A stretch of DNA of 63,231 bases, the filler included, from Collodictyon triciliatum (Eukaryota): the NCBI GenBank assembly GCA_043381765.1. It is 5 parts of 5 records of this genome, joined end to end, with 100 filler letters (N's around TTAATTAATTAA, not from the genome) between each part and the next. Parts side by side here need not be neighbours in the genome. Positions count along the whole stretch, not along the records: positions 23,285 to 35,525 come from JBHJMP010001704.1; 4 more parts are not named here. The stretch is one strand, 5' to 3'. Both the position numbers and the translations under genes were made by a program. Of the stretch, positions 1 through 63,231 are shown in pieces. How positions within the stretch are numbered: position 1 is the stretch's first letter; each line of letters opens with the position of its first letter. The notes under the pieces are model-generated. The model saw only the letters and a list, made by a program, of their open reading frames with translations. It was not told the DNA's origin and ran no database searches.

Positions 1-756
1 AAAAAAAAAAAAAAAAAAAGGAGAGGAGAGGAAAACGAAGCCGCCGTGTCACATTGGCCAAGATGAACACTTTCCCTCTAGGGCCAAGATAGGAAGAGGT
101 ATTGACCAGAGAAGCGCTGCATTTGCCGCCCACAAGGCCATTTCATACCACCCCTCTCAAACAGAATATCACAGCGAGCAACGACACCCGCGCGATTGAA
201 TCAGAAGAAAATACCACGGCCGAACCCGTTCGTTGACCCCAATTTCCATCCCATCCAGCTTCACATACATCACTGATTGGTTACTTCAGAGACTCCTTCC
301 GTGGCCTTTTGCTTCGAAACATCACACCCTTTCCCTAAAGTTACAAAACAGCCCGCTGGCGGTCTTTGAAAATTTGTGATGCATTGTTCCCTCAAGAGCG
401 GACATACTTTTTTTTTCCCCCTCTCTCTTTTTTTTTTTTTCTTCTTATCCAGGCAGCTCCACTAAGTTGAATATTGCTGGGTTGAAGACTTATTGGAAGG
501 TACAGTGGTGTATTGGTTGAGGTTTTAGACAAGTGATGTATTTTGTCATTGTCATATTGCTTGCTATTTGGGAGACTACAGCTCCCTCGGGTGGTGGGAT
601 GGATTAGGACAGGGTGACTTTTGGATATTCCATGCCGAATACGTCAGGCGAAAGCAATAAACACGTGCCCATAATTGTGCGATTGTGATATATTGGCGGC
701 AGGCTATGCGTAAGCACGGATTATTCCTGCAGTCAATACGAGGGTTATGTTTCATT

Positions 757-879
757 CATACATTACATACATTACATACATTACATACATTACATACACT
801 ACATACACTACATACACTACATACACTACATACACTACATACACTACATACACTACATACATTACACACATTACATACA
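757..879. repeat. 9-bp tandem repeat (TACATACAT/TACATACAC)n
   Basis: Directly visible; it produces the spurious HTL/YVV-repeat ORFs. Confidence 0.95.
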
Positions 880-2012
880 ACACCACCATTTCATGCCACA
901 ATAATGCCTTGATTTGAGCCAAGGCATTCATTCCTGGTCTGGATAAATATAAATACAAAGAATTGAGAAGGAAGGGAAAACAACAGAGAATTGGATAGTG
1001 TTTCAAGCGACTCATGGGCTGTAAAGCTAATTATTGGCTACTATATGGCAAAAAAAAAAAATTCACCCTCAAGACAATCGTAATTATAAAGAATGGTGGT
1101 GCCTAGAAACTGAAAGGAAAAGTAAAAACAAAGCCGATGAAATATATATATTGCTTCGGTGGCCTGGTGGGGCCTCCAGAACAAGTTGACTTCTTTCACA
1201 AAAAAAAAAAAAAAAGTTGACTTCTTGCACACACAATATTAGCCTGGAAAGAACTAAATAATTTTTGGAATATAAAACTGCATATATCAAGGCATACTTA
1301 ATGCGTTTGCCTCGCCCCTTTAAAAAAAAATGTAAAGAAGGTAGGATTGAAAAAAAATGCTTCAAAACACAAGGAAGAATAAGAGTGATGCGCACCCCCA
1401 AAGTTTGCTCACACTTTGTTAAATATAAACCCTCGGCACGGTACGTGCTTTTCCTATACATTTCACTCCTATCTTGCACAAACCTGAAAGAAAGAGTTTT
1501 TTTTTTTAAAAAAAAAAAAGGAGGCTAGCTGGCTTGGTGGAATGGATGCCCTTTTTCTTTTCTTTCTTCTCTCTTGTTTTATTTTTTATTTTTGGGTGGT
1601 ACCAGTGACGTTTCAAGGTGCAGCGTTTTTATAAGCCAGAACCGAACAACTTGTCCTTGTTTTAAATTTTTTATTTTATTTTTTTATCTTCCGATCATAA
1701 CTCCCATGAGAACTTGAGAAACCTTTCTTGTTTTTCAAACAAGGATCATATGACTCACCAAAAAGACTGAAAATATAAGAATAAGTCAAATAAAAAAAGG
1801 TACAGAAAAATAGACACACTGCGTCGTGCACACGTCCTAGTCTTTGTATTCCTTTCCATCGCTGCAGAAGGATACGAGCAGCGTCCTTTTTTTTTCCTTT
1901 GGAAGATAGACTCTAACAATCAACCACGATCGCGAAGGTACGCCTTGAGAAAGGACACAAGTAAAGAGAATATCCAGTGGCAGGCCGGCAATAAGCTTCG
2001 GAGTAAAAGCAT

Positions 2013-2699
2013 ATGGATCTTTCAGGGGTGGACAAAGGTGATCACATTCGATATCACGGCAGCTCCTTTCGTTATCTGTGTTTTTCTCTCTACCCTTCTT
2101 CATCTCACTCTTACGCCATTCTTTTGACGTCGGAAATGTACATAACTGGCTTGTTTTCATCCTGAGCGACGCTTTCGATTAGTTGTTGTTCTTCTCAGGC
2201 CCGTTGGCAACGCACCCATTCTAAAGGTGACAAAGTTCAAAGTGCAGAAAACACACTCCTTCCTTCAACTAGTGGATTTTACAAGGAAGCAGCTGAAACA
2301 GACAGGATCGGAAACACTGGTATGAAATAAATGAAAGCACAGTAAAGTCTTATTTGGGCCGCGTTCATACAGTTTTATTTTCTATCTATTGATCTATTTA
2401 CTTTTTTTTTGTTGGTAATTTAGTCATTCATTTATCTTTCCTCTCCTATTCTCTGGTGACCCTCCTAGATACTGTATATAAATAGCGCTTTTTCTCCTAG
2501 CATGGAGGAAACTGTGGCAGACCTTTTTAAGGTTACTTTTCGATAAGGCTATATGAAATCTACAAATAATGCTGACTTTTTTTTTAAAAAAAATGATAAT
2601 AGCATAATAACAATGAATAATTTTGTTCATTTCACATAGTGCTTTTCAAGAGATAACATGTTGATTGTAAATTACTCTGTCATTCCGGCCTGGGGATGA
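2013..2699 (+). CDS. ATG12: Ubiquitin-like autophagy protein ATG12, 4 exons (2013-2037, 2183-2319, 2469-2531, 2640-2699)
   Basis: GT-AG splicing gives MDLSGVDKVVVLLRPVGNAPILKVTKFKV...LYINSAFSPSMEETVADLFKCFSRDNMLIVNYSVIPAWG*, with the typical ATG12 motifs (APILK, YINSAFSP, C-terminal AWG). Confidence 0.96.
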
Positions 2700-3269
2700 A
2701 GGCTTTCACTCAATCAAGAACCATGCTTTATAAACCAGCATCAAAGATGAATAATTGGTTGTTATTGTTAAAAGTTGTTTTGATGCTGCGTTTCATGTTA
2801 ACTGAATCATGAGATTCTATTTTACTTACTGATATACCAAAAAAATGTTGGGTTATCATATTTTTCCCTGTCTTGGACTGATATTGTAACATCGCCAGTT
2901 GTGTAAATGTATTGTTAGTCTGGTTGGTTCTTGATAATCCTATAATCGATTAATCAACTAGCTTTCCTAACGCATGTACCGAGTCCGCTTTGTATTTTCA
3001 TTCATTCGTTTACATGGCCCTGATAATTTCTAAAATTTTATGCCTAAACTCAACAGATAACGAACTTGGTTTTCAAACGTACTAGAAAAGTGTTTTTTTT
3101 TTTTTTTTTAAAAAAAAGTTGAACCATGGGAGATGTGAGAAAAATGTGTGTGATGTAGAACAGACCTAAATAAATAGAGGAATAAAAAGGCACCGCTGGA
3201 AAGAAGTTGATGATCGTGAATTAGTTGGGCGATTGAACCAACTGATTGATTGACCGCGTAAGCAGAAGA

Positions 3270-4162
3270 GAGCAGGAAGTTTAATGATGTTGTGTTCAGG
3301 TAGCTTGCTTCTTTCGAGGTTTCAATGGTGATTTTGCTATCGAAAGAGCTTCTTTCACCTTTATCAAGATGGATACATACGGCAAGACCCCCGTTTCCTT
3401 CAAAAGTGACTTGTGATTATTCAGTACAGTCTATTCCATCTTTGGCTTGATACGCATCAAAATATATTTTTCCTTCTTGAATGCCATTCGTCGTGAAAGC
3501 CAAGTTGACATTTCCTGTGGTGGCGATTGATATATTTGCTGCATATTGACAGCTCTTACTGTTTCTCACCGATTAAAACTATATATCATATTGTTTCATT
3601 TTAATTCTCTTGTGTGTTTACAGTATACATGGGCGCAAGCACCTGTGATGCGAGTTTGAAACGGTAGACTTTGGTTACATCTCTTTTTGACTGAAAGCAC
3701 GAAAGCCTACTACTTCTGACGAGAACCACATTCTTTTCTTTTAAATTTATTCATTAATCTGATTTGCTTTCTTTAGGACATATCACTAAAATCCACAATT
3801 TTCTTGATTTTTGTTCTATCCAAATATACCCAACCCCTCCAGAGCTGTATCAAGTGTGCATCAGTAGTTACAATGTTAAAATCTCCACATGATTTGTATC
3901 ACTTCTCATCAAGAGTTGTGTACATAGCAATAAACATGCAATATATTCCATGGACCAACATTTTACGACATCAGAATGCTCTTCCTGTGCACCGTGACTG
4001 GATTGCGCTTGGTAAAGCCATTATTATCTCTTAGATATATATATATCAGGAATCCTTGTTCTTTTTTTTTTTTTCTAAAGGAGGCGAGAGCGTTATTTTA
4101 ATGTGCGAGCCTTTGTCTTCCTAGGTTCGGAAGAACACTTGGGAATCGAAATACGGGATTGA
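3270..4162 (+). other. Possible small spliced gene or pseudogene with an in-frame TGA; product unknown
   Basis: Several plausible donor/acceptor pairs join in phase, but the only continuous frame has a TGA near 3656. No family recognised with confidence. Confidence 0.25.
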
Positions 4163-5143
4163 TGGAAACGCATCACGCTTTGAAAGATTCTGCTGTGTGA
4201 CCTTATGACTTGGCCACTCGCTTCGAAGTTATGATGTGTATTTACTTCATTTCTTTAGACTGGTTCAATTTTCGTCAAAGATGCAGTGGAAATATTTCAT
4301 CGGTAGAATACTTGTGTTTTTTTTTTTTTTTTGAAGATGTTATCTTTAAAATGTAAGTGCACCAAGATAGATATACCATTGTTTTGCTGCACTATGGCAT
4401 TGAATTAGGGATTGCTTTAATATAGGACTTGTCATAGGGTGTGTATGATAGATATGAACAATCATGTTTACATTCCGAAAGGTTGGTATATGGATTACCT
4501 TTTCATTTCTACCATAATTTATTGTTGGTAACAGGAGAGCTTTGAAATCCCCAATATAGCTCGCTTCTTGTTAGCTTCTCTTTTATTTTTATTTTTTTAG
4601 CTTTTTTTTTTTTAAAAAAAAAATTAACAAGAGGAGCCCCTTCGAGAAAAAAAAACCGACTCTGGAAATCAAAGATTCGCGTCGGTGTCAGCAAGTTGCA
4701 CAATCCCTTTTTAACTTGTGAAGAGAGGGACAAAGTTTAATTCCAATTCATATTAGTATAATGGTTCGTGTTGCTGATGTAAACTGTATATCTGTGCTCT
4801 GATAGCGCTCCCCACATACTTCCAGCTGCGAAAAAACAGACAAAAAAGTGAGGATGGACAACCGTGTTGGGGCATCTGGATTTCTGGAATCCGGATTCTA
4901 TCAGTCTGGATTCTATCGACCCGGCACTGAGAACAACCCAGGAATCAGGGGGCAATTATAACCGAAGCTTCTAAGAAAATCGCCGAAAATTAAAAGTCAC
5001 AAGAGATAAACATCGGCACGAAACGAATAGTACCAGGTTCGGAGATAATCAAATCATTCAAATCAGCAGCCGATGAAGAAACAGAACCGCAGCAGCCTTT
5101 CAGGAACATGTGGAGTCAACCATCAACAAGCCAGACAGTGGTT

Positions 5144-5205
5144 GAATGAGAATGAGAATGAGAATGAGAATGAGAATGAGAATGAGAATGAGAATCAATG
5201 AGAAT
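5144..5205. repeat. (GAGAAT)n microsatellite
   Basis: Directly visible. Confidence 0.95.
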
Positions 5206-5317
5206 CAGTGTATGTGTGTGAATAAATAATTCTATCGATCAATACAAGAAGCCACCAAGGTGCACAATAGCGCTTTGCCGACATACAAACTCTGACACCA
5301 AGCTCCCAACCCAAAGA

Positions 5318-5512
5318 ATGAGTCAGAGACAAGGACACAACGCAAGACGACGAGGGCACAGCCGCCATCCCCGTGCAAATGCGGGAAAATGGGGGGCTGC
5401 ACAAGATGCTGCTCGGGAGGAATATGCATCGTAAGAATCTAAATGGATTTTTTTTTCCGTTTCCGTTCCTTCCTTACCTTACTTTTTTCCCCCCTTTATT
5501 CGATTCAAGCCT

Positions 5513-5604
<92 letters not shown>

Positions 5605-8600
5605 CTCCCCTCCTTTAAAGGGCATTTATAAACACGACAAAAAAAAAAAAGGATTACTATTCAATCTATATTTTAACAAGTAGCTATCTCCAACCTAAAC
5701 TTAATATGTGTCTGATAGTATACGCTTTGTACATTTTATTCTCTCAGCCAAAAATGTTAACTTTTGTATTTTATTTTTGCATAAAGAGACGAGGAGTTCC
5801 AAGATGGTCCCGTATCATCACTTTCTGGAGCAGAGAAAGAATTGATCGCCAAATATTCTGTTCAAATCATGTAGTAATTCAAATGATTATTCTTTATCTT
5901 ATTTTTGTGGCTTGAATATTCTAGTTTACATATAATGTTTTAATTCCTTTCAATAAGTTGTTTTTTGTTTCTCTATTATATTTTTAAGTTCTGATATCTA
6001 TGTGTGTTCTCACATGTGTCCAATCTCTTTATCTACACAACGGTGTAAGTTGGTTGTTAATCTTGATTGTTTCTTTAGGGGGCTAAAGCGCATATTCGGA
6101 GGCTCTGGTTTGGATGATGTCGTTCTTGCAAATGTGCTGGACATGCTGGGCGGTGACCAACGCCAGGCAGAACAGTTTCTCAATATTCCACAAGACAGTC
6201 AAGGAGACTACATTGATGCTCGCCAACAGAGAGACATGAATGAAGAATACTATGGCAGTATTCAGGTATTATTTCTGTATCATTCTCTAAAGACACATAA
6301 TCACAATGAAAACTACCAAACTCATACACATTGTAGTCTTTGGCCCCCATCAGAGGCATGCCCCAACAGGATACCAGACTACCTGCCGGCATAATGACAA
6401 TCGATCCACCGCAAGATGATCCCATTAGGACTATTCGCTCTTTCATTACTAACAAGTTGACCCCAACACCATTGGCTGTCCATTTCAAATCCTTGGATGA
6501 ACACCCGAATGTCTACATCGCAGTTATATCTATTCTCTTGCGGGTTCGTTTTATACGTCCCTTTCTTTGTATCTTTCCAACTCACCGTGCGATGGGCCTC
6601 GAAATGGGAGATGTATTATCTTAGTGTTGCCACCAAACCCCACACCCATACCAAATACACCTTAATATATGTATATATAAACATAATATTGTGTAATTAT
6701 ACACGTGTGATATAATTTATTATTGTTGTTATTTTGTATTTCGACCATGTTATATTGCTGTGTTTTGGTCTAGTGGTGGCATTGGTCATCCAATCAGCTT
6801 ACAAATGATAATGTTCATATAGCAAGGATTCGAAATGTCAGCATCAAATAAGGCCAAGGTCTTGGCTTCTCTCCTATCTCGTCGTCAATTCAGTGTTTTT
6901 AATCAATTGATGGGCTCTGTACATGCGAAGTTTGGTGTAGCAGAGGTACTCTACCATCCATGTGTCACTTCTCACAAATAGATATATGCGTATGTCTTTA
7001 TCAACATAAATAGTCAAAATCTTCATATACATTTAGCTGATGAAGGCAGTCGATTTTTTGGATGGACCACGGTTGATAAGGTCGTATGAAAAGCGTATTG
7101 CCCGTCTTCAAGTCCAGGCATGTCTATATAGTAACACAAAGAACTTACCATATTGCCTTAGTTTTTATCCATTGTCACATCAAAGTGCTATCATTAATAC
7201 AGTACGTTTCAATAGAATACTGCAAAGCCCAAAAAGTATGCCGCAATACGTCGGAAGATTGAGGAATTGAAAACCGAAATTGGAGTATGTATTCATCATC
7301 AGTTGATTCGGCCCTGTTAGATAAAATTGAAATGACATACTCATATACATTTATATCTATTCGACATTTTCACCATTTAATTGCATGGAACGTAGGATAT
7401 TGAATCCTCAGTGACATCGTCTATTGTAAATACTCTCAAGAAGTGGACTTTAAGCATTCCTCCAGAGCAGCTTCAGTTCTTTGTTAGTGGCTGTGTCCCT
7501 TTACCTTATCATCGCTCTTNNNNNNNNNNNNNNNNNNNNNNNNNNNNNNNNNNNNNNNNNNNNNNNNNNNNNNNNNNNNNNNNNNNNNNNNNNNNNNNNN
7601 NNNNNNNNNNNNNNNNNNNNNNNNNNNNNNNNNNNNNNNNNNNNNNNNNNNNNNNNNNNNNNNNNNNNNNNNNNNNNNNNNNNNNNNNNNNNNNNNNNNN
7701 NNNNNNNNNNNNNNNNNNNNNNNNNNNNNNNNNNNNNNNNNNNNNNNNNNNNNNNNNNNNNNNNNNNNNNNNNNNNNNNNNNNNNNNNNNNNNNNNNNNN
7801 NNNNNNNNNNNNNNNNNNNNNNNNNNNNNNNNNNNNNNNNNNNNNNNNNNNNNNNNNNNNNNNNNNNNNNNNNNNNNNNNNNNNNNNNNNNNNNNNNNNN
7901 NNNNNNNNNNNNNNNNNNNNNNNNNNNNNNNNNNNNNNNNNNNNNNNNNNNNNNNNNNNNNNNNNNNNNNNNNNNNNNNNNNNNNNNNNNNNNNNNNNNN
8001 NNNNNNNNNNNNNNNNNNNNNNNNNNNNNNNNNNNNNNNNNNNNNNNNNNNNNNNNNNNNNNNNNNNNNNNNNNNNNNNNNNNNNNNNNNNNNNNNNNNN
8101 NNNNNNNNNNNTTTTTTCCCATGAATATTATACGGCTTCATCTCAATATATTTTTATGTATTATTTGAAATCAAATAGATATTCATAGCCGTTCTCCGCA
8201 AGAAATTTGACATATCGACCTTTTCAGACCCCACTAAACGGCGAATTGCATTGTATGACTCAATTAAACTAGCAAGAAGCTTAATCGATGTATAAAATGT
8301 ATTTCATATAACCATAAATCGAATGGAAATCTGCTTCTTTAAGCCATCACTTCTCTTTACTATCTCGGAGAAAATAAAATGCAATATATGCGAATGACTG
8401 ATTGGCATTTATTCAATTGTTGGTTTGTGTTTTTCTGTTTTTGTTTTTTTTGTTTTTTTTGTTTTTTTTGTTTTTTTTGTTTTTTCTCTCTTGATGTCTG
8501 ATAAAATAGATATTCACCTCTCGACATGTTACTATGGTACTGGGAAGAGCTGTCATGCCCAGCTGTCGATGCAGTTATCGCAGAGAGGGTTGCTGTAAGA

Positions 8601-10543
8601 TAACCACCATATACTTTCATTTCTGTTCATGCACAACAATATGCTCACCATCGATGGTGGCGATTCCTCTTCCTAGAACTCATATATCAATAAAAATGTT
8701 CATGATAATCACAACAGCAAGGAGAGACTGTAAGCTTTGCCTATGGAAAACTTATGGAAAGGCTTTTGACAATGTCGCTGAGGTTTCAACCCCACTTCTT
8801 TTCTTTTTTTTTTTTTTGACTGCACTCACATTTCTTTATACATGAATGTTTTTTCTTTTTTAAAAGGGATAAAATAATAATAATAATAATCAGGAAAGCA
8901 CCCTTTTTGGGGTCTCTTCTTCCAAAAGCCGAAGAGAAACTGGTCAAGGCAACTACTGAGAGGCTCATCTGCCTTCCTCCTCCTATTGTCGTTCTCGGGG
9001 ATGCGTCATATAGCATGGATGTCGCTATTCGTGTGTCTACAATCATCGGCTCCCTCGTTAGTGGTGAGTGTATTGGAAGAAGAAAGAGAAAGAGAGAAAT
9101 ATATCCTGACAATACTATTATTTATCATTATTTATTTTCGTGGATACACTTATTTTGCTGTTAGAATCCCCTTGATAGAGTTCTTTGTATTACTCATACT
9201 CATGAAAACTATTCTATCCAGCCCTGACACATGCCGAGATTCGCTTCTTTGGCTCTTCTCATTTCACATTAGCAGAGCAGCCTCGAACAGTCGAACAGGC
9301 ACGTTTTCTGACGTCCAAATCTTGATCTACTGATCTATCCAGATATTTAGTTGCTCGTTAGTGTGTGTAAGCAGTCGATGATATTGAAAATTTCTTAATA
9401 TTCAGGTATTGAATGCAGCCCAGTCAGTGCGAGCTGATGGGATGACAAATCCGTGCTCTGCGTTGAAATATTACTACACTCAGTAACTTTTTGCTTGCAT
9501 TTGTGCATATATCTCATCTCATGAGAGACCTTGAATGGATAGTAAATATCACCACAACATATTATTGTGGCTTAAAGTAGTCTTAAAATTATTCACTCGT
9601 TTGAATATTTATATATAGCAAGATTATTGTCAGCTGGTTCTTTGTCATCTCCGATGAAATGGAAAACATGAAGGAAGATGGGCTCTATTTCCCTCAGTTG
9701 TTTGACAAATATTATAAGGTTTGTTGCTACTTTTTTATATCTCTTTTCATAAACCTCTATAGGACTATATATCTTGATTGGATAGATATGGAATTTTAAT
9801 TGGCGCGCTTTCTAGCACTGTTCGCATATCATACACCAACCTGTATACTTATTTTCATTTCAAACATAATGAAGACTCTAAAGCATGATCGCTCGTTTTT
9901 ACTGCTATTTAACAGGAAGTTGCGCCAGCAAATCTAATCTTTATCAGTTTCTTGGATACCACACAAAGGCAAGGGAGGATGTGCGAAGCTCTTCAGGTTT
10001 GCAACAAAACCATACTTTTTTTGAACTATTCTCAGCCTTGCGTGATGGTTGAATGAAAGATTGCTGAGACAAGCTCAACAGCTAATACTTTCAGAATGTT
10101 AAAAATGATAAAAAAATAAAAATAACAACTATTCTCAGCCTTCGCCTGGCTACAACCCACGATATTATTTGTTTTTTGTTTACTTTTTTTTTTTTTTAAA
10201 AAAAAAAAAAAATTTTTTTTTTTTTTTTTTTTTTTTCTTTTTTTTTTTTTTAAAAAAAAAAAAAAATTATATCATTAGATCACTTTTTCTTAATTTTTAT
10301 TTCTCATGTGCTCGTGACCCCATCAGTCATGATGAAAATCACGCGCAACGACACCATTTAACTAGCATATTCTCACAGAGACTGGGGTACGAGCCGCTTA
10401 TGTATCGCCTGCATGCCAGACAGCCCGACCTGTCCAAGTTGGACAGCATCCTGGCGGCAATCTCCTCTCGAGGCGACACATTCGATAGCCAAGTGAGAGA
10501 GTTTCTGGGGTCCATGGAGAACCACGGTGAATCTTCGCAGTGA
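5318..10543 (+). CDS. Multi-exon uncharacterised protein: N-terminal CUE-like domain + TROVE/Ro60-like helical region + vWA domain (spans the N gap 7520-8111)
   Basis: Exons read MSQRQGHNARR..., LKRIFGGSGLDDVVLANVLDMLGGDQRQAEQFL (CUE-like), YSPLDMLLWYWEEL, FAYGKLMERLL, PIVVLGDASYSMDVAIRVSTIIGSL (MIDAS DxSxS), ADGMTNPCSAL, FFVISDEMEN, LIFISFL and PDLSKLDSILAAI...ESSQ*. Confidence 0.8.
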
Positions 10544-11177
10544 GGCAAACCACTTCCGCATCGCGGCACGCTCTGCAGATTGTGCGAGTTTTCTGTCGTC
10601 CACGCAGCAGAACGGTCAAGAGAAGAGGAATGACCCTGGTGAATAAAGACCAGACGAATAGATGGCTCGATGCAACCGCGCACGGTTTCCTCTCTTCTGT
10701 TGCGTCTCGTTTCAGGCTCACGTGTAAATACCTGCTCACAGCCAATTACTGTGATATGTTTGTATGTCTATGATTTTGTTTGAAATAATCAATATAGAAG
10801 TGAAAGAAAGAAAGAACTGTATGCAATGAACGTATATCTTTGTTTTCCTGTAATATGAACGGAAAAAGAGAAGAGGACTAATGTGGTTGTGGTACCCTGG
10901 ATTCCTGAATTGTTGCAGCAGAGCGGAATCTGCGACCATCGCCATGGGTGTTACTTGGGCACTTATCGCTGCGATTGCTCTTCTGTTCTGCAGACAATTA
11001 TTTATCCCTTCTTTTCTTTTTTATTTTAAATATTTAACTATCTATTCATTTATCCATTTATCCCCCTCTATTCATCGTAAGTATATGCGCAGCGCAGAGG
11101 CACATGACGGCTTTCGAAATCAGCCGTGGCTGCCAGAATCAGGTGCTTGGAAAGCGTGTGTTTATGGGGTGGCTGCA

Positions 11178-12215
11178 CTAGACGATGCGTTCGAGTTCCT
11201 TTGCATATGTCAGGACATTACAGATGGTTTGTTGCGTGGGGATTCCAGGGGAGCTTTCCTCCTCTTTGCCAAAGAAGACAACACGGTTGTCGGCCTTCCA
11301 GTTGTGCTATGAATTCATCCAATATTTAGATTCCTTCGTTCTCTTTTTCTTTGACTGATTCATGCGCCATCAAAGCATTTGGACAAATTCAAACATCTGC
11401 ATTTATATGTCATTTTCAAATAAATGGAAGGAAAATCATTTTTTGGTGAAAATAATAATAATAATAATAATAATAATAATTATAATTATACAGATATGCG
11501 ACAAAATAAATAAATAAATAAATATGAATGACTACTTCATGGCAAAATTGGAGAAGTTCAGCCTCTGAATTGAACTGGAAAATCTTCTGGGCGTCAGCAA
11601 AGCGAAGGTGACCGTACGCATGCTCGCTGCAGCTCGCCAACTCGCCTCTGAAAAAAAAAAAAAAAAGGTTCGTCAGGTGGGTACAGTTATCTGTGGTTCA
11701 TCAATTATTTTTTTTTTCCTTCATTCGATTCAAAGCTATGGTTCATCGATAATATACTAAAATAGTTTACTTCAAGTCGATGAGTTTACACATTAACTGA
11801 CCTAATTGTCTTGCGCATCTTGCCGAGGAATACTTTGTATGATTCCTGGATTAATAAAAATAATAATAATTAGGGAAGTTTGTGTGAAAAATGTGATAGT
11901 GCGTTTGGCAATCGACTAAAAAAATGTAAGTCAGAAGATTTATCACATCAGGAGGGTTGGTGGCAGATAAAAGCTTCTGGTAATTTCCCTATTCGAATAT
12001 TAAATAATAGAGTAAGTCAGACAAAAAAAAAATGCAAAATTTGTGCACATGAAAAATAGTAGAGCAATCATAGCTGTTCACCCAAACGAAAGAGAGAGTA
12101 CCTCCATTAGGTATTGTTCGAGTTGCATAGGGAAGTTAATGAATGAGTTGATGTGGGTATCTAAAGAGTGAGAATGAAAAGTATATGGTTCGGTGTTGGA
12201 TGAGCAAATAAGTGA

Positions 12216-12291
<76 letters not shown>

Positions 12292-13052
12292 GATATAAGC
12301 ATGTGCGTGGTTGTCATGAACTAACCAATTGGAATCAGCTCAAGTTCTGTATGAAACTCAGAGATTCGGTTTTGGGACAAGAGGAGCATCAAGTTGAGTC
12401 CGATGATGAGGTATTTACGAGGAGATTCCTGAAGATTGTGCCTGCAAAAGAATTCTCAGCATTTTTATTTGCAAACAGTCAAGAAAAAAATTGCGAGAAA
12501 TGCATGCTAGTTTTTTTTTTTATCTGATGGTACGGATTGCTGTCGTAGTATGTTTTCAGCTGCGTAAAGTGGCGCTCAAAAGCAGGCTCGTCATCAAAAC
12601 GGACAGCAGCCAAGGATGCCAGTTCCAGAAGGTCACCTAAGTACAACCATGGGATGTCAATATTACGGTTTATCGGTCTCGATAATGCGACAATTTGGTA
12701 CTAAACATAGAAAGGAAACAATGAGTATGTTTTCCCCAAATGCGCAGAAAGAGAGAAAGAAAGAATGTTGCAAAAGGAATGTAACAGACGGGCGAGAAGA
12801 GACTCTTGAGAAGCAGTAGACGAAGAGCTCTCGGCAGGTAAGAGAAAGGACAGTTTCAGTAGTCCAATCTGTGATCGGTGCGCACGAATGCCTTGGTTGT
12901 TAGTTGAAATGACTGCATATTATGCGTACAAAGCAGTAAGTAACCTTGATCTCATCCACAGACGACTGGATATCTCCATAAGAGCAGCTGGGCGATGCAA
13001 AGGTTTGCTGCAACTCTCCAAAGCGGCTGTGAACTTGCGCGAACGTGCTCAT
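11178..13052 (-). CDS. RPN12: 26S proteasome lid subunit RPN12/PSMD8, multi-exon
   Basis: Exons read ...QESLLARDLLELASLAAVRFDDEPAFERHFTQLKTYY, FINFPMQLEQYLMEG, ELASCSEHAY and C-terminal TICNVLTYAKELERIV*. Confidence 0.95.
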
Positions 13053-13126
13053 TCGGATTATTGCAGTGCCTGTAGTTCTCTGTAAACTGGCATAAGCCAT
13101 AGAAGGTTTTGTAGCAAGCAGCTTAT

Positions 13127-13161
<35 letters not shown>

Positions 13162-13658
13162 GCATGTTCCGGTCACAGGTTTGCAGACAAAGCGCCTCCA
13201 GTAAAAGGAATGAAGACATGCTTGGCTGCTTCTGTGATGGTTTGATCCGTTCGATTCAGATTTGTCCTTGATTGTTGAGACGTGATGAGAGACGAAATAG
13301 AATCTTCGATAAAGGCTTCATCTATATGTGGAATTTAAATCATATATCCTTATGTCAAACCTGATTGCTGTCCAGATATTGGATTAAGCATAAAAAATAT
13401 CACCCTGTATTTCTTGGATATAAGGGATCAATATTAGATATTCATAGGGTGTGGCATCTTCTCATTGCTCTGGCTGGCGTGATTGTGGGAGGTATCGTCA
13501 TTTTTTACCATCACCCATGTGAGTTTGTAATTTGGGGGTGATTAATTCATGCTTCATTACGCCCAGATAGCCATTCATTTGCCTGGCCGGTGTTGTTACT
13601 GATATTGTTGGATTTTTTTTTTTTTAAAAAAAAGAAGCGAGTTGATCCTTAAAGTATT

Positions 13659-14609
13659 TTATTCATCGCCTTCCTTCGCCTTTTGCTCACGGACCTTGCG
13701 ATTGCGCTCTTCCAGCCACTCCTTCTTAATTTTGTCGAAGTGTTCCTCACTTGTGCTACAGCGTTAGTTGATGATGAGCAGATGAGAGTTTGGTGGAAAT
13801 GATACGACGCAAGAGTTAAGTGTATTAGAATAATGAGTAAAAAGACAGTTAGGTAAACTTCGAGAAGCAAAAAAAAAAAAAGAGGCTGCTTCAATGGAGT
13901 AGATGGTGTATTCTGATATTATTAAAGAGTGAGTGAATAACACATATATCAACGGATACTCAATGAGCCATTTAGTGTTAAATATCTACGGTGAACTGCG
14001 TATGGCTCTTCAAGGAAAAAGAACAACAATATATTATCAAAAACAAAACAAAACAAAACAAAACAAAACAAAATAAAACAAACCAAAACAAACCAAAACA
14101 AACCAAAACAAACCAAACCAAACCAAACCAAAACAAAACAAAACAAAACAAAACAAAACAAAACAAAACAAAACAAAACAAAACAAAACAAAACAAAACA
14201 TACATCAATTCAAACTTTCTCTAACGAAAAAAAAACCTATATAAAAAATATGTTTGTCTAAAATATACAAAAAAAAGTTGTCTGTTTTTTGCACTCTGTT
14301 AAATCAAGACAGTGATACTGATAATATACCAATAATAATACACACAAATTAGGGTACTTGGGTAAAAGAATAGATATATGAAATGGTGAAGTAAACGGAC
14401 AAATGGCGGAAGCATTCGTCTAAGGCTTTGCGCTCCTCCTGACAACTCCAAGCCAGAGATATTGTGCGTGGCTTTGAACAAGTGAAGAAGGCCCTCGCAA
14501 ACTGATCGCATTGCTTCAGAGCAGCCTCTTTCAGCTTTGGCTTCAGCATCGCGTTCTCAACCATCTTGGGTACTTCTGTGATGTCTGTGCTGTACTCCTT
14601 GGTCGCCAT
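13659..14609 (-). CDS. CMC1: COX assembly twin-Cys protein of the CMC1 family, 2 exons
   Basis: MATKEYSTD...LKEAALKQCDQFARAFFTCSKPRTISLAWSCQEERKALDECFRHF/TSEEHFDKIKKEWLEERNRK...DE*; it has the twin CX9C motif. Confidence 0.85.
14038..14200. repeat. (CAAAA)n microsatellite in the CMC1 intron
   Basis: Directly visible. Confidence 0.95.
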
Positions 14610-15232
14610 TAAGGGAGCAGGGCCTTTGGTCTGTTTGAAGAAACTGTACGGAGTCACAACAGAAGAAGATAAGCGACACAGGGCCGCGTTGGTTCAGTGA
14701 AAGTATAGAAGCGGCGACGCAGATAATTAATTAATAAGCAACGATGTCAGTCGTGATTAACAAGAGCATCAAACAAGAGTGCCTGAAAATCTATACGAAA
14801 GGATGTGGAAGTTACTTTTCCTTTAGAGAGGGAGAAAAAAAAAATGGACACGATGAAAAAGATTTTAAAGAAAGGTTAGAAAAGTTAGAAGAGTGCTTTA
14901 AAAGGGGGGAATGCCCAAAGAATGCAAAGGAGGTAAGTAATAAAGAGAGAACTCAAATATAGTGATCAATGACTTTTATTTTCACCATCCTGCACAAAAT
15001 TGAAAGAAGAATAAAAAAAAATAAAAAAAAATATCAATGACTTTGATTCTACCTTGGCCTAGAATTTTAGCTATTCTTTTATTTTTATATTTTTCTCCTA
15101 TTTCTTCTATTTTCTTGTTTTTTTTTGTTTTTTTGTTTTTTTTGTTTTTTTTGTTTTTTTGTTTTTTGTTTTTTTTTTTTTTGTTTTTTTTTGTTTTTTT
15201 GTTTTTTTGTTTTTTTGTTTTTTTGTTTTTTT

Positions 15233-15332
15233 NNNNNNNNNNNNNNNNNNNNNNNNNNNNNNNNNNNNNNNNNNNNTTAATTAATTAANNNNNNNNNNNN
15301 NNNNNNNNNNNNNNNNNNNNNNNNNNNNNNNN
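15233..15332. other. Artificial contig-join spacer 44N-TTAATTAATTAA-44N (also at 23185-23284, 35526-35625, 50832-50931)
   Basis: Four identical 100-bp blocks; the 12-mer puts stop codons in all six frames. Confidence 0.95.
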
Positions 15333-15504
<172 letters not shown>

Positions 15505-15582
15505 GTACTAATAATACAAATAATACTAATACTGATAATATGGGGATTGAGGGGAAAATGTCATGATAATTCACCGAGTTCA

Positions 15583-18500
15583 CTCCAATAGCGAGGTTGA
15601 AAGTTCCAGCCAAGGGCGGGCAAGCACGTGAAACAGTGACACTATTGACTACAACTCGCCCGTATAATCGGACTCTGGAGACTTTCGGCTCTGGTCTCTG
15701 TGCATCGAATCTCGGCCATATGATTCGAATAGTCCAAGTATATCCAAACTCAAGCTATTGCAAAGTAATGAATTGATATATTTAGAGATAGATTGGAATA
15801 TAGAGATGTAGTATAGTATTCATCCAGGGGAAAGGAGTTGAATAAATAACATACATCTTTACGAGTCACTGCAACATCTTGGAACATTCCTATAGATTCT
15901 AATTCAGACTCTAGTTGTCCTGGTGATGAATCTCGAGGCACTTGGGCTGATGTTACATCACCGAAAGCAACTGAGAAGGTCCCGGAAGTGGAATTGAACA
16001 CTGATATTTCATATGTGTCATAAGAAACTGGAGCTTGGATATTGAAGGTCTGAACTTCATGCAAACTGTCAGGGCGAGGTTTATCTGGAGGCATCAGCGC
16101 TGCCAATTGAAAGAAATCAACCCCTCCTCCTTCCTTATGGTATGCCTCAAAATAATAATCTTTCCCTTTCTCGAGGAATATCATGCCAGATTTTTGCGAT
16201 GGGTATGCAAAGTAATCTCCTGGAGAGGACCGGTACAAAAAGGAGATGATCAATTCTTTGTTTGCAGGATCATCATCAGAGCTCAGCCATACCTATTATT
16301 AAAGGAGAAAAAGGAAGATATTAGAAGGGAAAGATACCGTTTGATAATTTTTATAAAAAATTAAAAAAAAAAAAACACGTGCTCGTAAGATGGCATTGTG
16401 TAGGAGCAGGGCTGAGTTCAGAATCCATCGAAATTTGTGTGTACGGTGATCATATATTGTTAACATTATCAAGTGTGATTCATGTAGCTTTCTTTACTCA
16501 TGGGCTACCTCTGCGTTGTCATCGGCTGCAATATAAAACTGGTGATAGCCTGTTTGTCTTGGTAGGAAGTACCCTTGTACGAACTGTCCATAATTGTCTC
16601 CGTAGTTCCTAGGAGTATCTATATATGGTAGGCGGTCCTATAAACAAGGTGGTTGAGCAAGTTTTTGAGCAAATTGTTATAATCTGGGTGTTTCATGAAT
16701 ACATATGATGATATTAAGGTATTCATTTATTTGCAAAATTGAGATGGGCACTGGAAATAGTTCAGAGTTACGAAAGTTTTGAGAGTTGCGCGTTTTCTAT
16801 CGAAAGGAATATGTGGAATTATACATCGACGTCAGGGTTAGATGGGAATTTTGACGACGACTTAAAGGAGCTGATACTGTTCCCATTTATGTTCTTATAA
16901 AGACGTCGGCGAACTCCTCGACCCCCTTTGATTCAGATTATGTGATCACGCAACGCGATTAAATAAGGCTTTGTATTTGGGTGAAACACTACATATGAGA
17001 GCATAATTGAAGACCAAGTAACAAACCTTTGAATAATGGACCTGATTGAGGTTCTTTAACTGAGGTTGTCAAGCAAGTAATAGCACTATCGTCAACCGAT
17101 TTAACGTCACATGGAGATCCACTGATGTTAACCTCCACTATGCCAGGGTTGCTACCAAATCCTGAGCCTTGGATGGTCAAGAGGAGACCTCCCTCTGTGC
17201 CAGAATTGGTATGCGACAGTTGGTTTATAACTATAGTATAATTTATATTCTCAGTTAGGTGGATCAGACGAAAATAACCCTTGCGCTTGAATGCTCTCTT
17301 TAAATTTGGGTAAAAAGGCTTGTAGATGCGTATGCTCAAGAGAAATAAATAACACCCGGAGTAATGACATTACCTGGGACTATTGTAAACATAAAGGGTT
17401 CCATATTCTCCTTGTATCGAAAAGGAAAGTTTTGGGACGAACTGGATCCATACTTCCCGTTAATTGTAACACTCGCATTTGACACGAAGCTGGGGGATGA
17501 ATTTACAATGCAGGGAATCTAAATTGTGTTTTTTAAAAAAAAAAAAATTGAAAAGCGATAGGGATACAGAAATTATGACGTCGTTTGTAGGCACGTTCTA
17601 GAACTGGTATATAAAACTACGTTATAGTAAAGATTCCAATCGTAGCTCTCTCCTTTGCTAGTTTCTGGAACGTCGAAGGTGCACAGACTTTGCCCAATAG
17701 ATATATCACGTATCTCAGTGGTGCTCCCGATCAGGAATAGTCCCTTGTAATAATTACCTTTAGTTTTCGATAGAATATACACGTACAAATACGTATTTAT
17801 ATGTGCATCATGGGTAGGCAATAGTATTCACACGGGAAAAAAATCTAAGTGGCATTTACATTAAACGTAACAGTCATCCCGGGAACGGCCTCCATCGGGT
17901 AGATCGCGTATACGTATGGGGTGATATCTAAATGCGCGAATATATGATAATTGTCGGTGGATTTGTATGTATGTATGTATGTATGTATGTATGTATGTAT
18001 GTATGTATGTATGTATGTATGTATGTATGTATGTATGTATGTATGTATGTATGTATGTATGTATAGTGAGAGAAGAGAAAACTCCATACCTTGTCGGTAT
18101 TGAAAGTAGCAGGTAGAGTAGAGAATACATCCTTCAATTAACTTCCCAGCCGAGTACACGTAGACAGGAAGCAGCTTATAAACGAGACCCATTTCATGTG
18201 GGGCAAGCGGGGGTGTTTCACATACAAGAGATTGCGAGGTCGAGTAGTAAGAGACCACAGGGCATATTCGGTCACCAAGGACAACCACGGCGGACCCTTT
18301 GTCGAAACCCGTGCCGGTTACGGTCAGAAGTGTACCTCCACCAATGCCTCCGGTAGCTATCTCTCGGTCGCTCGATGAGGATGAGACGGAGAAGATGGCT
18401 AAAGGCAACAACACAAGTCAAATCCGCGACCGAACATACGAACAAAGGAGCAACGGACAAAACCGTGCGCGGGCAAAATTTTCCTCATTTGGGTTAAAAT

Positions 18501-18745
18501 TCAAATGTGCATATTTGGTATGTTTCAACAGAAATTCGCGGCAAGGAAAGTAATGTGTCCGCTACAAGATGAGGCGCTTTGTGGTGGTGTGTGATGGTGT
18601 GTGATTGTGAGGGGTGTTGAGAAGAGGAGAGGGCCTGATTGGAGTCACCTTGGGCCAGAGCAGGATTGAGGAGCGGAGTCAGGAGCAGATTCAGAAAGAG
18701 GGCCAAGGCCACGGCCTGGCAGAGCGACAGGTGCAGACGCAGCAT
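15583..18745 (-). CDS. Fibrocystin-L/PKHD1L1-like surface protein: signal peptide, IPT/TIG repeats, PA14 domain; 3' part lost at the contig join
   Basis: Signal peptide [25 protein letters not shown] motifs [13 protein letters not shown]...LVCETPP and [17 protein letters not shown]...[17 protein letters not shown]14 motif [27 protein letters not shown]. Confidence 0.85.
17964..18063. repeat. (TATG)n intronic microsatellite
   Basis: Directly visible. Confidence 0.95.
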
Positions 18746-20857
18746 CGCACTGGGCACGATTCCGTGCAGCTTGTTGGCTCGAAGCGTGGGCGAGGGAGGA
18801 GCTTCGCAAGGGTGGTTCGTGGGTGTGTTTGGACGGACGGTGCTTTTCTGAGAGGTTTGGTCTGTAGGATTGGGCGGCGCCTTGGGGGACTGGGTCAGGT
18901 GTTTGAGACATGCAGAACAATATGTGTCTCTACAACCAGCAAAGTCCTTTTTTATTCGGCTTTTTGCTCATTTTTTTTTTGTTTTTTGTGTGTGTTCTGT
19001 TGTTCCGTGTTTTGTTGTTTTGAGCACATCTGTGGTGGGGTGAGATTGATCAAGTGCCCGTTCTGCTCTGATCGTGGGTGGTAGGGATGGCCAGGGTGAC
19101 CGCTGGTGATGCAGCAAATCGTTATTGAAAGAGACAGAATAATTTACACATATAGGTAATATCTATGATAATTCAGTTAAATTTTCTAATAAGGGTATAT
19201 TCAAGGTTGTGAAACTGATTATGGAATCGAGGTTTCGTAACATTGCGCTATTTTTAGAGCGCGATAGTGGTTTGCATTGGCTTTTTAAAAATAGAACGCC
19301 ATTCCAGACTAGGTCGTTGAGAGAGATGCATTTCGTATATTCGGTTAAATTAGATCATGTGATACTTGCATATTTACAATTTGAATAAATATTCATTTTA
19401 TATTTACAAATTACATATTTTCATGTATATTCCACAATTGGGTAAACAGTCTGTCTTGTCTGGGCGAGCGTCTTCCAGGGCACTCGCGTCATTCGAAAAG
19501 TATGCTCTGCTGTGCTCACAAACTCGCTGTGGAAATGGCATACAACTAGGATTTCATAAGCTGAACTTCACATAGATAATATCCAACTGCATCGAAGTTT
19601 CCTCTGCATATCCACCTTACACAAATGTCTCAACTGAGCGAGATTTTTATATGCTCATGCTGGAAAGCCGCGCATAATGCCAACTTCTTGAATGAGTTGC
19701 TGAAACAAGACTGCATTCTTCGTTGCTCAGACTGCAGGAATAGACATGCAGGAGAATGTGTCCGAACATACCTTTTATCCCAAATTCGTAGCATATTGAG
19801 AATTGGGTCTCTAGCGTGACCAGCTCGCTACTCCTCACTTCTTCTAGTTAGCCCCCCCCCCCCCCGCCCCCCCCCCCCNNNNNNNNNNAAAATTTTCTCT
19901 TTCAAACCCCCGGCCCCCCCTTTTTTTTTTTTCCCCCCCCCCCCCCCCCAGAAATCTCCTTGCCAGCTTCTACCTTTGACAGGCATATTTTGCGACCCCT
20001 CATATCATTGGAGCCCATGCCAACAATCTTTACCGAACATATACCGTGGTGTGTTTCCCGCACAGATTTTTCGGAAGTGCGGCCCATCACCCAGATAAAG
20101 TATGTTTAAAAATTCCGACAGAAGTCGGCACCTAATTCAATTGAATGTGACAAGAATAGATTAAGAGGCGAGATATTGCCTTCTTCATGGTGACAACACA
20201 AATGATATCTCCCCTCCCCTATTCGATTCAAAGTGCAGCGAGGTTATGCCATACAAGAGGCGAGGTAGGTGCGCATGGTAGACAGCAAATGCGAGTAGTA
20301 GGAGACGCTTCTGTGGATAGGCTAGCACTGGAAAGAAATCAGTGATAGCGAGTTGGTCAGGCGGGCGACCCAACTGGTTGGTGGGTTGTGTGGGTAGCAG
20401 TGATTGGATATGATGTGAGATATTTCACGCTACGTTCCTACATCTCCCTTCGCTTGCGGTCAGAGTAGCGAAGAATCCGGGCTTGTTGAAACAACACAGA
20501 TAATAATAGTAATATGCGCAGATGATACATCTTGCACAAATTGAAAAGAAGAATAAGAAAATATATGCACAAGTGTTTGTTTTGAAGAGTGCTTTTTCCA
20601 ATAAACTTCTGTAATATTTAGAAGAATGAGATCCCTTTTATTTTTGTGGGGTTGTACCTCGCCTCGATTACGAACACCGACTCCGCAAAACAAAGGCGGA
20701 AGCCGCCCTATTGCGCACATAATGATATGAAAAAAAAATACATGCACATAGGAGCCATTCATTTTGATTCAGTGGTTAAATAATGGCCATATGATTGCAA
20801 ACGCAAATGCAGGCTCATGTTTTCTGTTCAGTCAATAAGATACCTTGGTCTTTGAGT

Positions 20858-22818
20858 CTAATTTGGTATATCCTGAAGAAGACTCGCATCTGCGGATTCT
20901 ACAAGTGCCGGAAAATCCTTTGGTTCATCGACGCATTGTTTCTCAACTGGGATATAATTCTGCAATCTCACTGGGGAATTGAGAGGTATACTCTGAAGCA
21001 AAATTTCATAATTGTCAGGAGACAGTGGTGGCAGTTCGCTCGGTGGCGAGCTGATAGGAGTCGAAGTGGAGTCTTTAGATAAAATCGGATTCGGGCGAGG
21101 TGGCGCGACAGTTTTTATACCTTTAATAAGAAGAAAGAAATTTCATTTTAAATTCATGCAAATGGTTTCGGTTTTTGAGAGTTTCTGTGCTATTGAGACA
21201 AAGTTATTGCTCTCTGGAGACGACATGTTAAATTCAAAATAAATTACTCTCAGTTTCTCCTAATCTCACAACGTTGGCTGGGGGAGCCTGTATGTAAATG
21301 GCCATATATCATATTTCTTTGATAAAGTAACTTTACTTTAAGACTCGATGAACAATAGGCAATCAGCAATCATATCAGCATTTAGAAAGATTTATAGAAA
21401 TAAATGAAACTTTTGGAACTCGGTGGAGGATGCCAGTTCCCAGGAGACATCCTAGTGAACTTGATTATAATTTTTTTTTTAAGTTTCTGTTTTTGCATTC
21501 AATAACTCAGATGTTATTCGTTTTTTTTTTCCAACTTTGAATCGTATATTTCGTAATTTAAGAACAAAATTGCCACTTCAAATCGATTGGAATAATAATA
21601 ATAAAAAATAAGGAAAGGAATTTTTAAAAAAGGACAAAAATATCTTAAAATGAAGGAAATGATTATTGAAAAAACAACTAAAAGTCATGAAAAGAAGGGA
21701 AAAGAGAAAAATAGAGGAAAAGTGATAAAAGGACAAGTTGAATAATTTCACAACAAACCTATCTTGATTCCCCCACCCAAAATTGGGGATGATCAGAACC
21801 TAGACAATCACAAAAATTCTGTTATAAACATAGCACACAATAATTTTCCAAAACACGCTTCGCTTGATTAAAAGATTTTAATTTGCATAAATTCAGAAGA
21901 ATTTTTACAATAACATATGGAACGGACTCAACCTCTCTCACAACACCAGAAAAAATATTATAGACATACAGGCCGAGTTCTTTTCTGTTTGCTATGTTCG
22001 TGAGTTTCTTTTTCTATCGGATATTTTAAAATGCACACACGATGAAATTGATTCCGGGTAAGTAAAATTTATACAGCATTTAGAATTGGTTACCCTAGAT
22101 ATCCTTCAACAAGTTCGTAAAACTCTGCTTCCTCACTGAAAATTTTGCCTGGAGAGCCAACAATGAAGTCCTCGTTAGGTTTCAATCCAGCAAAAGAAGC
22201 GGGTGAATTTGAAGCAACATCCTTCATTATTCATTCAGATAAGGAGAGAAGAGCAAGTCATCAAATATGAAAGGAGATATAACCATCTCTTTCGCTAGGC
22301 AATTGGATTCAGTCAATCCATGCTTTGTAGTGAACCAAAAGATATACACATATATGCATGCTATTATGATAAATGTGATCTAATTTTAATTACTAATACA
22401 TGCCAGACAAGGTTAACGATAGTGTCAGCGTCATTTGGGATGATACTAATGCCTAGAAAACAATAATAAAAAACAGATATTTCAATACCAAGACTACGTA
22501 CGATGAATATATACTCATGTATGATTTCCCTTATGAAAAAAAATTAACCTAGTAGGCCTTTCCCACCCCAGGTGTTCGAGGGAACCACAGATACGCCTGG
22601 ATTAATATCCAGTAATGGGTCATTGAAAAAAATTTTAAAATAATGATATATGGCGGGAATGCGATGAGATCTAATTAATGAAAAATAAATGGACAATTTG
22701 ATTCTTTGATATGATAGTACTTCGAACAGTTTCTGTTAAAACGTTGTAAACAGTCAATTCCACCCGAATGCCACATTTATCCTTCAGGTAAGCTGGAAAC
22801 GCGTCAGCATCTCGCATC
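20858..22818 (-). CDS. GRASP55/65 Golgi reassembly-stacking protein (tandem PDZ-like domains + Ser/Pro-rich tail); 5' exons not visible before the join
   Basis: Exons read VELTVYNVLTETVR, VPSNTWGGKGLLG, LVWHVL/DVASNSPASFAGLKPNEDFIVGS, LGLYVYNIFSGVVRE/VLIIPNFGWG and SLGCLLGTGILHRVP, followed by a P/S-rich last exon. Confidence 0.9.
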
Positions 22819-23036
22819 TACATACGATACTTATTGATTTAGAGAAACTGCACCATAAACATGATATTTTTTCTTTTTTCCCCAAAAAATCAGTGAATTC
22901 GGGCGGGGTTTCCTCTCCTCTCAAACGGAGGAAGAATACTTTGTTTCAATTCGTAAGAGCATCGCGCGTATGGAGGGCTTAATTTACTAATAATATTTCC
23001 TCTTTACCGGAGATACAGAAATGAGGTCCTTATGGT

Positions 23037-23145
<109 letters not shown>

Positions 23146-23284
23146 AGCAAAGTTCTGCATATTTTTTCATGTAATAGACACAATNNNNNNNNNNNNNNNN
23201 NNNNNNNNNNNNNNNNNNNNNNNNNNNNTTAATTAATTAANNNNNNNNNNNNNNNNNNNNNNNNNNNNNNNNNNNNNNNNNNNN

Positions 23285-23315
<31 letters not shown>

Positions 23316-23317
23316 AA

Positions 23318-23384
<67 letters not shown>

Positions 23385-23469
23385 CCGACTTATACTCTAC
23401 GTAATAGATAAATAGAATCCACAGAGTTTATGCCTGTGCATTTCGCTCAAAGGACACACAACCGAGACG

Positions 23470-27847
<4,378 letters not shown>

Positions 27848-28322
27848 TTGTGTGTTTGATTGATTATTGATCATTATTGTTGTTCTTGTTGTTGTTTTTT
27901 TTAGGCTACTTGTTTGTTTTGTGAACGTGCTCAGAACGCCCCAGCCTCTGTGTAATGTTGTTTGTGTGTGCGTGTGTGTTGGTTGATTCGCTTGCGTGCT
28001 TTGTGCTTAACCCTGTCAATATCGTAGCTGGAAGAACAGGGAAGATAGCAGATAAAGGTTTTTGTGTGCGTGTGTTCGGGTTTGCCGTTATGTACAAATG
28101 TGGATTTAAGGGAGGAGGTGGCAGCCGAGTTGCATCACCCGGTGGGGTTTCGGGTTGTGGGTTGCGATTGGAATGACCGCTAATCCCGCAGGTAGAAAGC
28201 CAGCCAATGAGACAGCTAATATTCAGTCTCGGACAGATTTATTTATATAATGTAATGTTCTTCGTGTCATATTTTCGTTTGGAGTTTCAAAGTAAAAAAA
28301 AGAAAAAAAAGCTGACGCTATC

Positions 28323-31300
28323 TCATTTCTCATCTTTCTCGCAAATGCTGAAAACTCCAGATGCGCCATCCTTCCCCAGATGCGCTGCCGACCTTGTAAT
28401 TGAATCGCCCATCTGTTTGGTGCTCTCACTGAAAGAATGAGAAAGTCGCCTCGACAGAACACGCTTTAGCTCCAGAACAACATGCTCCTCACCAGAATCT
28501 GCCCAGGCTTCGATTCTCTCTTCAATATTTTCTTCAATATTTTCTTGAGAATATATACTAGAAAAATTCGATGAGAGTATCGCAACAGGAAACGCGATGA
28601 CCTGCACCAATATTGAGATTATATAAGATGTAAGAGAATTATCCCCAATCGCAGAAACATATTTCACGATATTGGATGGGTGTGTAAAGAGTAACACGTG
28701 GATGTTGTAGTTTCCATAGTTCATGCGGAAGGGCAACATAAACAAAGAAAATGTGTGTCAGTCGTATGATATACCAGGATTCCAGCACATATTACAAGCC
28801 CTGCAAATATTCTACCCCCGATTGTCAAAGGTGTAACATCACCTACGAAGACAAAATATTAGAATTGGTCAGGGTTTCTTATTCCTCTTCTTTTTAACAA
28901 CAACAACAACAACAACAACTGTTATCTTTTACGTTGTTATGAAATCTCAATAATATTGTAAATATGTTTCCAACTGATTAGTCATATATGCTTATAAAAA
29001 TATTACATACCATAACCAACTGTCGCCATAGTAACCACTGTCCACCAAAATGTATCTGGAATGGACTGAAACTTACTGCATATGTGGATGAGGTGTACCG
29101 TTAATTATACAATTTTTAAAGGGCACGATATTTGGACAAGAAAGCTTAATGCGATATGAAACAAATATTACAAAAGACTTTCTTGCAAATTTTGCCCCAT
29201 ACAATTCGAATATTTATTAAAAAAAAAAAAAACATATAATTGCATTCCACTCACAACTATATACCTTCGTGTGTCATTTATAATCCAAACATTATCCTTA
29301 AGTTCTCCTCGTTCCAAACACCACATAATTGAGGAAAACAAGACAACCAACACAAATTCTAACAATCCCAAAAGGAATAGGGAATCACTTGACAAATAGA
29401 GGGTATCAACTACTGCCTGATTTGGGTGATTATGAAAGCAGAGAAATGATTTAAATTTTTTTTGTGACAGGTAAATCAGAGTATGTTGTATGAATCACAA
29501 ATAATTATAAAGGAATGATTTAAAGAATGAGTTATTTTAGATTATGATACATGCGAGTATGACAAATACCAATGCACTTACAAAAAATTCACGGCTAATC
29601 TTAAATGTGGGGAACAAGTAAAATATACGAAAAGCCCAAAACAGGCGAACTGAGAGTAGACCTTGGAATGACTGTTCATGTAAATAAATGAATGCATATG
29701 TTAGTCGTATCATAGAAAGTATGAATAGGTAAAAGTTGTGTTGGGCATATTTTCCTATGTTTTTTTTACATCACATGAAGCAATACTTTGTCGTATGTGA
29801 TTGATACTATGAGCACAGCGAAACTGTAGAGTTCCAATATTATCTCCACCACTTCGATAATGGCATAATGTGGATTTTAGTGCTACAAAACTCTGTCTAA
29901 AATTGCTCATATGCATAATTTCGATAAAGAATGCTGTAAAATAAGTAAAATTCAAGACATGATGTTATTATAGGGTATATTATGAAGAAGAAAACCACTC
30001 ACGAATAAAGTTCTTTTCTTTATGTGGCGACATAATTTTACACAGTGCCTCGACGACGGACACGGATACAAGAATAGATTGAATTATCACTCTAAACAGA
30101 TAAATTGTAAGTAGACCATTTCAATATGTAATACATAGGTTGACTAATATCAAATTTTCTTGGTGGTTGCCCTTTGTCATATATGCTCTACGAGGGAAAA
30201 TGACAAAAGGTTTACAAATAATGAAGAGCTTCATTTGATATCTTTTCTGTCATTGAATACATCGCAAGCACCCCAGATAAGGTGTGTAAAATGCACGATA
30301 GGACGTTCCATTTTTTATGCTAGAGTGATTTAAGAGTGAGAATCACCAAGGGGTAGAAACTTATCATAATCAAATAGAAACAAGATGAAATATAACATGA
30401 GATTGTGTAATGTCGTATGCTCGTTCAAAGAGAGTCATGTTTCCCTCAGCACTCGCTGAAGCCTCCTAATTTAAGACAAAGATTATAATATAAAGAGATA
30501 TTGTAAGATTGTTAATAGAGAAAATGGTCATGATAATGAAAATTAGAATATCAAAAAAAAAAAAAAAACAATAACAATGATTATATATGAATTTAGATAA
30601 CAATATAGATAATATGTAGATTGACAGGCGATTTTTCTTTATGTTTTTTTAATGAGCTTGACGCTGTATTTCTAAACATGGGTGAATACCTTCGCTACAT
30701 CAGGTGATTCTTTTTCCTCTTCTACTGTTGACAGAGTCGGTTTCTGCAATTACACATATGTCATTGAGAGGAGATAAGAATGCTTTTTTTTTTATTCTTC
30801 CTTTCAATTTTGTGCAGGATGGTAGGGATGCTGGCTTTGGTTCGCTAGCCATCAATGCTTAATTTATTTCATCAGCATGATAAAATGAAATAATAATTTC
30901 TGGTAGATATAAATGATGAATATAGTTATTTCGTGCAATCTGGCTCATTGATAAGCCCTTTGAAAGAGCAACTTACATATGCACTCCCCGTAGACATGTA
31001 TTTGGCCCATTCATCGCAGAAACTGTTGCTGATAATTGTAATCGGAAGAGCAACGGTCTGAAAGTAAATTAGGCGATGATAAGAAGGTTAGTTTGCATGC
31101 ATCTCTATGAGAAAATTATACAGACTATCAATTCACTGTATCGAATATTCTGGCATAATGCTCACCAAAATACCGCAAATAACTGTAATTCCTGCGACAG
31201 ATTTACCCACCCAAGTATTAGGAATATAATCTCCTATGGCAAATAAATTTTTATGTTAAATTATCCATGGCAAAGAATTTCACCTTATATTGTAATTCTG

Positions 31301-32263
31301 ATTGAATTAGCTACATTTTTATAAAAATTCTCTAAATAAATTAATGGTGGATGCAAGCCAATAACTTAATGGATAGCTTACCGTAGCCAACAGTACTTAA
31401 AGTGACTATTGACCACCAGAAAGTCTCAGGTACACTTTGGAATTTACTCCTGAGGCATTTTCCGAAATAAACATTATAATTTTGTATCAGACAATCTAAC
31501 CAATGAATACAAAGGAATTCAAACCTTTGGCCATTATAATACCATCCTTTTCCATCCACAAAAGTGCCACGTTCAAAGTAAAACATAATCGAGGAAGACA
31601 AAATGACCTCGACTCCAAGAACGAATAGAAGCAGCATTAAAACATCCAAGTTTTTCTTAAAGGACTTGTTTATGCACTGTAGTATAAATAATATTCAGTC
31701 CATGTTCTTCAGGAAGAAAGTCATGATAGTTCTAAATTTAATATCTGGACCGTGATAATTCTGTATATTTGCCATAAGTACTTTAAGTATATCAGGTTCT
31801 CAGAATAAATGGGATTATTTATTTGTATCTTGTAGTGCAAATACCTTAAAAATATGAGACGACCTGGAATACTTGAAAATTTTAAATAGCCTGGCCAATC
31901 GAATGACACGTAAGATTGAAAGACTTGGGACGCTCTATATTGTTCACATGTTGGTTATTCATATCCATATTGAAAAGCAAAAATTATTTCTCGATATTTT
32001 TTAACGTTTTTTTTTTAAAAGCCACATCTTCACCATCCTGCACAAATTTGAAAGGAATAATAATAAAAAAAAAATGTTTCTGCTTCTTCCTATATTACAA
32101 TTCCTGGAATAAGTCCCAGATAGTAAGGCAATATTGACGCTAAATCCAAGAAGGTTGTGACAGCTAAATAGGAAGGGATAAGGAGAGTCATTGCATTAAA
32201 TAATTAATTTATTTTTTTGTAAAAGATTAAATTCAATCTTTTGCTTCGATGTGGCAAAGGATC

Positions 32264-32362
<99 letters not shown>

Positions 32363-35304
32363 GAAGAAGAATAAGTAAATATGTGAATATTTATAAAAAT
32401 ATCTCACACATTCGATATCTGACCGCTTTAGGTGTTAAAATGGATGTAATAATGAATTCAATTGTAAAGAAGATAACGATGGCTGTTTCGAGATAAAATC
32501 TGCAAATAAATGTAAGGTTCAATATAAAATAAAATATAAGAATACATAAACACATATTTTAATAGGGAAATATATTTTTATTGAATTCAAAAAATCAAAC
32601 AATACATGTCATTTTGGTTCCCATAACCCCTGGTACTGTCGTACGACACTGCGATGACAGACACGATTACAATTATCATGTATGCCTTATGTAGTCTTGA
32701 TGCCTTTGTATAAAATAAAATAATAAAATAAAAAAAAAAGGAGAGAAGGAAAGGGTCCATTAGCTATATTGCATCGACATTTATTTATTTTTTTAAAAAA
32801 AGGGGAAGAAACGCGGTATTTTAAATTTTGCAATAATATATGAACAATCATACAGCTAGAGAAAAATTTGGATCCCTAAATAAGAAATATAGCCTTCTTG
32901 GGTGATAATTGGGCAGCAAGGAAGCTTCAATTTTCTGTCATAAAAGAGATAAGCAAATCTATAAATTGATTTTGTATGCGCCATTGTCTAATAAATTACC
33001 ATTTGTTCCCGTTGCTGTATATACTCCTTTTCAGACGTATTCAAACCCTCTAATACACTAGAAGGAGGCTTTTTCTTCCACTCCTTGGAGAAGTTGTTTC
33101 CTTTTTCGATATTTTTTAATAGAGATAATAGGTACCTCTCAGTGTAATATTGCGGTATATATTTTTAGTATGGCACGTTTATGTGGTGGAACTTAAAAAA
33201 AAATTCACCGAGGACAGCCACGGGAAACGCCATAACCTAATATTATTTAGAGATTTATTTTAGAACCTTATAAATTAATAAAGTAAAAGAACGATGGCTA
33301 GCGAACCAAAGCCAACATCTTCACCACCCTGCACAAAATTGAAAGGAAGAATAAAAAAAAATAAAGTAAAAGAAAAAGTAAAAATTTTTTGGGTTGTTTC
33401 CATCTGGAACCCCTCAAAAACTTCTGGTTTTATTAATGTGTTGAATATGATGGGAATAAAACCATCCATCCTATGACAGCTGTTGCCGCACCGAATAGCC
33501 TTCCAGTGAATGTCTTTGGTGTTATGTCACCTTATGTAATCGTTTCTCCTTTATTATCATTGAATACAACATTTTCTTCATACAATTTTAAAAACTGTTG
33601 TGTTTTGCTCATTGCATGAATATTTTCATAATATATTGATTATAGGAATTTTCTCGTTCATATTGACAAAGAAAACCATATCCCAGGGTTGATATTGTCT
33701 GAATACACCACCAGAAAGTAACCAGGACTGAATTGAATTCACTTAAATAATAATGAAAATTAAAATTTAAGTTGCCCTAATCTCATATAGATGGTGCTCA
33801 AATATCTAAATTAGTGAGAAAACAAACCTTTTATAACAAACATTATCGATGTATTCTGCACAAAATTTCCCATCAATATAATCTCCTCTTTCGATGTAAT
33901 ATACAATGGAGGATGACAAGACAAGGAGTATAGGCAGGATGAATATGAGCAACATTAATTCTTTCTTTGAAGATTTTATCGTCCTGAAAAGAACCTAGAT
34001 TGTTGTGAAATGATCAAGATTGAAAGAAAAAAACAAAAATAAACGATAATAACATCAGTAATCATCGATACACAAGATTGATATGTAAAACTCAAACCTT
34101 GAAATCTTGGGAATACTTTCCCAACCGCAACACCCGAAATATGCGAACCAGTCTGATGATACGCAGAACTATAAGCCCTTTGGCACTCTAACAACGACAA
34201 GGGTTACACCAATTCAATTCAATTTAATTCCGTTCAATCACGATAAAAAAAAAAAAACGGTAATGTTTGTAAATAATTCATTCGTAAAATAGTCATATTG
34301 TTAATCATTTTTCCTCTATTCGATTCAAGGGAGGGAAGGGTTCTTAGTGTCATATGGTTTATCATATTACATTTTCTTATATTTGTTTCAAGTTGATTTC
34401 ACATATCATGTTTTAGATTCTAGTGAATAAAAAAAAAAGGGCTACTTATTTACATACCCTTGTCGTAAGTAAATCCAGAAAGTAAGGAAATATTGTCAAT
34501 AAATCAATGACATTAAACCCATCTGTTTTATATGCAATAAGATTAAGGAGAAACAAAAGAAAAATGTGGGCTGGACCTTCAAGTGTCAAAATCTACCTTG
34601 AACTGATTAAAATATGTTTCTTAATTATTATAAATTTTAGGTAACAATTTCACCTTTCATGAAATCAACTCGGCTATCAGCTGTTGAAAACCGAATAGCA
34701 TAGTCAGTGATAAATACAACAATCACGAATGTATCCAGGGCGAATCTATTGAAAAAGAAGACAATATAGAAATTTCGAGCTGTTCAGGTCTTTAAACTAT
34801 TTCATCCCAGTTTTTATAGAGGGCGAGTTGCCAAAAAAAAAAATTGATATATTCCTATGATCACAAGACATCGTATTATATTCTTCTTGACTCACATGAT
34901 TCTTCTGTTTTCTTGATTGAATGGTTCCACGGTACTCATGAGGAAAAGAATGACAGAAAATACCACAGTGGCAAGCATCGATATACTTATCCATAGGGCC
35001 TATGATTAATTTTATGACACAAACAACTAATCATATAAGTTTTCCATTTCATTAAGTAATATTAATTAGAGATATATGATGATAAAATATGTGAGCAAAT
35101 AAGCACAGTGCCTTGTAAATAAGTAAAATAATTGGTAAAATGAGATGAAAATAATATGAAAAGGCCCCATGAGAAGTAGAAAAAATAATTTTTCGGACGT
35201 AAAAGACCAATAAATTAGAATGTGATGAAATTAGTAAATTTTACATGTGTAGAGTAGTTTGGGTCACTGAATGTCAAGTAAACTTTCTTTCTCCAAGAGA
35301 TATC
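28323..35304 (-). CDS. Concatenated voltage-gated K+ channel with at least three tandem 6TM (S1-S6) units in one reading frame; 5' end lost at the contig join
   Basis: Unit A (35304-33000): S4 [17 protein letters not shown], pore [15 protein letters not shown]. Unit B (32934-30690): S4 [14 protein letters not shown], pore [15 protein letters not shown]. Unit C (30465-28323): pore [15 protein letters not shown], ending ...EKDEK*. Linker exons are open and in phase. Confidence 0.88.
30784..30853 (-). repeat. Dispersed ~70-bp poly(A)-tailed repeat (family A); other copies at 14981, 24564, 32018 and 33293
   Basis: Shared core CACCATCCTGCACAAA(A)TTGAAAGGAA(GA)ATAAAAAA, found in both orientations. 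Confidence 0.85.
34308..34342. repeat. Dispersed short repeat (family B), TTTTCC(C)CT(T)TATTCGATTCAAG; other copies at 5483, 11708, 20209 and 24491
   Basis: Recurrent (AT)TCGATTCAA core preceded by a T/C tract; two copies extend into G(A/G)AAGGAAGGGTT-like sequence. Confidence 0.7.
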
Positions 35305-35475
35305 CTTTTTTTTCAAAGATGTGAATGATAATGAATAATTTTGATTGAGTAAAGAGTACAATCAGTCTAGAGCAAATAATTGGAAAAAAAATCAACCCTA
35401 CGGAATGATGAAAACCCCCCAGATTTTAAAATAATTTCACTTTTCTTTTACTTTAATAGAAATGAAGGTATCTTT

Positions 35476-35525
<50 letters not shown>

Positions 35526-36754
35526 NNNNNNNNNNNNNNNNNNNNNNNNNNNNNNNNNNNNNNNNNNNNTTAATTAATTAANNNNNNNNNNNNNNNNNNN
35601 NNNNNNNNNNNNNNNNNNNNNNNNNATCTCCTAACCCCGAAAGAAATCCCCTTAAACTACCATTCGGACTGACGTGAATATGGTTAACATAGGAGGCCTC
35701 AAGGCAGTCTTCGTTACTTATCCGAAAGGATACCCCAAATCGAAGGCAACACAAGAACCAGCGCCCACCAAAGATAGTCTGTTTACCCTGCCCCAGCCCG
35801 TCTCACCGAGAACCAAGGAGCAAGAGCAAAAAGCACAAGTCGAATTCATGCTATAACTTCACACACCAAAGACATTCCGAGCAAGCAGGAGCGTATGTTA
35901 CTAAAACCACAAACGCGTATCCATACTCCGGTTAAGCAAAGTCCACTGCCGGCTACGCATGGCTCCGAAACCAGGGGACGGTCAAGCGCCACTTCTGATA
36001 ATACCAGACAAACAACGATGTATCGCTTTCTGACTGAGTCTCCCAGCAAGGAACGCAAGGAAAGTGACCCGTTGTCCCCTCAATAGACTCACCCTGTGGA
36101 GTGAAATAGGATGTAAACATTGTCTGAGATAGATGGTTGAATGGACTCGTCGGAATCGATTTGAGAAGTAACTGCCATGTGCGTACTTTCATCGACCCGA
36201 CAACTTTATTCACTCTTCTGTCAGTCTCGAATACACCCAGAAATCGCGTTGGATTTGAATCACCTCGGGTAGAGTAGTCTGCGTGTGAGATCACCTTTTC
36301 TCTTTTATATATTCTTTTTCTTTTTCATTTCCCTTCCTTCCAAGACACAAAAACTCCAACCACACAATCCGGGGTTTTCCACTGTCTAGTCCACAGCTCA
36401 TTTCTTGTCCTAGAGGCGAAGGCGGTTTCCTCGGCTTTGTTTTCTCTCAATAAACTGTTGAAGTCAAATAAATTAATCCTCTCATGCGGTGTGCTGCGGA
36501 TATTTCGGCCCGTCCTCGCCTCCACACGACGCTATTTATTTTGTTTTAAAAAAAATCGCATAAAAACAAACAAAAGTTAAGTTTGATTTTGTTGTGGGAG
36601 TGTCTAGCTTGGCAAGTACCCAGACAGACCCTTTCACTCAAACGGGGGTATGTTGGCGAGTCACTTTATTCATCTAAATGTTGTAGACAGACTTTTTTCC
36701 TTTTTTCCTCTTTTTTTTGGGTGCTGATTTGTCTTATTGTGTACCGATTATGGG

Positions 36755-39363
36755 TTAGGCGCTTGAGGAAGGCGATGCTTCCTTGGATTGGCACTTTCCT
36801 GAACCGCAGCCCATACCACTGGCGCCGCACGAACCGATTGGGGCGGATTTCGGCTCTTCTATGTGCTCGTAAGTTGGTGGCTTACCCTGTCAGGCACGAA
36901 GTCAAGATGAGTGATAGATTCATGGAGCAGCAGAGTCAATATCAGGTAAGAAACTTCTTCGTGCATATCTCTCTTTGCACACACAATATACCTTCTGAAC
37001 AATGGGATGATATTATATTTGAAATGTCAAGAGCTGTGGGAATTATAGGGATTACCTCAAGGCCCAAAATCTCGAATAGCACAGCATCTTCATTCTTTGC
37101 ATTATTGGGAGTAGTCAAAAGCTAGGATTCCGTGTTCATCGGAATTAATCACCTTTGCTGTTCATAGATACCGACAAACACCATGGGTCTCATATTTATA
37201 TTTGCACATGCATAGGGAACTGTGGATACCTTGTCACCAGTGAAGATAGAATTGGCTCCAGAGAAGAAACACATGGCCTGCTCTGGTAGACTGAATAGAG
37301 AAGATGCAAAATTGGCATTTTGATTCATATGCACCTTCCACTAGCTAGATATATGGGTGTATGTGTAATCCCAAGGACAGAAACCTCATCGACACACGCC
37401 CGGCAGAGAGACGGACCATAGAGCGGGGCATTACGATTCTTGCTGCACAACGTACGTGATATTGCACAGAGTGAAGAACAAGTAATTCAAGTTAGAACGG
37501 TCACAATATCGGTGGTTTTATGGACACCAAGTATAAAATCGGTGATTTAAGCATTTCAGAGTTAGAAACCTGTGGATATCATACGAAGCATGTCCCAAAT
37601 TGGCACCCGGGGTTGTTGTTCCAAGGGGGTTCCTTCCACTGAGCAAGAGAATGGATAGAGTCAGATAGATATATCACATAGAAATACGTAGACTTGGGTG
37701 TATAATATGTAAGCTTGGGTAGGCGGAGGCCATCACTACTGCCCACTTTTGGTCAATCACTCATTCTGGTCAAACCTGGGACTAAGGCATTGACAGGAAC
37801 GGATTCAGGGTGGGTTGGAAGTGTGCTGAGCGTGTGAAGCAGCTTGATTCTATCATCAACAGACTCTCCAAGCCCAACAATACCACCGCAACATACTAGA
37901 GTGTTGTGGTGAAGTATTATTTTTAGTGCGACAGGTTTACTTTAAAGGATGTCTTTTCCCCCACTAAATCTTAAACCCACACTGCTCTTGCAGATATCAA
38001 ACGAACCAGACCATTAATTCCAGCTTCGCGGACGTTCTTTAGGGTTTCGAGGCGATTTTCGTATGTACGAGTCGTGATGATTTGAGGATAGTATTCCTTG
38101 CTGCAGGGATAGGATGATATTGGGATAGGTATATTTACGGCATGAGAGTAGAGCATATAATAATAATAAGCACATTGAAAGCAAAAACAACGGAGAAGCG
38201 GTTTGCGAGTGGTTTCACCTGGTATCCAAATTGTGGTTGTAGGCGGTGAGTCCAGCCTCCTTCAGTGCCTTGGCATGTTCCGGGGTAATCATCCCGAGCG
38301 TGCAGCATACCTCCATGTCCATCGAGCGGACTTGGCGAACCATTTCGAGGACCTTGTGTTTTGCGCACCGTGAATGAGGTATACTTTAAGTTTCACGTCA
38401 TAAGCAAACATGAATAAACCATCGCTTGCATATCAAGACAACAGAACAAGAACAGGCAAGCGAGAACCAATTACGCTCCCATCTTTTCATCACAAAGATA
38501 AAATAGCTGGTGAGTGGAAACGACTGTGCGGCATAGAACAATGGAGCACACAGAAAGTTTCTAAACGAAAAGATTCATTCGTGCCAGAAAAAAAAAAGGC
38601 ATCAAAGGAAGGAGCGAAAGACGAGCGCGTCTTGAGGGAAAGCGAATACCTGGTTGAACTGCCACTTTCCAGTGACCTCTCTCCACGCAGCACCCATGCA
38701 AAAGCGTGTGCTTCCCGCGCGCTTAGCTGTGGCCGCCACGTCAACCACGTCTTTGACGCTCATCAGCCTCTCTGCTTTCACAGTTGTGTTGTACTTTGAG
38801 GACTGAGGACAATACGAGCAGTTTTCCGGACACCCGCCCGTCTTGATGGAAAGCAGAGTGCACTGCTGAACTTGTCTGCAGAGGAAGACATACGAGGAAA
38901 TAGGTCTTGTCAGCCGATGTCTTTTCACAGAAGAACATCCCTGCTTCTTTTGCCGTCCAACTGCCGAGCATGTTTCCTTTCCTTTTTTTTCCTTCCATAA
39001 TGCAACAACAACAAAATGCAATAACAACAAGAAAAGAAAAAAAATGATAAACGAACAGGGAGGTGAGTGGGAAGAGGTAAAGGAAGAGGGAGGCTGCTTC
39101 GTCAGCGAGATAATGTACCGGGAATCGTGGTAAAGGCGATGGACTGTGGCGGCCTCGTAGCAGAGATCGAGCAGCGGCTTGTTGAAGATGGTCTGCACCT
39201 GCTCGAGTGTCCAGTCATTGCGGATGGGATACTTTGCCTTGAGCGCTTCAGCAGCTGCGGGCGGGAGCGATTCGTTGGCCACGGAGAAGAAGAAGCGCGA
39301 CGAGGATGGGACGGCAGCGCGCGAGAGGAGGCGCTGAGCAGCAGACTTTGGCACCGACAGCAT
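36755..39363 (-). CDS. BIO2: Mitochondrial biotin synthase (radical SAM), multi-exon
   Basis: Transit-like N-terminus, then [31 protein letters not shown] (CxxxCxxC), [33 protein letters not shown] and [17 protein letters not shown]. Confidence 0.97.
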
Positions 39364-40237
39364 CAGGAGTGGAGGCGCCTTTACTTGGCTAGGAAGAAGA
39401 AAAAAACAAAGACTAGTATATTATCATTAAAAGAGAAATTATACATATGCATATAAGAATATCTATCAGCAAAAGAATAGAAAAAATGAAATGAAAGTGT
39501 GGAATATTCTCAGGGTCACAAGTTTGGGTCGGGATGACAATCGTAGCTTCTTGGCTTCAGAAGCAAGACAGAAACCCCACACAACTGCTTTTCAGCGCTT
39601 GTTGGCAACAAGAACGAGGCGGTTGTAAAAGGACACGACTCTTTTGATATGATTTCATTGGGTTGGCTTTTGCGCTGCTTTGCGGATTGGGTTTGGCGTG
39701 CGAGTGTTTTCCTTTGTGCCTGTGGGAAAGAATCACTCGTGCAAGCTTGATTGATCTCGCAGATGACGGTTTATGACGTGATATTGCTTCGCCAAGCGGC
39801 TTTTTCCAGGAGTGGATATTGTTCTGCACAGTTCCACGAATGCGGCACACACGCGCCTGCATTTTTCAGACACGCGTCAAAGCCACGAGCACATATCGTA
39901 CATCAACAGTCGTATATTAGATACCGTATAGTTTGTATGACATGTTTCGGTGAATTTGTTTTGTTTTGGGGTATCGGTATCGTGCCCATTCTACATCACA
40001 GGGTGATCTGGTGGCTGCCAAAGGCAAGAAGCAGGATGTTCTGTGTGTGGCGGTGTGCAACCGCACTCAGTTCGGCTACGCTTGTATTCGAAGATCCCCT
40101 GGAACCCTCGGTTGTTATCTCCCAATAAGCCGAGCATTCTCGTCCATAGATCATGCAAGCAGGCTTGAGCCCCAACAAAGCTAGCCAGCCCAACACTCAC
40201 TGATCTTGGTCATTTTCCAGAGACAGTCTTTACAACA

Positions 40238-41108
40238 ATGACAGACTTCAACTCCGTCGCCCAGGCCTTTGTCACCTACTACTACCAGACTTTTGACTCC
40301 AACCGCGCCAACCTTGGCCCCCTCTACGTGAGTTCCGCAACTTAGCTATGAAAACTCTCCATAGCCTTTCCATCTTTACTCTCTCGCGAGCGCGTCCTTT
40401 TCGTTTCACCCGGGGCTGGCCTGCTACAGACTTCCCGCTACTGTATAAGAAGCCCTGTTCTTTCTCTTCTTTCTCTTCCTCTTTTTGTGGACTTACACAG
40501 ACATCACACGCTCTAGCGCCCGGAATCCATGCTCTCGTACGAGGGAGCAAACATTCTCGGACAAGAAGCGATCGTCCAGAAGCTTGTGGTGAGTTTTCTT
40601 TCATTTTTTTCTGCTTCATCATGAGTATCAAAGCATCCTCTATTATCGTTCCCAAACGCGTCTGACAAAGAGAAACTGGAGCAAAAGACAAATGAATCAA
40701 CCCGATAAAACGCACGTAGTCTCTCACGTTCACAACCATCCGTCACCACGTGGACACCCTCGATGCGCAGCCCGGCGTGAACGGCACTGTTGTTGCCTTT
40801 GTGACCGGCAAACTCGCTGTACGTATTCAGCTGTCTGAGAACCCAACACCCGTCTGTGTGCCCAACGCACCCGGCCACGAGCACAAAACGACAATCTGGC
40901 TCACTGTTTTCACTCCTTTCGCTCGGAACAAACTTCCTCCACAATCCAACGAATGACTTGCCCTTGTTTGCTGACTATCCCTCACCCTGTCCAGGTCGAC
41001 AACGACTCGAGTATCATCCGCTTCTGCCAAACCTTCCAGCTCGCCCCGATTCCCGGCGGCTCTGGCTACTTCTGCTACAACGACATGTTCCGCCTTGTCT
41101 ACGGTTAA
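40238..41108 (+). CDS. NTF2: Nuclear transport factor 2, 4 coding exons
   Basis: MTDFNSVAQAFVTYYYQTFDSNRANLGPLY/RPESMLSYEG...AIVQKLV/SLTFTTIRHHVDTLDAQP.../VDNDSSIIRFCQTFQL...YFCYNDMFRLVYG*. Confidence 0.96.
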
Positions 41109-41534
41109 GCCCTCGACTCAAGTAAAACGATATCAAAATGAGAGATAAGCAAGTCAGGCAAACATCCTTCGATACGCGATAAAAAAAAGAATCAAAGAAA
41201 AAGCCAAACGTAGGCTGCATCACCACCCGATTGAAGTCGTGCACTCAGAAAGCAGCAGATAAGAAACTCTTTCAACTTGTTCCGCAACTTGAGCAATCGC
41301 TAAATCATTTCCTGCCAAGCCCGATAAGCCAACAACAGCATCTTTTGTTTTTGTTTTCTGTTTTCAACGACGCTGCTTTATCATTCCGATGAGATGGAGA
41401 AAAAAATTGTGGGGCCGTGGGTGTGTTGAGCAAAGTATTCTGGTTGCTGCATGTTGCCCACCCGGCAGAAAGAGGAGGAATGAGACACGCAGGTTTTGCC
41501 CCAGCCGCATCGCCCCATCTTTTGCCGAGGTGAT

Positions 41535-44371
<2,837 letters not shown>

Positions 44372-45024
44372 CGTGGCTTTGGCTGGCTCGGAGGCGGATC
44401 GGCTTGGGTTGCTGCGATTATGTTTATTTACTCAAGGAAAAGGATCGTTTTTCTTTCTCTGCTTGCTTTTTGTTTTTTGTTTTTTTTTGTTTTTTTGTTT
44501 GTTTGTTTGTTTGTTTGTTTGTTTTTGTTTTTTGTTTTTTGTTTTTTGTTTTTTGTTTGAAAAACGGATTTCAAATTTGGAAATTTATTTTAACAAAAGA
44601 TATTGGCCAAACATTTAGTTAGTTTCAAAAAAATACTACATATAGGCGAGATATTATAGCTGAATACAAGTCCTTTTCTCCATGAACTATTACCAAAAAA
44701 GCAAATTTTATTCAATATCGGATGTCTTTATGTTCAGCCTCGGCTGTCTCTGAACTGAGCCCTAAATCAGGCCTTTTTGTGGAAATGTATGCATCCATGT
44801 GTGGAATCTATCGAAGCGGTCAGAATCTTCTAGAGACATCCTGCGAACTCTATAGCGCACAAGCCCGCCGCCGACATCAGCGCAGTTCTCACACCGCGTC
44901 TCAGCTGCGACGGGGAATCGGAGAAGCAGCCGAGGCTCTGGCAAGGAACAGCAGAAGGAAGACGGCTATTCATGCCTCACCCACAACTCTTAATTCCCCT
45001 CGATCGCCGCTCCCTTGCTGTTTT

Positions 45025-45225
45025 CAAACAAAAAACAAAAAACAAAAAACAAAAAACAAAAAACAAAAAACAAAAAACAAAAAACAAAAACAAAAAACAA
45101 AAAAAAAAACAAAAAACAAAAACAAAAAACAAAAAAAACAAAAAAACAAAAAAACAAAAAAACAAAAAAAAAACAAAAAAAACAAGAAAAACAAGAAAAA
45201 CAAAAAAACAAAAAACAAAAAAAAA

Positions 45226-45299
<74 letters not shown>

Positions 45300-45395
45300 A
45301 AAAAAAAAAAAAAAAAAAACAAAAAACAAAAAACAAAAAACAAAAAACAAAAAACAAAAAACAAAAAACAAAAAACAAAAACAAAAACAAAAGAA
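45025..45395. repeat. A-rich (CAAAAAA)n/poly(A) low-complexity tract between divergent genes
   Basis: Directly visible. Confidence 0.95.
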
Positions 45396-45597
45396 CAAGA
45401 CTCAATCGCACGATAGATCTTTTCCAAGTATTTCACTCGTCCTATCATGAAAACACAGCCACGGCTAGTGCGCACTCAGAGACTTTTGAAATTCAAGCAC
45501 TTCTGATTCCACCTGCGATCACCTAACTTCAAACTCCCTTCGCTTATCGCGCCTGTGTTTCTTACGACAGAGATCACCTCCTCCGCCCAACAAAGAA

Positions 45598-48500
45598 ATG
45601 GCCGAGTCGATTCTCCCGCACTCAGCAGTCACCGCACTGACGAAACTGCCGCAGCAGCGGAACGACATGTGGCTCCTCCTCATCCGAAAGGTTCATCTGC
45701 CTCCCTTTTCCGTCCTGTTCAAACCACTCAATGTGACTGCACTCGAACCACAGCGGCATTGTTGCCTTCCAAAAAAAAAAAAACTGTCTTTTAGTCACCA
45801 AAAAAAAAAAAAACGGAAAAAAAGGGGAAAAAAAACACCAAAACTTATCTTCCGCACCGAGGCTGCTACCAACTTTTCTTGGTCGTGTGTTTGCTATGAG
45901 AACTGTGATTTTCGTCCTCGCGAAAATCAGTGAAGATCTTGCTTCTGATATGCCCTTTTACCTTCAGGCGCGTGGTTTTGTTTTGGACGAAAAAGAGCGC
46001 CCCGTTCGGCCGTATATCCTCCTTCTGTTTTCGCTCTCACCAGTAACCCAGCTTCTGCGCCAAGGTAGCGAATGCATCTTGTTTCACTCTATATTGATTT
46101 TTTTTGTTTGCTTGCGCCTATATCCACTCTAAATACTCTCTGGTGTCCGGTGTCTGAAAGGCGAGCCAGACCTGTTTAAGGCATAGTTGATATTCCTTAG
46201 TCCAATTATCTTTCTTTGTGCATCATATCACACACATATACTATTATATTCATGGATATTGAAACGCAGAATTTCTTACTGAAAAACCCGTCGGACACTT
46301 CCCGAAAATGGAAGCCATTATCAAAACCATTCTGAAAGCAATGCTCGAGCCTAACGTACCCTTTTTTCATATCAGCATATCGTTGCTTACTATTAATTTA
46401 CCATTTGAAATGTCTAACATGTCGTTCGGAATATCCCTTGTTGAAAATGAATTTCGGTCTCAAAACAAAACGAAATTGACAGGCAATATCGATAACTTCA
46501 GCTATCAAATATACATGCTTGGTTTATTTGTTTATCTATTATTTCGTCCTCTGGCAGGATGCTCTTGGAAACCATGCTCACCGCCCTAACGCAATCATCT
46601 TCACTGACGAACGCGTTGCAAATGTCCTCAAGAAGCAATTCGAGAGCGACTTAGGCATCAATATCGGCACGATGACCGAGGAACAGAATGCTGGATTTGG
46701 TGACGAGGTGCGCACTTGACATCCTTCTTTCCTTTTTTCCCTAAAGTCTCATCAAAAAATTAGGATGCGCATGTTTCCCTGATTTATAAGTGTGTTATCA
46801 ACAGCCCTCTGTGAAAATTAGATTCTCGCCTCTTTCTCCCGGCGGCTGGGCGAGGCCGATGCACTTTCCTTATCGGAGCAATCCGACAAGCCTGGGCTGA
46901 TGAAATCGAAAGGAATGACTTTAGACATCGCTAAATCATTCTTTGAGACAACAAAGAGATACTTCGAAGCGCAACCGTGGCAGAAACTATTGAATGGTGC
47001 GGCTTATGGTATTCGATACGCTGGCCAGGTCTGTTCAGCACTTCATCTCATTTCTTGATTTTTCTTTTCGTGTAAACCCGATTCATACGTATCATCTAAC
47101 ATCATTCACGTTCTATTTTACCGAAAAAAGAAAAGTACTCATCGAACGGAATATGTTGGTCATGGCCACCCCTCTTCGTTTCAGGTTCGGTACTTTGCGG
47201 TATTCGGCAAGGCAGCAGACGATGCCGTGGGCTTTGGCATGTTCCGCAACTGGGAGGGATACCAGAAGATGCTTCGCAAGACCACGCCAGACGACTCCTG
47301 GTCCCTGCTTTACCTTGCACCGCAGTATGTGTCCCACGAGGACCTTGATGGCGTTGATACGTTGGGCTGGCCAGTCGCCCACAAGCGCGTTAAGGCCCAT
47401 ACACCCTTTTCTGTTTGTGTTTATGTCATATCACATCATATATATGTTTGTGTTCTGAATGAGATTATCATAATGCTGATTACTTATGCCCTCGTCTGTC
47501 TTTCGCATAACCCCTTTTATATATATTTATTGCGCCAAAGAAATCGATGTTTAATGCGCCCATCGCAAACACAAGTTTAACTCATTTGCCCTGCTTCGTC
47601 TGCTCATCCCCAGGAGGATAATTATGCCACATATCCCGTCCCGATGTACTTTAAGGACGAGGAGAATTCTGAAAGGCCCCAGTCGGTTGAAATGAAGTGG
47701 TACGAGTTTGTGCTACGCTGTGCTATTGAGTTCTCTTCTGTTGAAGTGGCCGAGGAGAGCAGCGATGGCGTAAGTAACTCATTTCCATCCTACTCGTCAC
47801 GTCCTCTTTAGAAGACAACATTTTTTTTTCGTATTATCCCGCCCACACGAATCCAGAATCTACATAATTTGCTTAACCCCTTATTTTTTTTTTAAAAAAC
47901 TTTAAAATTCCATTGGAATGTGCTTCAAAGGACAACACGATGAATGTTGATTGGGGGACACCCGGGTTTAATCGGTGGTTTTTATCTCTTTCTAACTCGT
48001 GCACAGGTTTTCAATTTCAGCTTCCAAATATACGGTAAAACATACAACGTGGATTTCAAACCAATTGGAACCACAAAGCCGACCGGGGATTGGGATGTGG
48101 ACTCGCTTCCCAAGACTGTTCACGAGGTTTCTAATTCGACGGATGCCGAGGAGTCCTTGCGGCTCTGCACAATTTTATTTTTCGCATCATTATCATTATC
48201 AGTTTTTTTTTTATATTTGATTTACTCTGTAATTTTTTTCTTCATTTAACGAACAAACATCGCTGCGCAGTATCGCGAGTGTAATAAATGCAGCAAAAAC
48301 AATGTCTTGGTCGACGTTGCATTCAAACGCTGCTCGCGATGCAAAAAGTATGGATTCCTTATTATTTCTTTTCCTTTTTTCCCTTTTCCCTTTTCCCTTT
48401 TTCCTTTTTCCTTTGTTCTTTTTCCTTTTTTCCTTTTTTCCTTATTCTTTCTTTTTTCCTTTTTCCTTTTTCCTTTTTCCTTTTTTCCTTTTTTTCCTTT

Positions 48501-48807
48501 TTTTCCTTTTTTTCCTTTTTTTCCTTTTTTTCCTTTTTTTCCTTTTTTCCTTATTTTCCTTTTTTCCTTTTTCCTTTTTCCTTTTTCCTTTTTCCTTTTT
48601 CCTTTTTCCTTTTTCTTTTTTCCTTTTTCCTTTTTCCTTTTTCCTTTTTCCTTTTTCCTTTTTTCCTTTTTTCCTTTCAACTAGAGTGAGGCCAGGTAAC
48701 ATACCCATCTCACAACACAAACCACACGCAGAGTCTACTACTGCAATGCCGAGTGCCAACAATCCGACTGGCCCAAGCACAAGGCAAGCTGCCAACCCAG
48801 CGCATAA
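45598..48807 (+). CDS. Uncharacterised bacterial-like domain(s) fused to a C-terminal MYND zinc finger, multi-exon
   Basis: MAESILP...KLPQQRNDMWLLLIRK, RPVRPYILLL, SFFETTKRYFEAQPWQKL, VSHEDLDGVDTLGWPVA and YPVP, then MYND ECNKC...FKRCSRCKK/VYYCNAECQQSDWPKHKASC. Confidence 0.8.
48370..48677. repeat. (CCTTTTT)n intronic low-complexity repeat
   Basis: Directly visible; it lies in the intron that splits the MYND finger. Confidence 0.95.
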
Positions 48808-49041
48808 CCCACTGCTCCTCTCCCCGGGCCTTCTGCATAAAAAAACAAGAACAAAAACAAGAACAAAAAAGAAAACAAAAAAAAAAAAAAACGCCTGCCT
48901 CTACTTCACCCGACCGGGTTTATCCTTACTTTTCTTTCCGAGCGCTTCAACATTCCCTTTCCGTCCGGTGCATTCAAATGAGAAAAACAAGCAACAAAGC
49001 AACAACGCGTAGAGAGCAGAAGGAACCCGGCAGAGTCTTTG

Positions 49042-50449
49042 ATGGGCCAGCAGGTGACCCGCGTGAAGCAGGCTGATCTGGACGAGCTTTCGCAAAAGAC
49101 ACACTGTAGGGAAGCCGGAATCGCAAACCTCTCATTTTCCTGAACATCATCGTTTTTCTTGTTGTTTTTCTTGTTGTTTATGTTGTTGTTTATGTTGTTT
49201 ATGTTGTTTATGTTGTTTATGTTGTTTATGTTTTTTATGTTTTTTATGTTGTTTATGTTGTTGTTTATGTTGTTGTTTATGTTGTTGTTGTTGTTTATGT
49301 TGTTGTTTATGTTGTTGTTTATGTTGTTTATGTTGTTGTTTATGTTGTTGTTTATGTTGTTGTTTATGTTGTTGTTTATGTTGTTTATGTTGTTTATGTT
49401 GTTTATTTTGTTTATGTTGTTTATGTTGTTTGTTGATGTTGCCGCTCTTCATTTCTCTCTGTCTCTCGTCTCTTTGCGCTTTGCTCCACGCAGTCACGCA
49501 GGATGAAATCGTCCGTTTATTCGAACACTTCAAGCAAATCAGCGGCTCCATCAACGCCGACAACCTGATCGACAAGTCCGAGTTTCTCCAGGTACGCAGA
49601 CAACCGCAGACAACGAGCCGCATGCACCAGACCTTCTAACAGCCCGCCATCCCTTGCGCTCTCGCCCACGCAAGGCCTTGGGTTTCCAGGAGACGATTGT
49701 GGCCGACCGACTCTTCAGGGTGTTTGACAGGAACGGAGATGGAAGCATCAACTTCAAGGAGTTTGTGGCGGGGCTTTCGATCTTTTCAAGTCGCGGCACC
49801 ATGGAGGAGAAGCTTGCACGTAAGGCAGCCGCAACGGCCCATTCGAAATCATTCCTTCTCATTATATGCCCGAACGTAATATAATATACATATATGTATG
49901 TGCATATGTGTGCGTGGTTATGAATTGCGTGCGGAGAAAGAAAGCGTAAAATAGAAATCATAAATCACATACAGTATCATTCCGGATTTATGATGTGGAT
50001 GGGAGCGGACATATTGACAAAGCAGAGCTGCTCGAGATGCTCAAGGCGTGTCTAGTGGACAGTTTCATGGACATTCCCGAAGAGCATCTGGTTTCTCTTG
50101 TGGATTCGACATTCGAGGAGACAGTAATTTGACCATTATTATTATTATTATTTCGATGTGAAGTGGCATTTATCTTTTGATTTACTTCTGATATCCTGAA
50201 TCGTGTGTTGTTCTCTGGTTTTCTTTGTTTCATCGATGCATTAGTGAATCACTGCCGCGATAAATGTGCACCTCGCCCGAACGAGTTGGTTTGGTACTCA
50301 TCTTTCTTCTCTCCCAGGATATCAACAAAGATGGGCTAATATCGTTTGAAGAGTACCGGGAGATGGCGATGAGACACCCGCACATCATCCACAACATCAC
50401 AATCAAAAACTCTGTCTTGGCTGCCGCCGCCGGAGACAAACCTGCATGA
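49042..50449 (+). CDS. Calcineurin B-like (CBL-type) EF-hand calcium sensor with an N-terminal Met-Gly
   Basis: MGQQVTRVKQADLDELSQKTHF/TQDEIVRLFEHFKQISGSINADNLIDKSEFLQ/ALG...ADRLFRVFDRNGDGSINFKEFVAGLSIF...EEKL, SFRIYDVDGSGHIDKAEL and DINKDGLISFEEY. Confidence 0.9.
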
Positions 50450-50736
50450 ACAAATGCTGACATAGAGAACAGCAGCCAACGATATCCGTCTTGCACAAAT
50501 TAAAAGGATGAAACTACGTAAAGGCATTCATTGCTCTATGGCACACATTGCAAAATCACTACAGACTCCTTCGTTGCAAGCGGTGGTTAGTTTATTGATC
50601 CGTGTTTCTTCGTCAGTCTCTGATAGCAGCGCATATCCTTTATTTTCTTCTTCTTTGTTGCTGTACTTATCCCTCTGGATTTACATACGTATTGATTAGC
50701 AAGGAGGATTTCTCATTTACCTTTCTTCTTGGTGTC

Positions 50737-50831
<95 letters not shown>

Positions 50832-50946
50832 NNNNNNNNNNNNNNNNNNNNNNNNNNNNNNNNNNNNNNNNNNNNTTAATTAATTAANNNNNNNNNNNNN
50901 NNNNNNNNNNNNNNNNNNNNNNNNNNNNNNNAAAGAAAAAAATAGT

Positions 50947-50987
<41 letters not shown>

Positions 50988-51138
50988 GTGTCAAAGTCAC
51001 AAGGTATATTATACGAAATTAAATTAAAAGAGTACATTTCACTTTTGGAGTTCCTCTATTATCGCTAGTGGCCGGACAAGCTTAATTGAAGCGGCAGATA
51101 AAATATATCAGTCGGTAATGAAAAGGAACAGACCGCTT

Positions 51139-52909
51139 CTATTGCCCAAAGAAAAGATAGGATAGCGGAACCAACACTTGACAGCAAACAATTTGCAGCG
51201 GAAGCCCAATCTTTGTGAGGTTGAGGAGCTTGCAGCCACCAGGCCCAGCAGCCATCAGATGGATTAGGCACCCGATTGAAGCGGAGATGTCAGCCGAGAA
51301 AGCAATAGCCAGAGCGTACATGACAGCCTTGACGTGTATCCCATGAGTGCAGACGCCTCAGCCACGACGCAAAACATTAATGTAGCAGAGGCACTGTTGG
51401 ATAGGAGACATTTGAAATCACGGTGCCGATGTAGATGCCGTAGAGAGGCCTATAGTCCCCAGGCCGCAAAGCTGCTGGCGAGATTCATGGCCAACTTCTC
51501 AGCAATCCCTGTGCACGTCATCGCAGTAGCAATCCGGTCACCTCCAGCGATAGTGAGCAAGGTCGAGTTTGGCGCCATCCTCTTTGCGCTTGCTGAATTC
51601 GAAATACCCAGAATGAGATATGCATAGACTCATGCAAGAGTTGTATTTGTTGGCTAGATATTAATAAAGCTTTGAGCATTCACAATGAAAAGGGTTAGTA
51701 ACTATCCAAATGAGGCCTGCGTCTTCTATCTCGCCCCAGAAGTGCTGTAGCTCTGAACGACCTCAGCCCCAAGGGCAAAAGTTGTGTCGTGGCGACACTC
51801 TTCTGTAAGTGTTGTTGGGCTTCTAGTAGCGGAGTATCCCCATGTTATAAGGCAGTGTCACAGACCTTTCTTTTCCATCTTACTCCCTCGAGTTGCACTG
51901 ATAAGATGAGAGCATCATACTCGGTTCGGAATCGAGAAGTCTGCAAAGTTTACCCGCGAGCTGGGAGCGAACACTAACCACAGCTTCAACCAGGACTTCA
52001 TTATCGCTGAATCCGATTGTCCCATCAAAGGATGAAACAAGGTCGTTGCTCTTCCACGGGTGTCGCACTCCATCCAAAGCACCAACAAAGCGAATCTTAT
52101 CTCCAACCTCGGTAATCACATCGCCAGAGGGAGCAGGAATGATTTCGCCACTCATTCTCTCGACATGCGTCAGGTATAACGCAGGCAGGTGCTTCATGGT
52201 GTTCTTTTCGATAGAGTAACCTTCCATGTCGCCCCCACTACGAACGGTGACGTGAAGATTATATGCGCGGCTGTACTTGTTGAGAATGGCCCGGACTAAC
52301 TGTCGATTAGCAAGCCAGAAAGAGGAGGTAAGGGTGACCGATATTATCCCAGCAATTGTTAATGGGGTACCAACCACACCAATCTCAAATAATGGTATAC
52401 CTATGTTTGGGTAATATGAGTGGGCAAGAACCTTCACAACCAGATTGGTCGGTGTTCTGATGATGGTAATCAGACAGTTAGGATGGTGGCATAACTCAAG
52501 GAAAACATAGACTTTGGTGTTAGAAGTCCATGTCTTAGACACCAGGCCTCTACCACCGGGATTAGGACAGCGATAGAGGGAGTGTTGCTCGTCCAGGCAG
52601 AGATGAAACCATTCACGACCATATAGCGGGATTGTGTGATGTAAACACTTCAAGGACGCCCATGCAGCACCTCGCCATGTACTCGATATCGCCCGATTCT
52701 TCAATGCCATTAGCAACCACAATCATCAGCGCGAGTGTAACAACTGTTTCATTTCCACTTCTCGGTCAGAACCTAAACTTGGAACATTTTCTTCGGTGGT
52801 TCGTCTCTCTATCTCTCTTTTTCAGCCTCGAATTCCCACATCTGAAGGCCAGTGTCGAGGTCTTTAACATCGATCGGTTCGACTTGCCCGTGGGTTTTGT
52901 TGTGGCCAT
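51139..52909 (-). pseudogene. Intronless, frameshifted SLC13/DASS-type (SLT/SAC1-like) anion:sodium symporter with TrkA-C domains
   Basis: Family motifs are spread over three frames with internal stops: NETVVTLALMIVVANGIEESG*, FISAWTSNTPSIAVLIPVVEAWC...LSYATIL*, ITIIRTPTNLVV, LPALYLTHVER..GEIIPAP..GDKIRFVG, LVEAVVS, LLSNSASATLMF and HLMAAGPGG...KIGLPLQ. Confidence 0.8.
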
Positions 52910-54404
52910 CATGAGGCAACTTGGTAGGTGTGGTCGTGATGGCGTTACGATGGTGGCGCTTTCGATAAGGGTCTCGAATCTCTAGTAAGTCTGATATATC
53001 ATCACTAAGATGGCGCTCTTGGTGGGTTTCTGGAGCGAAGAGATGACCATTTATTCTTTTTGTTCTACTTTTACAACCAAATGTATGGATTCAAAAAAAG
53101 AAAAGAACCGGTTTATATACCCGGCATCCTATTTGTTTCTTTGATTGGACGAAAAATTATCACCTTGGAGTATATTTTGTTCTGTTGGCTGTGCATCACA
53201 TTCGATAAAGTGAGGGGGTGGGTGATAAATTAGAAAATATGGCCATTCTTTCCGATTTTTGGCTTCGTACTGGATTTCGACTTTTGAAGTCTCGTTGAAT
53301 AGCAACATAATTTAGAAACAGAGGCATGGTTAACATCGTCACAGCGGAAAGAACCATAGGCCTTGCCGGCCACAGCGTCTCGTTGGTGTATACTCTTTTT
53401 CTGGTATGATGCGCAACAAATCCGCAGTATTCATCGGAACATCCAATTATGAGATGACCATAATTTTCTTTTCATACCGACACCTAAGAGCGATTCCCAA
53501 GTTTCTGCCCTCTGTTTTGCAACAATAAAGCTGACGGAAAAAAAGAGAGCCTCAAATTTCATCTTGTTTGGTTTTGGATTCTTTCTACCAACGAGGGTGA
53601 TTTAGAAGGGAAACCTCCATGAAATTCATTCCATCCCGTCGTGTTCTCATCAAAATTTTGGGGTGGTCATGTTTTTTGTTTTTTTTTCGAGAATCTCTTT
53701 CTGAAACCGCATGGTTTGGTTTGGGAACAATCTCAGGGCAGGTGAGGCAATTGTCAAAGTCAGACACGACATATGTTGTCTCTTAGGTCACACAGTATTG
53801 GATGCGCCATCTGTCCCATGAATTGGCTGCATCTGTGGGGATTATTGCTGCCATTTGAAGCAGATTCTTTTCCAGCCAAATTCATTTCGTCAAAAAAAAA
53901 AAAAAAAAAACGATTCCTATCGCGTATGCGACCACCAGCCTTGGATGGAGGACATGATAGTCGATACTTGGAAAATTACCGCGTTTCGCTCATATCAGCG
54001 CGTCAGATGCCTATACACCAGCGAGGCAAACGACTCCAAGGGCTAACAGAAACGAAATTAGAAAAAGCGCCAGCAGCTCTCCTAATAGGGACACATTCAA
54101 TAACCAAGCAAGAATGCAAAACGACAATGCACGACCACGAACATTCTCTTGACACAAATGAATCAACTCCTTGAATCATTAAAAACACGTGCTTCCCAGT
54201 TTCGAGAGACAAACACCATAAGCGTTTTAGTAGATTCGTTTCCAATCAATTCAATATTCAAAATAATCCAGCATAATATCACTCAGCCGCCCAAAAAGAG
54301 TTTTTTGAAACAGTGTGATTTATTGCAAATTATCCCTCCTGAAGACATCCTACCGAAATGATATGTTGATGTTAAATGTTCTTGTGTTTTCTTATTATTT
54401 AATT

Positions 54405-57400
54405 CTATGTCCTGAATTGCAGTATTCCAGCTTTTGTAAAGTACCGTGCGCCTTTGTATGACCGAGATTTTTCGTCGGATATATTGACTGATGTGATCTA
54501 AGTTTGTGTTGTTGGATTTTATTCCTTATTGTAATCGTTTAAATAAAACCCTACAAAATCGTAATAGTATTCGATAGAGACGGACATAGTCCAGAGGCTT
54601 TTCTTTTGGACTGGCTTATTGTTAGAAAAAAAAACTCAACAATGAATCTGGTCATTCGAACGGCAAGATATGGATTATACATTGAATAAAATCACTCGCC
54701 TGCAAGCCTGATATGTTGAATGACATTAATTTGAATTCCACAAGCAAGTCGGGTCGTATTGAATCAACCACTAGATATTTGAAGACAGATGAAAAATGCA
54801 ACATAAGCAATTGTGTTACTGATTTACAATTTTCTAAAAATAAATAAATTCTTGGTGCGAATTCGAATCATTCAAATCACAATGTCATAAAAATAAGCAT
54901 GATTCGTGCTGTCGCAAGTTACTTTTGATAAAGCGAATGTACCACAAACCAGAGCCTGGCGAGAAATTTATGTCTCCATTTAATGTTGGCAGTCTGTCTC
55001 TTGGCATAGACCCAATATCCCACATCAAAATCTAGTTGCGTTTCAATTGAATCAGCTCCACAAAAATTTGTCATGGATTAGTATTTGAAAGCAAGTAAGA
55101 AAAAATAATCGAATCTATCAAAGTGAATTAATCTGGAACCTTTAATTTATCATCAAATTTAATGTCTCCGATTGTAGCCTTTAATGAGTGTCCTATCGCG
55201 CAATCTGGCAGACTAATTTTAACGACAACATCATCAGCTGGCTTGGGGCTACATTGAAAATTTAAATTTGATTTCACTTTTTCAGCATTATTTATTGATG
55301 CACCTATTGGTTTTGCATAATTTAAATATTTGGTGACCATAATAATGCTTCTTTTTTTTTCTTATTTTATTAGACGGGAGCTATCTAGCAATTCAAACAG
55401 CGCAATTGATACAAAAGATTATTAAGATGAGTGTTTCCGCTCACTTTCCAATTAAACGAGAGCCAACAGATAGATGAACATGGTTGTCTTTCTTGACGAA
55501 GGAAATGACAGGTTTTACATGAACGGGTAACTTAAAATTCGTGGTTTTTATCCTATGTATTCCATGACAATCAAGATAAATGGTAGATTCATCGCAAGCT
55601 GTTTTGCATTGATTGTTGATAAATGGATAAAAGGGTTACTTGTATGTAGCCAATTTAAATTGTCCATCAGGGGGTATGAATGATAATATCTACAAAATTT
55701 TGGTAATGGAAAAAATGAATCATACACATTAGTTTATGCTTAACATTGAAGTTAAATTGTCCAGTCATCCATACTTTAGCGTCTCATTCACAAACCTTCT
55801 CTCGTTCGAATCTGGAATATCGAACACACGGATGAAATACGCAGTCTTCCAAAATCTCAGGCTTTGAGAGCTGCACAGTAATATCGGGCATTCCTTGTAA
55901 TTTATTTAAAAATTGAAAAGTCAGACATTCATGAGGAACCCATGCTTGTTGTTGAACTATACAAAATAATCTATATTAGTAATTACCACTTAATTTGCTT
56001 TCACACATAATCTCTCCTACAATTTCTCCGGAAACGATGGAACCATTTCTGTAAGACAAAAATGTATTTAAAATATTTAATTATTGAGATGCCTTATCTG
56101 CATAAAATAACAAACAAACAAAAAAGAGAAAAATAAATATGGGAATACTTTTGAACGAAAAGGAGATAATTACGCTTCAAATAGAGCATCGACTTTTTCG
56201 GTGACGTCGAAATATATCTCATTTGTTCGATATCTAATGTTCAGTTTTCTCCATGGAAGCGACGTGAAAGTGATATCTGGTATTGTCTCGACAACCTGAT
56301 TGCAATGTATATGCTCTGTGAAATTGAAGCCTGCTTCTTCGACTAACAAAATGAGGTGCCAGGATACAAAGGGGTGAGAACGAATGCACAAATTTAATAC
56401 ATTAGATGCCCCAGTCAAAAGACTCTTTGTTCGGTTGACTATTGTTGGGGGTAAAATCATCTCCTTTAGTATAGAGGACTCTGTCGTAAACAGAAAGCCA
56501 CTGTCAATCATTTCGTCCAGCAGTTGGTGCACAGTGGCAAAATTATCACGAAGTACTTTGGAGGACAGCTGAGGGAAGTATTCCTCAAATACATCCACCA
56601 TTCTGTGCAGAAATTCGATGATTAGAAGTGGAGGAGTTTCTTGGATGCTTATCGCCAACAGAAAGATACCACTTCTCTCGATATGTATTAAAATCTCCTG
56701 TAAATAAAGAAATTTTAATAGGTAGGAAATTTGCTGTTAAGCGGATATTTACAGGAAAAAATACCTAAAAGTAATGTAAATATATGTTTGAATATGGTTG
56801 TTCTGGCGTAATTCTATGATTTATTTCTCTAACTTGTCAAATAAAATGATTATTTGGAGTAAAGAATTTTCCATATATGTTTTACTTTATTTCTTCGGAT
56901 GGCTGGTGGGAGTCCTCCTTTCTCTCTGCTCTTTATATATTCACCCCTGCAAATTACAAACATGATAATAATAGATTAACGAATAATAAGGAATTTATTG
57001 TGCCTGCGTAATCCGATGAGATATGAATAAACTATTCATGAAAAGCAATATACAAAAACGAAAAGATTTCTGAGGAACGTATCAACAGAAAACTAGATAA
57101 AGAGACAGAGCGATGGAACAAGCATTATGCCGGAACTGGCGGACTATATACATCTTTTTATCGTGATAAGGAAGAAAAAAAACCAAAAGTATATGCATAT
57201 CCTCCTATTTGATAAGCCTTGGTAACTCTTGACGAACATGATGTCCCTATTTGATTTAAAACCATTCTCACTAAGCACCTTCAATATAAACAGAACAAAT
57301 ATTCCCAGAACAGTATTGAGCGACTAAGTTTAATTGCTGCGCTCTTCACATCTTCGCATAAAAAAATGGTCCAAATAAAAAGAGGAAGAAGCATTTTTAC

Positions 57401-57532
57401 TCACAACGAAGAAAGCCATACAAATAGGCCCACTTGAATCGAAGGCAAAACACTTTTTGCTTTTCTCAAGCGGAAGAAAAAGCTGTTAAGTCCTTACCCA
57501 TCCGATCCAAGAATGTACAGCGTGTGAATCAT
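54405..57532 (-). CDS. AP3M: Adaptor complex AP-3 mu subunit, multi-exon
   Basis: MIHTLYILGSDG, ETPPLLIIEFLHRMVDVFEEYF, NFATVHQLLDEMIDSG, LPWRK...NEIYFDV, FHPCVRY, SFIPPDGQFKL and C-terminal YKGARYFTKAGILQFRT*. Confidence 0.93.
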
Positions 57533-57664
57533 AGTGTCCCTGCCAGAACCATCAATCAAAACGTGCGCTCCTTCCTGCTTGAACAAAAGAAGGTTGATAT
57601 GTGAGCAGCTCAAGCATCTGCGTGGCAAAGCAGGTTCGGCAGCCGCCTCTGTGCTTGGTCTCGA

Positions 57665-57950
57665 AAAAAGAAAAAGAGAAAAAAAGAAAAAAAGAAAAAA
57701 AGTAAAAAAGTAAAAAAGTAAAAAAGTAAAAAAGTAAAAAAGTAAAAAAGTAAAAAAGTAAAAAAGTAAAAAAGTAAAAAAGTAAAAAAGTAAAAAAAAG
57801 TAAAAAAGTAAAAAAGTAAAAAAGTAAAAAAGTAAAAAAGTAAAAAAGTAAAAAAGTAAAAAAAGAAAAAGAAAAAGAAGAAAAAAAGTAAAAAGACAAA
57901 AAGAAGAAAAAAGTAAAAGAAAAAAAGTAAAAAGACAAAAAGGAGAAAGA
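57665..57950. repeat. (AAGTAAA)n 7-mer repeat between the divergent AP3M and DUF4286 genes
   Basis: Directly visible. Confidence 0.95.
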
Positions 57951-58184
57951 AAAGCTCATTCATCCCAATACGGAATTCATAATAATTATTATAATAATCT
58001 CAATAATTACAAACTGATCCTTCAAATATAACTAATTCAACAATAAAGATATAATTCCTATAATTTATAATGAGTGATGCCAGATTCTTAACCACAGACA
58101 CTGTTAGACAAGTGCATTCACGCGAAAAGGGTGGCCAAAAAACAAAATAATAATAAACCTGTCTCCTTGAAAGCCAACCGCACG

Positions 58185-58705
58185 ATGACAGCCGATCCGA
58201 CCAACGTGATCTACGAGGCAAGCAGACTTTTTCACAAACCCACAAACCCACAAACACACAAACACACAAACACACAAACACACAAACCCACAAACCCACA
58301 AACCCACAAACCCACAAACCCACAAACCCACAAACCCACAAACCCACAAACCCACAAACCCAGGTCAACCTCAGCGTCAGCGCCGATGTTGCGGAAGAAT
58401 ACCACGGTTGGCTGAAAGAGCACATCCAAGAGATGCTCCACATCCCGGGCTTCCTTCAAGCTTCGCTGCATCGACGCCAGGCACAGGACGAAACCCCGAG
58501 CGAGAGAAACGCAGAGGCGGAGGCACAACCTGTTCTGTTCACAGTCTTGTACAAGCTTCAAAGTCGCGCGGCTTTGGACCGCTACTTTGCCCAGGATGCG
58601 CCCAGAATGCGGCAGCAAGGCCTCGACCGATGGGCGGGCAAGTTTACGGCCTCCCGCCGCATTCTGAGTCTCGACTGGGAGTCCAGTGCGCCGGAGCAGG
58701 CTTAG
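58185..58705 (+). CDS. DUF4286-family small protein, 2 exons with a GC-AG intron (58218-58363) containing (CACAAAC)n
   Basis: MTADPTNVIYE/VNLSVSADVAEEYHGWLKEHIQEMLHIPGFLQA...FTVLYKLQSRAALDRYFAQDAPRMRQQGLDRWAGKFTASRRIL matches the DUF4286 pattern as I recall it. Confidence 0.8.
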
Positions 58706-58872
58706 GATTGATTAAACAGAGGGAAAGAGTTGAAACGGAGTGGATTTTTTTTTTTTTTGCATACTCCCTCTTATCTTATCCTATCTTTTCCTTCCTTTTT
58801 TTTTGACGTTTCGGTGTGTCTTTTTGGCGCGCGTTTACAGTTGATGACTTGGTTGGCATGTTTATAATTGCG

Positions 58873-61800
58873 TTAGATAAGCTTCAACGCCTCCTGGGCA
58901 AAGTACTTGACGTCCTTGTCATCGTCGTCGTGCAGAGACGTGAGGATGGGTTTTACCGTGAGGCTCACTATAGTTATCATGGGCGTAGTGGTGGTGCTCA
59001 GTATAGATGCGAGTTGCTGTAGGGAATTGGAGACATAAAGGATATGNNNNNNNNNNNNNNNNNNNNNNNNNNNNNNNNNNNNNNNNNNNNNNNNNNNNNN
59101 NNNNNNNNNNNNNNNNNNNNNNNNNNNNNNNNNNNNNNNNNNNNNNNNNNNNNNNNNNNNNNNNNNNNNNNNNNNNNNNNNNNNNNNNNNNNNNNNNNNN
59201 NNNNNNNNNNNNNNNNNNNNNNNNNNNNNNNNNNNNNNNNNNNNNNNNNNNNNNNNNNNNNNNNNNNNNNNNNNNNNNNNNNNNNNNNNNNNNNNNNNNN
59301 NNNNNNNNNNNNNNNNNNNNNNNNNNNNNNNNNNNNNNNNNNNNNNNNNNNNNNNNNNNNNNNNNNNNNNNNNNNNNTTTTTTTTTTTTTTTTTGTGCGA
59401 TTTTGACAGCAGTTTCGCAATTGTGTAATTGCGACTATCGGACGATGAGATAGATTTGTGCGATGAGGTTGAGGTTGATATGTGTGTTTGAAACGAATGA
59501 AATTACTTACTTTGACAGGATGGGAATGAACTGGGAGTTGATGATGTCTGACCCAATAACCGGGGCGATGGCTCTCATGGTCATCAGAGACGACAGACGG
59601 AAAAGATGGATGTGGTGCTCTGACAACGACCGTATGCGTGGAAGGACACTTTTACGGGCCCAATCAATATCTAGAGGGAAACCCGATTAGCGATTGTATG
59701 CAAGTTAATCGGGGAACATGCAGATTAGAAGGTATTTGCTTAGCCATTCGGTAAATAGGTGCCAAAGTAGACACTAACTTACAAAACTTATAAATTTTCC
59801 TTTCCAAACAGAGCTCCTTCTTATATATATGCATATTTGATTTTGATTCATTCTGTATAAATGTCTCTGAAAGTGAATACATAATAACATAAAAAAAAGT
59901 AAAAGAGAGACCAACCAAACAACTCTATCAGTTTCTTCATGATGTTGGCCGCCACTTCACGGACAGCCCAAACTGGGTCTTCAAGCCACGCTCCAAACAA
60001 AACAACTATCTTTTCATCCACAAACCCGACTCCCAACTGCGAAGCAAGAACGGGAAAATATTCTATGGCAGAGATTCGAACGCGCCACTCGGCATGTTGC
60101 GTGGATTGCAATACAACGGGGATGATTTTCTATTGATTGGTCGCGTGCATTAGTTCGTGAAAGATTGCTGTTAAATATCTAGTATCATTCCCAAATTAAA
60201 TTACTGAGGGAGATGCCGACAAACCTCAACTAAAGCTTCCAGGCCAACAACGTGGTTAACGATTTCAATTTGAGAGATGATATTCAGTTGAATCTGTGCA
60301 AAGTAATTAGTTATGTAATCACATTTTGGAATTTCCTCCTTTGATGCTTTTTTATATTATTTTATTTTACACAAAGACAATTGATTTCAACCAATATTGA
60401 GTTTTTAATATTCTTAAACAAAACCTCTTGGGAGTCTATCTTGAGAAACTTCACGATGATGTCGAAAAGATGGGAAACGCTGAATTGCTTTCCAAGGGTG
60501 GTGGATAGGTTCATGATAACAGTGGATAATGCAACTGTATTTGTATATGTTGAATATTCACAATTGAAAGTCAAAATAAACTTTGAAAAAAGATCAATGA
60601 TAATAATAATAAAAAAACATCAATAGATATGTAAAAAAGAATAGAAAAAGTCTGCGTTCATGAGGAGCCCATAAAAAGAGTGTTCACCTAAGCAAAATTA
60701 AAAAAATAACCTAGACATTTGTAAAAAATAAATAAATAGAATAATACCTTTCACCTCGTTGGAAGAGTCATCCACCATATTATCGATTGATGGTATAATG
60801 CTCGCCACAACAACATCGGCAGGAAATAGCGCAGAGAAGAGAGATACTAATTAATTTGATTTGCGTGAGAATAATAGCTTTATTCTTTTCACCATTTCTT
60901 TTTGTTTGTTTGTTTGTTTGTTTGTTTGTTTGTTTGTTTGTTTGTTTGTTTGTTTGTTTGTTTGTTTGTTTGTTTGTTTGTTTGTTTGTTTGTTGATTCA
61001 AAAGTTGTCATGAAAAAAAAAAAAAAACCAACGAATCCTTCTCGTTTATGCAATAAAGAATATAAATTGAGGCATCGTGGAACGGAGTACGACCTTTAGA
61101 TGCAGCTACAGCACGAACTTCTGCCTCGGAGTCTTTTAGAAGAGACTGAAAGATAGGAATCAGAGCTGATTTTCCCATTTCAGGTCCAGTTACCATCCCA
61201 ATCTAATGAAAATAGTGCAGAAAATGTATGTGCTGAGAAGGGGCCTACAATATGTCTTTCAAGAGCGTAATTTATACAGTATCGACATGATAGGGAAATA
61301 AATTAAACGTTTGATGCATAAAACGACTAAATTGATGGGAAGCAGAAGAAACTTGCATCGTTGATTCTGTCGGCCACGGTGTAGCGGACTCTCCAGGAGC
61401 GGTCGACATAGCGAGACTTGACGATGTACATCAAGAATGGAACAATATCTGGGCCAGAAAGGGCGCTGCAAACTTCGATGGAGCCCTCCAGAGCCAAGAG
61501 TCTGACGGCATCCTGATGGTCTTCCGAGAGACGCGTAAATATGTTGAGCAGCTCAGAGAAGTCATCTTCGGGGTCGAGTTGCTTGATGAATTTCTTTATG
61601 TGTATTCGAAACATAATTTCCATGTTACATTTGACTGCAACTGCATGACGACTTTTATCAGAATAAGTTGATTATTGGAAAATATCTATAAAAAAAATCA
61701 GTATATATACATACATATTGCATCCTATACAAACCGCAAGATTCAGAGCAACGCCACGCCGAACCATTGGAGTCTCATCTTGAGCCAAAGTAGAAATCAA

Positions 61801-63001
61801 ACTATAGGAAATATACAAAACCGAAAAAAAAAGGAAAAAATGAACCAAAAACGATGCGAAGAGAAAGAGAAAGAATTACATATGTTTCATCTAGAGCGTG
61901 TCGTTATCATGATTGGACAAGATTTTTAATGTCTCACGAGATGTTATTATTTGGCTGGGCAAATCTCGTTATAAAATGGCCATACTTTCAAACGTGGTTG
62001 TCTTTTCTAGCACAGTCGCATGCATAGCTTACCTTTTGAGTTTTTCCTTCCTCGTCCCTGCATATCGGTAGATGATATGAAGAAGACCACATGCTGAAGT
62101 CCTGGATGTAAACCAATCTGCCTGCGTCAATCTTTCGACCATCGGAAAGAAATGGAGCATTATATCGCTTTCAGTCATTTGCTCTCCGATTTTGCAAAGC
62201 GATTCAACGGCCTACAAAGCAAAAATCGCGATGAAAAGAAAAAAAGAAGTTGATATATTTGCTATACTCTATATGAAATAGGAGCACGATTTTCCACAGC
62301 GATGAAACGAAACCAGATGAAAACAATTAAAAAGTCTGAAAGGAAGTTAAAGTCACTTTATCCCGAACGACAGATTCCTCTACAGAGACAAGCGACTCCA
62401 AAGGACTCAAAATGTGATGCGCATTTTCATTCCCTCCGACATATTTGACAAAATCACCCAACTCACTGGCCAAAGCCAAAAGAACACCTTGTTCATCGTC
62501 CACAAGGTCTTTTCTCATCATTTTTGCGCAGTGGAAAACAAGAAGAAAAAAGAAGACATATTTGATTAGCTGTGTGACATAATTCACGATGTTCCATAAA
62601 AATAAAAATAAAAAAACAAGTTTGAAAAAATTATATTATAATAAATTGGATAGTGTTCAATATGAAATATAAAGGTTCTTTTTTATGAGTAAGATAATTT
62701 TAAAATGGCTTTTAGTTCATATTCAGCAAAGTATGGATTCTCTCTTAATCCATCATGTTTAATTGTTTTGAGAGAGGTTCAATCGCATGATTTATCTGCG
62801 TATTATATTTTTCTCCTTTTTCTTGTTTGCTCTATAATACAAACCTGTCAAAGCCGGGAGCAGATGCGAGATGGTTCGTTCCACACCGAGAGACGTTGCG
62901 ACTGTGTTTAGCCTGCGCACAGAGCCGATGCGCACTTCTTCGTCGTCGCTCTTCAGGTCCGTCAGGAAAATACTCATCGGGCTTTGCGGATCGTCCTCCA
63001 T
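58873..63001 (-). CDS. PPP2R1: Protein phosphatase 2A scaffold (A/65 kDa) HEAT-repeat subunit, multi-exon, spanning the N gap 59047-59377
   Basis: [95 protein letters not shown] and [14 protein letters not shown]. Confidence 0.96.
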
Positions 63002-63054
63002 CTTGTGTCTCTGATCTTCTGGCCGGTATAAACTCTTGAGGCTCTGTCTCGTTA

Positions 63055-63231
63055 AAAAGAAAAAGAAAATGAAAAAGAAAATGAAAAAGAAAATGAAAAG
63101 AAAAGAGAAAGAAGAAAGAAGAAAGAAGAAAGAGGAAAGAAGAAAGAAGAAAGAAGAAAGAAGAAAGAAGAAAGAAGAAAGAAGAAAGAAGAAAGAAGAA
63201 AGAAGAAAGAAGAAAGAAGAAAGAAGAAAGA
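63055..63231. repeat. (GAAAGAA)n purine repeat at the window end
   Basis: Directly visible. Confidence 0.95.

Follow-up and report, generated by a model that had tools for sequence, protein, structure and literature searches.

On the minus strand of a Collodictyon triciliatum contig (28323-35304), we identified what is very probably a partial gene, its 3' three quarters, coding for a Shaker-type K+ channel with four domains (24 TM) in a single chain. Six-frame translation of the window, i.e. the whole stretch of 63,231 nucleotides analysed, revealed three complete Shaker-like 6TM units at this place, called A, B and C, which are mutually diverged (28-34% identity). We propose that they represent domains II, III and IV, and that domain I and a short N-terminus were lost at a contig join. 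The gene would be a 5'-truncated copy of a family of four-domain Kv-type channels of which our literature searches found no description.

The spliced model comprises 29 exons separated by 28 introns of 65-270 nt, with GT-AG borders in 28/28, and reads as a single 2670-nt open frame (889 aa). Introns occupy identical positions, in identical phases, in units A, B and C, indicating an internal repeat of the whole unit rather than a chance pattern. The first-pass annotation had called three S1-S6 units with K+ filters and a single terminal stop at 28323, and both calls hold: the GYG pore exons were found where it had placed them, and the TGA at 28325-28323 is the only stop of the spliced frame. 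Likewise, the exons 33100-33000, 32934-32854, 31057-30977, 30743-30690 and 30465-30397 exist, with the AG/GT borders and phases that it had assigned. Transcript evidence was provided by spliced contigs from two public runs of one study, X1 and X2, whose label 'RNA?' is a guess. The features of the locus are as follows.

28323..35304, minus strand: portion of the gene that is visible; 2670 nt in 29 coding exons, encoding 889 aa and a stop; 5'-incomplete, cut by the contig end at 35525.
33000..35304, minus strand: unit A (proposed domain II); placed by splice sites and frame, with borders that agree with the bin cover and with X1 records 4 and 6.
Minus strand: unit A exons, S1 side; 35304-35245 (pre-S1), 34999-34896 (S1), 34745-34654 (S2), 34522-34458 (S3), 34187-34098 (S4).
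Minus strand: unit A exons, pore side; 33994-33828 (S5), 33741-33677 (pore helix, TLGY), 33530-33463 (S6).
Minus strand: exons of the S6 end of A and of the A-B linker; 33236-33209, 33100-33000.
30977..32934, minus strand: unit B (proposed domain III); five joints in X1 contigs, four upstream exons from splice sites, frame and bin cover.
Minus strand: unit B exons, first part; 32934-32854 (pre-S1, no Met), 32703-32606, 32499-32408, 32163-32099, 31934-31845 (S4).
Minus strand: unit B exons, second part; 31676-31525, 31449-31382 (TVGY), 31233-31166, 31057-30977 (S6 end).
30690..30743, minus strand: acidic exon of 18 aa (54 nt) in the B-C linker, phase 0 at both ends; joints 30743>30977 and 30464>30689 in X1 record 2.
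28323..30465, minus strand: unit C (proposed domain IV); nine exons, all in X1 record 2 and five also in X2 record 7.
Minus strand: unit C exons, first part; 30465-30397 (pre-S1), 30319-30216, 30091-30003, 29851-29787, 29671-29582 (charge-poor S4).
Minus strand: unit C exons, second part; 29416-29265, 29075-29011 (TVGY), 28842-28775, 28601-28323 (S6 end, 75-aa tail and stop).
28084..28322, minus strand: 3' UTR, at least this long; X1 records 1 and 2 and X2 record 7 cover 28084-28599 without a joint.
35305..35525, minus strand: start of the intron lying 5' of the first exon seen; AT-rich, closing with a poly(A/T) stretch where the contig ends.
35526..35625, no strand: contig join of artificial sequence, N44-TTAATTAATTAA-N44, which occurs four times in the window.

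All three units harbour the T-x-G-Y-G selectivity filter (TLGYGD at 33689..33526 in A, TVGYGD at 31394..31229 in B and at 29023..28838 in C), each time interrupted by an intron, and their S5-P-S6 regions are as canonical as their filters. Each displays the S1-S6 organization with an arginine-repeat S4 that characterizes the voltage-gated K+ channel superfamily, with Arg or Lys residues in register at 6/6 S4 positions in A, 6/6 in B and 3/6 in C. The raw frames of the window gave weak Pfam matches to Ion_trans and Ion_trans_2 (E 2e-5 and 1e-4). Among solved structures, the units are closest by sequence to Kv1.3, Shaker and Kv1.2 (E ~1e-9 for a read-through of S4-S5-P). The alignments show a pre-S1 motif, a six-charge S4, an FWW...TVGYGD pore and an ALP...SNF S6 end, all shared with the Shaker-family channels Kv1-Kv4; in the Kv PVP hinge, the second proline is replaced in A, B and C. 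The inter-unit linkers, of 45-60 aa, leave no space for a T1 domain before B or C, a result that covers these two regions, the N-terminus of the gene itself being absent.

When 1.84 billion representatives were searched with HMMER, multi-unit proteins ranked at the top. The closest are unannotated transcripts of Diphylleia rotans, 1148-1439 aa long, with four Kv-like units in one ORF (EukProt EP00002; TRINITY_DN1150, DN10099, DN8850, DN2710 and DN4063, Trinity names with no function attached). Cluster look-ups yielded five paralogues with full-length isoforms (P0155, P0282, P0157, P0158 and P0164), and four filter motifs are found in 5/5. Pfam scans of P0155, P0157, P0158, P0164 and P0004 revealed four Ion_trans stretches in each of the five, strong in each orthologue, and neither BTB_2 (T1, PF02214) nor cNMP_binding in any of them. 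Unannotated four-domain homologues are already present in public transcriptomes, including P0004 and P0047, four-repeat proteins that are apparently independent.

Over 825 aa, the spliced model is 45% identical to residues 343-1139 of P0155, and the match stays colinear across both linkers. In a careful per-domain tree of 39 rows, unit A is sister to domain II of Dr1150/Dr10099 (support 100/100), unit B to domain III (100/97) and unit C to domain IV (100/98); the position clades are supported at 99/97, 100/98 and 100/99, and at each of the three positions the window gene is sister to DN1150/DN10099, nested within the paralogues. A, B and C are the orthologues of domains II, III and IV, respectively, with supports of 97-100. 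The Diphylleia transcripts share the domain order and the charge-poor S4 of domain IV with the window gene. However, they are complete, with domain I and an N-terminus of 50-170 residues, whereas the window copy is devoid of domain I at an assembly gap.

The first visible exon, 35304-35245, begins at an AG and contains no Met. X1 record 6 (782 nt) carries ~594 nt located 5' of this exon, none of which is present in 35305-35525; the gene is therefore interrupted at the 35526 contig join, past which the first-pass annotation had expected it to extend. No contig of three runs maps to 35305-35525, the bin 35295-35525 being covered only at 35295-35304 (10 bases). Searches by tblastn with the gene's own units and with domain I of five relatives identified no exon of a unit I in the window, and there are no channel exons in 35626-42300 or elsewhere in the window outside the gene. 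Domain I and the N-terminus should lie in the sequence absent at the join, and the gene can be flagged as truncated by the current assembly. The 4x6TM architecture guessed earlier is thus supported outside the window, by the Diphylleia rotans orthologues; within it three domains are seen, and the fourth would precede them.

It is improbable that the protein truly has three domains, with the ~594 nt corresponding to its N-terminus and 5' UTR, and with a pore completed by a single 6TM subunit (3+1) or no channel function. The window does hold only three units, and there are three-unit Trinity isoforms (P0003, P0005 and P0006), but the latter are shortened forms of four-unit transcripts from the same clusters, and all paralogues read at full length have four filters. 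As the window gene is nested in this four-unit set, loss of domain I would be secondary. In addition, the first exons of A, B and C all begin at an equivalent phase-0 acceptor ahead of the pre-S1 motif, and those of B and C follow a domain; the 594 nt also exceed what the 50-residue N-terminus of P0155 alone would need.

In the four-domain channel that we favour, four non-identical 6TM domains separated by cytoplasmic linkers of 45-60 residues, without T1 or CNBD, would fold round a single central pore, each contributing a T[VL]GYGD filter; the result would be a K+-selective pseudotetramer, its domain order fixed as in Nav and Cav. A medium-confidence AlphaFold2 model of the orthologue P0155 (pTM 0.66, mean pLDDT 66.3, 11-row alignment) points to such a pseudotetramer fold for that protein. 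Its best 50 Foldseek PDB matches listed are all single-chain four-domain Cav, Nav, Nax or NALCN proteins, and it aligns with Cav/Nav chains at TM 0.57-0.64 over ~1250 columns with 12-15% identity, values to be read with the possibility that AlphaFold leans on Nav/Cav folds already seen, and which pertain to the orthologue rather than the window protein. The channel is expected to be K+-selective and voltage-gated. Six-charge S4 segments with acidic partners in S2/S3 are found in domains II and III, and in domain I of the orthologues, and voltage sensing is therefore expected of domains I-III. The charge-poor S4 of domain IV, conserved in all orthologues, probably denotes a specialized or non-sensing role.

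We consider it highly improbable that the gene is a decaying or non-conducting relic, transcribed but with domain IV, and perhaps more, degenerate and no working K+ pore. Unit C has lost some S4 charges, together with the PY motif of S3 and the arginine of S2, and it is the most diverged, at 39% identity to its orthologue. Nevertheless, the frame is intact over 889 codons, with canonical filters and S5-P-S6 regions in the three units, and the charge-poor S4 of domain IV is common to the Diphylleia paralogues, which argues for a conserved specialization, not decay.

The transcript contigs bear on the joining of the units. Those of X1 and X2 reproduce at least 15 of the 28 introns exactly, the listed ones running from 28601/28775 up to 31934/32099; all 15 listed joints are CT..AC on the plus strand, and 7 are repeated in X2. 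X1 record 2 (1113 nt) is identical at every base to the exon chain 28298..31029, linking 53 nt of the post-S6 exon of B, via both linker exons, to the entire unit C. From S4 of B, X1 record 3 (372 nt) reaches 57-58 nt into the same post-S6 exon, where the two records overlap by ~30 nt. The joints found in unit B in X1 are 31934>32099, 31676>31845, 31448>31524, 31232>31381 and 31057>31166. Some contigs are unspliced, e.g. X1 record 5 (34159-34351). No single X1 or X2 contig spans a whole inter-domain boundary from the pore to the next S1. B and C are part of one spliced transcript, and the junctions 30977>30743, 30690>30465 and 30397>30319, predicted by the first-pass annotation, were all reproduced in spliced contigs.

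The A-B joint, 33000>32934, is not among the 15 listed of the 25 joints counted. Near 33209>33100, the observed contig bin cover (3.33/3.36) is to be compared with 3.27/3.44 for the spliced model and 2.73/3.97 for read-through; it agrees with splicing of 33209 to 33100, which bypasses a stop at ~33167, and read-through is rejected. The same arithmetic does not separate the 33000>32934 splice from retention of 20 nt of intron. In B, the pre-S1 exon contains no Met and is preceded by an in-frame stop 3 nt upstream, the first Met of the unit being within S1, and the A-B linker matches without gaps in an orthologue that is one transcript. The frame, the lack of a Met or stop, the contig cover and this linker match argue for A-B continuity. 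Of the single concatenated Kv-type gene proposed in the first-pass annotation, the B-C part is hence established by spliced contigs, and the A-B part is supported by frame, homology and contig cover.

A tandem array of three ordinary Kv genes, each with its own start and end and with exons joinable in frame by chance, is scarcely credible: Kv genes are commonly duplicated in tandem, some proteins in the database that have 2-3 T1-6TM units (P0049, P0167) resemble fused gene predictions, and contig depth varies along the locus (25.6, 11.3, 8.6, 6.8, figures that cannot rank gene parts), but the B-to-C splicing in X1 record 2 largely refutes this reading for B-C, the first exon of B begins at an acceptor without a Met, no stop follows S6 of A or B after splicing, no T1 domain lies between the units, and each of the diverged units has its orthologue at one set position in a four-domain transcript from another organism.

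The gene bears on a textbook contrast, in which Kv channels consist of four separate subunits and Nav and Cav channels of four linked, specialized domains. This single protein, whose closest relatives carry four units, probably builds a whole K+ pore, as sodium and calcium channels do. It is likely that the gene represents an undescribed family of 24-TM Shaker-type K+ channels, with four diverged Kv domains in fixed order, no T1 or CNBD, a conserved charge-poor sensor in domain IV, and a pseudotetramer origin independent of Nav/Cav and of CNGK. If so, covalent pseudotetramers with non-equivalent voltage sensors would have evolved repeatedly, and the family would provide a K+-selective channel whose voltage sensors could be mutated one at a time without engineered concatemers, and a means to ask what the charge-poor domain IV contributes.

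Kv1-Kv4 channels are made of separate subunits with one 6TM unit each, four per channel, assembled through the N-terminal T1 domain (BTB_2). In contrast, at least three units are covalently linked in one frame in the window gene, with no T1 before B or C. Nav, Cav and NALCN are 24-TM single-chain pseudotetramers with non-equivalent voltage sensors and filters of the DEKA, EEEE or EEKE type. The predicted fold of the orthologue aligns with them over its full length; however, all filters in the window are GYG, identity is low, and the units are nearest to Kv1/Shaker, which makes the likeness to Nav/Cav a convergent architecture. An origin independent of Nav/Cav, as put forward in the first-pass annotation, fits the unit sequences, and its caution over earlier multi-domain protist channels was justified.

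Two-repeat Kv-like channels, reported in 2020, are described as head-to-tail fusions of 6TM units without CNBD, with repeats less than 30-35% identical, one of them poorer in S4 charges (PMC7576140). As so described, they have two repeats and presumably dimerize, whereas the window gene has three visible repeats and four inferred. With three repeats in the window and four in the orthologues, membership of this class was rejected; the two-repeat proteins of Rigifila (P0009) and Logan (P0007) fall outside the I-IV clades in the per-domain tree.

CNGK (tetraKCNG) channels, from sperm or cells of sea urchin, fish, cnidarians and choanoflagellates, have four linked 6TM repeats in one polypeptide with GYG-type filters (PMC7576140, PMC4749565), each repeat with a C-linker and CNBD and gating by cyclic nucleotides (PMC7576140). 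The window family, with three repeats seen here and four in the orthologues, would probably likewise be a K+ channel of four linked 6TM repeats. A CNGK identity was rejected, as the C-linker and CNBD after each repeat are absent and the linkers, at 45-60 residues, are too short; the orthologues have no cNMP_binding domain, and the units are Shaker-like, with a full S4 in A and B. Finally, the repeats of CNGK pair as I/III and II/IV in the trees reported (PMC7576140), whereas domains II and III are sisters here (92/91), suggesting from sequence comparison that the history of domain duplication may differ between the two families.

The channel gene (28323-35304, minus strand) lies on the contig 23285-35525 of a eukaryotic draft scaffold. 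Six-frame translation revealed three GYG pore exons, along with three S4-like ones, and the exon model, which was built from AG/GT sites and the reading frame, comprises 29 exons and 28 GT-AG introns of 65-270 nt. Once spliced, it yields a single open frame of 2670 nt (889 aa) that ends with the TGA codon 28325-28323 and encodes three successive Kv-like six-transmembrane (6TM) units, called A, B and C from 5' to 3'. The first-pass annotation, made from the sequence alone, had claimed at least three fused Kv units, most simply in a 4x6TM arrangement, and the exons and phases that it quoted all agree with the spliced model. Intron positions and phases are all common to the three units.

Exons of units A, B and C (lengths in nt, in the order A/B/C)
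Pre-S1 exon: present in each of the three units
S1 exon: 104/98/104
S2 exon: 92/92/89
S3 exon: 65/65/65
S4 exon: 90/90/90
S5 exon: 167/152/152
Pore exon: 65/68/65
S6 exon: 68/68/68

The filters read TLGYGD in A and TVGYGD in both B and C, and all six S4 basic residues are in register in both A and B, compared with three of six in C. Pairwise identity among the units is only 28-34%. They thus represent an old internal repeat rather than a recent tandem duplication. A dispersed short repeat of ~50-70 bp is present in three introns of the gene (33293-33361, 30785-30853 in inverted orientation and 32018-32074) and elsewhere in the window (14978-15025 and 24564-24605). Bins harbouring it reach depths of 300-450 in both X1 and X2, two public sequencing runs, pointing to high abundance in both. 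The repeat could be an element of the SINE or MITE type.

The contigs of the window are glued by an artificial linker with stops in six frames, N44-TTAATTAATTAA-N44, present in four identical copies. How the pieces are ordered and oriented, and whether they are adjacent, is thus uncertain, genes that cross linkers are truncated, and statements on synteny are unsafe. The linkers and the genes recognized on the contig that follows that of the channel gene (35626 onward) are as follows.

15233-15332, artificial linker
23185-23284, artificial linker
35526-35625, artificial linker
50832-50931, artificial linker
~37056-38847, minus strand, biotin-synthase-like gene with Radical_SAM and BATS matches (Pfam)
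~41879-44195, minus strand, TIP49/RuvB-like AAA+ gene with TIP49 and TIP49_C matches and a Walker A motif in the ORF 43512-44195

The Radical_SAM and BATS matches are in different frames, and hence the biotin-synthase-like gene has introns. The contig has the 3' end of the TIP49/RuvB-like gene, on the same strand as the channel gene. A Pfam scan of the three minus-strand frames of 35626-42300 identified no channel exons, TIP49, Radical_SAM and BATS being the only matches, and a tRNA scan found no tRNA. Long (CTT)n, (AAT)n and poly(A/T) microsatellites are common, for instance at 27140-27400 and 32257-32377, and coincide with contig ends.

Transcript evidence was sought in X1, X2 and X3, three runs from one study whose RNA library type is a guess, by placing their contigs on positions 27900-35525. 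No X3 contig was placed on this segment. The contigs of X1 and X2 skip introns bounded by CT..AC on the plus strand, i.e. GT..AG on the coding strand. One X1 contig of 1113 nt (record 2) is identical, base for base, to the exon chain 28298-31029, its positions 438-588 and 834-937 corresponding to 29265-29415 and 30216-30319, exactly as the model predicts. Besides the whole of unit C, it covers exons 30465-30397 and 30743-30690 and reaches 53 nt into exon 31057-30977, where the cytoplasmic end of S6 of unit B is encoded. A second X1 contig of 372 nt (record 3) runs through S4, S5, the pore and S6 of unit B and then 57-58 nt into the same exon. The two contigs overlap by ~30 nt, and as both enter exon 31057-30977, the bridge over this exon exceeds 31 letters on each side. 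The B-C junctions proposed in the first-pass annotation (30977>30743, 30690>30465 and 30397>30319) are therefore confirmed in spliced X1 contigs. Seven joints, i.e. intron-skipping junctions within contigs, were seen again in X2. In unit A, no contig was placed on exon 34745-34654 (bin 34530-34784 at 0), and exon 34522-34458 has little cover in the contigs of the three runs. Two contigs, one of 190 nt at depth 3.7 (X1 record 5) and another at depth ~5.5, are unspliced across the S3-S4 intron at 34159-34351, which could reflect intron retention or the presence of pre-mRNA or DNA in the run.

The junction between units A and B, 33000>32934, is missing from the 15 joints listed of the 25 counted in X1 and X2 contigs, and its support is indirect, coming from the start of the exon, bin cover and the alignment of the linker. 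The first exon of unit B starts at an acceptor, without Met and with an in-frame stop just upstream, and the first Met of the unit is located inside S1. After S6 of unit A, the frame meets a stop at ~33167 unless an intron of 108 nt (33208-33101) is spliced out. Covered bases per bin were 3.33/3.36, compared with 3.27/3.44 expected from the spliced model and 2.73/3.97 from read-through; the observed values are closer to the former, and thus the splice 33209>33100 fits and read-through is rejected. The bin-cover model holds within 0.08 in the other 10 bins listed, with the proviso that this arithmetic does not distinguish the 33000>32934 splice from retention of 20 nt of intron. The A-B linker aligns with the II-III linker of an orthologue that is a single transcript (see below), with one gap of six residues.

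At the other end of the model, exon 35304-35245 starts at an AG, without Met. An X1 contig of 782 nt (record 6), whose positions 26-128 match 34896-34998, extends 654 nt further in the 5' direction. According to the bins, only 60 of these are on the genomic contig, exactly at 35245-35304, leaving ~594 nt of transcript in sequence absent from 35305-35525. The earlier suspicion that the gene is cut at the join at 35526 is thereby borne out. No fourth unit was found in the window by tblastn, either with 17 exon peptides of the gene's own units or with domain I of five relatives, as only exons of A, B and C were matched. We infer that the Collodictyon gene also has a domain I, expected beyond the join.

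Relatives were collected in two ways. A word-based homologue search with the S5-P ORF of unit B gave only two weak matches, suggesting that the protein of Collodictyon itself is absent from that collection. A HMMER search of 1.84 billion representatives, with a read-through of the S4-S5-pore region of unit B in which stops and two in-frame introns stood as X or junk, returned 574 matches at E<=0.001, headed by multi-unit proteins. Among the best 150 of these, 126 have one filter motif, 15 have two, 5 have three, 2 have four and 2 have none. The best matches (P0003, P0005, P0006 and P0013) are Trinity ORFs of Diphylleia rotans from EukProt, and their clusters contain the full-length isoforms P0155 (1169 aa), P0157 (1148 aa), P0158 (1160 aa) and P0164 (1439 aa). 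With a fifth Diphylleia rotans paralogue, P0282 (1167 aa), they each harbour four filter motifs. Pfam scans of the first four and of a protein from Logan, P0004, revealed four Ion_trans stretches in all five, and neither BTB_2 (T1) nor cNMP_binding in any. The spliced model aligns colinearly over 825 aa with residues 343-1139 of P0155, the orthologue, at 45% identity; the alignment spans both inter-domain linkers and the motif across the additional 33209>33100 splice. These Diphylleia homologues are public, under assembler names only. A metazoan origin was considered and rejected, as the closest homologues are transcripts of protists and a biotin-synthase-like gene is also encoded in the window.

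Other multi-unit proteins were also retrieved. P0004 (Logan, 1748 aa), P0047 (ENA, 1493 aa) and P0124 (952 aa) are unnamed, and their Kv-like 6TM units, which number three or four, carry GYG filters; the four units of P0047 look very alike by eye in the printed sequence. P0049 (1004 aa), P0167 (1476 aa, Gigantopelta aegis) and P0131 are predicted animal proteins in which a T1-6TM unit occurs two or three times. As a T1 domain precedes each unit, they resemble tandem Shaker genes that gene prediction has merged and, from their sequences, do not appear to belong to the four-domain Kv-like family.

For per-domain phylogenies, multi-unit proteins were cut at their filters. In a quick tree of 51 rows, the divergent paralogue Dr4063 triggered long-branch warnings. 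A more careful tree of 39 rows omitted Dr4063 (four rows), the two-unit x617 (two rows), the four single-unit rows s_P0017, s_P0032, s_P0043 and s_P0048, and all single-unit rows past the first 12, and included Dr10099. In the latter (support as ultrafast bootstrap/SH-aLRT), units A, B and C are sisters to domains II (100/100), III (100/97) and IV (100/98), respectively, of the Diphylleia transcripts DN1150 and DN10099, within domain II, III and IV clades supported at 99/97, 100/98 and 100/99. The domain I sequences of the Diphylleia paralogues group together in a clade apart (98/93). The nesting of the three units in clades defined by position indicates that the four-domain order predates the expansion of the paralogues, and their sister relationships identify the gene as the counterpart of DN1150/DN10099, lacking domain I only. 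The units of P0004 fall outside the Diphylleia I-IV clades in the 39-row tree, and K+ channels with several repeats may have evolved repeatedly.

An AlphaFold2 model of P0155, from an 11-row alignment, is of medium confidence (mean pLDDT 66.3, pTM 0.66), with transmembrane blocks at pLDDT 70-87 and linkers below 50. The best 50 Foldseek PDB matches listed are all single-chain Cav, Nav, Nax or NALCN channels, over ~1250 columns with TM scores of 0.57-0.64 and 12-15% identity. Among solved structures, Kv1.3, Shaker and Kv1.2 resemble the units most in sequence, followed by Kv4 and Kv2. Most likely, the single chain would fold as a pseudotetramer with one K+ pore lined by four GYG filters. Covalent linkage would set both stoichiometry and order, making a T1 domain unneeded, and three voltage sensors would be fully charged, with the fourth conserved as a charge-poor one. 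K+ selectivity, voltage gating and a shared pore are suggested by the motifs and the predicted structure of the orthologue.

The Collodictyon channel is real and well supported, and it is interesting for channel evolution without being a new category. In the literature searched, outside subscription journals, no paper describing a four-repeat Kv-type channel without CNBD was found, and five phrases of the type 'four-domain/four-repeat potassium channel' occur in no paper of that same set. The main text of PMC7576140 makes no mention of Diphylleia or other CRuMs taxa. In its account, the known four-repeat K+ channels are CNGK, with a CNBD after every repeat, whereas the Diphylleia orthologues have four units and no cNMP_binding match in Pfam. 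The tandem Kv-like channels without CNBD that it describes, from dinoflagellates, oomycetes and a chlorarachniophyte, have two repeats, compared with three units in the window and four in the orthologues. Finally, domain II groups as sister to domain III (92/91) in our tree, built without an outgroup, whereas the pairing reported there for CNGK and Nav/Cav is I/III and II/IV, which hints at a different order of duplications in the Kv-like family.
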